Shown: positions 1 to 26,169 of the stretch, one piece after another
How the letters are laid out: each line of letters starts with the position of its first letter
Position numbering within the stretch: the first letter of the stretch is position 1
Source: a virus
Direction: 5' to 3' (one strand)
DNA length: 26,169 bases
UHGV virus genome: UHGV-0156931
Position numbers and translations under genes: made by a program
Notes under the pieces: model-generated
Told to the model about the DNA's origin: nothing
Databases searched by the model: none
Seen by the model: the letters and a program-made list of their open reading frames with translations, nothing else

Positions 1-49
1 TTAGCAAGGTTGTGTACATTTGTACACAATTGCAGAGAGAGGAAATGAC

Positions 50-586
50 ATGCGTCGCGCTAACGATCCGCAACGGCGAGAAAAAATTATCCAGGCCACG
101 CTGGAGGCGGTGAAACTTTACGGAATACATGCTGTTACGCACCGCAAAATTGCTACCCTTGCCGGGGTACCGTTGGGATCGATGACCTACTATTTTTCAG
201 GAATTGATGAGTTGTTACTGGAGGCGTTCAGCAGTTTTACTGAGATCATGTCCCGGCAATATCAGGCATTTTTTAGCGATGTTAGTGATGCTCCGGGCGC
301 ATGCCAGGCTATCACCGATATGATCTACAGCTCACAGGTTGCAACGCCGGATAACATGGAGCTGATGTACCAGCTCTACGCGCTGGCTAGCCGAAAACCG
401 CTATTAAAAACGGTAATGCAAAACTGGATGCAGCGCAGTCAGCAAACGCTCGAACAATGGTTTGAACCCGGAACCGCCCGCGCGCTTGATGCGTTTATTG
501 AGGGGATGACGCTGCATTTTGTCACCGACCGTAAGCCGCTATCGCGCGAGGAGATTTTGAGGATGGTTGAGAGGGTTGCAGGGTAG
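50..586 (+). CDS. TetR/AcrR-family transcriptional regulator (flanking host gene, outside the prophage)
   Basis: ORF 20..586 begins at TTG; first ATG at 50 is preceded by GAGAGGAAA. N-terminal HTH region ([37 protein letters not shown]) has the TetR-family pattern. Lies left of the integrase 3-prime end. Confidence 0.8.
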
Positions 587-635
587 TAGATAAGTTTTAG
601 ATAACAAAAAACCCATTTATGTAAACGGGTTAATG

Positions 636-667
636 AAAACAATAAGTTAGAGTAAAAACAATAAGTT
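636..667. repeat. Direct repeat AAAACAATAAGTT x2 (636-648, 655-667) in the putative attL region
   Basis: Two identical 13-mers 19 bp apart between the host gene stop (586) and the integrase stop (691). Possible integrase arm-type or IHF-type sites; function inferred only. Confidence 0.3.
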
Positions 668-690
668 GGGTTGGTGGTCAGTGGTGGTTA

Positions 691-1743
691 TTACGGGGTA
701 ATGCCAACCGCTGCCGCCACTTTGTCGCCACTTGGCAGCGTTGCCAGAGGATTGAAACGGAGCGCCGTTTCCAGATGATCCGGTGCCAGATGTGCGTAAC
801 GCATAGTCATTTTTATATCGTGGTGTCCGAGAATTTTTTGTAAGGCCAGAATGTTTCCACCCGACATCATGAAGTGCGCCGCAAACGTATGGCGCAGAAC
901 GTGTGTGAGTTGACCGCGAGGGAGCACGATAGACGTTTTTTCCATCACGGATAAAAATTGAAAATAGCAGTCTGTGAAGAAATTGAACCCATCAAGCGCC
1001 ATGATCTCTTCGTAAAGCTCTTTACTGATAGGGATGCTTCTGTTTTTCTTCCCCTTCGTTCTTACAAAGGTAATTCGGTATTTGGTCACCTGTGAGCGGG
1101 TAAGATTTACGGCTTCTCGCCAGCGTGCGCCTGTGCTTAAGCATATCTTAACTACCAGTGCCAGAATTGGCTCCTGACGTTTGCAATCAGCCAGTAATTC
1201 AACAATCTGCTCATGGGTAAGCCATGCCATCTCTTTTTCTGCGATGGTGAATTTTCGCATGTTCTCCAGTGGGTTCGGATACGACCATTCGCCCAGGCGG
1301 GATAGTTCGCTAAAAACACTACTTAGATAGCTTTGCTCCAGGTTAATGGTGACCGGGCTTGCTCCTTTCTTCCATTTCTCGCTGAAGTAGATCTCACCTG
1401 TCAGGCGTTTATCTCGATAGTGGGCAAACATTTTAGAGGTTAGATCAGTTGCAAGGGGATTGCCCAGAGCGTCAACCATCAGCAGCAATTTGTCATAGAC
1501 ATGCTGCCCAGCAGTCAGAGATTTACCATGTAGTTTGAACCATAGCTCAACCACGTCTTTCAGTGTTCGACGATCCACTGATTCACCCAGCCAGGGCTTT
1601 GCTTCGGTTTCTTCCATCGTGTGACGCTCAAAAGCCAGTGCTTCGCCTTTGGTGGCGAATTGTTTACGCACACGACGCCCACTACGTCCGGCGGGGTAAC
1701 ATTCGCAAAGCCATTTTCCTGTGGTGAGTTTTCGTACAGCCAT
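691..1743 (-). CDS. int: Tyrosine integrase, P2/186 Int type
   Basis: ORF 691..1821; the internal ATG at 1743 gives MAVRKLTTGKW..., colinear with the P2 Int N-terminus as recalled. C-terminal catalytic region has R...HxLRHT...Y (LTHVLRHTFA...MRYAHL). 3-prime end abuts host DNA, as expected for attL. Confidence 0.93.
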   Translation of the reverse strand: MAVRKLTTGKWLCECYPAGRSGRRVRKQFATKGEALAFERHTMEETEAKPWLGESVDRRTLKDVVELWFKLHGKSLTAGQHVYDKLLLMVDALGNPLATDLTSKMFAHYRDKRLTGEIYFSEKWKKGASPVTINLEQSYLSSVFSELSRLGEWSYPNPLENMRKFTIAEKEMAWLTHEQIVELLADCKRQEPILALVVKICLSTGARWREAVNLTRSQVTKYRITFVRTKGKKNRSIPISKELYEEIMALDGFNFFTDCYFQFLSVMEKTSIVLPRGQLTHVLRHTFAAHFMMSGGNILALQKILGHHDIKMTMRYAHLAPDHLETALRFNPLATLPSGDKVAAAVGITP

Positions 1744-1822
1744 AAAAAATGCCCTCCAGTGGAGAGCATTTTTACTGTATATATAACCAGTGTCAATGTA
1801 TGAATTTGTATAGCCATACATA

Positions 1823-3154
1823 TCACTGAAGTAAAAAAACTTTTAAAGCATCTTTCACAATATTTGTTGGTTCACCAATACCGCCACTACCTTTTAAAAA
1901 ATGGTATTCACTCATTTCTGCCCATTGTCTTTTTATATTTTCCTCAGTAGGTAAAAGAGATGAGTTTTCAGATAAGTATTTGTAAACTATTCCAAATATA
2001 GCATATTCATAATTATCTACATTATATTCACTTGTTTGATATGAAAATTTAGACAAACCAAACAATTTCATGATTGATTGAGCATCAACTTTATCTTCAA
2101 GAAAGTTGAGAGCTAACTCTCGGTTAAAAGTGTAGATTATTATCGCTAGAGTCCTGTAATAACAATATCCATAAATATATTTGTTGCTAATTTTGTCGCC
2201 TGATAGTAGTTGGTATATTTCAACATATCTAGCAAGTGTTTCAACCTCACGTAATGATAATTTACTACTTTCAATGAACTGTAAGAAAATATCTTCGCTG
2301 GCTTCTACTGCAGCGGTCAGCCTTTCAGATTGCTCACATAGCATCATCCAATGATTTTTGGAAGTTAAAGTGTCATTATAATTATCTTCCTTAAAGGTAA
2401 CAGGAAGGCTGTATGTAAATTTTATAAATTTGTCAAGATAACGGTTGGAGTCTACAGAAGAGCCATAGATATGATTTATGGATGCTTTTAGTTGAGTTGT
2501 GTTTGCAATTAATAAAAAGTTAATGTTTTTTATATCAAAAACATGTTTTATATTTTCAATAATAGAAATGGCAAAACTAGGCTTACATCTGTCTAACTCA
2601 TCTATAATTATTGTTAGTTTACTTTCTCCAGCTAATTTGGTTAGTACTTCTTTTAGAGCAAGAACGTTCTTTTGTGCCTCGATATGATCTTCTAACAGAG
2701 CCTCGATGGTTCCATCGATAGCTGAATTTGCAGCGTCTTTGATAACCTCTTCAAATTCCTCATTAATTTCATCCGCATTTTGTTTTAATACCCAACCAGC
2801 ACCAGCTTTGAGTACAGTCTTAAGTCCGAATCTGAGGGCTGGTAATGCCTTAGATATTAATTCCTTTTTTTCATCGCTATTATATAGAGCTGCAATTGCG
2901 GCCATTATTGTAAGTATGGGAGCATCGTTGTGATCTTCAGTAAAAGCATCTATATAAACTACTTTATGATTGGTCGAGTTTATTTCAATTAAGGATGCTA
3001 ACTTTTTTGAAAACTCTGTTTTTCCAGTCCCCCAGTCCCCATCTATGACCATAGGTGAAACAGGAATATTAGACTCTAGCAAACTTATTATTTTTTCTGC
3101 AATGGCTTTTCTTTTATATTCATCACGTATATCGAAAGTTATATCTGTGCTCAT
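1823..3154 (-). CDS. KAP-family P-loop NTPase (accessory cargo in the lysogenic operon)
   Basis: 443 aa. Walker A GDWGTGKT (GxWGxGKT/S is the KAP signature), Walker B IIIDELDRC. RBS AAGGAAA upstream of the ATG at 3154. Visibly AT-rich compared with the phage backbone. Sits between cI and int. Confidence 0.8.
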   Translation of the reverse strand: MSTDITFDIRDEYKRKAIAEKIISLLESNIPVSPMVIDGDWGTGKTEFSKKLASLIEINSTNHKVVYIDAFTEDHNDAPILTIMAAIAALYNSDEKKELISKALPALRFGLKTVLKAGAGWVLKQNADEINEEFEEVIKDAANSAIDGTIEALLEDHIEAQKNVLALKEVLTKLAGESKLTIIIDELDRCKPSFAISIIENIKHVFDIKNINFLLIANTTQLKASINHIYGSSVDSNRYLDKFIKFTYSLPVTFKEDNYNDTLTSKNHWMMLCEQSERLTAAVEASEDIFLQFIESSKLSLREVETLARYVEIYQLLSGDKISNKYIYGYCYYRTLAIIIYTFNRELALNFLEDKVDAQSIMKLFGLSKFSYQTSEYNVDNYEYAIFGIVYKYLSENSSLLPTEENIKRQWAEMSEYHFLKGSGGIGEPTNIVKDALKVFLLQ

Positions 3155-3167
3155 TCATATTTCCTTA

Positions 3168-3350
3168 TTATTTGATGCATGTTTTTTTGGATTTACTGAT
3201 GGTTCCATCATTGCAAACAAATTTTCCATCAGAGGTACAGTGAGAGACACCTCCCTTTTTCCCAGAACAAGGATAATTTTTAGCATAGGTAGTTAGTGGG
3301 TTTAATAACAAAGAGCATGATAAAACCACAAAAAAAAACTTACCAAGCAT
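3168..3350 (-). CDS. Small exported Lys-rich, 4-Cys peptide (60 aa), unknown function
   Basis: N-terminal signal-peptide-like segment [23 protein letters not shown]. Predicted mature ~37 aa with 4 Cys and 8 Lys. GGAGG RBS 5 nt upstream of the ATG. Starts ~15 nt after the cI stop and ends 13 nt before the KAP gene start. Confidence 0.5.
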
Positions 3351-3365
3351 AGTTTCCTCCAGGTA

Positions 3366-4022
3366 TTATCTAACATACTTAACTGTTAAGCTTATAATTT
3401 TTCCAATTATTTCAACATCTTCTATCTTGCACTCGAAGGCTCTGTTTCCACCTTCAACGAAAATTCTTCCACCGGGTAAACGAGTGATGTCGCGGATTGT
3501 TATTTCGCCATCAATACTTATTACCCATTTACCATCACGTATATCATCAAATTCTTTATCACAAATAAATTCAGAATTGTTATCTGTGATGACAAAAGGT
3601 TTTTTAAACGTAGAGGGTAGAAATCCCTTATCAAAAATATAAAAACCGTCTTCCTGCAATGCTCCATCAGACAATAAATATTTTACTACTTCTATAGTAT
3701 TTGTATTTGCTGATGCTTGCTTTGAACCATGCCCTGTTGTTAGCCAATTAAGCGAGGTACCCGTTTCAAGGGCGCACTGGATTACCCAATCTGCCGGAAA
3801 AATATCACGCATATAACGCGTTGCCATGGTGCTCTTAGAAACACCTAAATGATCACAGAGAGCCTGACGGGTACCGAACCCGTATGCTTCAACCAAACGT
3901 TCTATGGCTTTCTTACCGCCGCTATTGAAATCCACAAATCCTCCAAAGAAATCCAAAATTCGTTGACAGATTCCAAAAGCGATCTTAAAGTTGAACCAGA
4001 AGTCTTCTTTTGGAGCCTTCAC
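3366..4022 (-). CDS. cI: Immunity repressor, 186 CI type (N-terminal HTH)
   Basis: 218-aa ORF starting at GTG 4022. Segment ERLVEAYGFGTRQALCDHLGVSKSTMATRYMR...CALETGTSLNWLTTGHG matches the HTH region pattern of 186-type CI as recalled. First gene of the leftward operon ending in int. True start may be internal. Confidence 0.8.
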   Translation of the reverse strand: MKAPKEDFWFNFKIAFGICQRILDFFGGFVDFNSGGKKAIERLVEAYGFGTRQALCDHLGVSKSTMATRYMRDIFPADWVIQCALETGTSLNWLTTGHGSKQASANTNTIEVVKYLLSDGALQEDGFYIFDKGFLPSTFKKPFVITDNNSEFICDKEFDDIRDGKWVISIDGEITIRDITRLPGGRIFVEGGNRAFECKIEDVEIIGKIISLTVKYVR

Positions 4023-4080
4023 TACTAATCACGACAAACAACGGCTCGCCACAAGCCATATCTAGAAGGAATGTTGCCTT
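4023..4080. promoter_or_regulatory. Lysis-lysogeny switch region between divergent cI and apl
   Basis: 58-bp gap between start codons of oppositely oriented cI and apl. By analogy with 186, pR/pL and repressor operators are expected here or overlapping the adjacent gene ends. No individual sites were mapped. Confidence 0.4.
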
Positions 4081-4284
4081 ATGACACCTAACATTTCAAT
4101 TACTCTGAATACACCACATGTCACAATCGAACGTTATAGCGAACTGACTGGCCTTTCTATTGATACGATTAACGACATGTTGGCTGATGGCCGACTACCT
4201 CGTCATCGTCTTCGTAAAGACAAAAAACGTGAAAAGGTAATGATTAACCTGGCTGCTCTGACTGTTGATGCTTTGTCTGCTTAA
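4081..4284 (+). CDS. apl: Apl/Cox-type excisionase and switch regulator (small HTH protein)
   Basis: 67 aa, first gene of the rightward operon opposite cI. Basic C-terminal segment ([20 protein letters not shown]). Position and size fit the Cox/Apl family. Confidence 0.75.
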
Positions 4285-4348
4285 TAGACGTCTATTTTCG
4301 CAATAAGACGCTGAGTTCGATTTTGCGATAAGTTCGGAATTGAAAACC

Positions 4349-4858
4349 ATGTTTGATTACCAAGTTTCCAAACATCCACATTTTGATGAAGCCTGTCGTG
4401 CATTCGCACTGCGCCACAACCTGGTGCAGCTGGCAGGACGTGCAGGAATGAATGTGCAGATTCTGCGAAACAAGTTGAACCCTGCTCAACCTCATTTATT
4501 AACCGCACCAGAAATTTGGCTGCTTACCGATCTGACTGAAGATTCGACGCTGGTAGATGGCTTTCTGGCTCAGATTCACTGTCTGCCATGTGTACCGATT
4601 AATGAGGTAGCAAAAGAGAAACTGCCACATTACGTCATGAGTGCAACCGCAGAGATCGGACGTGTTGCTGCAGGTGCGGTATCTGGCGATGTAAAAACCA
4701 GTGCAGGTCGTCGTGATGCTATCAGCAGCATTAACTCTGTAACACGACTGATGGCGCTGGCTGCTGTTTCATTGCAGGCCCGTTTACAGGCTAATCCTGC
4801 GATGGCGAGTGCAGTTGATACCGTGACTGGCCTCGGTGCTTCATTCGGTTTGCTGTGA
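4349..4858 (+). CDS. cII: CII-type regulator (phage 186 CII / CP76 family)
   Basis: ORF 4340..4858 begins at TTG; the ATG at 4349 gives 169 aa starting [12 protein letters not shown]..., matching the recalled length and N-terminus of 186 CII. Immediately follows apl. Confidence 0.85.
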
Positions 4859-4865
4859 GGTGCTT

Positions 4866-5099
4866 ATGCTGACGAAAGAACCATCATTTGCATCGCTGCT
4901 GGTAAAACAAAGTCCGGCAATGCACTACGGTCACGGCTGGATTTATTTACCTTGTGGGAAAAAGTGGCATCCAAGTTTTGAATTACAACCCCGGCAACAG
5001 GCTTACCGGGGAAGAAATAAAAAGCGATTCCTACAAAGATTTATGGTTAACGTGGCAAACAACCTGCGAACCAAGCGAAAAGTTTTTCTTGGAAGCTGA
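4866..5099 (+). CDS. Small early protein in the fil position; paralogous 5-prime end to the ORF at 5723
   Basis: ATG at 4866 with GAGGTG upstream. 77 aa, MLTKEPSFASLLVKQSPAMHYGHGWIYLPCGKKWHP... The first ~28 codons lie in a 63-bp segment repeated at 5686-5748. 3-prime end overlaps the convergent antisense ORF 5047..5505. Confidence 0.4.
   Translation: MLTKEPSFASLLVKQSPAMHYGHGWIYLPCGKKWHPSFELQPRQQAYRGRNKKRFLQRFMVNVANNLRTKRKVFLGS
4883..4945. repeat. 63-bp direct repeat, copy 1 (one mismatch versus copy 2)
   Basis: atcatttgcatcgctgctggtaaaacaaagTccggcaatgcactacggtcacggctggat recurs at 5686-5748 with C for T. Coordinates +/-2. Confidence 0.85.
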
Positions 5100-5505
5100 G
5101 GTTTACATCGTCAACCCGACCACAGGCAATAGCAGCTCTTTTGTAGGCAGGGTTTAACAAAGATCCGAATGTTGTGGAGTCAGAGTGATGCAAAGCTTTC
5201 AATTTTTGTGCAATGAACTGTGGAGACAATTCATCCTCGGCGTAAAGCAACTCACCATATTGTCGGCTTTGTACGCTTGCTCGTTCCGCAATAATAGCTG
5301 GTTGCCATACAAGTTGGATTGTTGCGATTACAACAACAGGAAAAGCGAACAACCATTCCAGACCTGTATTAGCAAATACAGCTGTTCCGCTTATAAGTTG
5401 GATTGCTGTCATTAATTTATCAGCTCGACCATGGAACGTTGCTGTCATTAGTTCAAGGTAATAACAGTAGTGTAATTGGAAGTATTCGGAGCTTTGTTTA
5501 GTCAT
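5047..5505 (-). CDS. Antisense-oriented membrane protein (152 aa), candidate moron
   Basis: ATG at 5505 with AGGAAT-type RBS. Hydrophobic segment LEWLFAFPVVVIATIQLVW. Transcribed opposite to the early operon and visibly lower in GC than its flanks. No recognised family. Confidence 0.5.
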   Translation of the reverse strand: MTKQSSEYFQLHYCYYLELMTATFHGRADKLMTAIQLISGTAVFANTGLEWLFAFPVVVIATIQLVWQPAIIAERASVQSRQYGELLYAEDELSPQFIAQKLKALHHSDSTTFGSLLNPAYKRAAIACGRVDDVNLSFQEKLFAWFAGCLPR

Positions 5506-5514
5506 GCCGGATTC

Positions 5515-5595
5515 CTATTTCTTCTCTTGCCCCGGTTCAGGCTGAGGTGCTGGAGCCGGGCGAGGGAGTACATGAAAGTTGTCTGTTTCTGACAT
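5515..5595 (-). CDS. Possible 26-aa Pro-rich peptide upstream of the antisense membrane-protein gene
   Basis: ATG at 5595 with a strong AGGAG RBS (7-nt spacer). Translation MSETDNFHVLPRPAPAPQPEPGQEKK. Stop TAG at 5515-5517, 10 nt before the next ATG. Very short, so it may be chance. Confidence 0.25.
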   Translation of the reverse strand: MSETDNFHVLPRPAPAPQPEPGQEKK

Positions 5596-5685
5596 CAGTT
5601 TTCTCCTTTGAGGGGTAGATGATTGTTAGCACAAATAGTCTACCACTGAGGCACGCGCCGGGCGTGTAGAAAAATTCCCGGCACA

Positions 5686-5748
5686 ATCATTTGCATCGCT
5701 GCTGGTAAAACAAAGCCCGGCAATGCACTACGGTCACGGCTGGATCAT
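5686..5748. repeat. 63-bp direct repeat, copy 2
   Basis: See copy 1. Here the repeat supplies the 5-prime part of ORF 5723..5965. Confidence 0.85.
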
Positions 5749-5965
5749 GGGTGAGGATGGTAAACGCTGGCATCCATGTTATTCACAAGATGAATTGCTG
5801 TCTGAAGTGACCACGAGGAAACGGAGAAAGTCCAAATGTATGCGGCAGAAAGTGAAGTGGTTTATCAGTTTCGTTACAGAGGGGATAGTTATTCAGTACC
5901 TGAAGATGATTTGCTCTGTTGTTATCCGTCGTTGTCGGGCGATGGCAGTTACTTTTTCACACTAA
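5723..5965 (+). CDS. Small early ORF (80 aa), second paralogue of the fil-like gene; extent uncertain
   Basis: MHYGHGWIMGEDGKRWHPCYSQDELL... parallels the copy at 4866 beyond the identical DNA (GKKWHP versus GKRWHP). No good RBS. 3-prime half overlaps ORF 5836..6060 in another frame. Confidence 0.3.
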   Translation: MHYGHGWIMGEDGKRWHPCYSQDELLSEVTTRKRRKSKCMRQKVKWFISFVTEGIVIQYLKMICSVVIRRCRAMAVTFSH

Positions 5966-6060
5966 AGGATGGGACGTTTTTACGGGGAGAGCAGGTTAAA
6001 GAGACGGTACGAAAAAATGTATCTCCCCTTGAGCGTTACCGTAAGAACAAAGAACGATAG
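5836..6060 (+). CDS. Hypothetical early protein (74 aa)
   Basis: ATG with GGAG upstream. Acidic, plausible composition (MYAAESEVVYQFRYRGDSYSVPEDDLL...). Overlaps the previous ORF. Confidence 0.45.
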   Translation: MYAAESEVVYQFRYRGDSYSVPEDDLLCCYPSLSGDGSYFFTLKDGTFLRGEQVKETVRKNVSPLERYRKNKER

Positions 6061-6082
6061 TTGCGTTTTGGGGATATGAATT

Positions 6083-6424
6083 ATGGCAATTAATGGCGCT
6101 GCGGCGACTGTTCCATTAAGCCCCGGTGAACGCCTGAATGGACTTAATCACATTGCGGAATTAAGAGCGAAAGTTTTTGGCCTGAATATTGAGTCAGAGC
6201 TTGAGCGGTTTATTAAAGATATGCGTGATCCACGGGATATCAATAATGAACAAAATAAACGGGCACTGGCTGCCATATTCTTTATGGCAAAAATTCCGGC
6301 TGAACGTCATAGCATCAGCATTAATGAGCTGACCACTGACGAAAAGCGGGAGCTGATTAAAGCAATGAATCATTTTCGTGCAGTGGTGAGCTTATTTCCC
6401 AGACGGCTAACCATGCCGAATTAA
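6083..6424 (+). CDS. Hypothetical early protein (113 aa)
   Basis: Intact ORF in the early operon between cII and A. No recognisable motif. Confidence 0.55.
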   Translation: MAINGAAATVPLSPGERLNGLNHIAELRAKVFGLNIESELERFIKDMRDPRDINNEQNKRALAAIFFMAKIPAERHSISINELTTDEKRELIKAMNHFRAVVSLFPRRLTMPN

Positions 6425-6491
6425 CCAACTAATGAAATTCATGGCGTAAATCCGCCAGGCATCCCTTTATCTAAATTCAGGAGAATTGATT

Positions 6492-6725
6492 ATGCGTAAT
6501 ATTGAAACCCTCACGACTAAAACCGGACCGGATGATGCAGGGCTTAATATTTTACTGACAGAGGCTCGTCTGGAAGAACGCCGGGCAAGGGCTGAAGCAA
6601 TGGCAGCTCGCCTTGATAGCCTGGCGTGTCATATCTCATCCCTTCAGCTAAACCACGTGGAAGCAGCAGAACTACTGCGTGTAACTGCTGAAGCAATCCA
6701 GAACGAAGCGCAGGAGATCCACTAA
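6492..6725 (+). CDS. Hypothetical early protein (77 aa, predicted helical)
   Basis: ATG at 6492 with AGGAG upstream (ORF 6486 begins at TTG). Stop overlaps the next start. Confidence 0.5.
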   Translation: MRNIETLTTKTGPDDAGLNILLTEARLEERRARAEAMAARLDSLACHISSLQLNHVEAAELLRVTAEAIQNEAQEIH

Positions 6726-6952
6726 TGGCTGATGCAATGGATCTCGTACAGCAGCGCGTTGAAGAAGAACGCCAGCGCCATATTCGTGCTGCCCGTGCCA
6801 AAACACCGGGCGTGTCTCGCGTGCTTTGTATTGAATGTGAAGCGCCAATTCCGCCAGCACGACGCCGCGCCATTCCGGGAGTGCAGCTTTGCATTACCTG
6901 CCAGGAAATCGCAGAGCTGAAAGGCAAACATTACAACGGAGGTGCTGTATGA
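6725..6952 (+). CDS. TraR/DksA-family C4 zinc-finger protein
   Basis: 75 aa with CIEC-x17-CITC, the spacing typical of the TraR/DksA C4 zinc finger. Translationally coupled to neighbours on both sides. Confidence 0.75.
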   Translation: MADAMDLVQQRVEEERQRHIRAARAKTPGVSRVLCIECEAPIPPARRRAIPGVQLCITCQEIAELKGKHYNGGAV

Positions 6953-7806
6953 GCACCATCCTGAAATGGGCGGGAAATAAAACCGCCATTATGTCCGAAC
7001 TGAAAAAACACCTTCCTGCTGGCCCGCGACTGGTTGAACCTTTCGCGGGTTCCTGTGCTGTGATGATGGAGACGGATTACCCCAGCTATCTGGTTGCGGA
7101 TATTAATCCTGATTTAATCAACCTCTATAAAAAGGTTGCCGCTGATTGTGAATCGTTTATATCTCGCGCCAGAGTTTTATTTGAGATCGCAAACAGGGAG
7201 GTGGCTTATTACAACATAAGGCAGGAGTTTAATTACTCCACTGAAATTACTGATTTCATGAAAGCGGTATATTTCCTGTATCTCAATCGTCACGGTTACC
7301 GTGGTTTATGTCGCTATAACAAGAGCGGGCATTTCAACATTCCCTACGGTAATTATAAAAATCCGTATTTCCCTGAAAAAGAAATTCGCGCATTTGCAGA
7401 AAAGGCCCAGCGAGCAACGTTTATCTGCGCCAGCTTTGATGAAACGCTGGCGATGTTGAAGGCGGGGGATGTGGTGTATTGCGATCCGCCGTATGACGGT
7501 ACGTTTTCCGGCTATCACACTGACGGCTTCACTGAAGATGACCAGTATCACCTGGCATCTGTTCTTGAACATCGGTCATCAGAAGGACATCCGGTCATTG
7601 TTTCTAACAGTGACACATCCCTGATCCGTTCGCTGTATCGCAATTTTACTCACCACTACATCAAGGCAAAACGCAGCATCGGTGTGGCAGCTGGCGAGGG
7701 TAAATCAGCAACAGAAATCATTGCTGTTTCCGGGCCGCGCTGCTGGGTGGGATTTGATTATTCGCGTGGCGTGGATAGTTCTGCCGTGTACGGAGTACGT
7801 GCATGA
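6949..7806 (+). CDS. dam: Orphan DNA adenine methyltransferase (Dam-like)
   Basis: ATG at 6949 gives [11 protein letters not shown]... (285 aa). SAM-binding motif FAGSCAV and catalytic DPPY (VVYCDPPY). No adjacent restriction endonuclease gene. Confidence 0.9.
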
Positions 7807-10217
7807 GTCATGCCGATATGAACAACTGCTGCGGCTTTAACGAGGCTGCCGCAGCATTCTCATGGAACAGCCCGAAAAAGGCCATTAACCCTTATCTGGA
7901 CCCGGCGGAAGTTGCGCCGGTTTCTACGCTTTCAAACCTGATCACTCTGTACGCTGCCGATAACGAGCAGGAACAGTTGCGCCGCGAGGCACTGAGTGAT
8001 CAGGTCTGGGAGCGTTATTTCTTTAATGAATCACGTGATCCTGTCCAGCGCGAAATGGAGCAGGATAAGCTCATTAGCCGGGCAAAGCTGGCGCATGAGC
8101 AGCAGCGTTTTAATTCAGACATGGTCATTCTGGCGGACGTCAACGCCCAGCCTTCCCATATCAGCAAGCCGCTGATGCAACGTATTGAATACTTCAGCAG
8201 CCTGGGCAGGCCAAAGGCTTATTCCCGCTATTTACGTGAGACGATTAAGCCATGTCTGGAACGACTGGAGCATGTACGCGACAGTCAGCTATCTGCATCT
8301 TTTCGCTTTATGGCAAGCCATGAAGGGCTGGACGGCCTGCTGATCCTGCCTGAAATGAGTCAGGATCAGGTGAAACGCCTGTCCACCCTGGTAGCTGCGC
8401 ATATGAGTATGTGCCTTGATGCAGCTTGTGGTGATTTGTATGCCACCGATGACGTTAAGCCAGAAGAAATCCGCAAGACATGGGAAAAGGTGGCAGCGGA
8501 AACCCTGCGTCTGGATGTCATCCCACCTGCGTTTGAGCAACTCCGTCGGAAAAGAAACCGCCGTAAACCCGTGCCCTATGAACTCATTCCGGGTTCGCTG
8601 GCGCGTATGTTGTGCGCCGACTGGTGGTATCGGAAATTATGGAAGATGCGTTGCGAATGGCGGGAAGAGCAGTTGCGCGCTGTTTGCCTGGTCAGCAAAA
8701 AAGCATCTCCTTATGTCAGCTATGAAGCCGTGATGCATAAACGTGAGCAGCGCCGTAAGTCGCTGGAGTTTTTCCGTTCTCATGAACTGGTGAACGAAGA
8801 CGGCGACACGCTGGACATGGAGGATGTGGTAAACGCCAGCAGCAGCAACCCTGCGCATCGCCGCAATGAGATGATGGCCTGTGTTAAAGGTCTGGAGCTT
8901 ATCGCGGAAATGCGCGGTGACTGCGCCGTTTTCTACACTATCACCTGTCCGTCGCGTTTCCATTCCACGCTAAATAACGGCAGACCAAACCCGACCTGGA
9001 CAAACGCGACGGTAAGACAAAGCAGCGATTATCTGGTCGGCATGTTTGCTGCATTTCGTAAGGCGATGCACAAAGCCGGGTTGCGCTGGTATGGCGTGCG
9101 GGTGGCTGAGCCGCATCATGATGGCACAGTTCACTGGCACCTGTTGTGTTTCATGCGCAAAAAAGACCGCCGTGCCATCACTGCATTACTGCGTAAGTTT
9201 GCCATCCGTGAAGACCGCGAGGAGCTGGGCAATAACACTGGGCCGCGCTTTAAGTCTGAGTTGATTAACCCGCGCAAAGGAACGCCGACAAGCTACATCG
9301 CGAAATATATCAGTAAGAACATTGACGGTCGTGGTCTGGCTGGCGAGATCAGCAAGGAAACGGGTAAATCTCTGCGTGATAACGCTGAATACGTGAATGC
9401 CTGGGCGTCTCTGCATCGTGTTCAGCAATTCCGCTTCTTTGGTATTCCGGGGCGTCAGGCTTACCGTGAACTTCGCTTGCTGGCTGGTCAGGCGGCAAGG
9501 CAACAGGGTGACAAAAAAGCAGGTGCGCCGGTACTGGATAACCCGCGTCTTGATGCCATTCTGGCTGCTGCTGATGCTGGTTGTTTTGCCACCTACATCA
9601 TGAAGCAGGGCGGCGTACTGGTTCCCCGTAAATATCACCTCATCAGAACCGCTTATGAAATCAACGAAGAGCCGACCGCCTATGGCGATCACGGCATTCG
9701 TATTTATGGCATCTGGTCACCCATTGCAGAGGGCAAGATCTGCACTCATGCAGTGAAGTGGAAAATGGTTCGTAAAGCCGTTGACGTTCAGGAGGCGGCA
9801 GCCGACCAGGGCGCTTGCGCCCCTTGGACTCGTGGCAATAACTGTCCCCTTGCTGAAAATTTGTACCAACAAGGGAAAGACAAATCAGCTGATGGAGATA
9901 CCAGAACGGATATCACCCGCATGGATGACAAGGAGTTGCACGATTACCTGCACAGTATGAGCAAAAAAGAGCGCCGGGAACTGGCAGCAAGGTTACGCCT
10001 TGTGAAACCGAAACGGCGTAAAGACTACAAACAGCGAATTACAGATCATCAGCGACAGCAGCTCGTGTATGAACTGAAGTCCAGGGGATTTGATGGCAGC
10101 GAGAAAGAGGTCGATTTACTGCTTCGCGGCGGCAGTATTCCGTCAGGAGCAGGCCTGCGTATCTTCTATCGGAACCAGCGTTTGCAGGAAGATGATAAGT
10201 GGCGAAACCTGTATTAA
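7803..10217 (+). CDS. A: Replication initiation endonuclease (P2 gene A family, rolling-circle)
   Basis: 804-aa ORF, last and largest gene of the early operon, start overlapping the dam stop. Size and position fit P2 gpA. Family assigned by synteny and length; catalytic residues not mapped. Confidence 0.85.
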
Positions 10218-10310
10218 TTACGCGGGTTAACAATTCGTGCCCTTAATAATACCAGGCATATCAGGCTGATGAGCATAAAAAAAACGTTTTACATCAGTAA
10301 GATTATTATA

Positions 10311-10330
10311 TACTGTAAATATAAACAGTG
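10311..10330 (+). promoter_or_regulatory. LexA (SOS) box overlapping a promoter
   Basis: taCTGTaaatataaACAGtg fits CTGT-N8-ACAG (consensus TACTGTATATATATACAGTA). TTTACA (-35-like) lies 17 bp upstream of TACTGT. About 40 bp upstream of the ORF at 10371. Confidence 0.6.
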
Positions 10331-10370
10331 GTTATGTATACAGTATTGCTTTGGTGTCATAGGAGGAAAG

Positions 10371-10559
10371 ATGCAGGACTATTTTTTGGAGTCTTTGAAG
10401 CTCCAGCGCATTGATTTTTTTCTTAAGCTTGTAGCGGCTAGTGAGTGTAGTGATGAAGAGAAGGGGCTGGCCCTGCAGTGGGTTTCTGAACTGACAGATG
10501 AACTCATGGCAAAAATCAGAACCCACGAATACAACCGCTCAATGGATGTCATCAGCTGA
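10371..10559 (+). CDS. Small SOS-regulated protein (62 aa), possibly the N-terminal part of a Tum-like antirepressor
   Basis: ATG at 10371 preceded by AGGAGGAAAG. First gene after the LexA box. Ends 10 nt before the DinI-like ORF, which is in another frame. Confidence 0.5.
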   Translation: MQDYFLESLKLQRIDFFLKLVAASECSDEEKGLALQWVSELTDELMAKIRTHEYNRSMDVIS

Positions 10560-10569
10560 GGTGACTTTT

Positions 10570-10803
10570 ATGCGCATTGAAATAATGATCGATAAAGAGC
10601 AGAAGGTTAGCCAGTCTACACTGGACGCCCTTGAATCCGAGCTTTACCGCAATCTGCGCCCCCTGTATCCCAAAACGGTAATTCGTATCCGCAAAGGTAG
10701 CTCTAACGGTGTGGAACTGACCGGACTGCAACTGGACGAAGAAAGAAAACAAGTGATGAAAATTATGCAGAAGGTGTGGGAAGACGACAGCTGGCTGCAT
10801 TAA
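10570..10803 (+). CDS. DinI-family protein (DinI-like, possibly the C-terminal module of a Tum-type antirepressor)
   Basis: 77 aa; MRIEIMIDKEQ...LDALESEL...KIMQKVWEDDSWLH aligns by eye with E. coli DinI (MRIEVTIAK...IDALAGEL...ILQETWESADDW). GAGGTG RBS. Downstream of the LexA box. Confidence 0.8.
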   Translation: MRIEIMIDKEQKVSQSTLDALESELYRNLRPLYPKTVIRIRKGSSNGVELTGLQLDEERKQVMKIMQKVWEDDSWLH

Positions 10804-10935
10804 GAAACGTTGCTGGCGTCTGAACTTGCTTCTGGCGTCAGCAAGGTTGAACAACGAGCTGTGCGAGGCGTTAGCTCTGTGGTGCATGTCTATGCCGCAT
10901 GAGATCGCATGATCGTTTGAGGATCGTTTTTGCTA

Positions 10936-10964
10936 AGGCCTGCCAGAACTGGCGGGCTTTTGTG
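10936..10964 (+). terminator. Putative intrinsic terminator after the SOS module
   Basis: GCCTGCC-agaact-GGCGGGC stem (one G-U pair) followed by TTTTGTG. Three GATC sites cluster just upstream. Coordinates +/-2. Confidence 0.35.
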
Positions 10965-11006
10965 TAGATCATGCAGGTGCATGAAAACCACTACATAAAG
11001 CGGGCA

Positions 11007-11025
11007 GGCGTGGCGGGGATACGAG
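11007..11025. other. Candidate cos site (cohesive-end region)
   Basis: GGCGTGGCGGGGATACGAG: the first 13 nt match the P2/186 cohesive-end start GGCG(A/T)GGCGGGGA as recalled. Position relative to Q and P fits P2-family cos. Recollection-based. Confidence 0.35.
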
Positions 11026-11033
11026 CGCGCGCA

Positions 11034-11056
11034 TTGATTTCAAAAGATGAAATCAA
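11034..11056. promoter_or_regulatory. Palindrome TTGATTTC-N7-GAAATCAA upstream of the 565-aa cargo gene
   Basis: Perfect 8-bp inverted arms (11034-11041, 11049-11056) about 50 bp upstream of the ATG at 11103. Possible operator or promoter element. Confidence 0.3.
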
Positions 11057-11102
11057 GTGGTACGATAAGTAGGATTACTACCAATTCTCAAAGGGATGTC
11101 TC

Positions 11103-12800
11103 ATGCATAGAATTGTTAAAGCTCATCTTGATAACTTCGTGAAAAGTCACGGTATTGAAAATCATCAAGAGGACACGCAGTTCGAGCTATTTTGTAATAA
11201 AGCTTTGCTGTCTTCTCGTATAAGTATGGATTATGAAATTGACGATGTAACAACCGGGGCTGGTGATGATGGCATGGATGGTGTTGCCATCATAATTGAT
11301 GAAGAATTGTGTATATCTTCTGAAGATGCTACTTCAATATTTTCCTCATTACGTAAAAATCATGATGTTGATATTGTTTTCATTCAATCAAAGCGTAGTG
11401 AGTCTTTTGATTTAGGTGATTTTTTAAAGTTTAAAGCTTCCGTTTTTAGATTTATAGAGGATTCTCCTTACTTATGTGTGGATGAAATTCAAAAAAATGC
11501 AAGGGAAGTTTTTGATGTCATAATAAAAAATGTACCTAAGATAAGAGGTGGGCGACCAACTTTTACTGCTAAATATGTTGCAACTGGTTTATATAAAAAA
11601 CCTAAAGAGTTAGAGAATGCTCGGAAGTTATTTGCAAAAGAAATTGACGAGTTGGGATATTTCTGTAATGTTAGCGTTGAGTTTGTTGATCGTGATGAAT
11701 TAACACGTACTTGGATTGATACTTATTCAGTTGTCAATGCTGAATTGCCATTATTTAGTAATGCACCACTTCCCAAAATTAATGGTATAGAAGAAGCTTA
11801 TCTTGCTGTCGTTAAAGCAAAGGATTTTGTTGGTAATTTATTGATGACGGACGAGGGGTCTCTCCGTAATCATGTTTTTGTTGAGAACGTCCGGGCGTTC
11901 TTGGGAATTGATAATCCTGTTAACGCATCGATTGCTGAGACAATTAAAAATAAAGATGCCGCTTCACGATTTCCTGTTTTAAATAATGGAATAACAATTG
12001 TTAGTCCGGATGTAAAACTTCAAGGGAGTATTTTACATCTAGAAAATTTTCAGATAGTTAATGGCTGTCAGACATCAAATGTGCTTTACGAATGCCGCGA
12101 TTCCTTAGATGATACGATGATGGTTAACTTGAAAGTCGTAGAGACATTAAACGAAGATGTTTTTTCAGAATTGGTTCGAGCGACTAACAGTCAGACTAAG
12201 GTTGATGAGACTCAGTTCTATTCTCTTCGTCCAATAATAAAGAAAGTAGAAGCGTACTTTGATACTTATGAAGGGCAGGATGGTCGTTTATATTTAGAAA
12301 GACGTGAAAGACAATTTATCGGTAGAGATATACCTGCAGTTAGAGTATTTTCAGTTCATATGGCAGCTAAATGTGTAGCAGCTATGTTCTTCCGTCGGCC
12401 AGATCTTTCATACAGATACCCTAAAAAAATGTATGAATTGTTGGCTGAGAAAATATTTTCTAATGATACCAAGGAGATTGTATTTTATTCAGCATGTTTA
12501 ACATTATATAGATTACACTTACTTACTTCTAATGCTGATATTCCACAAAATATCAGGAAGTACAAATGGCATTTAATGGCGGTAGTTGGTGCTTTAATTG
12601 CCGGAAAGGATGTGCCTAATTTTGGCTCTAAGAAAATGGATGCGTATTGTAATAAAATCATCACTGAAATGACAAAGCATGGTGATAAAATAAAAGCTAC
12701 TTTCCAGAAGGCTGTTGATATTGTTTTGTCAATTGATGATATCACTGATGATAGAATGAAAAGGCAAGCTATTTTAGAGGAAATGCTTGCCAAGATTTAA
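11103..12800 (+). CDS. 565-aa cargo protein: Mrr-like PD-(D/E)xK nuclease N-terminus with an AIPR-like body; candidate abortive-infection/defence protein
   Basis: Intact ORF, RBS AAGGGA. N-terminal TGAGDDGMDGVAIIID...VDIVFIQSKRS resembles the GDxGxDG...QxK signature of Mrr-type nucleases. Later NGITIV...IVNGCQTSN motif recalled from AIPR-type proteins (unverified). No Walker A. Strongly AT-rich. Bracketed by terminators. Confidence 0.85.
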   Translation: MHRIVKAHLDNFVKSHGIENHQEDTQFELFCNKALLSSRISMDYEIDDVTTGAGDDGMDGVAIIIDEELCISSEDATSIFSSLRKNHDVDIVFIQSKRSESFDLGDFLKFKASVFRFIEDSPYLCVDEIQKNAREVFDVIIKNVPKIRGGRPTFTAKYVATGLYKKPKELENARKLFAKEIDELGYFCNVSVEFVDRDELTRTWIDTYSVVNAELPLFSNAPLPKINGIEEAYLAVVKAKDFVGNLLMTDEGSLRNHVFVENVRAFLGIDNPVNASIAETIKNKDAASRFPVLNNGITIVSPDVKLQGSILHLENFQIVNGCQTSNVLYECRDSLDDTMMVNLKVVETLNEDVFSELVRATNSQTKVDETQFYSLRPIIKKVEAYFDTYEGQDGRLYLERRERQFIGRDIPAVRVFSVHMAAKCVAAMFFRRPDLSYRYPKKMYELLAEKIFSNDTKEIVFYSACLTLYRLHLLTSNADIPQNIRKYKWHLMAVVGALIAGKDVPNFGSKKMDAYCNKIITEMTKHGDKIKATFQKAVDIVLSIDDITDDRMKRQAILEEMLAKI

Positions 12801-12852
12801 TTATACCTTGACATGTATATTAACGTGATTTTTTAAGTTGAATATCTAAGTA

Positions 12853-12884
12853 AAAAGAGTGCTTTTATTGTTAAGCACTCTTTT
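12853..12884. terminator. Bidirectional intrinsic terminator between convergent genes
   Basis: Perfect 12-bp inverted repeat AAAAGAGTGCTT / AAGCACTCTTTT with 8-nt loop, flanked by U-runs on both strands. Lies between the cargo gene stop (12800) and the Q stop (12888). Confidence 0.65.
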
Positions 12885-12887
12885 TTA

Positions 12888-13922
12888 TTAAGCTAACTCA
12901 AGGCTATATGTATTGAATTTAATAATGTCATCTTCTACCCACTCATTAATTTCTTTGATTCTTTCCTGTAAGGGGGTTAATTCGTTACGGACGAATACCT
13001 TGCTGGCTTTTTCAATATCGCCAAATCCACCAGTGTTTTGTGGAATAATGCCCATCATCTGCGGAGGAACTCGATGTGCTGCCATCATGTCATCGCGACT
13101 GACATTTTTGATATTCAGAAACTCATCCTTCGCCGCGACTTCTGACAACGGGATGATCTGAAGCCCGTCCTTTTTGCCGTTAGGCGAGTACATAAACAAA
13201 TTGCGGAAGTTGCCTGGACCTTTGGCACTTTTCATCGCGTTGCGGAGGTTGTTTACATCTTCCTGGTTTTGCGCGGCGTCGGTCATGTACATGATGAAGC
13301 CTGCATGACTGCCGTTAATGTAATACTTCCGGCGGAACAGCGTGGCGGACTCGTTGAGCAGGGCTGACGGAATGACAGAAAGATAGCCGGGCAGGCCGTA
13401 GATTTCTTGATTAATATCCGGCTCCATCAGGTGAAAAATGCTGCCTTTCGTGAACTGATACGGCTGCGTGGTCATGCCGTATTGCACAAACCAGTAGGTA
13501 TCCAGGTCTAACCCGCGTCGGGTGTATTTTGCCAGCGCAGGCTCAAGGGCGATAACTTCACCGAATCGGTTCGTGCGTTTCTCCAGGTAGGCGTTACCAA
13601 ATACCAGATAGTCCTGCACAAAACGCGAAAAAGCCTGCTGGCTGAGCAGCGGATGAGGGATATAGGTACTGGTCAGAATGTTGCATTTCACCGCAATTGG
13701 TGAACTGTGGTGCACGGCAGCGCGGAAGGTGCGCGCCAGTCCGTCAAAGCTGACGGGCGGCTCATACCAGCGATCTGTCTGTACGCATTCCACATAGTCC
13801 AGCAGTTCTCGGCGGTCCAGAACAGGAACGGGATCGCCGAAGCTGAATACTTCGGCTGTAGTCTGGCTTTTAAGCTGGATCTGTTTCGTCGCCGCAGCGC
13901 GGTTTTTCTTACTCTTTCCCAT
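12888..13922 (-). CDS. Q: Portal protein (P2 gpQ family)
   Basis: ATG at 13922 (ORF 13925 begins at TTG) gives 344 aa, the size of P2 Q. Start overlaps the terminase stop. Position next to cos and upstream of terminase P. Confidence 0.9.
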   Translation of the reverse strand: MGKSKKNRAAATKQIQLKSQTTAEVFSFGDPVPVLDRRELLDYVECVQTDRWYEPPVSFDGLARTFRAAVHHSSPIAVKCNILTSTYIPHPLLSQQAFSRFVQDYLVFGNAYLEKRTNRFGEVIALEPALAKYTRRGLDLDTYWFVQYGMTTQPYQFTKGSIFHLMEPDINQEIYGLPGYLSVIPSALLNESATLFRRKYYINGSHAGFIMYMTDAAQNQEDVNNLRNAMKSAKGPGNFRNLFMYSPNGKKDGLQIIPLSEVAAKDEFLNIKNVSRDDMMAAHRVPPQMMGIIPQNTGGFGDIEKASKVFVRNELTPLQERIKEINEWVEDDIIKFNTYSLELA

Positions 13923-15688
13923 CAAAAAATCTCCACAATATTGCTGGTATTGGCGGACTCGCCCTGCAGCGGTTCGTTAAACAGTGCGTGCATTGTTGCC
14001 CAGGCCAGATCGGCATGGCTGGTTTCTTCGCTGCGGCTGGCTTCATAGGTTGGGCGGTTGCCGCTGGCAGTGGTGGCGCGACGGATTGCCATAAAGGACT
14101 GCGCTATGTCGGTGTGCCCGGCGTCAAACTCTAGGCGGCGGTGGCTAATAATGTCGTAGGCCTTGAGTACCAGGGCGTTTTTAACGTTGGGGTTGTAGAC
14201 AAACTCCCGGACGGCAGGAAAAAACGCTTTCACGTTCTCGTAAACCCCGTGACCGACGCCGGTTGAGTCGATACCGATATATGTCACGTTGTACTGTTCG
14301 GTCAGTTTTTTGATGGCGTCAGCCTGGGCGCGGAAGTCCATTCCGCGCCACTGGTGACGCTCAAGAATGCGGAACTTACCACCTGGCACGGCTGGCGGTG
14401 CCACCACCACGCATCCGGCGCTGTCGCCGTTCTGCGTACCTTTTGCCGGGTCATAACCGATCCACACTTCGCGCCAGCCAAACGGGCGCAGCGCCAGTGC
14501 ATGAAAGTCGGTCCAGACTTCCCAGCTGTCTACCATGCACGCCTGCAGCTCGCTGAGCGGGAATACGGACGCGAGATCGTCCACGAACTCACACATCAGC
14601 AGATTCTGGTATTCGTCCGGGCTGTACTCCATGCGCAACTGGTCAAGGTCGAACAGGTTACATCCGCCGCGCACCGCATCTTCCACAGTGACTATCTGGC
14701 GGTACTGCCCGTCTGCGCACAGCAGGCCGGGGGCCAGATTGCTGTGGGACAGGTCGATGTCCACCTTATCGGCTTTGTTGCGCCCTCGGTTGAACAGCGC
14801 ACCGGACCAGAACGGATAAGCACTGTGTGTCAGGCTGGATGGCGTGGAAAAATAGGTCTGTCGCCATTTTTTGTGAATAGCCATACCGGAAGCCACTTTG
14901 CGCAGCTCCTGGAATTTCGGTATCCAGAAATATTCATCCAGATACAGGTTGCCGTGGTAACTCTGGGCCGTGCGGGCATTGGTGCCGAGGAAGTAAAGCG
15001 TGGCCCCGTTAGGAAGCACCATCGGATCACCTTTCAGCTCCACCTCGACTTCTTTGGCGAAATCGATGATGTACTGCTTAAAGACGTGAGCCTGTGCCTT
15101 ACTGGCAGAAAGGAAAATCTGGTTACGTCCGGTAAGCAGGGCGTCAATCAGGGCCTCACGGGCAAAATAGAAGGTCGCGCCGATCTGGCGTGACTTTAGC
15201 AGGTTGCGGATGCGGTTGGTTTTTCCGGCTTCCCACCAGTGGCGCTGGTAGTTAAACATGGAGGAATGGAAAATTTCTTCCAGCTTCTCAATTTGTTCAT
15301 CGGTGAAAACATTCTTTTCAGGCTGACGGCGTGGGCCTTTGTTGCGGTTGGCGACGTTAGGGTTTAAGTCGGCTTCGTTGCCGCCATTGTTAAACTTGCC
15401 GATCCGCGCGTGGCGCTCAGACTGGCGCGCCAGCAGGTCAATCTCTTTGAAATCTTTCCCTTCTTTGTGCTCCTTCATGATGAGCTGGCAGTAGCGTGCG
15501 GCGGTGGTGAGCTGCATCTGATCCAGCGGCCCATAGTCACCCCACTTGTCGCGTTTTTTCCAGCTGTGAACGGTTGCAACTTTCTCGCCCAGCATTTCAG
15601 CAATGCGGGCTACGCGGTATCCCTGAAAGTACAGCAGCATGGCCTGCCGACGGGGATCGAGATCTGCGGGTGTCAGTGTGGTGTTCAT
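13922..15688 (-). CDS. P: Terminase large (ATPase) subunit (P2 gpP family)
   Basis: 588 aa, divergent from O; size and position fit P2 gpP. Assignment by synteny and length. Confidence 0.9.
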   Translation of the reverse strand: MNTTLTPADLDPRRQAMLLYFQGYRVARIAEMLGEKVATVHSWKKRDKWGDYGPLDQMQLTTAARYCQLIMKEHKEGKDFKEIDLLARQSERHARIGKFNNGGNEADLNPNVANRNKGPRRQPEKNVFTDEQIEKLEEIFHSSMFNYQRHWWEAGKTNRIRNLLKSRQIGATFYFAREALIDALLTGRNQIFLSASKAQAHVFKQYIIDFAKEVEVELKGDPMVLPNGATLYFLGTNARTAQSYHGNLYLDEYFWIPKFQELRKVASGMAIHKKWRQTYFSTPSSLTHSAYPFWSGALFNRGRNKADKVDIDLSHSNLAPGLLCADGQYRQIVTVEDAVRGGCNLFDLDQLRMEYSPDEYQNLLMCEFVDDLASVFPLSELQACMVDSWEVWTDFHALALRPFGWREVWIGYDPAKGTQNGDSAGCVVVAPPAVPGGKFRILERHQWRGMDFRAQADAIKKLTEQYNVTYIGIDSTGVGHGVYENVKAFFPAVREFVYNPNVKNALVLKAYDIISHRRLEFDAGHTDIAQSFMAIRRATTASGNRPTYEASRSEETSHADLAWATMHALFNEPLQGESANTSNIVEIF

Positions 15689-15734
15689 GGCACAAACCTA
15701 CAGCCTTGAATGACGGCTTTCCCCGCCTGCGGTT

Positions 15735-15752
15735 TGTGTGGTTGTCGGTACA
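15735..15752. promoter_or_regulatory. Candidate late-promoter activator site (TGT-N12-ACA dyad) in the P/O divergent region
   Basis: TGTgtggttgtcggtACA, centred ~87 bp upstream of the O start. P2-family late promoters carry an Ogr/B-binding TGT-N12-ACA element near -55. Confidence 0.4.
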
Positions 15753-15830
15753 AATACCGCGCATTGTTTCACTGCCCCCATCACCGCAACCATAAGGCTC
15801 CAGTAAGTTTTTTCTAACGGAGCACGGCTC

Positions 15831-16664
15831 ATGACAGTGAAAGCAAAGCGTTTTCGCATCGGGGTGGAAGGTGCCACCACCGACGGACGCGAAATCCAGC
15901 GTGAATGGCTGGAACAGATGGCAGCCAGCTACAACCCGGCGGTGTATACCGCGCTGATTAACCTTGAGCACATCAAGTCTTATCTGCCGGACAGCACCTT
16001 TAACCGCTACGGCAAGGTGACGGCGCTATTTGCTGAAGAAATCACGGAAGGTCCGCTGGCAGGCAAGATGGCGCTGTATGCCGACGTTGAGCCAACGGAA
16101 TCCCTGGTGGAGCTGGTGAAAAAAGGCCAGAAATTATTCACCTCTATGGAAGTCAGCCCGAAGTTCGCTGATACGGGCAAAGCCTACCTGGTCGGCCTGG
16201 CTGCCACTGATGACCCTGCCAGTCTGGGCACTGAAATGCTGACATTCAGCGCCAGTGCAGCCCATAACCCGCTGGCAAACCGCAAGCAGAATCCCGCCAA
16301 TCTCTTTACCGCCGCAGAGGAAACGGTGATCGAACTGGAAGAAATCCAGGAGGACAAGCCGTCCCTGTTTGCCCGCGTCACGGCACTGTTCACCAAAAAA
16401 GAGCAGTCCGACGATGCCCGGTTCTCTGATGTGCATAAGGCCGTGGAGTTGGTCGCCACTGAGCAGCAAAACCTGAGTGCACGCACCGAAAAATCCCTGT
16501 CTGAGCAGGAAGAACGTCTGTCTGAGCTGGAGACTGCCCTGCAGGCACAGCAGACAGCCTTTAACGAACTGGTGAATAAGCTGAGTCATGAAGACAGCCG
16601 CCAGGACTACCGCCAGCGTGCAACAGGCGGTAACGCCCCCGCTGACACTCTGACCAATTGCTGA
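15831..16664 (+). CDS. O: Capsid scaffolding protein (P2 gpO family)
   Basis: 277 aa, first gene of the rightward head operon. Coiled-coil-like C-terminal region (EQEERLSELETALQAQQTAFNELVNKL). Confidence 0.88.
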   Translation: MTVKAKRFRIGVEGATTDGREIQREWLEQMAASYNPAVYTALINLEHIKSYLPDSTFNRYGKVTALFAEEITEGPLAGKMALYADVEPTESLVELVKKGQKLFTSMEVSPKFADTGKAYLVGLAATDDPASLGTEMLTFSASAAHNPLANRKQNPANLFTAAEETVIELEEIQEDKPSLFARVTALFTKKEQSDDARFSDVHKAVELVATEQQNLSARTEKSLSEQEERLSELETALQAQQTAFNELVNKLSHEDSRQDYRQRATGGNAPADTLTNC

Positions 16665-16680
16665 TGGAGCACAAAACCCG

Positions 16681-17739
16681 ATGAAGAAGAATACCCGCTT
16701 TGCTTTTAACGCTTACCTGCAGCAGCTGGCGCGTCTGAACGGTGTGGCCGTTGAAGAACTGTCCAGCAAGTTCACTGTAGAGCCGTCTGTGCAGCAGACG
16801 CTGGAAGATCAGATCCAGCAGTCCGCCGCATTCCTGACGCTGATTAACGTCACGCCAGTGACTGAGCAGTCTGGTCAGTTGCTGGGGCTGGGTGTTGGCA
16901 GCACCATTGCCGGAACCACTGATACCACAGCTAAAGAGCGTGAGCCTGTCGATCCGACGCTGATGGTCGATGTGAAATACAAATGCGAGCAGACTAACTT
17001 TGACACGGTGCTGACCTACGCGAAGCTGGACCTGTGGGCGAAGTTTCAGGATTTCCAGGTGCGTATCCGTGACGCCATCGTAAAACGTCAGGCACTGGAC
17101 CGCATCATGATCGGCTTTAACGGCGTGAAGCGTGCGAAAACCTCCAACCGTAGCGAAAACCCGCTGCTGCAGGATGTGAACAAAGGCTGGCTGCAGAAAA
17201 TCCGTGAAGATGCACCGGATCACGTCATGGGCAGCACCACCACGGGAGGTGAAACCACACCGGGTGCGGTGAAAGTCGGTAAAGGTGGCGAATATGCCAA
17301 CCTGGACGCAGTGGTGATGGATGCCGTCAATGAGCTTATCGACGTGGTCTACCAGGACGATGACGAACTGGTGGTGATTTGCGGTCGTGAACTGCTGTCT
17401 GACAAGTATTTCCCGCTGGTCAACAAAGAGCAGGAAAACAGTGAAAAACTGGCTGCCGATATGATCATCAGCCAGAAACGCATGGGTGGCCTGCAGGCCG
17501 TGCGTGCGCCGTTCTTCCCGCCGAATGCGCTGCTGATCACCCGTCTGGATAACCTGTCCATCTACTGGCAGGAAGACACCCGCCGCCGTTCAGTTATCGA
17601 CAACCCGAAACGTGACCGGATTGAAAACTTTGAATCCGTTAACGAAGCCTATGTGGTTGAGGACTACCGCTGCGCCGCACTGGTGGAAAACATCCAGATT
17701 GGTGACTTCAGCGCCGCCGCAGCAGAAACCGGAGCGTAA
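16681..17739 (+). CDS. N: Major capsid protein (P2 gpN family)
   Basis: 352 aa, immediately after the scaffold gene. Size and position fit P2 gpN (357 aa). Confidence 0.92.
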   Translation: MKKNTRFAFNAYLQQLARLNGVAVEELSSKFTVEPSVQQTLEDQIQQSAAFLTLINVTPVTEQSGQLLGLGVGSTIAGTTDTTAKEREPVDPTLMVDVKYKCEQTNFDTVLTYAKLDLWAKFQDFQVRIRDAIVKRQALDRIMIGFNGVKRAKTSNRSENPLLQDVNKGWLQKIREDAPDHVMGSTTTGGETTPGAVKVGKGGEYANLDAVVMDAVNELIDVVYQDDDELVVICGRELLSDKYFPLVNKEQENSEKLAADMIISQKRMGGLQAVRAPFFPPNALLITRLDNLSIYWQEDTRRRSVIDNPKRDRIENFESVNEAYVVEDYRCAALVENIQIGDFSAAAAETGA

Positions 17740-17742
17740 TTC

Positions 17743-18393
17743 ATGAGCCTGAGTCCCGCACGGCAGCATCGCCTGCGCGTTCAGGCTGAACAGGCCGCCC
17801 GCGAGGGCGGCAGTGTTCGCCACGCGTCGGGCTATGACCTGATGCTGCTGCAACTGGCGGAAGACCGCCGCCGTCTCAAGGGCGTTCAGTCCACGGTCAA
17901 AAAAGCGGAAATCAAGGTGGAGCTGCTGCCGAAGTACGCCGCCTGGGCAGAGGGTGTCCTGGCTGCCGGAGGCGCTCAACAGGATGACGTGCTGATGTAC
18001 GTGATGCTGTGGCGCATTGATGCCGGAGATTATGCCGGGGCGCTGGAGATCGGGCGTCATGCCCTGCGTCATGGCTGGGTGATGCCGCTGGGTAACCGCA
18101 ACGTGCAGACCGTGCTGGCAGAGGAAATGGCAGATGCAGCCCAGAGCGCAATGCTTGCCGCCACCGGCTTTGATGCCGATCTGTTGCTGCAGACGCTGGA
18201 GCTGACAGACGGTATGGATATGCCGGACCAGTCACGGGCGCGTCTGCATAAAGCGATTGGCGCTGTCCTGAGTGAAAACAATCCGGCGTCCGCCCTTAAT
18301 CATCTCAACCATGCGTTACAGCTCGATCCCCGCTGTGGCGTGAAAAAAGACAAACAGCAGCTGGAGCGCAGACTGCGCAATGACAGCCGCTGA
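17743..18393 (+). CDS. M: Terminase small/endonuclease subunit (P2 gpM family)
   Basis: 216 aa, follows N as in P2. ATG at 17743. Confidence 0.85.
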   Translation: MSLSPARQHRLRVQAEQAAREGGSVRHASGYDLMLLQLAEDRRRLKGVQSTVKKAEIKVELLPKYAAWAEGVLAAGGAQQDDVLMYVMLWRIDAGDYAGALEIGRHALRHGWVMPLGNRNVQTVLAEEMADAAQSAMLAATGFDADLLLQTLELTDGMDMPDQSRARLHKAIGAVLSENNPASALNHLNHALQLDPRCGVKKDKQQLERRLRNDSR

Positions 18394-18488
18394 CAGAACG
18401 TGCCCCCGCGCACGGGCGGCACGGGGTGGCGAAAGGCACTGCCACATCAAAACCCCGTCCACCGCCCTCTATTTCAGGAGAAAGCAGC

Positions 18489-18953
18489 ATGAAGTTTGTT
18501 GCGCCAGAACAGGCACCGGAACAGGCGGAAATCATCAGGAATACGCCGTTCTGGCCTGATGTGGACCTGTCGGAGTTTCGCAGTGTCATGCGCACTGACG
18601 GCACGGTGACGCAGCCGCGTTTAAAGCAGGTTGCGCTGTCGGCAATTTCGGAGGTCAACGCAGAGCTGTATGAGTTTCGCAGACGTCAGCAGATGCTGGG
18701 GTATGCGTCGCTGGCTGAGGTTCCGGCGGAACAGCTGGACGGCAAAAGTGAGCGCATCCAGCACTATTTCAACGCGGTTTACTGCTGGGCACGCGCCATG
18801 CTCAACGAACGATACCAGGACTATGACGCCACGGCATCCGGTGTGAAGCGAGGCGAGGAACTGGCGGAATCCAGCGGTGATTTGTGGCGTGACGCCCGCT
18901 GGGCCATCAGCCGGGTGCAGGATGCGCCGCACTGCACAGTGGAGCTTATCTGA
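18489..18953 (+). CDS. L: Head completion/stabilisation protein (P2 gpL family)
   Basis: ATG at 18489 with AGGAGAAAG RBS (ORF 18426 begins upstream). 154 aa. Stop overlaps the X start. Confidence 0.82.
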   Translation: MKFVAPEQAPEQAEIIRNTPFWPDVDLSEFRSVMRTDGTVTQPRLKQVALSAISEVNAELYEFRRRQQMLGYASLAEVPAEQLDGKSERIQHYFNAVYCWARAMLNERYQDYDATASGVKRGEELAESSGDLWRDARWAISRVQDAPHCTVELI

Positions 18954-19156
18954 TGAAAGTGCGTGCGCATCAGTATGACACGGTGGACGCGCTTTGCTGG
19001 CGTCATTACGGGCGCACGCAGGGTGTCACGGAGCAGGTACTGAAGGCAAATCCGGGGCTTGCCGAATACGGCCCCTTTTTACCTCACGGGCTGCAGGTGG
19101 AGCTGCCGGACATTCCGACCACCACCACCGTGCAGACCGTCCAGCTATGGGACTGA
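18953..19156 (+). CDS. X: Tail protein X (P2 gpX family)
   Basis: 67 aa, identical in length to P2 gpX. Located between L and the lysis genes as in P2. Confidence 0.8.
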   Translation: MKVRAHQYDTVDALCWRHYGRTQGVTEQVLKANPGLAEYGPFLPHGLQVELPDIPTTTTVQTVQLWD

Positions 19157-19159
19157 ATT

Positions 19160-19375
19160 ATGACGCTTGAGCGAATCAGCGCCTTTATCACGTATTGCAT
19201 CGCCGTCGTGCTGGCCTGGCTGGGCGATTTGTCCATCAAGGATGCCTCAACGCTGGGCGGCCTGATGATTGGTGTACTGATGCTGGCTATCAACTGGTAC
19301 TACAAACACAAAGCCTACCAGCTTCTGCGCGACGGGCAGATCTCGCGGGAGGACTATGAATCCATCAATCGTTAA
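19160..19375 (+). CDS. Holin (small two-TM protein, pinholin-like size)
   Basis: 71 aa with two hydrophobic segments (ISAFITYCIAVVLAWLG; LGGLMIGVLMLAINWYY) and a charged C-terminus. Immediately upstream of the endolysin. Confidence 0.65.
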   Translation: MTLERISAFITYCIAVVLAWLGDLSIKDASTLGGLMIGVLMLAINWYYKHKAYQLLRDGQISREDYESINR

Positions 19376-19868
19376 ACGCTGCCTTGTCGGGGCCGTGCTG
19401 GCTATTGCTGCCACGCTGCCGGGTTTTCAGCAGCTTCACACCTCCGTGGAGGGGCTGAAACTGATTGCTGATTACGAAGGCTGTCGTCTGCAGCCGTATC
19501 AGTGCAGCGCGGGTGTCTGGACCGACGGCATTGGTAATACGTCGGGCGTCATTCCCGGCAAAACCATTACGGAGCGACAGGCAGCAGAAGGGCTGATCTC
19601 CAACGTGCTGCGTGTGGAGCGGGCGCTGGAAAGGTGTGTGAAGCAACAGCCGCCGCAGAAGGTGTATGACGCTGCGGTGTCGTTTGCCTTCAACGTGGGA
19701 ACGGGCAATGCCTGCAGTTCCACACTGGTGAAATTACTCAATCAGCGGCGCTGGGCGGATGCGTGCCGACAGTTGCCGCGCTGGGTTTATGTGAAAGGTG
19801 TTTTTAATCAGGGGCTGGATAACCGCCGTGCGCGGGAGATGGCCTGGTGCTTACAGGGAGCAAACTGA
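19356..19868 (+). CDS. Endolysin, lysozyme-like with N-terminal SAR-type hydrophobic segment
   Basis: 170 aa. N-terminus KRCLVGAVLAIAATLPGF is hydrophobic. Catalytic region ADYEGCRLQPYQCSAGVWTDGIGNT resembles the E...D/C...T motif of phage-21-type lysozymes. GGGAGG RBS. Confidence 0.88.
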   Translation: MNPSIVKRCLVGAVLAIAATLPGFQQLHTSVEGLKLIADYEGCRLQPYQCSAGVWTDGIGNTSGVIPGKTITERQAAEGLISNVLRVERALERCVKQQPPQKVYDAAVSFAFNVGTGNACSSTLVKLLNQRRWADACRQLPRWVYVKGVFNQGLDNRRAREMAWCLQGAN

Positions 19869-19869
19869 A

Positions 19870-20247
19870 ATGAAAAAGAAAGTAATCAGCGGGCTGTTTC
19901 TGATGTTATGGATGGCGCTGTTGATCGCAGCAATGGTGTATCCGCAGGGGATTTTTCCGGTACTGGCAGCATCTGGTGTCTGGGTAGCCTGTTTGCTGAC
20001 ATGGGCGGTAATTCCGGTAGCACTGGCTGCGTTAATTAAGAATGGCCCGCTCTGGCAGGAGTTAAGGGTATCTTTGCTGAAGACAATTACCCGAAAAGAA
20101 AACGTATTTATCAGCTGGGTGATGCGATTGCTGATTGTCGTAAGTTTCGCCTGGACGGGGTGGGCTATTACCCTGGTCTTTTATCTGCTGACCGTTATTG
20201 CCTTCTGGTTGATCCGTAATCAGATTGCGCAACAGGTAGCAGCATGA
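19870..20247 (+). CDS. lysA: LysA-like multi-pass membrane protein (lysis accessory)
   Basis: ATG at 19870, directly after the endolysin stop. 125 aa with about four hydrophobic helices. Position matches P2 lysA. Confidence 0.65.
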   Translation: MKKKVISGLFLMLWMALLIAAMVYPQGIFPVLAASGVWVACLLTWAVIPVALAALIKNGPLWQELRVSLLKTITRKENVFISWVMRLLIVVSFAWTGWAITLVFYLLTVIAFWLIRNQIAQQVAA

Positions 20248-20672
20248 ACCGGTTGCTGCTGGTTGTGCTGGCGTTATTACTGGCGGCGCTGGGCTGGCAG
20301 ACGTGGCGGCTGGCTGATGCCAGCCAGACCATCAGCACGCAGGCAGACGAGCTTCGGAGCAAAAGCCAGGCACTGGCAAAGAGCAATAGCCAGCTTATCA
20401 GCCTGTCCATTCTGACTGAAACCAATAACCGGGAGCAGGCGCGGCTCTATGCCGAAGCAGAACAGACCAGCACGCTGCTGAGACAACGACAACACCGGAT
20501 CGAGGAACTGAAACGTGAGAACGAGGATTTACGCCGCTGGGCTGATACTCCTTTGCCTGCTGACATTATCCGGCTGCGGAAACGTCCGGCACTCACCGGA
20601 GGTATGGCTTACCGTCAGTGGTTGTCCGCGAGTGACGCCGTGTCGGCTGGATCAGGCAACGCCGCGCACTAA
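20244..20672 (+). CDS. lysB: LysB, Rz-like inner-membrane spanin
   Basis: 142 aa. N-terminal TM (LLLVVLALLLAALGW) then a charged coiled-coil-like region (ADELRSKSQALAKSNSQL...IEELKRENEDLRRW). Confidence 0.75.
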   Translation: MNRLLLVVLALLLAALGWQTWRLADASQTISTQADELRSKSQALAKSNSQLISLSILTETNNREQARLYAEAEQTSTLLRQRQHRIEELKRENEDLRRWADTPLPADIIRLRKRPALTGGMAYRQWLSASDAVSAGSGNAAH

Positions 20673-20805
20673 CGGTGATCTGAACGCGTTGCTGGATGAA
20701 ACGGAGGCCGCCTGGGCGGTCTGTGCAGACAAAGTGGACATGATTATTGCGTGTCAGGAGCGAAACAGTGAACAAACCACAATCCCTGCGCCACGCCCTC
20801 AATAA
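20515..20805 (+). CDS. lysC: LysC, Rz1-like outer-membrane lipoprotein spanin, out of frame within and beyond lysB
   Basis: GTG start. Lipoprotein signal with lipobox LTLSGC. Embedded in the 3-prime part of lysB in another frame and extending past it. Pro-rich C-terminus. Confidence 0.6.
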   Translation: MRTRIYAAGLILLCLLTLSGCGNVRHSPEVWLTVSGCPRVTPCRLDQATPRTNGDLNALLDETEAAWAVCADKVDMIIACQERNSEQTTIPAPRPQ

Positions 20806-21199
20806 AGCGGTGCCTTATGTCCGCAATAACCCGGACAAACTGCATCTGTTTGTGGATAACGGTTCGCTGGTTGCCACGGGGGCCAGCTCCATGTCATGGG
20901 AGTACCGCTATACCCTGAACGTGGTGATAGAGGATTTCAGCGGCGACCAGAATCTGCTGATGGCCCCGGTTTTACTGTGGCTTCGGGATAACCAGCCCGA
21001 TGCCATCAATAACCCGGCGTTACGGGAAAAGCTATTCACCTTTGATGTGGATATTTTGCGCAACGATGTCTGTGATATCAGCCTTAACCTGCAACTGACG
21101 GAACGTGTGCTGGTCAGCACTGACGGCAGTGTGTCGAGCGTTGAAGCTGTAGCAGAACCCGATGAACCTGAAGAAATGTGGACGGTGAAACGTGGCTGA
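20768..21199 (+). CDS. R: Tail completion protein R (P2 gpR family)
   Basis: ORF 20747..21199 begins at TTG; GTG at 20768 has AGGAG upstream. KPQSLRHALNKAVPYVRNNPDKLHLFVDNGS... is colinear with P2 gpR as recalled. Start uncertain. Confidence 0.8.
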   Translation: MNKPQSLRHALNKAVPYVRNNPDKLHLFVDNGSLVATGASSMSWEYRYTLNVVIEDFSGDQNLLMAPVLLWLRDNQPDAINNPALREKLFTFDVDILRNDVCDISLNLQLTERVLVSTDGSVSSVEAVAEPDEPEEMWTVKRG

Positions 21200-21638
21200 A
21201 CTGCAGAAGGTGGACGACTGGCTGAGTGCCTTGCTGGCGAATCTGGAACCAGCCACGAGAAGCCGCATGATGCGCCAGCTGGCGCAGGAACTGCGCCGGA
21301 CACAGCAGCAGAATATCAGGATGCAGCGCAATCCAGATGGCAGCAGTTATGAACCGCGCAGGGTAACAGCACGTAGCAAGAAGGGGCGCATCAAACGTCA
21401 GATGTTTGCAAAGCTGCGCACCACAAAATACCTGAAAACTGCCGCCAGCGCCGACTCTGCCAGCGTACAGTTTGAAGGCAAGGTGCAGCGCATTGCCCGC
21501 GTTCACCATTACGGCCTGCGAGATCGCGTCAGTCGTAAGGGACCGGAGGTGCGTTACGCAGAGCGTCGCCTTCTGGGTGTAAATGATGATGTTGAGGCAA
21601 TGACCCGTGACATGATTCTGCAATGGCTGGCGGGGTGA
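21192..21638 (+). CDS. S: Tail completion protein S (P2 gpS family)
   Basis: GTG start overlapping the R stop. 148 aa. Position and size match P2 gpS. Confidence 0.82.
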   Translation: MAELQKVDDWLSALLANLEPATRSRMMRQLAQELRRTQQQNIRMQRNPDGSSYEPRRVTARSKKGRIKRQMFAKLRTTKYLKTAASADSASVQFEGKVQRIARVHHYGLRDRVSRKGPEVRYAERRLLGVNDDVEAMTRDMILQWLAG

Positions 21639-21642
21639 TCTT

Positions 21643-21660
21643 TGTATCAGCACTGATACA
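21643..21660. promoter_or_regulatory. Candidate late-promoter activator site (TGT-N12-ACA with extended dyad) upstream of V
   Basis: TGTATCAGcaCTGATACA is a perfect 8-bp inverted repeat that also fits TGT-N12-ACA. Lies 5 bp after the S stop and ~47 bp before the V start. Spacing to V is shorter than the canonical -55 placement. Confidence 0.4.
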
Positions 21661-21706
21661 AGTTGCAGCACTGCCGCCTTTCTTCCCCTGATGGCAACCT
21701 TTCCCT

Positions 21707-22285
21707 ATGAACGCACAATTAACCGAAATCATGCGCCTTATCACCAACCTGATCCGCACAGGGGTAGTCACCGAAGTGGACAGGGAAAACTGGCTTTGCC
21801 GGGTGAAAACGGGCGAGCTTGAAACCAACTGGATCAGCTGGCTGACGCTGCGTGCCGGGAATGCCCGCACATGGTGGCGACCATCGGAAGGTGAGCAGGT
21901 GGTGCTGCTGAGTCTGGGCGGCAATCTGGAAACCGCCTTTGCGCTGCCCGCTGTCTATTCGAATCAGTTCGCACCACCGTCGACGTCGGCGGACGCCTGC
22001 GTGACAGAACATCCTGACGGTGGCTGGTTTGAATACGAACCTGCCACCGGGCGCTGGTATGTCAGGGGCATCAAATCCATGGTCATTGAGGCTGCCGATA
22101 ACATCACCCTGAAAACCAGTGAGTTTGTGCTGGAGGCTGAGTGCACGCGTATTAACAGCGAAGTGGTGGTCAATGGTGGCGTTACTCAGGGCGGCGGAGC
22201 GATGAGTTCTAACGGGATCGTGGTTGATGCGCATCAGCATACTGGCGTCCTGAAAGGCGGCGATACAACCGGAGGCCCGGTATGA
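21707..22285 (+). CDS. V: Baseplate assembly/spike protein V (P2 gpV family)
   Basis: 192 aa. N-terminus MNAQLTEIMRLITNLIRTGVV parallels P2 gpV as recalled. First gene of the baseplate block. Confidence 0.88.
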   Translation: MNAQLTEIMRLITNLIRTGVVTEVDRENWLCRVKTGELETNWISWLTLRAGNARTWWRPSEGEQVVLLSLGGNLETAFALPAVYSNQFAPPSTSADACVTEHPDGGWFEYEPATGRWYVRGIKSMVIEAADNITLKTSEFVLEAECTRINSEVVVNGGVTQGGGAMSSNGIVVDAHQHTGVLKGGDTTGGPV

Positions 22286-22641
22286 CGCTTTATAGCGGGA
22301 TGAACAATACCAGCGGTAAAGCCATTACTGATATTGACCATCTGCGCCAGTCGGTGCGGGACATTTTGCTGACGCCGCAGGGTAGCCGCATTGCCCGTCG
22401 GGAATATGGTTCCCTGCTGTCGGCACTGATAGACCAGCCACAAAATCCGGCATTACGCCTGCAGGTCATGTCGGCAGTGTATGTGGCGCTGAGTCGCTGG
22501 GAGCCACGGCTGACGCTGGATTCCATCACCCTTAACAGCAATTTTGACGGTTCAATGGTGGTGGAGCTGACCGGGCGACGTAATAACGGTGTGCCTGTTT
22601 CCCTTTCCGTATCAACAGGAGCAGAGAATGGCAGTGATTGA
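22282..22641 (+). CDS. W: Baseplate protein W (GPW/gp25 family)
   Basis: 119 aa, translationally coupled to V and J. Size and position fit P2 gpW. Confidence 0.88.
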   Translation: MTLYSGMNNTSGKAITDIDHLRQSVRDILLTPQGSRIARREYGSLLSALIDQPQNPALRLQVMSAVYVALSRWEPRLTLDSITLNSNFDGSMVVELTGRRNNGVPVSLSVSTGAENGSD

Positions 22642-23536
22642 CCTTTCGCAGTTGCCTGCGCCGCAGATTGTGGATGTGCCGGACTTTGAGACGCTGCTTG
22701 CCGAACGCAAGGCCGAATTTGTTGCGCTTCATCCGAAAGATGAGCAGGAAGCAGTGATCCGCACGCTGGAACTGGAATCTGAACCCGTCACCAAATTGCT
22801 TCAGGAGAACGCTTACCGTGAGTTGCTTCTGCGCCAGCGCATTAACGAAGCCGCGCATGCTGTGATGGTGGCTTACGCGATGGGCGGCGATCTTGACCAG
22901 CTCGCTGCCAACTACAACGTGAAACGCCTGACGGTGACGCCTGCTGATAATGACGCTGTGCCACCCGTTGCGGCTGTGATGGAAAGCGATGAAGCGTTAC
23001 GCCTGCGTGTGCCTGCGGCTTTTGAAGGGCTTTCGGTTGCGGGGCCAACCGCAGCTTATGAATTTCATGCCCGAAGCGCCGACGGTCGGGTGGCGGATGC
23101 CAGTGCAACCAGCCCGGCACCTGCAGAGGTGGTGCTAACGGTCCTAAGCCGTGAAGGCGACGGAACAGCAGAAAAAGACCTGCTGGACGTGGTGGAAAAA
23201 GCTCTGAACAGTGAGAACGTTCGCCCGGTGGCTGACCGTCTGACGGTTCGCAGCGCAGAAATCATCCCGTATCGCGTGGAAGCCACCATTTTTCTCTATC
23301 CGGGGCCGGAAGCAGAGCCGGTAATGGCAGCGGCAAAAGCCAGCCTGCAGAAATACATCGCCAGTCAGACGCGGCTTGGTCGGGATATTCGCCGTAGCGC
23401 CATCTTTGCCGCCCTGCATGTTGAGGGTGTGCAGCGTGTGGAGCTGGCTTCGCCGCTGGCGGATGTGGTTTTGAACAAAACGCAGGCGGCATCATGTACG
23501 GAGTGGAGCGTGACCAACGGGGGAACGGATGAATAG
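22628..23536 (+). CDS. J: Baseplate protein J (P2 gpJ family)
   Basis: ATG at 22628 with AGGAGCAGAG RBS gives 302 aa, the same length as P2 gpJ (ORF 22589 begins upstream). Confidence 0.9.
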   Translation: MAVIDLSQLPAPQIVDVPDFETLLAERKAEFVALHPKDEQEAVIRTLELESEPVTKLLQENAYRELLLRQRINEAAHAVMVAYAMGGDLDQLAANYNVKRLTVTPADNDAVPPVAAVMESDEALRLRVPAAFEGLSVAGPTAAYEFHARSADGRVADASATSPAPAEVVLTVLSREGDGTAEKDLLDVVEKALNSENVRPVADRLTVRSAEIIPYRVEATIFLYPGPEAEPVMAAAKASLQKYIASQTRLGRDIRRSAIFAALHVEGVQRVELASPLADVVLNKTQAASCTEWSVTNGGTDE

Positions 23537-24134
23537 TCTGCTGCCATCGGGGTCAACTTCACTGGAGCGCCGACTGGCGCAAACGTGCAGCGGGATTTCT
23601 GATCTGCAGGTGCCGCTGCGTGACTTGTGGAATCCGGCTACCTGCCCGGTCAGCTTCCTGCCTTATCTCGCCTGGGCGTTCTCTGTGGATCGCTGGGACG
23701 AAGGCTGGACAGAAAGCGTCAAGCGCCAGGTGGTGAAGGATGCTTTTTATATTCATCAGCATAAAGGGACCACCAGTGCCGTGCGGCGGGTGGTGGAGCC
23801 GTTCGGCTTTCTGATCCGCATTATTGAGTGGTGGCAAACCGGAGAGGCACCGGGCACGTTTCGCCTGGATATCGGCGTGCAGGACCAGGGCATCACTGAA
23901 GATACCTATCTGGAACTTGAGCGACTGATAAGCGATGCCAAACCATGTAGCCGCCACATGATCGGCATGTCCATCAATCTGCAGACCAGCGGCCCGTATT
24001 GGGTGGGAGCCGCCAGCTATCTTGGCGAAGAAATCACCATCTATCCGTATATCAACGAAACGATTATTTCCGGTGGCACCGCGCATGAAGGCGGGGCGGT
24101 CCATGTTATTGACACAATGAGAGTGAATCCATGA
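23529..24134 (+). CDS. I: Tail/baseplate protein I (P2 gpI family)
   Basis: 201 aa. Start overlaps the J end; stop overlaps the H start. Position fits P2 gpI. Confidence 0.82.
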   Translation: MNSLLPSGSTSLERRLAQTCSGISDLQVPLRDLWNPATCPVSFLPYLAWAFSVDRWDEGWTESVKRQVVKDAFYIHQHKGTTSAVRRVVEPFGFLIRIIEWWQTGEAPGTFRLDIGVQDQGITEDTYLELERLISDAKPCSRHMIGMSINLQTSGPYWVGAASYLGEEITIYPYINETIISGGTAHEGGAVHVIDTMRVNP

Positions 24135-26169
24135 GCACAAAATTTTATACCCTGCTGACGGATATTGGCGCGGCGAAACTTGCCAGCGCCGCCGCGCTCG
24201 GTGTGCCGCTAAAAATTACCCATATGGCGGTGGGCGATGGCGGCGGAGTATTGCCAACGCCGGACGCAAAGCAGACGGCACTGGTAAATGAGAAACGCCG
24301 GGCTGCGCTGAATATGCTCTATATCGACCCGCAAAACAGCAGCCAGATTATTGCTGAACAGGTGATCTCTGAAAACGAGGGCGGTTGGTGGATACGTGAA
24401 GTGGGCCTGTTTGATGAATCCGGGGCACTAATTGCCGTGGGCAACTGCCCGGAAAGCTATAAGCCGCAACTGGCTGAAGGCAGCGGGCGCACCCAGACCG
24501 TGCGCATGGTGCTGATTACCAGCAGTACGGACAATATCACCCTGAAAATTGACCCTGCCGTAGTGCTGGCAACCCGCAAGTATGTGGATGACAAAATCTC
24601 AGAACACGAACAGTCACGACGACACCCGGATGCATCGCTGACCGCAAAAGGTTTTACTCAGTTAAGCAGCGCAACCAACAGCACGTCTGAAACACTGGCC
24701 GCAACGCCGAGAGCGGTAAAGGTCGCGTATGACCTTGCTAACGGGAAATATACTGCACAGGACGCGACCACAGCGCGAAAAGGTCTTGTCCAGCTCAGTA
24801 GCGCCACCAACAGCGATTCTGAAACGCTTGCGGCAACGCCAAAGGCGGTAAAGACAGCATATGACCTTGCTAACGGGAAATATACCGCACAGGACGCGAC
24901 CACAGCGCGAAAAGGCCTTGTCCAGCTCAGCAGCGCCACTAACAGCACGTCAGAAACGCAGGCTGCCACACCAAAAGCCGTGAAGGCTGTATATGACCTT
25001 GCCAATGGAAAACAACCTGCCGACGCCACACTGACCGCACTGGCAGGCCTTGCCACTGCGGCAGACAAACTACCGTATTTTACGGGGAATGATACAGCCA
25101 GCCTGACAACACTGACTAATGTTGGACGGGATATTCTGGCTAAAACAAGCACACAGGAGGTTATTCAGTATATTGGTTGCCCGGCATCTCCTACTGGTTG
25201 GTTAAAAACAGGTAATAACGGTGAGTCAATAACGACAGCTCAGTTAGTTACTTTGTTGCAAAATAATGGGGCATTCAATACGAAAGCATGGTTCGCTCGT
25301 TGTGCATGGTCGTATGCAACTAGTGCATCCATACCAGACAGTGAAACTGGTTGTGGCATTATTCCACTGGCGGGTGCTGTGATAGAAGTATTCAGCAATA
25401 ATACCGACAATTACACTATTCGAATAACAACAGCCACGACGACAAGTGTCTCTGGTGCACTCACTAATGCGGAGTTTATCTATGTGTTTAACGCGTCTGG
25501 CAGCACAAGTTATTCACCTGGATGGCGCAGAGCGTATAACACTAAAAATAAACCTACTACTACTGACCTTGGCTTGAGCGATGAAAGTGGATACGTTGGG
25601 CGCCTGATAAGCACTAGGGTTTTCACGTCATCAGGTACGTACATCCCGACGCCAGGAACAAAACGGCTCAGGGTCACAATAACGGGCGGCGGTGGCGGAG
25701 GGGGCGGCTGCCAGGCTATATCCAATAACGAGACGTTTTTCGGTGCTGGCGGTGGGGCCGGGGGAACAGTAATTATCACGCCGACCCTGACGAATGATAG
25801 ACATCCTGTCACTATCGGCGCAGGTGGGGCCGGCGGTGTTGGTGCGAAAGTCGGCCTCAAGGGCGGTGATAGCTCGTTCGGATCGGTAATAGCCCCAGGC
25901 GGTGAAGGCGGCGGAAAGTTAGGAGTCACAAACACAAACGGTGGTAACGGAGGCGTGCCAAGTATTGGCAATATCAAAATCATTGGTGGATGTGGAGGCG
26001 ACGGTCAGTCCGGAAATATCAGCGTCAGCGGTGAAGGCGGAACATCGTACTGGGGGGGCGGTGGACGCGCAGGCGCTGGCGGTGGCGTTAGCGGTAAGGC
26101 ATATGGTTCAGGTGGCGGTGGCGCATACGATGCCGGTTATAGCGGAACCAGTATGACAGGCGGGAAAGG
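24131..26169 (+). CDS. H: Tail fibre protein H (partial; 3-prime end beyond the window)
   Basis: ATG at 24131 overlapping the I stop. Frame read open to the window end (so not in the stop-bounded ORF track). N-terminus MSTKFYTLLTDIGAAKLASA...MAVGDGGG is the conserved P2 gpH anchor domain. Contains tandem fibre repeats and a Gly-rich C-terminal region. Confidence 0.85.
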   Translation, partial: MSTKFYTLLTDIGAAKLASAAALGVPLKITHMAVGDGGGVLPTPDAKQTALVNEKRRAALNMLYIDPQNSSQIIAEQVISENEGGWWIREVGLFDESGALIAVGNCPESYKPQLAEGSGRTQTVRMVLITSSTDNITLKIDPAVVLATRKYVDDKISEHEQSRRHPDASLTAKGFTQLSSATNSTSETLAATPRAVKVAYDLANGKYTAQDATTARKGLVQLSSATNSDSETLAATPKAVKTAYDLANGKYTAQDATTARKGLVQLSSATNSTSETQAATPKAVKAVYDLANGKQPADATLTALAGLATAADKLPYFTGNDTASLTTLTNVGRDILAKTSTQEVIQYIGCPASPTGWLKTGNNGESITTAQLVTLLQNNGAFNTKAWFARCAWSYATSASIPDSETGCGIIPLAGAVIEVFSNNTDNYTIRITTATTTSVSGALTNAEFIYVFNASGSTSYSPGWRRAYNTKNKPTTTDLGLSDESGYVGRLISTRVFTSSGTYIPTPGTKRLRVTITGGGGGGGGCQAISNNETFFGAGGGAGGTVIITPTLTNDRHPVTIGAGGAGGVGAKVGLKGGDSSFGSVIAPGGEGGGKLGVTNTNGGNGGVPSIGNIKIIGGCGGDGQSGNISVSGEGGTSYWGGGGRAGAGGGVSGKAYGSGGGGAYDAGYSGTSMTGGK
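24648..25010 (+). repeat. About 2.7 tandem copies of a ~132-bp (44-aa) coding repeat inside the tail-fibre gene
   Basis: Units KG(F/L)(T/V)QLSSATNSxSETLAATPxAVKxAYDLANGKYTAQDATTAR repeat at the protein level with near-identical DNA. They produce the repetitive antisense ORF 24658..25152. Confidence 0.85.

Follow-up and report, generated by a model that had tools for sequence, protein, structure and literature searches.

The window analysed here (a stretch of 26,169 nucleotides) is from a 186-like (Peduoviridae) prophage of E. coli whose left-hand neighbour is rcdA. The order of genes on its minus strand is cI, a gene for a 60-aa protein with a signal peptide and four Cys residues, a gene for a 443-aa KAP-family P-loop NTPase (here KAP) and int. 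All four ORFs are where a first-pass annotation had placed them, with cI ending at 3366, the small gene at 3168..3350, KAP at 1823..3154 and int downstream. The repressor is of the 186 type (Pfam Phage_CI_repr 3.3e-31, Phage_CI_C 1.6e-28). Its longest ORF extends to 4022, which had been taken as its start, but the start annotated in RefSeq gives a protein of 189 aa (3366..3935). The tyrosine integrase encoded by int (691..1743, minus strand, RefSeq coordinates of an identical copy; 350 aa, MAVRKLTT...; Pfam Int_N and Phage_integrase) is 93–98% identical to its counterparts in sister prophages at the rcdA site. Divergent from cI, on the plus strand (4081..4858), are the early lytic genes, one Apl/Cox-like (4081-4284) and the other cII (4340-4858), recognised with phrog_575, phrog_101 and Pfam Phage_CP76. 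They mark the pR/pL switch region, whose layout is as in phage 186. The presence together of cI, int, the Apl/Cox-like gene and cII identifies a 186-type lysogeny module.

Behind cI the genes are closely packed. There are 15 nt between the cI stop and the small-gene ATG, with GGAGG upstream of the latter, and 13 nt between the small-gene stop and the KAP ATG, which is preceded by AAGGA. The 13–15 nt gaps and ribosome binding sites of the first-pass annotation are thus present, but the tight packing does not extend to int. Downstream of the KAP stop, the int ATG comes only after 79 nt, with a structured leader in between, and because of this the KAP/int spacing is looser than that of the other genes. 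From the cI stop (3366) to the int ATG (1743) there are in total 1,622 nt, taken up by two genes and the structured leader. The cargo genes are AT-rich, as had been noticed: GC content is 32.6% for KAP and 33.9% for the small gene (38.5% for cI) against 51.7% for the remaining prophage. That KAP and the small ORF are real genes follows from their hundreds to thousands of homologues and from annotated copies in 34 complete E. coli genomes. Nucleotide searching of a phage collection revealed no cultured phage with the KAP cassette (Klebsiella phages match at the int end only), and protein searching of the collection gave only distant KAP relatives.

In phage 186 cI and int are directly adjacent, with a 1-nt overlap, and the 186 record annotates a cI-int lysogenic operon from pL/pE, in agreement with the adjacency and joint operon given by the first-pass annotation. 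Both phages have a CI of the 186 type, int in the same orientation as cI, and apl and cII diverging from them, but here two genes and a leader intervene between cI and int. A promoter scan yielded 8 sigma-70-like sites where 9.6 are expected from shuffled sequence, and none of them is on the minus strand upstream of cI. Since the scan is no better than with shuffled sequence, transcription of the cargo from pL rests on the analogy with 186. By this analogy, the cargo genes would be expressed constitutively in lysogens.

Folding of the KAP-int spacer revealed a hairpin (1745..1773, minus strand) with a 13-bp stem, AAAAAUGCUCUCC-ACU-GGAGGGCAUUUUU. It stops 2 nt short of the int ATG and buries the int Shine-Dalgarno sequence GGAGGG (1752-1757). 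As folded, the spacer of 96 nt has a free energy of −33.8 kcal/mol (z = −5.8), and none of 200 shuffled versions folds as well. The hairpin is also present in KAP-less prophages. It resembles an intrinsic terminator and may act as one. It is downstream of KAP and not ahead of it.

The KAP gene is in a polymorphic cassette. Comparison by blastn with KAP-less sister prophages (L001, L002) puts the breakpoints at 1831 and 3182 of the window, delimiting 1,350 bp (1832..3181) that take in the KAP gene together with the 13-nt spacer and the final codons of the small gene. Where the cassette is missing, sister prophages have 123 bp of unrelated filler. This filler is free of KAP remnants, and the cassette is not bounded by direct repeats. 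One cassette edge is in the 3′-terminal part of the small gene, and there the tail of its product changes from ...KKICTKNSR to ...KKTCIK with retention of the fourth Cys. The first-pass annotation had regarded both genes as inserted. This is apt for the KAP cassette, which a minority of these prophages carry, but not for the small gene, which is present in the common form of the prophage and normally follows cI directly.

Among prophages at the rcdA site, the slot between cI and int contains the small gene only (below assigned to the YdcA family), YdcA plus KAP, or KAP only. In others it contains SNIPE/PD-λ-1 (PADLOC E 4e-120), IS elements or two unknown proteins of 314–323 aa. The proposal that the slot is suited to exclusion or defence cargo is borne out by SNIPE/PD-λ-1 being at the same place in sister prophages; SNIPE is a validated anti-phage system. 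Nesper and colleagues are said to have located glo in the cI-int region of K139 in 1999. The product of glo is periplasmic, and one paper calls glo the 'immunity gene' of the K139 family. A cI–int hotspot has been described for K139-like Vibrio phages (Rousset 2022) and an 'integrase-primase' hotspot for P2 (NAR 2026), with variable genes, known defence systems among them, between conserved cI and int. The published cI–int hotspot is that of Vibrionaceae, whereas for E. coli 186-like prophages only the coarse category 'between integrase and primase' was found. The cI–int slot is a variable defence/cargo hotspot between conserved flanks, and a hotspot of this kind has already been described. 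The region is ordinary prophage defence-hotspot cargo.

The KAP protein (443 aa, minus strand, WP_113411524.1) matches Pfam PF07693 with 184.5 bits (cutoff 20), its residues 15–316 corresponding to positions 1–291 of the 293 in the profile. The KAP assignment was originally made from two motifs, and both are sound. The Walker A motif, G39DWGTGKT46 (codons 3017..3040), and the Walker B motif, I182IIDELDRC190 (codons 2585..2611), are invariant or nearly so among 66 homologues that are 40–71% identical. G39, W41, G42, G44 and K45 are invariant in the former, and D185, E186, L187, D188, R189 and C190 in the latter. Residues 317–443 (codons 1826..2206) form, by alignment and structure model, a hypervariable all-helical C-terminal domain. 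It is confidently modelled. Between relatives the NTPase core is 55–62% identical and the C-terminal domain about 20–30%. A transmembrane segment is lacking (Kyte-Doolittle means over 19 residues reach 0.93 at most). Residues 109–154, the insert corresponding to the transmembrane insert of Tmn-type proteins, are conserved and amphipathic, and are modelled with low confidence. No effector domain is recognisable, and sequence searching of the PDB with the KAP family gave no match. An identical protein is present in RefSeq, and the best match in the homologue search is 71% identical. Three KAP alleles are present in E. coli, with identities to that of the window of 100, 71 and 56%, and they differ mainly in the C-terminal domain. 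Of 5,426 E. coli genomes, 34 (0.6%) have the window allele. Its ORF is intact in all 34, with 99.3–99.9% identity. NC101, NGF-1 and CI5 are natural lysogens whose cassettes are nearly identical (99.6–99.7%).

What type of KAP protein is this? PADLOC matches it to PDC-S20 (PDLC04956) with an E value of 2.9e-171 and 568.8 bits, residues 1–441 covering positions 1–447 of the 450 in the profile. PDC-S20 and KAP are alike in this full-length match, in being encoded by a single gene, in having no constant partner, with neighbours that change in each context covered, and in occurring at prophage moron sites and in defence islands. As there is no structural difference from PDC-S20, KAP is a member of it. 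PDC-S20 is a computational candidate family ('PDC' stands for candidate) that PADLOC models as a single gene, and a literature search found no paper or experiment on it. Weaker PADLOC matches over residues ~11–252 are to PifA (E 7e-16) and QatA (E 1.5e-11). These proteins are longer, with profiles of ~600–720 positions, and match KAP in their N-terminal part only. KAP is not PifA, as its residues 11–252 match just positions 17–255 of the 720-position PADLOC profile. Nor is it a Qat component: its NCBIfam QatA score is 41.6 bits where 600 are required, and the region has no QatBCD genes.

The fold of KAP is like that of RdrA, the KAP-type ATPase of RADAR (PDB 8fnt, 8fnu). However, RdrA has 785–796 aa in its solved chains and works with the adenosine deaminase RdrB, and sequence identity is 12%. 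Membership of RADAR is excluded by the length (443 aa versus ~800 for RdrA) and by there being no adjacent RdrB, the neighbours being the YdcA-like gene and int. In Tmn and many prokaryotic KAP proteins the NTPase domain is described as having an insertion of transmembrane helices. Tmn and EF_KAP have such helices whereas KAP here has none, and a membrane-anchored protein of their type is excluded by its lack of a hydrophobic segment. Such insertion is not universal in the KAP family, RdrA being deposited as 'KAP NTPase domain-containing protein'. Protection against phages that depends on Walker B has been shown for KAP proteins whose C-terminal regions are variable (PMC13552941), and 'Reve', a single-gene KAP system from a P4 hotspot, protects E. 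coli (PMC13586616). The KAP NTPase core is common to PifA, QatA, Tmn, EF_KAP, 'Reve' and the protein here. Validated KAP proteins do differ from it: long C-terminal regions and transmembrane helices are features of some (PMC13552941), and RADAR and Qat are multi-gene systems.

Its PDC-S20 match, invariant Walker motifs, variable C terminus, and positions that are always those of morons or hotspots make KAP a candidate for phage defence. Alternatively, it could be cargo with another role, in exclusion of or interference with plasmids or conjugation, as a selfish element of the addiction type, or, being placed immediately ahead of int, as a modulator of prophage induction or integration. PifA, the founding bacterial KAP protein, which excludes T7, is on the F plasmid, and phage exclusion is maybe not its primary role (quoted in PMC13552941). 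This alternative would also accommodate the absence of a recognisable effector and, across four genera, the constant position of KAP next to the int leader of 186-like prophages. However, members of the family also occur in Photobacterium and, in lambdoid prophages, at the Q-lysis moron site, in neither case with int nearby, and because of this an int-specific role is unlikely. A hypervariable C terminus joined to a conserved motor is what an arms-race sensor should look like, and bona fide anti-phage genes occupy the slot in neighbouring alleles. On balance a role other than phage defence is unlikely.

The product of the small gene (3168..3350, minus strand; WP_001350185.1) is a predicted exported mini-protein of the YdcA family, known also as Pfam PF27300 and NCBIfam NF007463 (PRK10040). 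It scores 108.8 bits with NF007463 (cutoff 93) and matches phrog_6000, and its homologues bear a precomputed PF27300 tag. Its pairing with KAP had not been considered a nameable module, but profile searches do provide a name for each of the two genes, the YdcA family (NF007463) and PADLOC PDC-S20. As originally proposed, it has by sequence a signal peptide (MLGK, a hydrophobic core and TYA/K) and four Cys residues. The predicted mature part is of 37 aa with the 4 Cys, 8 Lys/Arg and 2 Asp/Glu (modelled pLDDT 84–91). The invariant core of the family is P27 C28 S29 G30 K32 G33 G34 H37 C38 K43 F44 C46 S52 S54 C58. The four cysteines, C28, C38, C46 and C58, are thus invariant in the alignments, and the N-terminal hydrophobic leader is variable. 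The protein shares the core PCSG.KGG.SHC...KF.C.DG..S.SK..C with the product of chromosomal E. coli ydcA (beside hokB and cybB). As a paralogue carried by a prophage, it has 59% identity to core YdcA and is encoded directly after cI. A literature search on YdcA gave incidental mentions only.

The only putative PDB relative of the small protein, and a distant one, is Dis2 (Lpg0823; hmmsearch E 5e-4), which is also the top Foldseek match (prob 0.77), with 39% identity across just 33 columns. Dis2, an outer-membrane-cap subunit of the Legionella Dot/Icm T4SS, is small, exported, disulfide-pinned and near the outer membrane (PMC8486379). From its sequence and the structure of Dis2, the small protein too is probably exported with formation of disulfides. 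It has a single lobe and four cysteines where Dis2 has two lobes and five disulfides and is T4SS-associated; there are no T4SS genes within the window. One can imagine the peptide as a periplasmic prophage factor of a hitherto unrecognised class, retained right behind the repressor gene from E. coli to Haemophilus, that docks, Dis2-like, on an outer-membrane machine and blocks DNA entry, chromosomal ydcA being a domesticated version. Such a block could be superinfection exclusion or interference with conjugation. This suggestion is doubtful.

Do the two genes travel together? The small gene is in 628 E. coli genomes at a coverage of at least 80%, in the layout int, spacer, ydcA-like, cI, and in about 600 E. 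coli genomes it is directly after cI without KAP. Among 80 loci in IMG/VR, cI is directly upstream of the small gene in every one, while KAP is present in 3 and absent from 77. Yersinia prophages have cI-YdcA-int without KAP, and in Haemophilus phage HP2 the cI stop is overlapped by the ATG of a YdcA ORF that the annotation lacks. YdcA homologues without KAP are also in tail-region morons of Acinetobacter and Moraxella. Conversely, the third KAP allele, in E. coli P0011, is in the order cI-KAP-int with a 31-nt cI-KAP gap and no YdcA. Serratia has KAP relatives as cI-KAP-int without YdcA. In Serratia and Yersinia, KAP lacking YdcA is behind a different, cytoplasmic protein of 160–169 aa. Lambdoid prophages have KAP relatives between Q and the lysis genes without YdcA, and KAP without the small gene is also in Citrobacter and Cronobacter. 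In Photobacterium KAP is in a defence island, beside DUF4238 near an IS66-family transposase gene, again without YdcA. In none of 80 species-representative KAP loci is there a YdcA gene within 3 kb of KAP.

The first-pass annotation had entertained the peptide and KAP as one module. In such a two-gene system the secreted Cys-rich peptide could, for instance, be a periplasmic sensor or toxin under a cytoplasmic ATPase. Consistent with one module, all 34 copies of the window allele, and the 71% allele in E. coli, are 11–13 nt downstream of a YdcA-like gene, and the cassette edge rewrites the C terminus of the small protein while sparing its fourth Cys. As these two alleles are always beside YdcA, a facultative interaction between KAP and YdcA may occur. 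However, the reading as a two-gene module fails because each gene occurs elsewhere without the other; the co-occurrence check went against it in 80 of 80 KAP loci and in 77 of 80 viral contigs. PADLOC, too, treats PDC-S20 as a single-gene candidate. A two-gene system is improbable. As judged by their distribution, the YdcA and KAP genes are unrelated passengers that travel separately, and they are probably functionally independent.

The cargo could also be passenger DNA that is silent or in decay, e.g. H-NS-silenced, without a present function and hitch-hiking with the prophage. This would fit its 33% GC within a 52% GC prophage, the rarity of the KAP allele (0.6% of complete E. coli genomes) and the promoter scan without signal. 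It is highly improbable given the intact ORF in 34 of 34 near-identical copies, the catalytic motifs invariant across diverged homologues, and, pointing to selection, a 443-codon ORF maintained in AT-rich DNA, three diverged alleles at one slot and the close spacing of the cargo behind cI, an essential gene.

The explanation we favour, and consider probable, is that the cI–int slot of this 186-like prophage next to rcdA holds two independent accessory genes and that KAP is an anti-phage sensor-ATPase. KAP would be transcribed together with cI from pL in the lysogen and act alone. A conserved, RdrA-like oligomerising NTPase core would be coupled to the hypervariable helical C-terminal domain, and the latter may recognise a phage component. 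ATP-dependent activation of KAP would then block infection. The YdcA-like peptide would most likely be separate from this, a disulfide-bonded factor in the envelope, proximal to the outer membrane, for lysogenic conversion or exclusion.

The region can now be filed as a defence/moron hotspot within the lysogenic operon of 186-like prophages in E. coli, with the catalogued candidate PDC-S20 beside alleles that bear the validated SNIPE. KAP is a cheap and well-motivated target for plaque assays, and its three natural alleles suit specificity mapping. Should it prove active, it would represent a compact and soluble KAP defence made of one protein that lacks a recognisable effector, and its mechanism would hence be informative. 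The four-Cys YdcA peptide is the standard companion of cI across Peduoviridae and seems to resemble one lobe of Dis2, findings for which no earlier description was found. This companionship with cI, together with the likeness to Dis2, offers an initial clue to the function of a family that has been an orphan in E. coli.

Though imprecise at the start of cI, the first-pass annotation placed the four minus-strand ORFs of the locus correctly, and their positions and order were reproduced. Next to cI is a 60-aa ORF (3168–3350) whose N-terminus reads as a typical signal peptide and whose 37-aa mature part is Lys-rich with 4 Cys, then a 443-aa KAP ORF (1823–3154; motifs G39DWGTGKT and I182IIDELDRC) and then int, which starts at 1743, 79 nt past the KAP stop. 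(The int start is from RefSeq annotation of an identical copy, as is the cI extent that replaces the earlier one, 189 aa at 3366–3935.) The small gene follows cI by 15 nt, with GGAGG preceding, and KAP follows the small gene by 13 nt, with AAGGA preceding. Pfam and PHROG searches identified a 186-type CI, tyrosine integrase, an Apl/Cox-like protein and CII. The AT-richness noted for both cargo genes was borne out: KAP has 32.6% GC, the small gene 33.9% and cI 38.5%, versus 51.7% in the prophage remainder.

The small gene and KAP had been proposed to be an unnamed pair. Of 5,426 complete E. coli genomes, 34 have the KAP allele, and the small gene accompanies every copy. At 90–96% identity, the small gene is in ~600 further E. 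coli genomes, where the genes next to rcdA run in the order int, spacer, ydcA-like (63 aa), cI. Every one of the 80 closest IMG/VR viral contigs has cI immediately upstream of the small gene; int is 150–250 nt downstream with KAP absent in 75, KAP is present in only 3, and 2 stop before int. In Yersinia a 68% identical gene is at the same cI–int position. Haemophilus phage HP2 (NC_003315) has an unannotated 60-aa ORF of the same family at 2486–2668 (minus strand), the ATG of which overlaps the cI stop; it is followed by orf1(S), encoding a 254-aa, putatively exported cargo protein, and then int. [The N-terminus of the orf1(S) product resembles a signal peptide, and the product matches Pfam tRNA_anti-like.] In Acinetobacter and Moraxella phages the peptide is encoded among tail genes.

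KAP relatives are also widely found without the small gene. A 56%-identical E. coli allele has the arrangement cI–KAP–int with a 31-nt cI–KAP gap, and Serratia fonticola has this order also. In Citrobacter and Cronobacter lambdoid prophages KAP is between the Q antiterminator and lysis genes, and in Photobacterium it is beside a DUF4238 gene and an overlapping 223-aa gene. Within 3 kb of KAP, no YdcA-like gene is present in any of 80 species-representative loci. With each gene widespread without the other, the co-occurrence check proposed with the first-pass annotation fails, and the two-gene module reading is wrong.

Other neighbours of KAP were seen. In Yersinia and Serratia 186-like prophages KAP is behind an unrelated, apparently cytoplasmic 160–169 aa protein (L008 4494–4976; L012 4470–4970), for which neither a signal peptide (by eye) nor a Pfam match was found; PADLOC matched it weakly to the PDC-S48 C-terminal end (E 2e-4), and it could be a lineage-specific KAP partner. 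In Photobacterium lipolyticum (L014 5001–8070) KAP is followed by the 223-aa gene, which overlaps it by 4 nt and has no family match, and then by the DUF4238 gene; an IS66-family transposase gene is near, and the locus may represent a defence island with a KAP variant made of two genes.

Family searches gave both proteins a name. The KAP assignment made earlier is confirmed by Pfam KAP_NTPase (E 3.6e-54), and the protein is a full-length match to the PADLOC single-gene defence candidate PDC-S20 (E 2.9e-171). The PADLOC matches to PifA and QatA are weaker and to its N-terminal part only; identity as QatA was rejected as the score is far below the NCBIfam QatA cutoff. AF2 modelled the protein well (pLDDT 81.6, pTM 0.78), with the exception of residues 109–154. 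No transmembrane segment was found in it, unlike Tmn and the Enterococcus KAP, which have them. Across 66 homologues the NTPase core, poorly modelled insert included, is 54–62% identical to the window protein, whereas residues 361–443 are only ~20% identical. The combination of a conserved motor and a helical tail that is hypervariable, encoded by one gene at moron sites, follows the immune-sensor pattern. Walker-B-dependent phage protection has been reported for KAP proteins with variable C-terminal regions (PMC13552941), and ‘Reve’, a single-gene KAP system in a P4 hotspot, protected E. coli (PMC13586616). The literature search found no publication on PDC-S20 itself. If the overall picture of independent cargo holds, it is slightly favoured that the KAP protein protects against some phage.

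The small protein belongs to the YdcA family (NCBIfam NF007463, cutoff 93, score 108.8 bits). It matches phrog_6000, its homologues carry the Pfam PF27300 tag, and the chromosomal E. coli paralogue, ydcA, is beside hokB and cybB. Its mature domain is modelled confidently (pLDDT 84–91). A PDB profile search gave one candidate relative, the Dis2/Lpg0823 chain (E 5e-4), which was also top-ranked by Foldseek (prob 0.77, 39% identity). Dis2 is a small exported part of the Legionella Dot/Icm outer-membrane cap, with two similar disulfide-pinned lobes (PMC8486379). Sequence and model fit a peptide that would be an exported, disulfide-bonded module near the outer membrane.

Homology to KAP-less prophages ends at 1831 and restarts at 3182, so that a 1,350-bp cassette occupies the place of their unrelated 123-bp filler. 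The last two KAP codons and the stop are within sequence common to KAP-less prophages, and the other edge falls in the small gene's 3′ end (…KKICTKNSR to …KKTCIK, the fourth Cys kept). Neither a KAP remnant in the filler nor repeats flanking the cassette were found, a result compatible with gain as well as with loss of KAP. In other cargo alleles the int-side break is at 1803–1811 and the opposite one inside or beyond cI, so exchange tends to involve cargo and immunity type jointly.

Among prophages that share this integrase and the rcdA site, YdcA alone is the majority content of the cI–int slot. The minority contents are YdcA with KAP, KAP alone, hypothetical proteins of 323 aa (CFT073, L021 5031–6002) or 314 aa (S43, L023 5036–5980), IS1/IS5 and PD-Lambda-1. 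The 323- and 314-aa proteins accompany longer CI alleles (289–292 aa), have only sub-threshold Pfam matches, to membrane-protein families, and no PADLOC match; they are candidates for defence or exclusion. The 558-aa PD-Lambda-1 (PADLOC E 4e-120; DUF4041 and T5orf172) was validated by Vassallo et al.; its current name is SNIPE, a membrane nuclease cutting injected phage DNA. IS1 and IS5-family insertions in the KAP-less int-to-cI span (H162, NZ_OY754416.1; H175, NZ_CP073949.1) imply that the stretch tolerates insertions. A degraded sister prophage in E. coli B strain C2566 (cII and gpA pseudogenes) retains cI, the YdcA-like gene and int, with a ‘retron St85 family effector protein’ annotated ~4 kb away (L001 9165–10088). 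This type of cargo site is already catalogued, with two published descriptions: one of a cI–int hotspot of K139-like Vibrio phages (Rousset et al. 2022), the other of the P2 ‘integrase–primase’ hotspot (NAR 2026). The latter paper also reported an int–att minor hotspot for P2. Fitting that one, Yersinia enterocolitica prophages have cargo on the attachment-site side of int: a 518-aa protein that matches KAP_NTPase faintly (L109 5651–7207) or a DUF4917 protein (L110 5315–6301).

Other genes of the window prophage include a 565-aa AIPR-domain protein (11103–12800, plus strand; PADLOC AbiU full-length, E 4e-112) between gpA (7803–10217) and the minus-strand portal gene (12888–13925). That interval is the classic P2 old/tin defence hotspot, and so the prophage carries a second, putative AbiU-like defence cargo. 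A 152-aa ORF (5047–5505, minus strand; phrog_6315, E 4e-76; no Pfam or PADLOC match) is on the opposite strand within the fil region, flanked on either side by Fil-family genes in the RefSeq-annotated identical copy, and looks like a further moron. The early operon has a Dam-like orphan DNA adenine methyltransferase (6889–7806, plus strand; PADLOC oMTase, E 3e-111), kept in sister prophages.

The 79-nt KAP–int leader has strong folding (z = −5.8). On its 3′ side a 13-bp hairpin with a U-run (1745–1773, minus strand) lies immediately before the int ATG, with the int Shine-Dalgarno buried in it in the predicted fold. The presence of this hairpin with or without cargo, KAP-less prophages included (e.g. 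L002 ~4790–4820), suggests that int is controlled by attenuation or at translation. There is no counterpart in phage 186, where cI and int share one base and the ‘lysogenic operon’ is transcribed from pL and pE.

In the lysogen, cI, the YdcA-like gene and KAP would be transcribed from pL, and the conserved hairpin just 5′ of int would then attenuate or mask int. KAP alone would be an ATP-dependent sensor, its C-terminal domain recognising a phage product, and the YdcA-like peptide would act separately, in the envelope. Quite probably, then, the two cargo genes are independent and KAP is a defence candidate acting as a single gene. The genes, like the type of site, were catalogued before, and they are ordinary hotspot cargo; the by-product of modest interest is YdcA as a conserved companion of cI.

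Follow-up and report, generated by a model that had tools for sequence, protein, structure and literature searches.

A proline-rich micropeptide gene and a gene for a remotely SLATT-like membrane protein form an antisense pair in the early operon of a 186/Fels-2-type prophage

An antisense gene pair behind cII

The stretch of DNA analysed here (26,169 nucleotides of the UHGV virus genome UHGV-0156931; hereafter the window) belongs to an E. coli prophage of the 186/Fels-2 type. Two genes, neither of them previously named, run backwards on the minus strand within its early operon. The first-pass annotation of the window had placed a 26-aa and a 152-aa reading frame here, and we confirm both at the positions given below.

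5603..5608, minus strand: Shine-Dalgarno sequence AAGGAG of the small ORF, read from the sequence and kept in the alignment
5515..5595, minus strand: gene for the 26-aa proline-rich micropeptide MSETDNFHVLPRPAPAPQPEPGQEKK; without RefSeq annotation; pN/pS 0.17
5513..5517, minus strand: overlap of the small-ORF stop codon TAG with AGGA, the Shine-Dalgarno sequence of the 152-aa gene; read from the sequence
5047..5505, minus strand: gene for a 152-aa SLATT-like predicted inner-membrane protein; phrog_6315; RefSeq WP_000166365.1, 'hypothetical protein'
4866..5099, plus strand: fil allele A, a complete cell-division-inhibitor gene; Pfam Phage_186_Fil (83 bits, 1.1e-23); RefSeq annotation

The ribosome binding site proposed for the small ORF is borne out by AAGGAG at 5608-5603, 7 nt ahead of the ATG, while the two ORFs are separated by 9 nt rather than the 10 nt first reported. 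The region had also been described as holding well-supported ORFs on the minus strand only. This is true for 5100-5595 and has to be limited to that interval, because the 152-aa gene and fil allele A lie tail to tail and share the last 53 nt at both 3' ends.

With a GC content of 0.443, the pair is indeed lower in GC than the window as a whole (0.500), cII (0.495) and the adjacent 300-nt flanks (0.49-0.51). The label "AT-rich" nevertheless overstates the case, and the contrast with the flanks does not extend to the downstream genes at 5723-6424, which have a GC content of 0.444. For the 152-aa gene itself, GC and GC3 are 0.423 and 0.346, compared with 0.495 and 0.41 for cII and a GC3 of 0.569 for gpA.

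Coding evidence on the two strands

The substitution pattern among homologues identifies both minus-strand ORFs as real genes. The 152-aa frame evolves at a dN/dS of 0.04-0.06. In the comparison with the Fels-2 copy, 64 of the 84 differences fall on third codon positions (dN/dS 0.04). All other frames over this gene show a dN/dS of about 1 or more, or contain 4-11 stops. Over the small ORF, the 26-aa frame is the sole frame that is open in all seven close relatives (7/7) and constrained (mean pN/pS 0.17). We took counts among related IMG/VR viral contigs from two subgroup alignment scans (62 and 22 contigs); here the 152-aa ORF was intact in 60/62 and the 26-aa ORF in 62/62.

The chance that the minus-strand ORFs are spurious and that the true genes are the plus-strand ORFs is close to nil. 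Such a plus-strand gene is annotated in Fels-2 (STM2733.1) and in Yersinia phage vB_YenM_42.18, and the frame is unbroken in 32 of 41 distinct homologues. It is, however, broken in the other 9, evolves at a dN/dS of 0.8-2.1, has no family matches and falls into two pieces of 76 aa and 38 aa in the window, whereas the minus frame combines its low dN/dS with 170 homologous clusters and a confident predicted fold. The substitution pattern and the broken frames speak against the plus-strand ORFs as the expressed genes and rule out 5185-5415 (dN/dS ~1), which had been named, along with 4954-5157, as a competitor of the minus-strand reading. Since the plus-strand ORFs evolve neutrally, STM2733.1 appears to have been annotated on the wrong strand. 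Together with gp008 of vB_YenM_42.18, this would correct the annotation of reference phages.

Insertion of the cassette into the fil locus

The pair had been interpreted as a moron, and the comparison with related phages upholds this.

4886..5688, no strand assigned: 803-bp segment absent from 'empty-site' relatives, from a three-way alignment with Fels-2 and phage 813R9
4880..4942, plus strand: left copy of a 63-nt direct repeat (5' end of fil), 97% identical to 5683-5745 at a spacing of 803 nt
5683..5745, plus strand: right copy of the 63-nt direct repeat, 97% identical to 4880..4942
5723..5965, plus strand: remnant of the resident fil allele B, covering positions 19-97 of 98 of phrog_32377

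The alignments indicate that the pair arrived within the 803-bp segment, which consists of the rest of fil allele A and the two-gene cassette, and that this event left the 63-nt repeat at its bounds and a 5'-truncated copy of fil. Judged by alignment against the intact 98-aa fil of 813R9, allele B is without its first 6 codons and its ribosome binding site; only an internal Met is left, and an in-frame stop lies at 5636-5638. In 813R9, 4LV2017 and other phages, which are otherwise 94-97% identical, the order is cII-fil-DUF5347 and the 803 bp are missing. Coverage gaps over the segment were found in 50+ phage records, and at least 80% of the query was covered in 40 of 1324 matching E. coli genomes (5426 complete genomes searched). 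Fil allele A always accompanies the cassette in Fels-2-like phages, and a fil context was present in 55/62 contigs.

Promoter-like, palindromic and terminator-like signals

The pair had further been proposed to form an independent unit. Its recurrence in unrelated temperate phages and the putative signals that bracket it are in keeping with this: a conserved TGnTAnnnT motif upstream, and a hairpin with a T-tail downstream.

5637..5645, minus strand: putative extended -10 element TGGTAGACT, read from the sequence, ~41 nt upstream of the small-ORF ATG
5652-5666, no strand assigned: GC-rich palindrome CACGC-GCCGG-GCGTG, overlapping a hairpin GCCGGG...CCCGGC at 5657-5682
4989..5011, minus strand: terminator-like hairpin CCCCGGTAAGCCTGTTGCCGGGG followed by TTGTAATT, from a consensus scan, within fil and 36 nt beyond the stop codon of the 152-aa gene

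An alignment of 8 cassettes retains the TGnTAnnnT motif, even in Yersinia copies with a protein-level identity of only 36-73%. No -35 element is recognisable at the TGGTAGACT site, which was not called by a consensus scan that needs one. The palindrome and hairpin (5652..5682) mark the exact upstream edge of the conserved cassette, beyond which the flanks vary between hosts. In relatives the arms co-vary (CATGC/GCATG in copy L004; CCACG/CGTGG and ACCGGG/CCCGGT in copy L011), which is suggestive only, as just 8 sequences are compared. The element could be an operator or an insulator. Fels-2 and other copies keep the stem of the terminator-like hairpin but vary in its loop. On the plus strand its tail is A-rich, so the hairpin would stop cassette transcripts only. 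Among relatives, L016 has a sigma-70-like promoter site, and intrinsic-terminator-like hairpins are present in L084, L016 and L019.

A probable remote relationship between the membrane protein and SLATT

The AF2 model of the 152-aa protein (pLDDT 93.2, pTM 0.85) contains helices at residues 6-43, 50-67 and 69-88, followed by three short C-terminal ones. Where the first-pass annotation saw one clear TM helix, hydropathy shows one strong segment at 51-67 (KD 2.06), preceded by a weaker one at 31-47 (KD 1.21). The AlphaFold model pairs both segments as a hairpin, and the protein therefore likely has two membrane helices. Its residues E18, R27 and G148 are conserved. A two-TM hairpin with flanking helices, as predicted here from AF2 and hydropathy, is a trait of SLATT proteins.

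No family had been recognised for this protein at first reading, and taken alone it matches none in Pfam (E<=10), NCBIfam (E<=1) or PADLOC (E<=1), nor any sequence in the PDB; its sole PHROGs match is phrog_6315, of 'unknown function'. Exactly this protein is encoded by at least 1000 public contigs, each time labelled 'hypothetical protein'. Homology searches at the level of the family, which comprises ~170 cluster representatives of standalone 150-165-aa proteins down to 25% identity, did yield a remote SLATT-like match, albeit below thresholds. The NCBIfam model SLATT_4 matches 37/102 family members (best E 2.2e-05) and SLATT_1 matches 10/102, while any unrelated model matches at most 6. The SLATT_4 matches are co-linear, for example residues 24-103 on profile positions 25-112 of 154, and score ~21 bits against a curated cutoff of 55. 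Weak Pfam matches within the family are to SLATT_fungal, SLATT_4 and PycTM, and one relative carries the nr name 'SLATT family 5'. In a Foldseek search of BFVD, about 10 of the best 21 matches were annotated SLATT, at a probability of 0.9-1.0, a TMq of 0.44-0.57 and a weak E of 0.02-1; the named proteins among these best 21 were mostly SLATT, at a TM of 0.5-0.57. The fold search of the PDB returned generic helical hairpins only, without a solved SLATT-like structure. These profile and fold matches suggest that the 152-aa protein is a distant, sub-threshold relative of SLATT. A SMODS/CD-NTase cyclase, SLOG or reverse transcriptase partner was found neither in the window nor in 10 independent contexts.

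We also considered a holin. The prophage has an HP1-family holin among its own lysis genes, the 152-aa gene is antisense and distant from these genes, and the candidate was rejected.

A conserved proline-rich micropeptide precedes the main gene

The 26-aa ORF might have been taken as incidental; instead, it proved to be a conserved partner across the whole family. A proline-rich mini-ORF of 20-52 aa lies upstream of the main gene in every lineage examined. It accompanies the main gene in 62/62 and 21/22 viral contigs, against 1 in ~125 background ORFs. The peptides share a core H-[VI]-x-P-[RK]-P-x-P; their N-terminal half is variable, while the proline-rich C-terminal half is conserved, often ends in Pro, Lys or Arg and contains PPP or PPPP runs in several lineages. 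The stop of the mini-ORF usually falls within or adjoins the Shine-Dalgarno sequence of the main gene, with a gap of 5-22 nt across lineages. With this arrangement, the 152-aa gene and the 26-aa ORF are probably coupled in their translation. In copy L013, two further mini-ORFs with the motif lie 3' of the main gene, where there is no gene for them to regulate.

The 26-aa peptide is absent among 15 billion called proteins, and no longer homologue of the main protein carries a proline-rich segment as a 'Rosetta stone' fusion. The mRNA leader has an MFE z-score of +0.79, an unfavourable RNAalifold covariation term and double changes in 2/25 pairs, and the locus has no Rfam match even at E<=1. Without significant or covarying structure and without an Rfam match, an attenuator or riboswitch-like leader was ruled out. 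A spanin (Rz1-like), signal peptide or lipoprotein was likewise rejected, as the peptide contains no Cys, lipobox or hydrophobic leader and LysB/LysC are already encoded elsewhere in the prophage.

Cores of the type YLPRPTPPRP and YLPRPRPP are found in the proline-rich antimicrobial peptides oncocin, pyrrhocoricin and apidaecin. The cores HVLPRPAPAP and HVPPRPTPPPKPR resemble these, a low-complexity likeness that could easily arise by chance. Unlike such antimicrobial peptides, the 26-aa peptide would be made inside the cell, and the window copy is not cationic.

The pair recurs in unrelated temperate phages

The gene pair is found in unrelated temperate phages and is usually opposed to its neighbours, with antisense placement in at least six independent phage contexts. 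This orientation is not obligatory, because the L019 copy is co-oriented among tail genes. The cassette directly follows cII and converges with it in 62/62 close viral contigs as well as in L011 and L016. Its other sites are the int-cI interval, lambdoid left operons, tail gene regions and defence islands. The same prophage carries PDC-S20 (KAP NTPase) and AbiU, a Pasteurellaceae-type copy is flanked by PDC-S25 (SIR2-like) and PDC-S42, and other copies adjoin HicAB or DpnII/Nmad2. The recurring pair is likely a conflict module.

PADLOC-DB v2.0 gave no match for the 152-aa protein, the 26-aa peptide, P0226 or P0025. Our literature search returned no paper on this locus, on Fels-2 STM2733-2736 (including STM2733.1) or on SLATT together with a proline-rich ORF. 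No antisense unit in the early operon is mentioned in the paper on the BTP5 transcriptome (PMC7067206); BTP5 is not among the tblastn matches.

A model for the cassette and its alternatives

We propose that the cassette is a moron with transcription of its own, and that its main product is an exclusion or abortive-infection effector that permeabilises the membrane and is gated by the coupled micropeptide. We consider this explanation plausible, while stopping short of calling it probable. Leftward transcription would start from the cassette's own extended -10 promoter near 5640, in the lysogenic direction and convergent with cII and fil, and would end at the one-way hairpin inside fil. A single mRNA would encode the 26-aa proline-rich peptide and, 9 nt on, the 152-aa protein, the coding sequence of both being conserved. 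The latter is predicted to insert into the inner membrane as a hairpin of helices and to keep both termini, along with a small C-terminal helical domain, on the cytoplasmic side. Upon infection of the lysogen by a competing phage, it would permeabilise or depolarise the membrane, leading to abortive infection or exclusion. The micropeptide may act as the cognate regulator, either as an antitoxin-like binding partner or as a translational gate. At the prophage's own lytic switch, strong early-operon transcription against the weak cassette promoter would turn the module off and provide self-immunity. Such silencing would explain the recurrent antisense placement. The combination of a small peptide with a membrane protein had from the start been likened to toxin and exclusion modules, and the SLATT-like family with its conserved micropeptide partner fits that comparison.

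The same features can be read in other ways. It is unlikely that the small ORF is a regulatory uORF only, whose proline-rich nascent chain slows or arrests the ribosome and whose free peptide has no function. An arrested ribosome covering the next Shine-Dalgarno sequence would make membrane-protein output track translation status (EF-P, release factors). The position of the stop in or beside that sequence at a conserved short distance in most lineages suits this view, as do the proline-rich, often Pro-, Lys- or Arg-terminated end of the peptide, its PPP/PPPP runs in several lineages and the restriction of conservation to the half near the stop. However, the window peptide (PRPAPAPQPEP) has no consecutive prolines, so classical EF-P-dependent stalling is not predicted for it; the mRNA has no conserved structure to transduce a stall; and the additional mini-ORFs of L013 have nothing to regulate. 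We regard it as distinctly unlikely that the cassette is a toxin-antitoxin-like addiction module, in which a membrane toxin and a labile micropeptide antitoxin mainly stabilise the prophage rather than act against phages. A small upstream gene separated by 9 nt has the coupled-translation geometry of type II TA operons, the tightly spaced genes are kept as a pair in every lineage sampled, the palindrome over the promoter region could be an autoregulatory operator, and some copies lie beside other TA pairs such as HicAB. Against this, neither product has a recognisable DNA-binding domain for autoregulation, there are no matches to TA or defence models, and an integrated prophage would gain little from addiction. 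Since many TA pairs are Abi systems, the TA and Abi readings are computationally indistinguishable.

A bolder version of our proposal, and in our view a long shot, makes the micropeptide a sensor whose core, similar to those of proline-rich antimicrobial peptides, engages the exit tunnel or DnaK, so that phage-perturbed translation unleashes the pore former. The micropeptide would act as a nascent chain or free peptide through its H-V-x-P-R-P-x-P core, and the response would follow from altered termination and re-initiation at the overlapping stop and Shine-Dalgarno sequence, or from release of the peptide from the SLATT-like protein. It is very improbable, finally, that the cassette works mainly through convergent transcription or antisense RNA on fil and cII, tuning the lysis-lysogeny decision, with the proteins secondary. 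Its constant position directly behind cII in the close contigs, L011 and L016, a predicted transcript that overlaps the 3' end of fil, and a Yersinia-type hairpin that extends to the 3' end of cII would fit such a role. But strong purifying selection acts on both encoded proteins, the same pair occupies quite different sites in other phages, and the terminator-like hairpin of the window lies 130 nt short of cII.

If the cassette is an exclusion or abortive-infection module, it represents a compact (~0.6 kb) defence system missed by PADLOC, Pfam and NCBIfam, and its place right behind cII is a third cargo site of 186/Fels-2-type phages. SLATT gating could then also be studied in a simple system of two components. 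The sensor reading, if true, would amount to self-contained translation-surveillance abortive infection without a nucleotide second messenger, and standalone SLATT proteins would gain their first natural partner and a logic for their triggering.

Comparison with known systems

SLATT proteins are SMODS- and SLOG-associating 2TM effectors that occur in type I CBASS, DRT10/UG17 and DRT3, and as an accessory in RADAR. They are normally activated by a cyclase, reverse transcriptase or SLOG partner. The 152-aa family resembles them, especially SLATT_4 (NF033632 / PF18186), in its size of ~150-190 aa, in the predicted two-helix hairpin flanked by cytoplasmic helices, and in its presence in mobile elements and defence neighbourhoods. 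Unlike established SLATT proteins, the window protein has no profile match and the family stays under every curated threshold. Unlike SLATT systems, the cassette has no cyclase, reverse transcriptase, SLOG or ncRNA partner, and it has an obligatory proline-rich mini-ORF directly upstream, a partner that to our knowledge has not been described for SLATT systems. SLATT proteins are widespread and are described as predicted pore-forming effectors of defence systems (PMC9226505; bioRxiv 10.64898/2026.04.29.721553); the DRT10 preprint states explicitly that their mode of activation has yet to be established. The family described here is SLATT-like and comes with an invariant, never-annotated proline-rich mini-gene in place of a nucleotide-signalling or reverse-transcriptase partner.

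Convergent antisense transcription near cII has precedents in lambda OOP, an antisense RNA, and in the convergent-promoter interference between pR and pL of phage 186. The predicted leftward transcript is likewise convergent with cII and lies at the end of the cII region. In contrast to both, the cassette encodes two constrained proteins, its predicted transcript ends inside fil in the window, and other phages carry it elsewhere in the genome.

Known morons and accessory loci of prophages include tin/old/fun of P2 and rexAB of lambda. Like morons, the cassette is present or absent between near-identical phages, has promoter- and terminator-like signals of its own and is slightly lower in GC than its immediate flanks. 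It shares with the cargo of P2/P4 hotspots (Rousset et al. 2022, PMC9122126) the co-residence with other defence cargo, here PDC-S20 and AbiU. Its site is not one of the described P2 hotspots: the cassette runs antisense within the early lytic operon, immediately behind cII/fil, and its insertion duplicated part of fil. The cassette also recalls Abi modules of the type of P4 gop-beta-cII, which has been reported to be anti-phage (PMC9122126). It differs from gop-beta-cII in that there is no sequence relationship and in that the first product is a 20-52-aa proline-rich peptide without a DNA-binding fold; in both, a small first gene is closely followed by a second, and both are carried by a temperate element.

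Genomic setting

The window is an E. coli prophage of the 186/Fels-2 type (Peduoviridae). NC101, NGF1 and other strains match a 2.2-kb query (window 4300-6500) at 99.9% identity, and in these strains the prophage adjoins rcdA/ybjJ. On the minus strand lie int, a KAP NTPase, a 60-aa ORF and cI, in that order. The cassette is embedded in the early lytic operon:

4081-4284, plus strand, apl/cox-like gene
4349-4858, plus strand, cII
4866-5099, plus strand, fil
5505-5047, minus strand, 152-aa ORF
5595-5515, minus strand, 26-aa ORF
After fil, plus strand, DUF5347, DUF2732, TraR-like, dam and gpA replication endonuclease genes

The region between int and cI is a very AT-rich island (GC 0.28-0.37) with genes at 1823-3154 and 3168-3350, both on the minus strand. 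It encodes a 443-aa KAP-family P-loop NTPase matching the PADLOC candidate defence family PDC-S20 (E 3e-171; PifA/QatA matches are weaker). The 60-aa ORF has a signal-peptide-like N-terminus, several Cys and a match to NCBIfam PRK10040.1-2 (109 bits). At 11103-12800 (plus), between a DinI-like gene and the portal gene, a classical P2 cargo site, lies a 565-aa AIPR-domain protein that matches PADLOC AbiU (E 4e-112). Apart from the cassette, at least two defence-type genes are thus recognisable in the prophage. A minus-strand ORF of up to 185 aa (21114-21671), opposed to the late operon between the virion-morphogenesis and baseplate-V genes, has no match in Pfam. The same position in NC101 is occupied by a hypothetical gene of 250 aa and may be a further cargo site.

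Two minus-strand genes are under constraint

The window was compared with the Fels-2, Citrobacter, Klebsiella, Enterobacter and Yersinia copies, all without indels. Third codon positions of the 152-aa frame hold 64 of the 84 differences between the window and Fels-2, and its dN/dS against the relatives' copies is 0.04-0.06. The plus-strand frame containing ORF 5185-5415, checked as the possible true gene, is rejected by a dN/dS of 0.8-2.1 and is broken in 9 of 41 distinct homologues; the remaining frames over the 152-aa gene contain many stops. The 26-aa frame is the only one both constrained (pN/pS 0.17) and open in all copies compared. Its ATG is preceded by AAGGAG at 7 nt. Of 62 IMG/VR contigs, all 62 keep the small gene intact and 60 the large one; variable sites are distributed 79/46/137 by codon position.

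These values confirm the two ORFs proposed in the first-pass annotation, and on such substitution patterns a spurious-ORF reading is essentially excluded. Several details of that annotation change. The genes are separated by 9 nt, not 10; the GC content is indeed lower, though modestly so (0.443 vs 0.500), and "AT-rich" was too strong. The segment is also not purely minus-strand, as plus-strand fil covers the last 53 nt of the 152-aa gene.

Gene decay is occasional: codon 86 of the Enterobacter wuhouensis copy (4001-4456) is an in-frame stop, and the main gene is shortened in one viral contig (L072). The micropeptide ORF remains intact in both. Reference annotation places STM2733.1 (135 aa, Fels-2 NC_010463, 3034-3438) and gp008 (221 aa, Yersinia phage vB_YenM_42.18, 2812-3477) on the early-operon strand over the same gene pair. 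Both are very probably wrong-strand calls, because that frame evolves neutrally.

The cassette arrived with a second fil allele

Many Klebsiella, Escherichia and Salmonella phages are 94-97% identical but lack ~800 bp; among phage genomes in megablast, only Fels-2 has the segment. Three-way alignment and repeat search define an 803-bp insert (4886-5688), flanked by a 63-nt direct repeat (4880-4942 and 5683-5745, 97% identity). It carries a complete, different fil allele together with the cassette, and the resident fil is kept downstream (5723-5965), minus its first six codons. The query was matched in 1324 of 5426 complete E. coli genomes, with at least 80% of it, insert included, in 40. The 62 viral contigs show four junction types: Fels-2, window, orf74-only and Yersinia (no fil).

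Within 5723-6060, RefSeq lists the resident remnant as a Fil-family protein of 80 aa whose start is an internal Met; an intact 74-aa ORF (5836-6060, phrog_4312) with its own GGAG overlaps it in another frame. A 1.5-kb contig labelled as a Parachlamydiaceae MAG (JBKEAL010000276.1), with Fels-2-type flanks and 89% protein identity to the enterobacterial cassette, is almost certainly a mis-binned contaminant.

Conservation between cassettes starts abruptly at a GC-rich palindrome or hairpin (5652-5682), after which comes TGGTAGACT (5645-5637), a putative extended -10 that lacks a -35. The palindrome arms co-vary in distant copies (CACGC/GCGTG to CATGC/GCATG; GCCGGG/CCCGGC to ACCGGG/CCCGGT). In the few sequences compared, it could represent an operator, insulator or recombination site. 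Downstream of the cassette, inside fil, lies a hairpin with a T-rich tail (5011-4989); since its other strand has an A-rich tail, it would stop cassette transcripts only.

A Pro-rich micropeptide is the obligatory partner

In every lineage sampled, a 20-52-aa ORF with a Pro-rich C-terminal half precedes the main gene by 5-22 nt, mostly 9-10 nt:

Window group: MSETDNFHVLPRPAPAPQPEPGQEKK
Yersinia: MADTEDFHVLHRPAPKPQPEPNEDKK
P2-like Yersinia phage: ...DFHILHKPAPPEEKK...
Pasteurellaceae/oral group (21 of 22 contigs): MKIEKEERSHVPPRPTPQPKPR
Other lineages: ...RHVPLRQKPPVPPKPPKEN, ...DYQPPRPRPTPPPK, ...RKPPQTPTPPPPAEKK

As a control, an upstream Pro-rich ORF was present at 11 of 13 family members vs 1 of ~125 other long ORFs. 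Translating the whole window in six frames gives a single instance of the core H-[VI]-x-P-[RK]-P-x-P. None of the micropeptides is present in a 15-billion-protein collection, meaning that none was ever called as a gene. One relative (L013) has two extra mini-ORFs just 3' of the SLATT-like gene (4476-4550 and 4570-4638), besides the upstream one. They bear the canonical motif (…HGHVPPKPKPPKPKK, …FHIPPRPRPPDPGPK), are followed by no second large gene, and may be tandem-cassette remnants or independent peptides.

The 152-aa protein is a predicted SLATT-like membrane hairpin

The protein aligns over its full length with phrog_6315 ("unknown function"), whereas Pfam, NCBIfam, PADLOC and the sequences of the PDB hold no match; PDB searches were uninformative. 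While word-indexed search returned only 152-aa Enterobacterales proteins, a HMMER scan of 1.84 billion representatives revealed a deep family of 170 clusters, nearly all standalone and of 150-165 aa. Using 102 of the 170 cluster sequences as alignment, AlphaFold confidently predicts a membrane hairpin (pLDDT 93.2, pTM 0.85). A long N-terminal helix (6-43) leads into the first hydrophobic segment and, after a short loop, a second, strongly hydrophobic helix (50-67) runs on into 69-88, followed by three short C-terminal helices. Hydropathy is consistent with these helices, and two membrane helices are probable instead of the single one first annotated.

[quoted passage not shown] Pfam gave one weak match each for SLATT_fungal, SLATT_4 and PycTM, and one relative is named "SLATT family 5" in nr. 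Among the 21 best Foldseek matches of the model in BFVD, about 10 carry a SLATT annotation (probability 0.9-1.0, TMq 0.44-0.57, E 0.02-1). Three independent, weak signals (fold matches, profile matches and the nr name) agree on SLATT. As all lie under curated thresholds and no SLATT model is matched by the window protein, we describe it as SLATT-like and do not assign it formally to SLATT.

Possible function

The antisense two-ORF arrangement is confirmed, and its earlier interpretation as a moron or exclusion module is supported in part. We tentatively favour a reading that falls a little short of probable: the cassette would be transcribed leftward and autonomously in the lysogen, with coupled translation of micropeptide and main gene. 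On phage attack, the SLATT-like protein would permeabilise the membrane; the micropeptide would regulate it, and the prophage's own early transcription would silence the cassette.

The main rivals differ over the peptide's role or the module's purpose. The mini-ORF stop codon usually lies inside or adjoining the main gene's Shine-Dalgarno, and the mini-ORF might be an arrest-type uORF; neither leader nor junction has a conserved RNA structure or an Rfam match, and we consider this unlikely. That the pair is an addiction TA module seems somewhat less likely again. Antisense control of cII/fil is improbable. The cassette is downstream of and convergent with cII in 62 of 62 viral contigs, and the pair lies antisense after cII in L016 and antisense in the P2-like early operon of vB_YenM_42.18. 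Other copies lie with int-side genes on one side and cI on the other (L013), within the left operons of lambdoid phages (L018, Providencia phage) and co-oriented among tail genes (L019). Some have defence-type surroundings: one is placed between PDC-S25 (SIR2-like) and PDC-S42, and others are close to HicAB or to DpnII/Nmad2.

Our literature search found no work on this locus. SLATT proteins are described as effectors, predicted to form pores, in CBASS, DRT and related systems (PMC9226505; bioRxiv 10.64898/2026.04.29.721553). Novel here are the conserved micropeptide partner of a SLATT-like effector and a previously undescribed cargo site.

Follow-up and report, generated by a model that had tools for sequence, protein, structure and literature searches.

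The window, by which we mean the whole stretch of 26,169 nucleotides analysed here (UHGV virus genome UHGV-0156931), very probably carries a hybrid of two versions, both found in nature, of the post-cII region of P2/186-like prophages, in which a left part of the Fels-2 type and a right part of the 813R9 type were linked by one non-homologous joining. The two sides of the joint match separate existing arrangements, as the left side follows Fels-2 and GPEC60 up to 5686 and the right side follows 813R9 from 5686/5687. The 60-nt direct repeat found in this region belongs to a well-explained mosaic joint, which represents ordinary phage mosaicism and involves no new mechanism. The features concerned are listed below.

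4349..4858, plus strand: cII (CP76 family; Pfam PF06892, E = 1.8e-41; RefSeq annotation in strain NGF1)
4866..5099, plus strand: fil' (copy 1), intact Fil-family allele of 77 aa that has an ATG and a ribosome-binding site of its own
4883..4942, plus strand: repeat copy 1, made up of fil' nt 18-77; the conserved cII-fil 5' block ends with these 60 nt
4943..5046, plus strand: fil'-specific 3' part, unalignable with fil
5047..5505, minus strand: gene of the 152-aa membrane protein, which runs against the early lytic operon; its PHROG match, phrog_6315 (E = 4e-76), is of unknown function
5515..5595, minus strand: 26-aa proline-rich ORF (MSETDNFHVLPRPAPAPQPEPGQEKK), the first cassette gene, with an AGGAG Shine-Dalgarno sequence
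5596..5686, minus strand: cassette upstream (putative promoter) block, conserved in a six-genus alignment
5686..5687, no strand: novel non-homologous joint, where the Fels-2 type ends with A5686 and the 813R9 type begins at fil nt 18-19
5686..5745, plus strand: repeat copy 2, fil nt 18-77
5687..5965, plus strand: 5'-truncated fil of the 813R9 type (copy 2), without the ribosome-binding site and the first 17 nt
5836..6060, plus strand: orf74 (phrog_4312), overlapping the long fil ORF out of frame; it comes from the right-hand parent
6083..6424, plus strand: DUF5347 gene (Pfam PF17282, E = 3.7e-33), the conserved right border of the variable region

The direct repeat and the two fil genes

Exact comparison delimits the direct repeat to 60 nt (4883-4942 and 5686-5745) with one mismatch (T4913 versus C5716), and the bases right after the two copies differ (TTA after copy 1, CAT after copy 2). 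An earlier note on this DNA had described a 63-bp repeat with a single T/C difference; the long near-perfect repeat is real, but its limits were drawn 3 nt too far at the 3' end, and the stretch 4883-4945 contains four differences rather than one, because the three bases past 4942 differ. A repeat finder returns 63 nt as well, shifted to 4880-4942 and 5683-5745, with two mismatches. The pattern occurs twice in the window, against 0.00 matches expected from 100 shuffles. As the same note had observed, both copies encode SFASLLVKQSPAMHYGHGWI (the final Ile codon differs, ATT against ATC), and a loose alignment continues beyond them: sequence identity at the 803-nt offset collapses past 4942, and a weaker in-register match of 78% follows at 4955-4977 and 5758-5780, which spans GKKWHP versus GKRWHP. 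The T/C difference at 4913/5716 was considered as a marker of parental origin and rejected, as it is polymorphic in both types.

A near-identical 60-mer (0-2 differences) occurs once in each single-copy relative of either type, both in E. coli and in Klebsiella. Since the single-copy phages already have the 60-mer, gene conversion is not needed to account for the near-identity of the two copies. Where a genome record showed two match places in the search for the tandem arrangement, this reflects the repeat matching itself and not a second prophage.

In phage 186, the early lytic operon driven by pR has fil (PF10893) as its first gene past cII. The first copy in the window, fil', occupies this canonical position directly downstream of cII, with its ATG at 4866, 8 nt past the cII stop codon, and a GAGG Shine-Dalgarno sequence, whereas copy 2 lies 803 nt further on. 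Both copies match Phage_186_Fil (PF10893) well above the gathering score of 25 bits, fil' with 83.6 bits (residues 5-58, model positions 1-51 of 56) and copy 2 with 76.5 bits (model positions 3-48), which bears out the view that the repeat duplicates the 5' end of a fil-like gene. Copy 2 also matches phrog_32377 over positions 7-97 of 98 and is 93% identical to the 813R9 FIL protein. It was likewise correctly seen that only the first copy has a native ATG and ribosome-binding site, as copy 2 lacks both the first 17 nt and the ribosome-binding site, its start region being replaced by the upstream region of the cassette. RefSeq starts copy 2 at the internal ATG 5723, ahead of which no Shine-Dalgarno sequence is visible in the window sequence, and in strain GF130 the corresponding version is 41 aa long. 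Copy 2 is probably an untranslated remnant. The second 'Fil family protein' that RefSeq assigns to about 38 E. coli genomes, among them the model strains NC101 and NGF1, is likewise probably what remains of a beheaded gene.

The 77-aa fil' allele is also found in Fels-2, GPEC60, Citrobacter, Klebsiella R390 and Enterobacter. Its dN/dS values are 0.02-0.08 at codons 1-26 and 0.28-0.65 at codons 27-60.

The non-homologous joint and its origin

Relatives with only one fil copy, which the earlier note had suggested looking for, exist in two forms. The 813R9/4LV2017 type carries cII, fil, orf74 and DUF5347; window positions 4314-4942 and 5683-6500 align to positions 1470-2097 and 2035-2852 of 813R9, and the overlap of 63 nt between these matches means that the window is 813R9 with exactly 803 bp added. 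In the Fels-2/GPEC60 type, cII is followed by fil', the antisense cassette and DUF5347, and there is no second fil; Fels-2 aligns unbroken with window positions 4348-5686 at 82% identity, with homology returning at 6083, and E. coli GPEC60 and 14EC029 share this arrangement at 95% identity. The DUF5347 gene is present in every E. coli, Salmonella and Klebsiella arrangement. The segment that contains orf74 (5823-6082) is found at 90-99% identity in 596 of 5,426 complete E. coli genomes and is absent from Klebsiella ST11 phi8.4 and Fels-2.

At the joint, A5686 is the only base common to both parents (GGCACAA/C... versus ...GAACCA/TCATTT, with the slash marking the joint). Past this point Fels-2, GPEC60 and Klebsiella R390 continue into a native right flank, TTCAAATAGG..., which is missing from the window. 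To the left, homology continues throughout the cII-fil 5' block, some 600 nt in length, where identity is 95-99% among all E. coli and Klebsiella types; cII forms the left part of this block, which is common to all variants, and shows about 0-6 differences per 50 nt when compared to the 813R9, Klebsiella ST11 phi8.4 and GPEC60 types. A breakpoint inside cII was sought and abandoned, as sliding mismatch counts do not separate the candidate parents there. The mosaic joint proposed in the earlier note is supported, with the Fels-2 type on the left, the 813R9 type on the right and no significant homology at 5686/5687. Its suggestion that an alternative allele at the fil position travels with the antisense cassette also agrees with the data, and the fil'-specific segment 4943-5046 is never found in E. 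coli genomes without the cassette. The proposed graft through a short shared stretch is not supported, and the 60-mer is not shown to be where the crossover took place: the sole novel joint is non-homologous and lies just upstream of copy 2, and the homology on the left is really about 600 nt long, comprising the whole cII-fil 5' block. Nor does the repeat date the cargo as an insertion, given that the cassette occupies the same position, in antisense orientation, in seven genera.

The cII-fil region is found in 1,324 of the 5,426 complete E. coli genomes and the cassette in 40, of which 38 have the tandem arrangement and 2 the Fels-2 type. The 38 independently assembled genomes carry the 2.2-kb tandem arrangement at 98.8-99.9% identity and its cassette at 99.9-100%, and six IMG/VR contigs as well as the draft genome of Escherichia sp. 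E1V33 also have the tandem. That assembly or scaffolding created the duplication is a negligible prospect: beyond the general risk that repeats pose to assemblers nothing speaks for it, whereas the same arrangement was obtained from these 38 genomes by many laboratories and platforms, it recurs in another Escherichia species and in IMG/VR contigs, and the two copies can be told apart by one base and by their flanks. Assembly error, which the earlier note had named as a refutation, is excluded by the agreement of the 38 genomes, E1V33 and the six contigs. All nine tandem loci that were read, from different strains or contigs, share an identical junction string. Together with the cassette identity of 99.9-100% across the 38 genomes, this shows, at the level of the compared loci, that the joint has a single origin; judged by the same two observations, it is the hybrid, and not the cassette, that is recent.

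Similar sequences could arise if the 803-bp unit were a mobile insertion (site-specific, transposon-like, or a circle integrated via the 60-mer), with the repeat as an att-like sequence or a target duplication. Campbell-type integration is expected to leave a direct repeat around the cargo, and a circle in which 5686 is joined to fil' nt 18 would give the same sequence upon integration through the 60-mer. However, no integrase, transposase or terminal inverted repeat was found in or at 4943-5686, where none of the three ORFs (the fil' 3' part, the 152-aa protein and the 26-aa ORF) has a recombinase domain. Moreover, in all its other contexts the cassette has no flanking fil repeat (43 Fels-2-type, 6 Yersinia/Hafnia-type and 3-4 R390-type loci), and 55 of the 62 IMG/VR cassette loci lack a second fil. 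An independent reverse-order tandem on IMG/VR contig L027 (full fil, an orf74-like gene, a fil' fragment starting at the YGHGWI motif, and the cassette) has a different breakpoint and a repeat of only 23 nt. Finally, as the left homology runs for about 600 nt through cII, there is nothing that would restrict the exchange to the 60-mer. We regard a mobile insertion as highly unlikely.

It is scarcely credible that the tandem is ancestral, with the 813R9 type derived from it when the 60-nt repeats recombined and the Fels-2 type when the second fil and orf74 were deleted. It is true that deletion between the repeats would yield exactly the 813R9 structure, and that repeat-mediated deletion is known in this module, as contig L072 has lost 84 nt between 11-nt repeats. 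Such a history would be supported by tandem loci that are paraphyletic and deep with respect to both single-copy types, but the data show the opposite: the tandem is nearly clonal with one junction, whereas hundreds of E. coli genomes contain the 813R9 type (90-99% identity) and the Fels-2 type extends across several genera. Furthermore, Fels-2-type phages keep 25-38 nt of a native right flank that is absent from the tandem and are therefore not simple deletion products, and copy 2 has neither start codon nor ribosome-binding site. When the 803-bp deletion product was simulated and searched for in the 5,426 genomes, no match of at least 99% was found, the best single-copy match being 97.8%.

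Direct parents of the hybrid were likewise not found at 99% identity or above (the closest Fels-2-type cassette reaches 95% and the closest single-copy 813R9-type region 97.8%), and for this reason the parents are defined as types and not as identified genomes. In the hybrid origin preferred here, a Fels-2-type parent would have been broken just past the putative promoter block of the cassette, after A5686, and an 813R9-type parent after fil nt 17, and one non-homologous joining event would have linked the two breaks. A second exchange, should one be needed to complete the genome, could have been ordinary homologous recombination elsewhere, for example in the cII-fil 5' block, or alternatively the Campbell-type integration of a circularised fragment. 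As the parents would have been joined out of register, the product has two fil genes, namely an intact fil' and a fil without start codon and ribosome-binding site. The repeat length of 60 nt results from the distance between the fil breakpoint (nt 18) and the point where fil and fil' diverge (nt 77), upstream of which all these phages share the near-identical cII-fil 5' block. While we infer the order of these events, the sequence outcome is the same for a single unequal crossover of two genomes and for the integration of a circularised fragment via the 60-mer. The event is also symmetrical, and it could just as well be said that a Fels-2-type phage acquired a beheaded fil and orf74. If the two 60-mers recombined, exactly 803 bp would be lost and an intact 813R9-type fil restored; the search of the 5,426 genomes described above yielded no such product.

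The formation of a temperate-phage mosaic can thus be reconstructed, since public genomes contain both parental arrangements as well as the hybrid with its exact non-homologous joint. The second hybrid of opposite order (L027) shows that modules have repeatedly become stacked downstream of cII, and the joint leaves current ideas on phage evolution unchanged.

The antisense cassette

The cassette is found at the same site and in antisense orientation in Salmonella, Citrobacter, Klebsiella, Enterobacter, Yersinia, Hafnia and Pectobacterium prophages, with 67-90% amino-acid identity. From this distribution it is an old resident of the post-cII position across the Enterobacterales and not a recent arrival. 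The 3' end of the 152-aa gene overlaps fil' by 53 nt, and its product has a hydrophobic span at residues 50-73. The homologues are all about 152 aa long and come from Enterobacterales prophages, and a wider family of 170 representatives (about 150-165 aa), collected by exhaustive HMM search, adds no annotation. The protein has no named family in Pfam, PADLOC or PHROGs, a profile search of solved structures gave nothing below E = 0.079, and an AlphaFold2 model built from 10 sequences is poor (pLDDT 65.5). The Fels-2 record annotates the 152-aa antisense gene on the wrong strand. The 26-aa ORF is kept, with synonymous changes, in Fels-2, Citrobacter, Klebsiella, Enterobacter, Yersinia, Hafnia and Pectobacterium. 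With dN/dS values of 0.04-0.05 for the 152-aa protein and 0.05-0.10 for the 26-aa ORF, codon comparison shows both cassette ORFs to be under strong purifying selection (0.04-0.10).

The upstream block, conserved in six genera, contains an extended -10-like element, TGGTAGACT, at 5645..5637, and a scan of 5596-5686 for the sigma-70 consensus found no canonical -35/-10 pair. A G+C-rich hairpin lies just downstream of the 152-aa gene at 4989-5011 and forms a terminator-like site on the minus strand (5011..4989); it is conserved in all fil'-bearing loci, with a T-tract only in the E. coli version. The cassette may be a self-transcribed gene unit, expressed in the lysogen from a putative extended -10 promoter of its own. 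An Rfam scan of 3000-8000 gave nothing relevant, and no match was found in the literature for 186 fil and dhr together, for STM2733-2735 or for WP_000166365.

The two-gene membrane cassette is a reasonable candidate for a test of prophage exclusion or defence. A broader proposal, in which the post-cII position is a dedicated cargo site, the 26-aa ORF and a SLATT-like 152-aa protein form an undescribed exclusion or abortive-infection module, the overlap with fil' is functional and the 60-nt repeat serves to shed the module, appears rather unlikely. If it were true, transcription from pR through the cassette would silence the module during the induction of its own prophage, and silencing via the fil' overlap would explain why the fil' 3' fragment travels with the cassette, even when beheaded as in L027. 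In addition, lysogens could use the 60-nt repeat to lose the module precisely and regain an intact fil.

Comparison with known systems

Similarly to the SLATT/2TM effectors of CBASS, Pycsar and DRT systems, the larger cassette protein has about 150 aa, a helical hairpin and one or more hydrophobic spans. Weak matches to the PADLOC '2TM Effector' profile were found in 8 of 60 members of the 152-aa family (best E = 2.7e-4), and some distant members weakly match RTasSLATT, Pfam SLATT_4, PycTM or DUF4231, whereas the protein encoded in the window matches none of the SLATT/2TM profiles even at E <= 10. Unlike these effectors, the cassette has no cyclase, SLOG or reverse-transcriptase partner and its sole partner is the 26-aa ORF; at every locus the 152-aa gene is accompanied by cII or fil', by the 26-aa ORF and by genes of early replication.

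Like morons, lysogenic-conversion cassettes and the cargo of P2-like hotspots, the cassette is a small, putatively self-transcribed unit that opposes the operon, and as in the P2-like hotspots it lies at a variable site between conserved genes. Unlike the cargo of these hotspots, it is old and conserved rather than variable and has no known defence function. According to a text search, the P2-like hotspot paper discusses neither the site between cII/fil and DUF5347 nor fil itself (Rousset et al. 2022, PMC9122126).

In coliphage 186, fil is located immediately downstream of cII (PMC7708051). Both copies in the window likewise belong to the Fil family and copy 1 directly follows cII, but unlike in 186, two fil alleles stand in tandem, the second is beheaded and an antisense cassette lies between them. 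Phage 186 was not among the relatives listed by one megablast search.

The closest parallels to the joint itself are the mosaic joints of the Hendrix/Hatfull model, which arise when tailed-phage genomes recombine non-homologously (illegitimate recombination), and among them that of mycobacteriophage Island3, in which a part of a gene is duplicated beside an inserted gene (gene 68), leaving a duplicated gene end (PMC3029335). Here too, similarity switches abruptly at a point without homology. As in Island3, a short stretch of a neighbouring gene is duplicated beside extra DNA and a functional gene is preserved at the joint; unlike in Island3, the window duplicates a 5' and not a 3' gene end, and the breakpoint falls inside a gene and not at a gene boundary. 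In contrast to the Hendrix/Hatfull examples, both parental arrangements are still sampled in nature, and for this reason the joining event can be reconstructed base by base.

The repeated fil sequence

The antisense cassette of the window is bracketed by a direct repeat of 60 nt, 4883-4942 and 5686-5745, which carry a single mismatch (T4913 / C5716) by exact comparison. The earlier note had described a near-perfect repeat of 63 bp; the repeat is real, but it is 60 nt long and the interval had been placed 3 nt too far 3', as the bases after the 60-mer differ (TTA at 4943-4945, CAT at 5746-5748). A repeat search reported a 63-nt version with two mismatches (4880-4942 / 5683-5745), and the repeat pattern had two matches in the window and none in shuffled sequence. 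As the same note had observed, both copies encode one peptide, SFASLLVKQSPAMHYGHGWI, followed by a second, weaker in-register similarity (4955-4977 / 5758-5780, 78% identity, GKKWHP versus GKRWHP), and only copy 1 has a native ATG (4866) with a Shine-Dalgarno sequence. Copy 2 is without the first 17 nt and the ribosome-binding site. The region consists of the following parts:

Upstream neighbour of fil': cII, the shared left block
4866-5099: fil' (copy 1), 77 aa, Pfam Phage_186_Fil 83.6 bits (cutoff 25 bits)
4989-5011: conserved G+C-rich hairpin within fil', just downstream of the 152-aa gene
5505..5047, minus: 152-aa gene, phrog_6315
5595..5515, minus: 26-aa ORF, MSETDNFHVLPRPAPAPQPEPGQEKK, AGGAG Shine-Dalgarno sequence, not annotated
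90 nt: cassette upstream block, containing the extended -10-like TGGTAGACT
5687-5965: copy 2, Phage_186_Fil 76.5 bits, phrog_32377 from position 7
5836-6060: orf74, phrog_4312, downstream of copy 2
6083-6424: DUF5347 gene, downstream of copy 2

Copy 1 matches the Phage_186_Fil model over almost its full length, therefore fil' is a complete diverged allele rather than the head of fil joined to foreign sequence. Its 3' end overlaps the 152-aa gene by 53 nt, and the hairpin is terminator-like by scan in E. coli, with the T-tract missing in other genera. phrog_32377 is a 98-aa 'cell division inhibitor' family. The 98-aa Fil ORF overlaps orf74 by 130 nt in another frame (window 5687-5965 versus 5836-6060; 2875-3212 in locus L006), and its C-terminal extension may be read-through rather than real protein, because the Pfam Fil domain extends only to about residue 52 and the Fil ORF of strain GF130 stops after the domain.

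The window is a P2/186-like prophage, integrated beside rcdA, and over 4300-6500 it shares 99.9% identity with E. coli NGF1 and NC101 and with some 30 further complete genomes. The tandem arrangement is present in 38 complete E. coli genomes, Escherichia sp. E1V33 and six IMG/VR contigs, which excludes the assembly artefact considered previously, and the junction string is the same in all nine tandem loci read. Within the tandem, fil' would supply the Fil function, and copy 2 is probably an untranslated remnant, since its ATG at 5723 lacks a Shine-Dalgarno sequence and GF130 has a 41-aa version. orf74 appears to retain its own ribosome-binding site, and lytic transcripts would have to cross the cassette in antisense.

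Parental arrangements and the joint

A search for single-copy relatives, as proposed earlier, yielded both the 813R9 and the Fels-2 type. The former (vB_EcoM-813R9, Klebsiella phage 4LV2017 and many E. coli prophages) has cII, fil (98 aa) and DUF5347, with an orf74 that is overlapped by fil and not annotated. Window 4314-4942 and 5683-6500 align to 813R9 with an overlap of 63 nt in the subject, therefore the window equals the 813R9 type plus exactly 803 bp. Salmonella phage Fels-2 has cII, fil' (77 aa), the antisense cassette and DUF5347; its alignment to the window is unbroken over 4348-5686 at 82% and restarts at 6083, with 38 nt of its own in place of 5687-6082. E. coli GPEC60-12-649 and 14EC029 share this arrangement at 95% identity. 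A third, shorter type, in which a 66-aa fil immediately precedes DUF5347 and orf74 is absent, occurs in Klebsiella ST11-VIM1phi8.4, Salmonella phage RE2010 and Escherichia phage Cartapus.

In alignments of Fels-2, GPEC60 and Klebsiella sp. R390, the right cassette end reads ...CCCGGCACAA and then C/T-TTCAAATAGGCATA...; in the window ...CCCGGCACAA runs into TCATTTGCATCG..., fil sequence starting at nt 19. The A at 5686 is the sole base common to both parents at this joint, which is non-homologous and the only novel one of the region. At the 4942/4943 edge, every fil' allele in every genus parts from fil at the same base, and this edge is not new. All E. coli and Klebsiella types agree at 95-99% identity in cII and the first 77 nt of fil, regardless of downstream content. 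Because this block is common to all types, the 60-mer is the part of it between the fil nt 18 breakpoint of the right-hand parent and the nt 77 divergence. Neither gene conversion nor a special recombination sequence is needed to account for the 60-mer: single-copy phages of either type already have it once, altered at 0-2 positions, and its T/C polymorphism is independent of type.

The tandem very probably arose by one illegitimate joining of a Fels-2-type genome to an 813R9-type genome, and homologous exchange elsewhere would have completed the genome. The joining may have been a direct unequal crossover or the integration of a circularised fragment through cII-fil 5' homology, and both give the same sequence outcome. 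The recombination joint proposed previously, with a graft through the short shared stretch, is possible but not required, the available homology being about 600 nt rather than 60. RecA-type recombination of the 60-mers would delete exactly 803 bp and restore an intact fil; such a product was not found at 99% identity or above, and the closest single-copy relative is at 97.8%.

A second, independent tandem is found in an IMG/VR contig (L027, IMGVR_UViG_3300036772_000077, 2900-3900), in the order cII, full-length fil, orf74-like gene, antisense 82-aa ORF, fil' fragment, cassette and DUF5347, the opposite of the window. The fil' fragment begins at YGHGWI, with stop codons upstream, and the repeat is only 23 nt (3063-3085 / 3796-3818). 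Both tandems have an intact first copy and a beheaded second one, with different breakpoints, and the comparison supports recurrent out-of-register, non-homologous joining at the post-cII site. The different L027 breakpoint speaks against a mobile unit whose ends are fixed. The antisense 82-aa ORF (MLTQIEKDRIEKLENEV...) lies beside an orf74-like gene in R390 (L017, 2274-2522) and in L027 (3240-3488), and the order of the orf74 and cassette modules is reversed between the two, hence modules are stacked and shuffled at this site.

Spread, age and content of the cassette

Among 5,426 complete E. coli genomes, the cII-fil region was found in 1,324 and the orf74 segment (5823-6082) in 596, both mostly at 90-99% identity to the window. 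The cassette (4943-5686) was present in 40 genomes, 38 of them tandem (99.9-100%) and two of the Fels-2 type (95%). The 62 cassette loci of IMG/VR comprise 43 of the Fels-2 type, six of the window type, six of a Yersinia/Hafnia type, where fil is absent and the cassette lies directly against cII, three or four of an R390 type (cassette, then orf74-like gene and another antisense ORF of 82 aa) and singletons, including L027. The tandem is best regarded as the derived state, formed once, because it is almost clonal with one junction, the single-copy types are varied and widely distributed, Fels-2-type phages contain flank sequence missing from the tandem, and copy 2 has no start codon. The tandem later entered at least two phage backgrounds: 33 genomes match the window from 4300 onward at 99.7% or above, and in five (GF130, Ecol_224, MS6192, MS6193 and CH468) likeness starts only at cII, the cI-side genes differing in GF130, the one read of these five. 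The earlier note took the repeat to date the cargo as an insertion, a claim that is not supported. In Yersinia, Hafnia and Pectobacterium the cassette is always antisense, just after cII, and shows 67-73% identity at the amino-acid level; at this position it is old.

The 26-aa ORF and upstream block are conserved in six genera and the 152-aa gene in seven, with dN/dS of 0.05-0.10 for the ORF and 0.04-0.05 for the gene; the cassette is a genuine two-gene unit. The window 152-aa protein has no match in Pfam or PADLOC. AlphaFold2 models it weakly (pLDDT 65.5) as a long helical hairpin, and hydropathy indicates a clear membrane span at residues 50-73 with a weaker one before it. An exhaustive profile search gave 170 family representatives of about 150-165 aa, a minority of which weakly match CBASS '2TM effector', DRT-associated SLATT, SLATT_4, PycTM and DUF4231 (best E = 2.7e-4); this SLATT/2TM resemblance gives a lead but does not assign the protein to a family.

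The 152-aa gene has an internal repeat spaced 84 nt (5288-5330 / 5372-5414, 72% identity), around window 5322-5405. A tandem-type IMG/VR contig (L072, 2501-2872) has an in-frame 84-nt deletion between 11-nt repeats CAATCCAACTT, which removes 28 residues (34-61), and with them the weaker hydrophobic stretch and the first part of the main membrane span. Some copies are inactivated, with an in-frame stop in Enterobacter wuhouensis (L018, 3001-3456); L080 looks frameshifted by tblastn, and in L065 it is cII and fil' that give split matches. The Fels-2 record (L001, NC_010463.1) carries a plus-strand hypothetical, STM2733.1 (2341-2745), opposite the 152-aa gene (2658..2203), probably a wrong-strand gene call, and no annotated record examined includes the 26-aa ORF. 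In the upstream block, an imperfect palindrome, ACGCGCCGGGCGT (5654-5666, within 5650-5668), lies at the expected -35 position; its conservation between genera is partial, and a regulator could bind there.

Neighbouring cargo and known systems

Between int and cI the window carries a KAP-family P-loop NTPase (1823-3154, minus), which matches the PADLOC candidate defence family PDC-S20 (E = 2.9e-171), with a 60-aa ORF alongside (3168-3350, minus). This slot holds different cargo in relatives (loci including L007 and L010-L013), with other ATPases in 813R9 and GPEC60, and looks like a defence-cargo hotspot. In Hafnia and Pectobacterium prophages it contains an AAA_15/AAA_21 ATPase and DUF4435, a pair that we take to resemble PARIS, and in Yersinia KwaA/KwaB lie beyond int.

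No paper on the cassette or on tandem fil genes was found in the literature. In phage 186, cII directly precedes fil (PMC7708051), and among the P2-like defence hotspots that Rousset et al. (PMC9122126) describe, a text search returned no post-cII site. The observation of the repeat is confirmed with a 3-nt correction and its earlier interpretation partly supported; the tandem is what phage mosaicism through non-homologous recombination ordinarily produces. Similarly, in mycobacteriophage Island3 the end of a gene is partly duplicated next to an inserted gene (PMC3029335).

Follow-up and report, generated by a model that had tools for sequence, protein, structure and literature searches.

How does a prophage whose repressor carries no LexA-like autocleavage domain come to be induced by DNA damage? 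The question is raised by a 26,169-nucleotide stretch of viral DNA (UHGV virus genome UHGV-0156931; hereafter, the window), which is an Escherichia coli P2/186-like prophage adjoining rcdA, the same site as that occupied by DuoHS in E. coli HS. Its immunity repressor gene, cI, lies on the minus strand (positions 3366-3935), with a GTG start and a GGAGG motif upstream. The encoded protein contains both domains of 186 CI (PF07022 and PF16452), and a domain search found no match to peptidase S24, the LexA-like autocleavage domain. CII and Fil proteins of the 186 type are also encoded by the prophage. In 186 biology, the repressor is not cleaved by activated RecA and SOS induction needs an antirepressor (PMC3121763). 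With no autocleavage domain found in CI, an antirepressor would therefore be needed for SOS induction here as well.

An initial annotation of the window, made from the sequence, had proposed that a LexA-controlled pair of open reading frames (ORFs) constitutes the induction module of a 186-type switch. The context next to gene A, the 186-type CI, the homologies to Tum and the genetics of DuoHS all bear this proposal out. We conclude that a P2-like prophage of the Fels-2/DuoHS type very probably has its SOS induction operon at this locus, with tum split into tumA and tumB. The system as such is already known, having been established on the near-identical relatives Fels-2 and DuoHS.

The tum module occupies positions 10288-10965 on the plus strand and comprises a promoter, an SOS operator, a 62-aa gene (ORF1, tumA), a 77-aa DinI-family gene (ORF2, tumB) and a probable terminator. 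Replication gene A (gpA; 7803-10217; PF05840, E = 1.4e-127) lies immediately upstream, and the module begins 70 nt past its end. The same placement is found in 186, PSP3, Fels-2 and DuoHS.

The promoter has a -35 hexamer, TTTACA (10288-10293), and, 17 nt past it, a -10 hexamer, TACTGT (10311-10316), which at the same time provides the first six bases of an SOS box. This promoter-like overlap had been pointed out by the initial annotation, and its design is that of the annotated SOS promoter p95 of 186 (TTCACA-N18-TACTGT), where the LexA box also runs from the -10 hexamer on and the 186 record gives the identical TACTGT as the -10 element. The window promoter can thus be regarded as a p95 equivalent. 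Its -35 hexamer is unchanged in six relatives, including SEN8 and Kp phi4.1, in which the flanks have diverged. The -10 hexamer is weak, agreeing with TATAAT at three of six positions only, and for this reason the promoter receives no call in a generic sigma-70 promoter scan.

The near-consensus LexA box noticed from the outset (SOS box 1, TACTGTAAATATAAACAGTG, 10311-10330, plus strand) is present and matches the palindromic consensus at 17 of 20 positions. When up to three mismatches to the 20-mer consensus TACTG(TA)5CAGTA were allowed, two sites were found in the window (10311-10330 and 1773-1792) and none in any of 100 shuffled sequences. The loose core CTGT-N8-ACAG is not rare by itself (one occurrence in the 26 kb window against 0.36 expected, and at least one in 29 of 100 shuffles), and more weight attaches to the full 20-mer. 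Both CTGT and ACAG of box 1 are unchanged across the relatives.

What the initial annotation had missed is a second box (SOS box 2, CAGTGGTTATGTATACAGTA, 10326-10345, plus strand), which overlaps the first by 5 nt and matches the consensus at 15 of 20 positions, with a perfect right half. Judged by its sequence, the 35-nt segment at 10311-10345 is an operator of two overlapping SOS boxes of the colicin type, and it is identical at 30 of 35 positions to the operators of colicin N, colicin E1 and pesticin. Both boxes have been kept in SEN8 and the Klebsiella phage, although the flanking DNA has diverged. The dual overlapping operator of colicin genes has been linked to tight repression of lethal genes, and tight, cooperative repression would likewise suit a gene that, once expressed, commits its host to lysis.

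Apart from this operator, the window has a single consensus-like LexA site (1773-1792), directly before int. On the minus strand, this box is situated within the spacer of a promoter-like TTGACA-N16/17-TAAAAAT (TTGACA and box together span 1773-1796), followed by a hairpin, GCTCTCC-ACT-GGAGGGC (1751-1767), the run ATTTTTT and the int start codon. The predicted start of this promoter, near 1760-1762, falls inside the 5′ arm of the hairpin with its T-run, and the same element contains the int ribosome-binding site. The element is kept in DuoHS, vB_EcoM-813R9 and two Klebsiella phages despite differing upstream cargo, with compensatory changes in the stem, and is missing from Cartapus, where cI abuts int. 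A literature search on SOS boxes at the integrase of P2-like phages found nothing. Through this candidate LexA-box promoter, int may be SOS-inducible. A wiring of the prophage to LexA at two points, the double tum operator and a LexA-boxed int promoter, is a tentative proposal that we consider rather unlikely. If it were true, RNA reading through from cI and the cargo gene would be terminated, with its int ribosome-binding site masked; transcripts started under SOS control would escape and express integrase, and DNA damage would separately license derepression and excision.

As to the gene products of the tum module, the second is the easier to place. ORF2 (tumB; 10570-10803, plus strand) matches the DinI family PF06183 over profile positions 1-63 of 63 (E = 6.6e-23; 81.3 bits, with a gathering cut-off of 24.2) and can be aligned over its whole length with E. 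coli DinI (PDB 1GHH, E = 3.9e-6), which upholds the resemblance to DinI that the initial annotation had noticed by eye. ORF2 belongs to phrog_189 and shares 40% identity with 186 Tum over Tum residues 71-145 (E = 6e-24). The background on which that annotation had built, namely that tum of 186 follows gene A, is LexA-repressed and encodes a protein with a DinI-like C-terminal half, is likewise correct according to the 186 record. Against NF007893, the NCBIfam equivalog model of chromosomal DinI, ORF2 scores 42.4 bits; because this is under the cut-off of 111, ORF2 is a phage paralogue of DinI and not dinI itself.

ORF1 (tumA; 10371-10559 including the stop codon, plus strand) required more sensitive methods. 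Searches of Pfam, NCBIfam and PDB sequences gave no match, and pairwise BLASTP produced no alignment between ORF1 and 186 Tum, between ORF1 and TumA of PSP3, or between PSP3 TumA and 186 Tum. ORF1 falls into phrog_698 (E = 3.6e-38), a family annotated as 'unknown function'. We therefore compared profiles: that of the ORF1 family (484 close homologues; 66 representatives at 50% clustering) and that of the family of 186 Tum residues 1-70. The two align in hhalign with 97.8% probability (E = 8.1e-13), ungapped over residues 1-44 and with 16% identity between ORF1 and the N-terminal half of 186 Tum; residues E7, R13, L20, C26, A34-L35 and E40 are the same in both proteins at the same positions. 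Independently of hhalign, 186 Tum itself matches phrog_698 over residues 7-44 (E = 2.4e-5). On the strength of these two matches, ORF1 is genuinely, if distantly, homologous to the antirepressor half of Tum, a relationship recognisable at the profile level only. The alignment to 186 Tum that the initial annotation had suggested as a check thus gives a positive result for both products, for ORF1 by profiles only. AlphaFold predicts ORF1 to be a two-helix hairpin (pLDDT 89.7), and a Foldseek search of PDB with this model returned generic helical hairpins only, all with E > 0.1, which is uninformative on function.

Functional evidence is available for the relatives. In the Phollow study (Nat Microbiol 2025, PMC12055606), 'tum (locus tag ECHS_RS04495)' was deleted in-frame in E. 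coli HS, after which mitomycin C no longer brought about lysis or the formation of virions; lexA(Ind-) had the same effect. ECHS_RS04495 codes for 62 aa and is flanked by gene A and the DinI-like ECHS_RS04500, and ORF1 is 98% identical to its product (61/62 residues), as it is to STM2728 of Fels-2 (98%). Work by others on nearly identical relatives thus shows that induction needs both tum and LexA. For Fels-2, a study of Salmonella exposed to mutagen lists STM2726-2728 as a differentially expressed operon and counts STM2727 with those LexA-regulon genes whose induction was strongest (PMC2225428).

The same data bear on a reading of the operon as an SOS-modulating accessory (moron) unit, in which a DinI paralogue is combined with an unrelated small protein and induction proceeds by another route. 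The lack of a Pfam or NCBIfam family for ORF1, the 'unknown function' of its PHROG family and the name 'levan regulatory protein' that some records give to ORF1 homologues would all be compatible with this. Set against the profile homology of ORF1 to the antirepressor half of Tum, the deletion phenotype in DuoHS and a CI repressor without autocleavage domain, which requires an antirepressor for SOS induction, this reading is very improbable, and we retain that of an induction operon.

The initial annotation had left it undecided whether this operon encodes two separate proteins or a frameshifted single tum gene. Of these possibilities, the former is the better supported. The arrangement that it had described, a 62-aa ORF followed 10 nt later by a 77-aa ORF in another frame, is confirmed, with the ORF starts corrected by one base. 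We favour two separate cistrons, representing the split tumA/tumB subtype as found in PSP3 and Fels-2 and not the fused 186 form; a single fused polypeptide of 146 aa, as in 186, is not encoded in the window. The module is found in 1125 of 5426 complete E. coli genomes, or approximately one in five, and its two-ORF layout recurs in about 1080; the layout is also present in Fels-2, DuoHS, Cartapus, SEN8, the Klebsiella phage, PSP3 and RCIP0057. Annotation in the listed E. coli records treats the two ORFs as normal genes, with the RefSeq name 'hypothetical protein' for the 62-aa product. Each ORF has a ribosome-binding site of its own (GGAGG at 10362-10366 for tumA; GAGGTGA at 10558-10564 for tumB). 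In comparison with SEN8 and the Klebsiella phage, changes in both ORFs are mostly in third codon positions, and synonymous exceed non-synonymous changes, a pattern that points to purifying selection on ORF1 and ORF2 alike. Fusion of the two ORFs in relatives, which the initial annotation had suggested looking for, was not seen in the ORF1 family: none of the 66 representatives has a DinI-sized extension past the match, and the longer ones carry the match at their own C-terminal end. The fused form is that of 186 Tum itself.

A defective module, in which a frameshift or stop codon interrupts what would be one tum gene (whether through sequencing error or as a decaying pseudogene), would be in keeping with the one 146-aa polypeptide of 186, which has the identical N-to-C order, and with the position of the two ORFs 10 nt apart in different frames. 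This explanation is exceedingly improbable in the face of the recurring layout, the separate ribosome-binding sites, the synonymous excess in both ORFs and the lack of DinI-sized extensions; moreover, DuoHS has the same layout and is inducible. A related suggestion is that a full-length Tum-like fusion is made additionally, by programmed +1 frameshifting or stop read-through, and that this fusion is the active antirepressor. The frame of ORF2 is indeed open for 72 nt 5′ of its ATG, overlapping the end of ORF1, and in PSP3 and RCIP0057 the genes are in-frame, with a stop codon and one sense codon between them. However, the frame offset between ORF1 and ORF2 takes the values 1 (Fels-2 group), 2 (SEN8 and Kp phi4.1) and 0 (PSP3 and RCIP0057), so that no single recoding mechanism for making a fusion is conserved; a canonical slippery site was not seen at 10498-10559, and ORF2 has a ribosome-binding site and an ATG of its own. 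Recoding is accordingly judged highly unlikely. Both the broken gene and programmed recoding were rejected on the combined grounds of own ribosome-binding sites, variable offset and recurring layout, which leaves two separate cistrons as the favoured arrangement. A generic scan also placed a weak hairpin over the junction of the two ORFs (10548-10565), which was taken as a chance feature, the tumB ribosome-binding site lying inside it.

If there are two proteins, it may be asked whether they act separately. TumA and TumB could jointly form a non-covalent equivalent of full-length Tum, in which case both would be needed and TumB would be more than a RecA modulator. The two genes are always adjacent and co-transcribed in the relatives compared, they correspond to one polypeptide in 186, and the unrelated antirepressors of the Gifsy phages are also accompanied by DinI homologues in LexA-regulated operons (PMC3121763). 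In Fels-2 and PSP3, tum has been described as split, with the gene for the antirepressor lying first and a dinI homologue behind it (Lemire et al. 2011, PMC3121763), and the activity of the upstream PSP3 gene as an antirepressor, hence the sufficiency of TumA alone, was reported there as a personal communication. This report argues against joint action, as does the alignment of TumB over its full length with DinI, a protein that binds RecA filaments. In addition, the 186 record describes a separate DinI-like product made from an internal GTG start, with the note that it modulates SOS induction. Joint action is therefore improbable in our estimation, and we continue with a TumA that acts as the antirepressor by itself.

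Downstream of tumB, RNA folding predicts a long imperfect hairpin without a T-run (10806-10848, plus strand) and, further on, a probable intrinsic terminator at the operon end (10935-10965, plus strand), with a GC-rich stem followed by TTTTGTGT. The stem of the latter has 11 pairs in the minimum-energy and centroid folds alike, and a simple terminator scan did not call it. Approximately 95 nt 3′ of tumB are kept in Cartapus, SEN8, Kp phi4.1, PSP3 and RCIP0057. Homology to Fels-2 and DuoHS ends at the tumB stop codon and is picked up again about 80 nt on, in the shared terminator region. As a result of this break, the window is without the orf97-like gene that follows the DinI gene in 186, Fels-2 and DuoHS, and its tum operon is shorter than those of Fels-2 and DuoHS. 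A search of Rfam gave no RNA family match across the whole window.

Taken together, the following sequence of events can be proposed. In the lysogen, we infer that LexA occupies both overlapping boxes, covering the -10 element and the transcription start region, and that the promoter is thereby silent. DNA damage would activate RecA and lead to self-cleavage of LexA, whereupon the tum operon would be transcribed as far as the terminator, which would close it. TumA would then bind directly to the 186-type CI, its presumed target, and block operator binding, and the early lytic promoter would fire. This step is modelled on the biochemistry of 186 Tum, which binds the CI repressor and prevents it from binding its operators (PMC3121763). 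CI in the window is 87% identical to that of DuoHS and only 32% identical to 186 CI, and for that reason the mode of binding between CI and TumA may differ from that of 186. TumB, translated from its own ribosome-binding site, would most likely bind RecA filaments and tune the SOS signal, a role as SOS/RecA modulator that we extrapolate from DinI and from the 186 record, where short DinI-like Tum products are noted in the same role.

The main value of these results lies in annotation and not in discovery. There is a gap in that Pfam, NCBIfam and PHROGs give the TumA family no name, though it is present in about one-fifth of complete E. coli genomes. By tying the 62-aa family to Tum and to the genetics of DuoHS, such prophages become recognisable as SOS-inducible via an antirepressor. 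Modest points on the tightness and the number of LexA-controlled steps in this phage group are added by the double operator of colicin type and by the SOS box that precedes int.

Several known systems share features with the window, to different extents. The colicin and pesticin genes cea, cna and pst have the same kind of 35-nt operator, in which two boxes hold CAGTG in common; their boxes, however, are downstream of the -10 element, whereas in the window the -10 lies within box 1, and the genes downstream are unrelated. The gfoA and gftA operons of Gifsy-1 and Gifsy-2 are LexA-repressed and, as in the window, combine a DinI homologue with a small antirepressor directed against a non-cleavable repressor (PMC3121763). 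Their gene order is reversed, and the same paper links these antirepressors to Tum only via the DinI partner. The tum gene of 186 corresponds to the window in its place after gene A, its LexA-repressed promoter p95, the DinI-like C-terminal half of its product and its 186-type CI target, but Tum is made as a single chain of 146 aa, its gene has internal starts, and there is a single SOS box.

PSP3 comes closer: behind gene A it has two cistrons ordered as in the window, with a LexA box upstream. Its record describes tumA as 'similar to 5' end of 186 tum; UV induction of prophage' and tumB as 'similar to dinI and 3' end of 186 tum'. Its TumB has 59 of 77 residues in common with ORF2, whereas its TumA is a member of a different family in PHROGs, phrog_1993, and pairwise BLAST does not match it to ORF1; furthermore, its two genes are in-frame with each other and its single SOS box is near the start codon. 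Fels-2 of Salmonella LT2 (STM2728/STM2726.1) has a module with 97.4% DNA identity to that of the window, in another host and with an orf97 homologue (STM2726) present, and its record calls the 62-aa gene a hypothetical protein only. DuoHS, finally, differs in the orf97-like gene after its DinI gene, in the cargo between cI and int and in three spacer bases of SOS box 2, and shares with the window the rcdA-side integration, the gene order, the promoter and both SOS boxes.

A second LexA-type box of the window lies upstream of the integrase gene, int (CACTGGTTATATATACAGTA, 1773-1792, read on the minus strand), inside the spacer of a TTGACA-N16/17-TAAAAAT promoter. Downstream of this promoter, a hairpin with a T-run (1744-1767) contains the int ribosome-binding site, and the int ATG (1743) follows immediately. 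The upstream element of promoter, box and hairpin (1741-1796, minus strand) is kept in the E. coli HS prophage DuoHS, 813R9, Kp 4LV2017 and KP12, with compensatory changes in the stem. It is missing from Cartapus, where the 186-type immunity repressor gene, cI, adjoins int. This LexA-boxed promoter and hairpin before int suggest that int expression may be under SOS control.

Placed between cI and int as cargo is a minus-strand gene for a KAP-family P-loop NTPase (1823-3154), the product of which was assigned by PADLOC to PDC-S20, a candidate defence system (E 2.9e-171); in relatives, other cargo occupies this position. Further along, two distinct plus-strand ORFs (4836-5099 and 5723-5965) match the family of Fil, the cell division inhibitor of 186. 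The first is partially overlapped by a minus-strand ORF of 152 aa (5047-5505), which has no match in the defence database.

At the tum promoter, both half-sites of SOS box 2 (10326-10345) are invariant among the window, DuoHS and the Salmonella LT2 prophage Fels-2, relatives otherwise near-identical, and three neighbouring spacer bases (10336-10338) read GTA, ACA and ATG, respectively. The family of the antirepressor TumA (10371-10559) has no model in Pfam or NCBIfam, its PHROGs (698, 8554 and 1993) are each labelled 'unknown function', and some database records wrongly name its members 'levan regulatory protein'.

Directly 3′ of tumB, the DinI-family gene, RNA folding predicts a long stable plus-strand hairpin with no T-run (10806-10848), and an Rfam search of the window gave no match. 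Approximately 95 nt 3′ of tumB are kept even in the distant relatives Cartapus, SEN8, Kp phi4.1, PSP3 and RCIP0057, which suggests a functional role for this stretch at the RNA or DNA level. With Fels-2 and DuoHS, homology is lost precisely at the stop codon of tumB and picks up again at ∼10884. Whereas 186, Fels-2 and DuoHS all carry an orf97-like gene after the DinI gene, none is present at this position in the window (10804-10883). The next gene 3′ of the tum operon (11103-12800, plus strand) encodes an AIPR/AbiU-type abortive-infection protein (PF10592; PADLOC AbiU, E 4.4e-112), which has 528 of 565 residues in common with STM2723.1 of Fels-2.

Follow-up and report, generated by a model that had tools for sequence, protein, structure and literature searches.

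A predicted P2-family cohesive-end site beside an AbiU-type cargo gene in a partial prophage genome

Does a 19-nt GC-rich motif upstream of a 565-amino-acid gene mark the end at which a phage genome is cut and packaged, and does the palindrome that follows the motif control that gene? Both questions arise at positions 10990 to 11060 of the 26,169-nucleotide stretch of UHGV virus genome UHGV-0156931 that we analyzed as a whole (here called the window). An initial annotation, made from the sequence alone, had read the motif as a partial match to the P2/186 cos site, the gene as cargo lying between cos and gene Q, and the palindrome as a possible regulator-binding site. In the explanation that we favor, with a probability of about 0.88, positions 10882 to 11032 constitute cos, an AbiU/AIPR cargo gene lies next to it, and the palindrome is incidental. 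We infer the actual cleavage, the use of the promoter, and the anti-phage activity.

Judged by its genes, the element is a P2-family (Peduoviridae) prophage whose immunity region is of the 186 type and whose cos and head region is of the Fels-2 type; only part of it lies in the window (Table 1). The order of gpA, the DinI/Tum-like gene, cos, the cargo gene, Q (minus strand), P (minus strand), O, N, M, and L reproduces the order and orientation of P2 and 186. The scaffold (O), capsid (N), small terminase (M), and head-completion (L) genes are all on the plus strand, and Q and P are transcribed toward cos, as annotated in P2 and 186. Both members of the P2-type terminase pair (i.e., large-subunit gpP and small-subunit gpM) were present in the window with Pfam matches. 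In the annotated genomes of P2 and 186, cos is located 167 to 176 bp from the stop codon of Q/W.

Two other genes of this prophage deserve mention. A KAP-family P-loop NTPase gene (1823-3154, minus strand) lies between the integrase and CI genes and matches the PADLOC candidate defense family PDC-S20 (E = 3e-171); judged from its sequence, this interval is a second cargo or defense slot of the same prophage. The orphan Dam-type adenine methyltransferase gene is directly upstream of gpA and overlaps it, an arrangement also found in Fels-2 and in the retron-Ec67 prophage.

Table 1. Positions of the genes and sequence features discussed in the text (window coordinates)
Feature	Position	Strand	Basis or detail
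Integrase	691-1821	-	
186-type CI	3366-4022	-	
CII	4340-4858	+	
Fil	5723-5965	+	
Dam-type methylase	6889-7806	+	
gpA	7803-10217	+	
DinI/Tum-like gene	10498-10803	+	
cos cassette (predicted terminase recognition and cleavage region)	10882-11032	+	Conservation; alignment with P2, 186, and P4
GCATG/TGCAT repeat cluster	10883-10912	+	Starts at 10884, 10897, and 10907
GC-rich hairpin, then TTTTGTGT	10935-10965	+	Fold energy, -19.1 kcal/mol; z = -3.6
Predicted cohesive-end sequence, 19 nt, GGCGTGGCGGGGATACGAG	11007-11025	+	Homology to annotated P2/186 ends
CGCGCGC, last conserved bases of the cos core	11026-11032	+	TGCGCGC in P2 and 186; CGCGCGC in P4
Perfect palindrome, TTGATTTCA-N5-TGAAATCAA	11034-11056		9-bp arms, 5-nt loop
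Predicted sigma-70 extended -10 promoter of the cargo gene	11037-11066	+	Read by eye from the sequence
Cargo gene, 565 aa, AbiU-type/AIPR-domain abortive-infection protein	11103-12800	+	PADLOC, Pfam
Bidirectional rho-independent terminator, right edge of the slot	12852-12887		13-bp stem, A-run on one side, T-run on the other
Portal protein (P2 Q/186 W homologue)	12888-13925	-	Pfam Phage_portal
Large terminase subunit (P2 P homologue), predicted cos-cutting enzyme	13922-15688	-	Pfam Terminase_6N, Terminase_6C, Terminase_5
Small terminase subunit (P2 M homologue), predicted to recognize cos	17743-18393	+	Pfam Phage_term_smal, E = 1.5e-40

The 19-nt motif was found exactly where the initial annotation had placed it. 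The P2/186 cohesive-end sequence given in that annotation agrees with the public records, in which P2 cosL (GGCGAGGCGGGGAAAGCAC) and 186 cos (GGCGTGGCGGGGAAAGCAT) both carry a cohesive-end annotation. The window 19-mer is identical to that of 186 over its first 13 nt and matches it at 15 of 19 positions in total, and it matches P2 at 14 of 19; its final six bases are TACGAG, versus AAGCAC in P2 and AAGCAT in 186. With up to one mismatch allowed, GGCGWGGCGGGGA occurred once in the window against an expectation of 0.04. Nucleotides 1 to 19 of the phage SEN8 record are identical to the window 19-mer and are annotated as a "putative cos site," and the genome announcement of SEN8 names the same 19-mer as the cos site, by annotation and without end mapping (PMC5427200). 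Similar cos variants ending in ACGAG have been reported for Smp131 and SEN4/SEN5, where they were assigned by analogy. Among phage records and papers, we found no mapped virion ends of the TACGAG type; P37, SI22, and Midge have P2- or 186-type ends. The record of the 186-like phage Midge (PV287706.1) stops partway through the cohesive-end sequence (...GGCGTGGCG), and its deposited termini are therefore probably not true cos ends.

The reading of the motif as cos gains from its surroundings, since it is embedded in a conserved P2-family cos core at the canonical map position. We collected 118 distinct related loci from phage records and IMG/VR sequences carrying the 26-mer at 11007-11032. Across these loci, the 151-bp block from 10882 to 11032 was about 95% conserved. 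Per-column identity was approximately 90 to 100% inside the block versus about 30% on either side, with sharp edges at both ends; positions 11007 to 11032 are identical by construction because the 26-mer was the search pattern. A megablast search of complete Escherichia coli genomes, which is independent of the 26-mer search, returned matches in 1277 of 5426 genomes. Among the matches listed, the right edge fell at window positions 11031 to 11038, and only six ran into the gene.

Alignment with the cos regions of P2, 186, and their relatives was the check that the initial annotation had suggested, and it showed that the core flanking the motif is shared as well. In the four-way alignment of the window, P2, 186, and P4, the core reads TGCATnAAAACC...AAGnGGGCn, the cut, GGCGwGGCGGGGA..., and yGCGCGC. 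Identity to the P2, 186, and P4 ends was 14 to 15 of 19 in the cohesive end and 6 to 7 of 7 in the adjoining GCGCGC segment. Past GCGCGC, it fell to 7 to 9 of 33 positions, which is the chance level, and the variable cargo slot begins at 11033/11034. From these comparisons, positions 11007 to 11025 are very probably the functional cohesive end of a P2/186/Fels-2-type prophage.

It could be argued that the motif is a relic or a look-alike, either with the true cos elsewhere or in a defective prophage that has no working cos. The assignment of this 19-mer variant rests on analogy with P2, and its last 6 nt are unlike those of both P2 and 186. Nevertheless, the motif is single in the window, the entire 151-bp block is conserved in more than 1000 prophages, and the genes for the portal, both terminase subunits, the scaffold, the capsid, and head completion are intact. 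The gap at 12800-12888, which the initial annotation had offered as an alternative location of the ends, turned out to be AT-rich and to hold the strong bidirectional terminator, with no cos-like sequence. We consider a relic highly improbable and retain the assignment of cos to the conserved block.

Within the block, sequence elements that terminase might recognize are concentrated on the side away from the cargo gene. In addition to the GCATG/TGCAT cluster listed in Table 1, extra copies start at 10970 (minus strand) and 10979, giving four copies on the plus strand and one on the minus strand in 125 nt, compared with about 0.15 expected per strand. TGCAT motifs occupy equivalent positions in P2, 186, and P4, and the repeats are presumably recognition sites for the small terminase subunit. 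The GC-rich hairpin is kept in relatives, as judged from conservation across the 118 loci. At the equivalent position, 186 and P4 have hairpins of other sequence, and P2 has no obvious one. The window hairpin looks like a terminator that would serve the DinI/Tum-like operon upstream; alternatively, it may contribute to cos recognition.

Two further observations concern the neighborhood of this block and its relatives. Outside the cassette, the sequence GTTGAACAACGAGC...GCGAGGCGTTAGC at 10846-10876 is common to phage 186 and some relatives; its 186 counterpart is located at about nt 30380 to 30410 of NC_001317, downstream of orf97. One IMG/VR contig (IMGVR_UViG_3300011853_000021) carries two cos 26-mers in opposite orientations (3440-3465 and 6704-6729). 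They sit in an inverted duplication, 940 bp long, 92% identical, and continued by outer arms, that is probably an assembly artifact or two head-to-head prophages.

Homology to P2 and 186 suggests how the site would work. The two terminase subunits would bind the repeat/hairpin part, on the right-end side of cos, and would nick the strands 19 nt apart, the top strand before 11007 and the bottom strand after 11025, so that the predicted staggered nicks would leave 5' overhangs. The left end of the virion DNA would begin with GGCGTGGCGGGGATACGAG, so that the packaged genome would start at 11007 with AbiU as its first gene. Nearly all of the conserved recognition sequence would thus lie on one side of the cut: in the predicted cassette, 125 bp belong to the right-end side, 19 nt to the overhang, and only 7 bp (CGCGCGC) to the left-end side. 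Because only seven conserved bases follow the overhang, the DNA from 11033 to the Q terminator would tolerate replacement, which would explain why this interval is a hotspot.

The distances around cos agree with a replaceable interval of this kind. Among 98 loci with the same cos type, the cos-to-Q distance was at least 300 bp in 85. Thirteen loci were "empty" (147 to 179 bp, as in P2 and 186), 15 had 300 to 1000 bp, and 70 had at least 1 kb. In the window, this distance is 1862 bp, as opposed to 167 to 176 bp in P2 and 186, because a gene has been inserted. The sequence immediately after CGCGCGC fell into 105 distinct types in 127 occurrences. Among the products that phage records annotate for this slot are a Hypoth_Ymh-domain protein, an "abortive infection protein," a reverse transcriptase, and an HNH endonuclease. 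For the opposite flank of cos, the DinI-to-cos distance was 205 to 207 bp in 27 loci, including the window, and larger in 61. Both distances vary, so that cos is a short conserved segment flanked by two variable slots. In the window, the DinI-cos side is empty (206 bp) and the Q side is filled. E. coli 30EVA1 (NZ_CP138423.1, 1355737-1362137) also has the other cos side filled, with a ComF-family gene and a hypothetical gene; cargo on both sides of cos in this strain indicates that the two slots can be occupied simultaneously.

Most members of this lineage thus have a gene between cos and Q. The arrangement has been described since 1996 and is known from Fels-2 as well. A passage in PMC5694545 cites Dodd and Egan (1996) for retrons Ec67 and Ec86, which replace the cos-to-terminator DNA in a 186-related prophage; as presented there, the cosL-Q hotspot rests on that study and on Nakayama (1999). 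Other studies describe a "moron position 1" that lies between genes A and Q (PMC3573123) and a gpA-gpQ defense hotspot that adjoins cos (PMC9122126).

The right edge of the slot is formed by the terminator and the extreme 3' end of Q. The fold of 12795-12895 gave a z score of -4.4, and the terminator within it is common to the convergent AbiU gene and Q. This terminator is not homologous to the spacer of Fels-2, despite the same cargo gene there. Relatives become homologous again at a point between 12868 and about 12980. The motif lies in the P2-family cos core between the end of the early genes and Q/P, which puts the cargo gene at the left packaged end. Homology therefore supports the proposal that the cargo occupies the cos-Q interval, leftmost in the packaged genome.

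The cargo gene itself could be named from its sequence. Its product matched PADLOC AbiU at full length (E = 4e-112, residues 2 to 563 of 565) and Pfam AIPR with 150 bits against a cutoff of 25 (E = 1.5e-43), and a ribosome-binding site, AAGGGA, is present at 11091-11096. STM2723.1 of Fels-2 is the same gene, at 84% DNA identity and at the same cos-Q junction. This cargo allele is rare in E. coli (7 of 5426 genomes). In one of the seven, strain 30EVA1, the DNA is 100% identical over the stretch corresponding to 11034-11600, and the AIPR gene is annotated as frameshifted. Among contigs representing one genome per species, only two Pseudomonas loci were found to carry AbiU relatives. AbiU has been reported from P2-like phages, along with other systems (PMC13586616). 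By its sequence, the gene is an AbiU-type defense gene in the classic cos-proximal slot, and the prophage presumably expresses it as a means of excluding other phages. The cargo unit would be self-contained, with a predicted promoter, the ribosome-binding site, and the bidirectional terminator; of these, the terminator is well supported and the promoter is a prediction.

The remaining question is what the palindrome between cos and the cargo gene does. It stands where the initial annotation had located it, and the arms are 9 bp long rather than the 8 bp that had been read (TTGATTTC-N7-GAAATCAA). Because it begins at the first variable base, the palindrome is part of the cargo DNA and not of the cos core; it forms the first 23 bp of the cargo. 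The window holds seven matches to a perfect 9-bp-arm inverted repeat with a loop of up to 10 nt, two of which overlap each other at the 12852 terminator, versus 1.2 in Markov simulations. When the 70-nt leader was shuffled, an inverted repeat this good appeared in 0.3% of cases (P ~ 0.003). The palindrome is locally unusual, yet about one such repeat per window of 26 kb is expected by chance.

The nine loci that have the cargo cassette present three leader variants, one of the window type and two of the Fels-2 type. The perfect dyad was found only in the window, in E. coli 30EVA1, and in the IMG/VR contig L136. The six Fels-2-type loci have AGCATGTCA (the form in Fels-2 itself) or AGCATGACA as the left arm, with five of nine bases matching the window arm. 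For six other E. coli genomes, the alignment starts at 11041 and leaves out the left arm. A scan of viral and metagenome collections with the right arm and the -10 region yielded six more loci, all beside the same cos, of which only L136 has the perfect dyad. Since the left arm differs in other alleles of the same cassette, the dyad is specific to one allele, and most likely it is an allele-specific feature that has no conserved role.

Several specific functions were also considered for the palindrome. A rho-independent terminator was rejected: it would need a GC-containing stem ahead of a T-run, whereas here an AT-rich stem precedes GTGGTACG, and the terminator scan did not list it. As a site for FNR (TTGAT-N4-ATCAA), IHF, Cra, or LexA, it was judged by eye, against the consensus sites, to have misfitting spacing or orientation. 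An Rfam search of 10200-13000 with E values up to 1 gave no match.

The position of the palindrome gives some reason to think of transcriptional control. The predicted promoter consists of a -35 hexamer, ATTTCA (11037-11042), an 18-nt spacer, TG at 11058-11059, and a -10 hexamer, TACGAT (11061-11066), so that TGgTACGAT (11058-11066) is a candidate extended -10 element. Positions 11040 to 11069 are identical across all three leader variants; in the comparison with Fels-2, both flanks differ. This 30-nt identity to Fels-2 is unexceptional given intragenic runs of 29 to 53 nt, and we therefore gave it little weight in arguing for a promoter. At 18 nt upstream, the hexamer reads ATTTCA in the window, ATGTCA in Fels-2, and ATGACA in the third variant, where it matches the consensus at five of six positions. 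A consensus promoter scan did not list the extended -10 candidate, and its only prediction in the cargo leader overlaps the start codon.

As the palindrome covers the -35 element and the spacer of this candidate promoter, it might be an operator at which a dimeric regulator, encoded by the phage or the host or being AbiU itself, represses the cargo gene. The perfect 9-bp arms and their rarity among leader shuffles speak for such a site, as does the divergence of the left arm. Four of its nine positions differ from Fels-2, more than the 16% divergence found on average, and it is these substitutions that make the repeat symmetrical. Conservation argues the other way, as the dyad is broken in the six Fels-2-type loci and unaligned in the six E. 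coli genomes, and a chance origin has to be allowed for at the frequency given above. A half-site search found no second paired copy of the palindrome in the window, where half-sites were mildly enriched (16 versus 9.1 expected). No comparable dyad was present upstream of a Pseudomonas homologue, the cassette contains no regulator gene, and the promoter that the operator would overlap is itself a prediction that the consensus scan did not return. The idea of a regulator-binding site, as put forward in the initial annotation, is thus left without comparative support. The low P value in the leader leaves room for some function and the overlap with the predicted promoter for a regulator, and we regard an operator as unlikely. 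A more specific version, in which the dyad is a recently evolved operator and four left-arm substitutions relative to Fels-2 placed AbiU under a dimeric regulator in one allele, is more doubtful still. If true, it would be a small example of new regulation arising at a cargo-cassette junction.

The palindrome might instead extend the cos signal to the left of the cut, as a site for terminase or a host bending protein. It lies 9 to 31 bp from the cut. Moreover, 82 otherwise unrelated junction clusters share a weak composition signal over about 22 bp after GCGCGC (11033-11054 in the window), in which +1 is A or T in 94% of clusters and +11 is A in 70%. The information content of this signal is only 0.1 to 0.7 bit, however, and it does not spell the arms of the palindrome; P2, 186, and P4 are at chance-level identity there. 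Because 105 different sequences follow the same cos core, we rate a role of the palindrome in packaging as barely credible. The composition signal could reflect diverged remnants of an ancestral spacer or an undescribed soft requirement of cos. An incidental palindrome, carried in with one allele of the cargo, agrees best with these observations.

The result is mainly of use for annotation, in that it would fix the ends of the packaged genome and names the cargo gene; it poses no challenge to current understanding. A modestly useful by-product is that more than 100 natural junctions delimit the Fels-2-type cos cassette to about 151 bp. These predicted limits could guide the design of cosmids or transducing particles.

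The site has clear counterparts in known systems. Reportedly, Ziermann and Calendar described in 1990 a 55-bp cos core for P2, 186, PSP3, and the satellite P4. The window shares with these four a 19-nt GC-rich end starting GGCGWGGCGGGGA, the same upstream core, and GCGCGC downstream, and it shares with P2 and 186 the map place beside the convergent Q/P genes; unlike P2 and 186, it has an end in TACGAG and the longer cos-to-Q interval. A further close counterpart is the Fels-2 prophage of Salmonella Typhimurium LT2 (NC_010463), which has the identical 19-mer and flanks and an AbiU/AIPR gene between cos and Q. Fels-2 differs in the left arm of the palindrome and in the spacer that separates the cargo stop codon from Q, and it has an additional gene on the far side of cos. 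The record of SEN8 starts at the identical 19-mer, and SEN8 also has cargo between cos and Q. The cos-adjacent hotspot of P4 resembles the window in that its variable DNA starts right after the same core-ending GCGCGC, although P4 is a satellite that lacks the Q and P genes. P2 itself carries its old and tin cargo on the opposite side of cos, whereas the window has the Q side filled. In its arrangement, the window corresponds to the P2-like cos-proximal slot, in which self-contained foreign defense cargo of highly variable content lies between the cos core and the portal-gene terminator.

Follow-up and report, generated by a model that had tools for sequence, protein, structure and literature searches.

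What is the AT-rich gene that stands alone between the cohesive-end site and the portal gene of an E. coli P2-like prophage, and does it protect the host from other phages? The window analysed here (the whole stretch of DNA, 26,169 nucleotides; UHGV virus genome UHGV-0156931) is a segment of E. coli chromosome bearing a P2/186/Fels-2-like prophage. Its rcdA flank matches thousands of E. coli genomes at >99% identity, and the phage genes are listed in Table 1. The original prediction, made from the sequence alone, held that the gene at 11103-12800 is a horizontally acquired, single-protein defence gene with an Mrr-like nuclease N-terminus and an AIPR-like body. We now consider it likely, with good confidence, that the prophage carries here an intact anti-phage gene of the AbiU type (AIPR family), as accessory cargo in the slot between cos and portal Q.

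Table 1. Features of the prophage and of the cos-to-portal interval (positions in the window).
Feature	Position	Strand	Basis or detail
Integrase	691-1821	-	
CI repressor	3366-4022	-	
CII	4340-4858		
Dam-like methylase	6889-7806		
gpA	7803-10217		
DinI-like gene	10498-10803		
Upstream GC-rich hairpin, then T-run (UUUU)	10936-10964	+	RNA fold
cos cohesive-end site GGCGTGGCGGGGATACGAG	11007-11025	.	P2 cosL/cosR alignment
Left junction of cassette and abiU leader	11033-11102	+	Comparison of relatives
Palindrome, 9+9 bp	11034-11056		dG -11 kcal/mol, z -4.3
abiU-like gene, AIPR family protein	11103-12800	+	ATG start, 565 aa
Predicted N-terminal PD-(D/E)xK nuclease domain, ~aa 1-210	11103-11732	+	Candidate catalytic E28, D59, Q95, K97
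Predicted ParB/sulfiredoxin-like core of AIPR domain, ~aa 256-400	11868-12302	+	
Predicted C-terminal all-alpha domain, ~aa 418-565	12354-12797	+	
Downstream hairpin, 13 bp, A-run and T-run flanks	12852-12885	.	RNA fold
Portal Q	12888-13925	-	
Terminase P	13922-15688	-	
Scaffold O, capsid N, tail genes	Downstream		

The cos-to-portal interval and its single gene

The AT-rich ORF of 565 aa was found between cos and the portal gene as predicted, at 35% GC against ~53% in the backbone. With a GC content of 0.348 and a GC3 of 0.257, it stands apart from the remainder of the prophage (GC content 0.529); among the backbone genes, gpA has a GC content of 0.529 and terminase P of 0.56. The neighbouring motif, which had been described as cos-like, proved to be a genuine cos. 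It matches the P2 cos at 14 of its 19 bases and at 82% over a 45-nt stretch that includes the P2 upstream flank, and Fels-2 and four E. coli P2-like prophages (ET565, SCU-306, PE144 and 30EVA1) carry it unchanged.

All P2-like relatives examined were identical through cos and the CGCGCGC that follows it (to 11032), and they diverged according to their cargo from 11033 onwards. The cargo cassette therefore starts 8 bp past cos and runs to the terminator just ahead of the stop codon of Q. From the cos junction (11033) up to the Q stop (12888), it carries one gene with a leader of 70 nt and a trailer of 87 nt.

A palindrome upstream of the gene and terminators on both sides had also been claimed, and RNA folding confirmed that these structures are present; a simple terminator scan listed neither of the two flanking hairpins. 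The upstream hairpin (dG -19.1 kcal/mol, z -3.6, folded within 10930-10970) was kept in Fels-2 and the four E. coli prophages irrespective of their cargo. The rightward early operon (gpA, orf, DinI) ends at this hairpin, which is an element of the phage backbone, not of the cargo. The downstream hairpin folds stably on both strands (dG -18.3 kcal/mol on the + strand and -16.4 kcal/mol on the - strand; z -5.6 and -6.6, respectively) and so could terminate transcription in both directions, serving the abiU-like gene (+) and the P-Q late operon (-) in common. It occupies the site of the tQ terminator in P2, as annotated in that phage, and the cassettes of Fels-2 and PE144 retain it in an altered sequence.

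The palindrome was considered as a conserved operator. This is unlikely, because its left arm is replaced in the cassettes of Fels-2, whose leader differs from that of the window, and of PE144. A block of the leader (~11040-11069) is conserved among AbiU cassettes and includes a possible extended -10 promoter element (TGgTACGAT, 11058-11066). A Shine-Dalgarno sequence, AAGGGA, lies ahead of the ORF at 11092-11097. Scanning upstream of the start codon for a consensus sigma-70 promoter gave no convincing site, and the only + strand match near the start (11085-11113) overlaps the ATG.

Family membership and predicted architecture

The AIPR assignment of the original prediction held up in profile searches. 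Pfam AIPR (PF10592) matched with an E-value of 1.5e-43 and 150 bits against a cut-off of 25, aligning aa 260-514 to positions 2-274 of the 308 in the profile. The PADLOC AbiU model (PDLC02357) matched over the full length of the protein (E 4.4e-112; aa 2-563 on positions 3-532 of 537), and PHROG 1841, 'Abi alpha-like abortive infection mechanism', matched with an E-value of 5.2e-147. The E. coli copies carry the RefSeq label "AIPR family protein". Both the gene family and its location have been described already: the gene is AIPR-annotated, detectable by PADLOC and named abiU in Fels-2. The novelty that the original prediction implied is not supported, as the Fels-2 counterpart at the same site is already called abiU in the Salmonella literature (PMC3853940).

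For the whole protein Pfam returned no family but AIPR at E<=1, and for the isolated N-terminus (aa 1-250) it returned nothing at E<=0.01. Mrr_cat (PF04471), the family suggested by the description of the N-terminus as Mrr-like, was thus without a match in either search, and formal membership in it was rejected. Membership in MzaE (NCBIfam NF041935) was also rejected, as its score of 42 bits falls far short of the cut-off of 1050 bits and the alignment spans just the AIPR core (aa 258-400). The context likewise speaks against MzaE of the MZA system, the gene having cos and portal Q beside it in place of MzaABCD neighbours.

An AlphaFold (AF2) model of the protein (pLDDT 82.7, pTM 0.75) predicts three parts: a PD-(D/E)xK nuclease, a ParB/sulfiredoxin-like module and a helical C-terminus. 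The N-terminal domain matched FokI best (score 10.5, 147 residues aligned), followed by N.BspD6I (8.5), MspJI (8.2), the small subunit of R.BspD6I (8.1), AF1548 (8.0), AspBHI (7.8), LlaBIII (7.4) and Avs4 (7.2). These matches bear out the PD-(D/E)xK arrangement that had been read from the N-terminal motifs, and the predicted restriction-endonuclease-like fold, with its conserved acidic and lysine residues, places the domain in the PD-(D/E)xK superfamily. A published AF2 model of lactococcal AbiUi superimposes on FokI as well, in agreement with this fold (PMC13064643). A separate model of aa 211-565 (pLDDT 82) matched the ParB-like PadC (6.0) and sulfiredoxin (5.9; 83/89 residues aligned), and further BrxU and SspE (both DUF262; 5.2 each) and pNOB8 ParB-N (5.0). 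The predicted ParB/Srx fold in the AIPR core places it in the ParB/sulfiredoxin superfamily, where AbiU1/AIPR has been put in published work (PMC3632139). The last ~150 residues are helical and gave no informative match in the structural search; this domain may serve as a sensor or in oligomerisation. Searching the PDB by sequence, with the single protein and with a 120-sequence profile, gave no matches.

All four motifs named in the original prediction were found in the protein, GDDGMDGV at aa 54-61, IQSK at aa 94-97, NGITIV at aa 295-300 and NGCQTSN at aa 320-326. A library-wide HMMER search returned 3602 representative clusters at E<=1e-3, 550 of them at E<=1e-30, and conservation was measured in 124 full-length representatives of 27-57% identity. 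The nuclease-type residues are kept in nearly all of these (E28 in 97%, D59 in 100%, Q95 in 99% and K97 in 90%). Within the GDDGMDG motif, whose aspartates had been singled out for mutation, D59 is universal; the same does not apply to D55, which is ~64% conserved, or to D56, which is variable. E67 is not conserved. The near-invariant residues of the ParB-like core are N262, R264, N274, N294-N295-G296-x-T298, N320-G321-C322-Q323-T324, N362, Q364, R400 and R401; N294, N295, G296, T298, N320, G321, Q323, T324, N362 and R400 reached 100% among the 124 homologues and C322 98%.

In the nuclease domain, an insert of ~20 aa (aa 66-85) separates the strand that carries the aspartate from the strand that carries QxK. 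By hhalign, D59 fell on D203 of EcoKMrr and Q95/K97 on Q219/K221, a weak alignment (E 0.029, probability 1.7%); with a more diverse profile the GxDG part alone aligned to Mrr, again weakly (E 0.0011, probability 21%). Compared to the domains of Mrr, MspJI and FokI, the window nuclease differs by the insert between its motif strands, by an Mrr profile probability of 2-21% and by its fusion to a different partner module. 'Mrr-like' holds as a description of fold and motif but is not supported as a statement of family, given the weak alignments and the lack of a match to Mrr_cat.

The likeness to restriction enzymes raises the main rival explanation, that the protein is not an abortive-infection protein but a Type IV-like, modification-dependent restriction enzyme which cuts modified incoming phage DNA and spares the cell. 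In such an enzyme an MspJI/Mrr-type nuclease would be joined to a ParB/DUF262-like NTPase, on the pattern of GmrSD, BrxU and SspE. The alignment of the D...QxK motif with EcoKMrr, with its weak statistics, points in this direction, as do the resemblance of the central domain to the DUF262 domains of BrxU, SspE and the Dnd-associated 9jfl and the grouping by Makarova et al. of AbiU1/AIPR with R-M-linked COG1479/DUF262 ParB-like nucleases. Pfam, however, gave no match to DUF262, GmrSD or Mrr_cat, no SRA-like or winged-helix modification reader was found in the protein, and FokI, its best structural match, is not modification-dependent. GmrSD, BrxU and SspE also differ from the window protein in that their domain order is reversed (the window nuclease comes first) and in that the window has PD-(D/E)xK instead of HNH/DUF1524; they carry a DGQQR motif, whereas the window protein has NGCQT and is without a DUF262 HMM match. 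The 936, c2 and P335 phages are not known to carry hypermodified DNA. It is on these phages that lactococcal AbiU acts, with a delay of transcription (PMC13064643). The missing modification-reader domain and the lactococcal phenotype disfavour a Type IV-like enzyme, which we regard as improbable next to an AbiU-type defence gene.

A variable slot beside cos

The gene lies between gpA and gpQ beside cos, and sister prophages carry other cargo there, as expected of cargo of the gpA-gpQ hotspot. In ET565 the same slot holds an ImmA/IrrE-like gene and a hypothetical gene, and in SCU-306 a cytosine methyltransferase with a NotI-family endonuclease, a restriction-modification pair. In 30EVA1 both sides of cos are filled, the gpA side with a ComF-like gene and a hypothetical gene and the Q side with a frameshifted abiU copy. 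The hotspot between gpA and gpQ of P2 was described in 2022 by Rousset et al. (PMC9122126), and AbiU was reported in P2 and P4 hotspots in 2026 (PMC13586616). A study of the P4 hotspot has an AIPR cassette in a figure legend, outside its seven validated systems.

The locus had been compared to the one that carries old and tin in P2. The comparison stands insofar as both belong to a hotspot with swapped defence cargo: old, tin and the other hotspot cargo are likewise accessory, AT-rich and cos-proximal, in a slot with varied defence genes. It does not extend to the exact site. In P2, the distance from cos to Q is just 167 bp, and the leftward-transcribed old and tin are found on the gpA side of cos, whereas the abiU-like gene is on the portal side with rightward transcription. 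The hotspot therefore comprises two slots, with cos between them. The Old protein is an ABC ATPase plus TOPRIM, and the proteins of P2 old and tin are unrelated to that of the window.

The closest named relative is the abiU of Fels-2 (STM2723.1, NC_010463), an orthologue of 565 aa with 93.5% aa identity. It has the same orientation, the same PADLOC AbiU score and the same place, right after an identical cos and before the portal gene Q; Fels-2 has, on the gpA side, one gene more that the window prophage lacks. Among 50,697 phage records, Fels-2 held the sole close copy, and among 5426 complete E. coli genomes the gene was present in 7, compared to 1276 with the adjacent cos flank. The abiU-like gene is cargo and not core. 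The possibility that it is a conserved core gene of P2-like phages, which would have counted against the original prediction, was not found to hold, as the gene is missing from nearly all of them.

At 61-67% identity, homologues extend to Bacteroidales, Desulfobacterales and many gammaproteobacteria. A copy of 88% identity belongs to a lambdoid prophage of Morganella, where it sits between the genes for replication and the gene for antiterminator Q, a further copy lies in an IS-rich island, and distant relatives are plasmid-borne. Together, the variable slot, the Morganella copy and the foreign composition uphold the claim that the gene was acquired horizontally and is a single-gene, accessory cargo of the gpA-gpQ hotspot. 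The gene is solitary also in Fels-2, the Morganella prophage and the IS-rich island, so that structurally it is a single-gene unit of the AbiU kind.

This solitary arrangement bears on the explanation that the protein is a component of a multi-gene system and inactive alone, either as MzaE of MZA or as the AIPR gene of a Type I/III R-M operon. The weak MzaE matches (PADLOC 1.2e-9, NCBIfam 42 bits) would fit such a role, AIPR genes frequently occur in linkage with R-M loci, and the 64%-identical homologue on a Bacteroidales contig adjoins a PLD/NgoFVII-like nuclease gene. The MzaE score is nevertheless far below its cut-off and spans the AIPR core only, the cos-to-Q cassette carries one gene, the copies named above stand alone, and AbiUi alone suffices in Lactococcus (PMC13064643). 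We consider dependence on partner genes extremely unlikely.

The alleles are old. The dN/dS was 0.032 against Fels-2 and 0.03 against PE144, with a dS of ~1.2-1.3, suggesting strong purifying selection on old alleles that sit in a much more similar backbone; against Fels-2 the dS of 1.2 is near saturation despite near-identical flanks. The nearest E. coli copy, that of 30EVA1 (99.1% nt identity), is frameshifted, which indicates that the gene is dispensable and can decay. These results have to be weighed against a function other than host protection, in which the gene would serve the phage, by degrading host or competitor DNA in lytic growth or by hindering P4-type satellites, or would be a functionless passenger. 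Its site beside cos and the late operon would permit read-through expression in lytic growth, the nearest E. coli allele is a pseudogene, and the searchable literature gave no experimental phenotype for the enterobacterial clade, phage protection by any of its members included. Long-term purifying selection (dN/dS 0.03, dS 1.2) argues against a passenger without function, the absence of the gene from nearly all P2-like phages puts it outside the phage life cycle, and its occurrence beyond phages, on plasmids and in chromosomal islands, likewise speaks against this explanation. A role other than host protection is very unlikely.

Relation to lactococcal AbiU and a proposed mode of action

Lactococcal AbiU (AbiUi/AbiU1) was reportedly described by Dai et al. 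in 2001. It was represented here by a stand-in, the 589-aa AIPR protein of L. cremoris plasmid pC42, which matches the same PADLOC AbiU model over its full length (1.2e-177) and has the same three-part layout. The pC42 and window proteins share 24% identity (E 4e-26), with the E, D, QSK, NNGIT, NG(C/L)QT, NxQ and RR motifs in register. The lactococcal gene is plasmid-borne, in contrast to the prophage-borne gene of the window, and is followed in Lactococcus by a second gene (AbiUii; a 341-aa ORF in pC42) that has no counterpart in the window. AbiUi alone gives phage resistance and delays phage transcription, and the reduction in EOP by lactococcal AbiU is just 10- to 100-fold (PMC13064643).

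For the window protein, the family membership, the folds, the residue conservation, the single-gene cassette, the variable slot, the foreign composition and the purifying selection are established. We infer its expression, nuclease activity, trigger and abortive outcome as follows. The gene would be expressed from the prophage and its protein held inactive. Infection by an unrelated phage may then be sensed via the ParB-like and helical modules, through nucleotide binding or through a cue from phage DNA or protein. Sensing would license the N-terminal nuclease to cut DNA, and the phage would be halted early, much as lactococcal AbiU delays phage transcription. A search of the literature on the mechanism of AIPR or MzaE found nothing relevant. 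We tentatively suggest, as a possibility that we hold with less than even confidence, that AIPR/AbiU proteins are mechanistically undescribed single-chain defence enzymes in which a ParB/sulfiredoxin nucleotide switch (NNGxT, NGCQT, RR) gates an Mrr/FokI-type nuclease.

The abiU-like gene is a further documented defence gene in the cos-proximal hotspot of P2-like prophages. A small anatomical point follows for the hotspot itself, in that two independent slots flank cos and the abiU-like gene fills the portal-side one. If the proposed switch is true, the enterobacterial clade, which is native to E. coli prophages and keeps 61-67% identity even between distant phyla, would lend itself to work on how the protein is triggered and switched. 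The intact E. coli allele, with its candidate catalytic residues (E28, D59, Q95, K97) and candidate switch residues (N320-T324, R400, R401), would offer a convenient entry to AbiU/AIPR biochemistry.

Other genes of the prophage

A second AT-rich cargo gene, with a GC content of 0.326, is flanked by the integrase gene and the CI repressor gene and encodes a KAP-family P-loop NTPase (see table). The entire encoded protein matches the PADLOC candidate defence family PDC-S20 (6.8e-171), whereas the match to PifA is weaker (7e-16). The KAP NTPase gene is probably a second defence-type gene carried by the same prophage as the AIPR family gene abiU. An int-side hotspot in P2-like phages is mentioned in PMC13586616.

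In the E. coli 30EVA1 prophage and in the P2-like relative ET565, CII directly adjoins the Fil-like cell-division inhibitor gene. In contrast, a 152-aa gene of local GC ~0.42 is inserted between these two neighbours here, on the opposite strand, and looks like another small moron. The end of an orphan Dam-type methyltransferase gene overlaps the start of the replication gene gpA, an arrangement shared with the Salmonella phage Fels-2 and with the E. coli relatives.

Coordinates of the features discussed
Feature	Position	Strand	Remarks
KAP-family P-loop NTPase gene, 443 aa	1823-3154	(-)	Pfam KAP_NTPase 3.5e-54
CII	4340-4858		strand opposite to 152-aa gene
152-aa gene	5047-5505	(-)	PHROG 6315 (unknown function)
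Fil-like gene	5723-5965		strand opposite to 152-aa gene
Orphan Dam-type DNA adenine methyltransferase	6889-7806	(+)	PADLOC oMTase 3e-111
102-aa ORF	12485-12793	(-)	TTG start; antisense to abiU 3' end
30EVA1 prophage stretch with abiU copy	NZ_CP138423.1 12695-15901
Morganella morganii abiU copy	JBECVL010000013.1 6001-7701

The right-hand end of the cassette

The ORF antisense to the 3' end of abiU is most likely a chance ORF within AT-rich sequence. The 3' end of the portal gene Q (12888-13000, (-)) is also AT-rich, with a GC content of 0.318 over 12501-13000, and alignment of the Q ends revealed differences from the P2 and ET565 versions. Judged from this composition and divergence, recombination on the right-hand side of the cassette may have had its boundary within Q and not at the Q stop codon.

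Copies of abiU in other prophages

The closest E. coli copy of abiU, that of 30EVA1, has 99.1% nucleotide identity and is annotated as frameshifted, so this copy of the gene is capable of decay. Besides it, the 30EVA1 prophage has two genes on the gpA side of cos, one of the ComF family and one hypothetical, so cargo can occupy the two sides of cos simultaneously. A further copy, 88% identical, was found in a lambdoid prophage of Morganella morganii, where it is flanked by DnaB-type replication genes on one side and by the antiterminator Q and lysis genes on the other. The same cassette has thus been transferred between unrelated temperate-phage families.

Follow-up and report, generated by a model that had tools for sequence, protein, structure and literature searches.

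The tail fibre gene H of a P2-like prophage raises the question of how its distal half was put together, and of which part of it makes contact with the host. The DNA analysed, hereafter the window, is the 26,169-nucleotide virus genome UHGV-0156931, which ends within this gene. A preliminary description had read H as a mosaic fibre, in which an AT-rich stretch and an extremely glycine-rich segment behind the conserved anchor and repeats would represent a swapped receptor-binding region of foreign origin, built as a beta-rich shaft or tip, with the gene end and any chaperone gene lying outside the window. The reading that we consider very probable is that the distal half of H consists of modules joined by recombination in a P2/186-like Escherichia coli prophage: a part that belongs to the lineage itself (module A), a knob of the Mu S'/P1 Sv' type (module B) and a tip of the Pam3 type accompanied by its chaperone gene (module C).

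The window covers the left arm and the late operon of a P2/186-type E. coli prophage. Its early region contains open reading frames for an integrase, CI repressor, CII, Dam methylase and GPA replication protein, and its late region comprises head, lysis, tail and baseplate genes that match those annotated in a close relative, L001 (NZ_CP093317). The two are 99.7% identical over the 2,669 nt compared (23501-26169), and the fibre of the relative is about 99.6% identical. Upstream of H are two baseplate/tail reading frames, 22589-23536 and 23529-24134, whose counterparts in L001 are annotated as 'baseplate assembly protein' and 'phage tail protein I'. The ATG of gene H, at 24131, still lies within the last codons of gene I, and the 679 codons of H remain open up to the last base of the window; encoding a PF12571 domain right after the baseplate genes J and I, the gene is of the P2 gpH type. 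In L001 the gene has 691 codons, and 12 codons (...GAAGICIIEEFA, then stop) are therefore absent at the window end. The gene does end outside the window, as the preliminary description had it, by these 12 codons only.

Module A (24131-25177, plus strand as are all parts of H) is the lineage's own anchor, fibre repeats and linker. The N-terminal baseplate anchor, aa 1-150 (24131-24580), matches PF12571 Phage_tail_fib with 213 bits over model positions 1-150 of 150. It is followed by three tail-fibre repeats at about aa 169-297 (24635-25021), matched in three stretches by PF03406 Phage_fiber_2 (200 bits), and these matches, like that of PF21722 discussed below, are above the Pfam cut-offs. At the DNA level, Tandem Repeats Finder reports an array with a period of 132 nt and 2.6 copies at 24665-25002; such fibre repeats vary in number and type between relatives, for example in E. 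coli HS. The linker (25022-25177) ends in ...TLTNVGRDILAKTSTQEVIQYIG, the junction for module exchange, and at 25177 the homology to sister fibres without module B stops. A Pfam search found no domain in aa 340-500 of H, and a search of NCBIfam with the fibre and the chaperone returned no match. The distal 340 aa align with the C-terminal parts of longer fibre PHROGs (974 to 1,376 profile positions).

The compositional break is clearly visible in 200-nt windows, where GC falls from 0.51-0.62 to 0.43-0.445 (25100-25599) and returns to 0.58-0.605. Compared with the late region, which averages 0.564 ± 0.025 in 500-nt windows, the segment 25148-25650 has a GC of 0.449 (z = -4.6), and maximum-likelihood change points were placed at 25065 and 25645. 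Whereas GC3 of the twelve late genes is 0.642 ± 0.029 on average, along H it amounts to 0.612 in the anchor, 0.492 in the repeats and linker, 0.346 in 25178-25567 and 0.515 in 25568-26169; this drop shows that the break is real and situated at synonymous sites. The subsequent rise of GC after 25650 is mostly an amino-acid effect, because a third of the codons there (33.5%) are GGN, while the remaining non-glycine codons have a GC of 0.46. Taken with the GC3 values, this means that all of the fibre beyond the anchor, and not just the AT-rich piece, departs from the composition of the backbone. Glycine accounts for 62 of 161 residues (38.5%) in aa 519-679, compared with 6.5% in aa 1-340, and the glycine-rich peptides picked out earlier (TGGGGGGGGC, GAGGGAGGT, GGCGGDGQSG and WGGGGRAGAGGG) are all present in the H reading frame. 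The profile and the glycine count thus bear out both the AT-rich stretch and the glycine-rich segment behind it. In the DNA of the latter (25568-26169), Tandem Repeats Finder found no tandem repeat except a 24-nt GGN run, the 132-nt array of the fibre repeats being the sole real tandem array in H.

Could such a break have arisen in a vertically inherited gene, through amino-acid composition or local selection and without any transfer? The glycine codons do account for the GC rise in module C, which is the point in favour of this reading. Against it, third codon positions show the greatest drop, with 0.346 against 0.642 ± 0.029, and the distribution of the parts of H over 5,426 complete E. coli genomes is not that of a single inherited unit. 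The 510-nt anchor sequence 24131-24640, used as a query, matched 1,063 E. coli records, with an identity of at least 95% in 970, whereas only 26 of these roughly 1,000 anchor-sharing records hold the whole of H at a coverage of at least 80%; the distal region is therefore not conserved together with the N-terminus, and the mosaic reading passes the test that the preliminary description had set for it. Moreover, a 1,566-aa fibre of the P1-like plasmid pEC1101_2 (L003), with a different N-terminus, shares 543 nt (25170-25712) with H except for a single mismatch, and sister fibres lack the B segment entirely. The near-identical plasmid copy, the record counts and the B-less sisters refute vertical inheritance without transfer, to which we assign a practically negligible probability.

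The same comparison shows that B and C assort independently. Module B occurs in 225 records, and 185 of its 243 matching places are on plasmids of about 80-240 kb; the one B-bearing plasmid looked at more closely is P1-like and carries darA and a pseudogene of a recombinase in the vicinity. For module C the number of records is 291, most of them chromosomal. In NZ_CP173557, B is 99.8% identical to that of the window but C 87.3%, and NZ_CP053787 has a C of 98.7% identity and no B. Between 24926 and about 25700 a single base separates the window from another P2-family prophage (L005), and a prophage of the stfP type with a Mu-like baseplate (L004) shows 7 mismatches from 25617 to the end. Among 1.84 billion cluster representatives, the distal 340 aa matched 2,819 proteins at E <= 0.001; most of the 150 matches listed of these cover either only residues ~9-148 or only ~137-340 of the query, and about nine cover both. 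In the phage collection, tblastn found no isolated phage that combines B and C, no record covering 80% or more of the 340 distal residues. The idea of a mosaic fibre with a distal part of other origin is thus directly supported, and so is a swap, but the swapped part consists of two modules that assort independently and is not the single module that had been envisaged.

Module B (25178-25567) is the AT-rich in-frame cassette. Its limits follow from two sister P2-type fibres of 559 and 583 aa (L006 and L007, E. coli HS included), whose alignment with H breaks off after 25177 and sets in again at 25568, the two parts overlapping by 6 nt; B is thus a cassette of 396 nt, or 132 codons, with a 6-nt boundary ambiguity, that is absent from the sister fibres. 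At the protein level, VIQYLG is followed directly by LSDASGYVGR in the B-less protein P0030, compared with ...VIQYIG, module B and LGLSDESGYVGR... in the window. The module has a single match among solved structures, chain residues 202-331 of 8ju3 (E 1.3e-24), an entry that the figure legend of one paper names as phage Mu gp52, the S' fibre. Homologous to the solved Mu S' domain in both sequence and fold, B is a knob of the Mu S' type. A sub-threshold Pfam hit to PorB (20.2 bits, cut-off 22.5) was taken as chance. In isolated phages, tblastn detected the module in S' of Mu and D108, Sv' of P1 and Sv of P7 at 41-46% identity, and in phage Cyrano and a P1 variant at 81-82%. B most likely came from P1-like phage-plasmids, whose copy is one base away from that of the window, or is common to them and this lineage. 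It is an optional knob, spliced in frame between ...IQYIG and LGLSDESGYVGR, and may give the fibre reach or a second binding site; the exchange points coincide with short motifs that are conserved in peptide and DNA.

Mu S' and P1 Sv' have the same type of knob, but with distal domains of their own and U/U' chaperones downstream, and they are switched by DNA inversion; in H the knob is a fixed cassette next to the glycine-rich tip. In L001 the sheath gene comes next after the fibre and chaperone genes, without an invertase or a second fibre end, and the P1-like plasmid L003 has only the recombinase pseudogene. The window ORFs that were scanned include no reverse transcriptase, and neither an invertase nor a reverse transcriptase is annotated in L001. 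A diversity-generating retroelement or an inversion switch, considered as sources of variation, were both dropped on these grounds.

Module C (25568-26169) is incomplete, as the window ends 12 codons short of the stop. PF21722 Gly_rich_2 matches aa 500-677 with 30.2 bits, a modest margin over the cut-off of 24.3, along profile positions 2-213 of 226 and with the query 12 residues short. A profile built from 32 diverse homologues identified the cyanophage Pam3 fibre gp24 (7yfw_a, E 4e-13; profile positions 18-234 against chain residues 62-276), a match that spans Pam3 gp24 (7yfw/7ypx) from the start of its TNF-like domain to its last residue at 28% identity. The AlphaFold model, computed as a monomer for a protein expected to be a trimer, has a pLDDT of 90.9 and a pTM of 0.84. 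Its DSSP assignment alternates short strands with long unassigned stretches, the pattern that polyglycine-II-like segments should give, and a count by inspection yields about 12 glycine-rich motifs; the predicted fold combines a beta-sandwich with extended glycine-rich motifs arranged as a lattice. As in Pam3 gp24, a TNF-like beta-sandwich would extend its approximately 12 motifs as a packed lattice of strands. Phage proteins with this fold are common, and BFVD returned 163 matches at E <= 0.001, including a tail fibre of the jumbo phage Goslar (66% identity, TM 0.94).

The position of the module within proteins is consistent with this model. In the protein set compared, none of the 154 homologous modules stops more than about 30 residues short of the protein end, and 143 of the 154 fall into the bin of 10-19 residues, as expected because the query is without its last 12 residues; in a full-length relative, C ends 12 aa beyond the window, and its last beta-strand is seen in relatives only. 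On the strength of the predicted structure, module C forms a globular tip at the C-terminus, folded like Pam3 gp24, and is not a shaft repeat. Of the earlier suggestion of a beta-rich shaft or tip, the tip has held and the shaft has not.

A divergent patch within module C (25713-26009, aa 528-626) differs from L003 and L005 by 26 non-synonymous and 19 synonymous codon differences, and is flanked by 96 nt without differences (25617-25712) and by 160 nt with 8 differences (26010-26169). About two thirds of the amino-acid changes fall into predicted beta-strand or hairpin segments, and others into loops between glycine-rich motifs. Hypervariability limited to the distal loops was therefore rejected, and we make no claim of variability restricted to the tip.

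The preliminary description had recommended a search downstream of H for a fibre-assembly chaperone, and in L001 this gene follows directly. A 137-aa ORF starts at the stop of H (gcaTAATGaat), so that the two genes abut or overlap, and matches PF02413 Caudo_TAP with 69.8 bits. RefSeq calls the L001 gene a partial pseudogene; its ORF is intact. The same small chaperone gene is found behind module C in L003, L004 and L005 as well (89-98% DNA identity), and the homology ends near the chaperone C-terminus. One chaperone gene thus follows C in four different phage backbones, at the window locus as seen in relatives, a pattern which shows that module C and its chaperone gene are transferred together. 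With a short N-terminal part outside the Pfam match and a Caudo_TAP C-terminal part, the L001 chaperone resembles the two-domain layout of Pam3 gp25 (PMC9608196). Judging from the Pam3 gp24-gp25 structure and the Caudo_TAP family, this chaperone would help module C to fold and to trimerise.

Which of the two foreign modules meets the receptor is suggested by comparison with studied fibres. Pam3 gp24 contains 39% glycine and 12 glycine-rich motifs and has been proposed as a receptor binder with a cognate chaperone; its authors describe the distal domains as the receptor-recognising part of the fibre (PMC9608196). The Klebsiella phage fibre TFP_Y recognises LPS, and host-adaptation mutations map to its glycine-rich domain (PMC12671077). 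By analogy with these two and, more distantly, with S16 gp38, module C is probably the receptor-binding element of H. The knob B might instead be the main host-range determinant, or a second receptor site, with C mostly serving as a structural cap or folding nucleus, but we regard this as rather unlikely. The homologous domain of Mu S' occupies residues 202-331 of a 488-residue chain and so lies away from the tip, and in the protein set compared B is usually internal, with other domains after it, whereas C is always terminal. Furthermore, many P2-type fibres with C have no B, and the functional data on glycine-rich domains (PMC9608196, PMC12671077) favour receptor contact there.

Nor does the glycine-rich C-terminus behave as a collagen-like shaft repeat, or as an intramolecular chaperone removed by cleavage once the fibre is assembled, although its glycine content is high and C-terminal autoproteolytic chaperone domains do exist in some fibres and spikes, Peptidase_S74 being such a domain. 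Module C has no G-X-Y periodicity and no tandem repeat, Pfam at E <= 1 gives neither a Peptidase_S74 nor a collagen match, the globular model corresponds to Pam3 gp24, and a separate chaperone gene follows; both variants are very improbable.

A wider view of module C as a receptor-binding tip is held only tentatively, and we think it rather doubtful as a whole: tip and 137-aa chaperone could form a self-contained host-range cassette, shared by four or more phage backbones of E. coli (the P2-like one, a second type of the P2 family, P1-like phage-plasmids and the stfP-type prophage with a Mu-like baseplate), that addresses a receptor class unlike the LPS core of P2, for example an outer-membrane protein as in the case of gp38, a distant analogue, with B as a plug-in that adds a second specificity or reach. 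P2 itself uses the LPS core as its receptor. If this were true, the cassette would represent a common adsorption system of temperate coliphages.

Mosaicism of tail fibres is common to P2, Mu, P1, lambda and the T-even phages, in which a conserved N-terminal anchor is combined with an exchanged C-terminal part and its assembly protein; this classical picture reportedly goes back to Haggard-Ljungquist et al. in 1992 and Sandmeier in 1994. The domain swapping described here is ordinary tail-fibre mosaicism and no new kind of system. H shares with P2 gpH/gpG the plan of a conserved anchor and an exchangeable C-terminal part with a cognate assembly protein, but its distal modules differ from those of P2. 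What is particular to this locus is the combination of a P2 anchor, a Mu-type knob and a Pam3-type tip, with junctions resolved to the base.

Pam3 gp24 (PDB 7YFW/7YPX, chaperone gp25, PF21722) is a minimal fibre of 280 aa with an alpha-helical N-terminal dock and a cyanobacterial host, whereas in the window the tip sits behind an anchor of the P2 gpH type, fibre repeats and a Mu-type knob, and the host is E. coli. The 'tail wing brush' gp33 of mycobacteriophage Bxb1 and the subdomain of its tail spike gp29 (PDB 9D93), set beside C by description, belong to a siphovirus tail tip and have other attachment domains. Gp38 of the type found in Salmonella phage S16 and T2 (PDB 6F45) resembles the predicted module C in having a glycine-rich lattice at the fibre tip; in gp38, variable loops bind the receptor OmpC. 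The functional analogy has already been drawn by the Pam3 authors (PMC9608196). Module C does not itself qualify as an S16/T2 gp38 adhesin, which is defined as a separate polypeptide with a three-layer polyglycine sandwich and homology to gp38. A literature search for 'PF21722' and 'Gly_rich_2' found nothing, and the paper on P2 pseudotyping does not cover glycine-rich P2 fibres. PF21722 is a curated family, and RefSeq labels some of the relatives 'glycine-rich domain-containing protein'.

Module C places at the tips of common fibres of E. coli P2-like prophages a fold for which solved structures have come from one cyanophage and one mycobacteriophage only, and the locus shows, down to single bases, how temperate coliphages assemble their fibres from exchangeable parts. 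The junction motifs, ...IQY[IL]G on one side and LGLSDxSGYVGR on the other, together with the tip-chaperone unit, offer natural splice points for retargeting P2-based particles.

The glycine-rich region is additionally covered by an antisense ORF (25510-25983, minus strand) and an out-of-frame ORF (25941-26156, plus strand), both of which are probably by-products of the GGN-rich coding sequence.

The baseplate-proximal end of the tail fibre gene H may also have been exchanged. Some fibres are about 96% identical to gene H from window 24334 to the end, but differ in their first ~200 nt (compared with window 24131-24333), and one of these is carried by a 129-kb plasmid. The 559-aa relative P0030, a sister fibre protein without the AT-rich knob cassette (module B), likewise has a differing N-terminus (MTVKYYAILTNQGAARLAN...), and it is these differing starts that raise the possibility of exchange at this end.

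Modules B and C, the latter being the glycine-rich tip, also stand at the end of a P1-type fibre of 1,566 aa in the P1-like phage-plasmid pEC1101_2 (L003 1337-6738), where the fibre is followed on its 3′ side by a small chaperone and then by a frameshifted recombinase remnant. In this phage-plasmid the invertible fibre switch seems to have been swapped for a fixed glycine-rich tip. A prophage copy in NZ_CM143725 (L002 5533-7699), 99.8% identical, is decayed: its deletions cut gene H at the equivalent of window 25721, leaving the truncated gene fused with late control gene D.

In the near-identical relative NZ_CP093317 (L001 10076-10489), just past the equivalent of the window end, the tail-fibre assembly gene is intact and encodes 137 aa (PF02413, 69.8 bits). 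RefSeq nevertheless records it as a pseudogene, partial and ‘missing N-terminus and C-terminus’, and the same or a similar label is attached to the assembly gene in pEC1101_2 and in L007, a sister P2-type locus whose fibre has no module B. The label is probably an annotation artefact, arising from a short and atypical N-terminal domain.

Two further genes of the window are associated with low GC content. The KAP-family P-loop NTPase gene (window 1823-3154, minus strand; 443 aa; PF07693, 184 bits) is placed within an island of GC 0.32-0.35 at about 2001-3500, with the integrase (691-1821) on one side and the CI repressor (3366-4022) on the other. Its product scores 569 bits against PDC-S20, a candidate defence family of PADLOC, and it looks like an AT-rich defence gene, carried by the prophage as extra cargo. 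The AIPR gene (window 11103-12800, plus strand; 565 aa; PF10592, 150 bits), enclosed by an island of GC 0.32-0.37 at approximately 11001-13000, matches PADLOC AbiU at 374 bits and is a putative second AT-rich abortive-infection gene. It is flanked by the replication region and by a minus-strand ORF (12888-13925) that, judged by its position, is the portal gene Q of P2. In L001 an AIPR gene occupies another site, with the virion-morphogenesis gene on one side and the baseplate V gene on the other.

At the left window edge, a TetR-family regulator ORF (window 20-586, plus strand) adjoins the integrase and may represent host flank past the attachment site.
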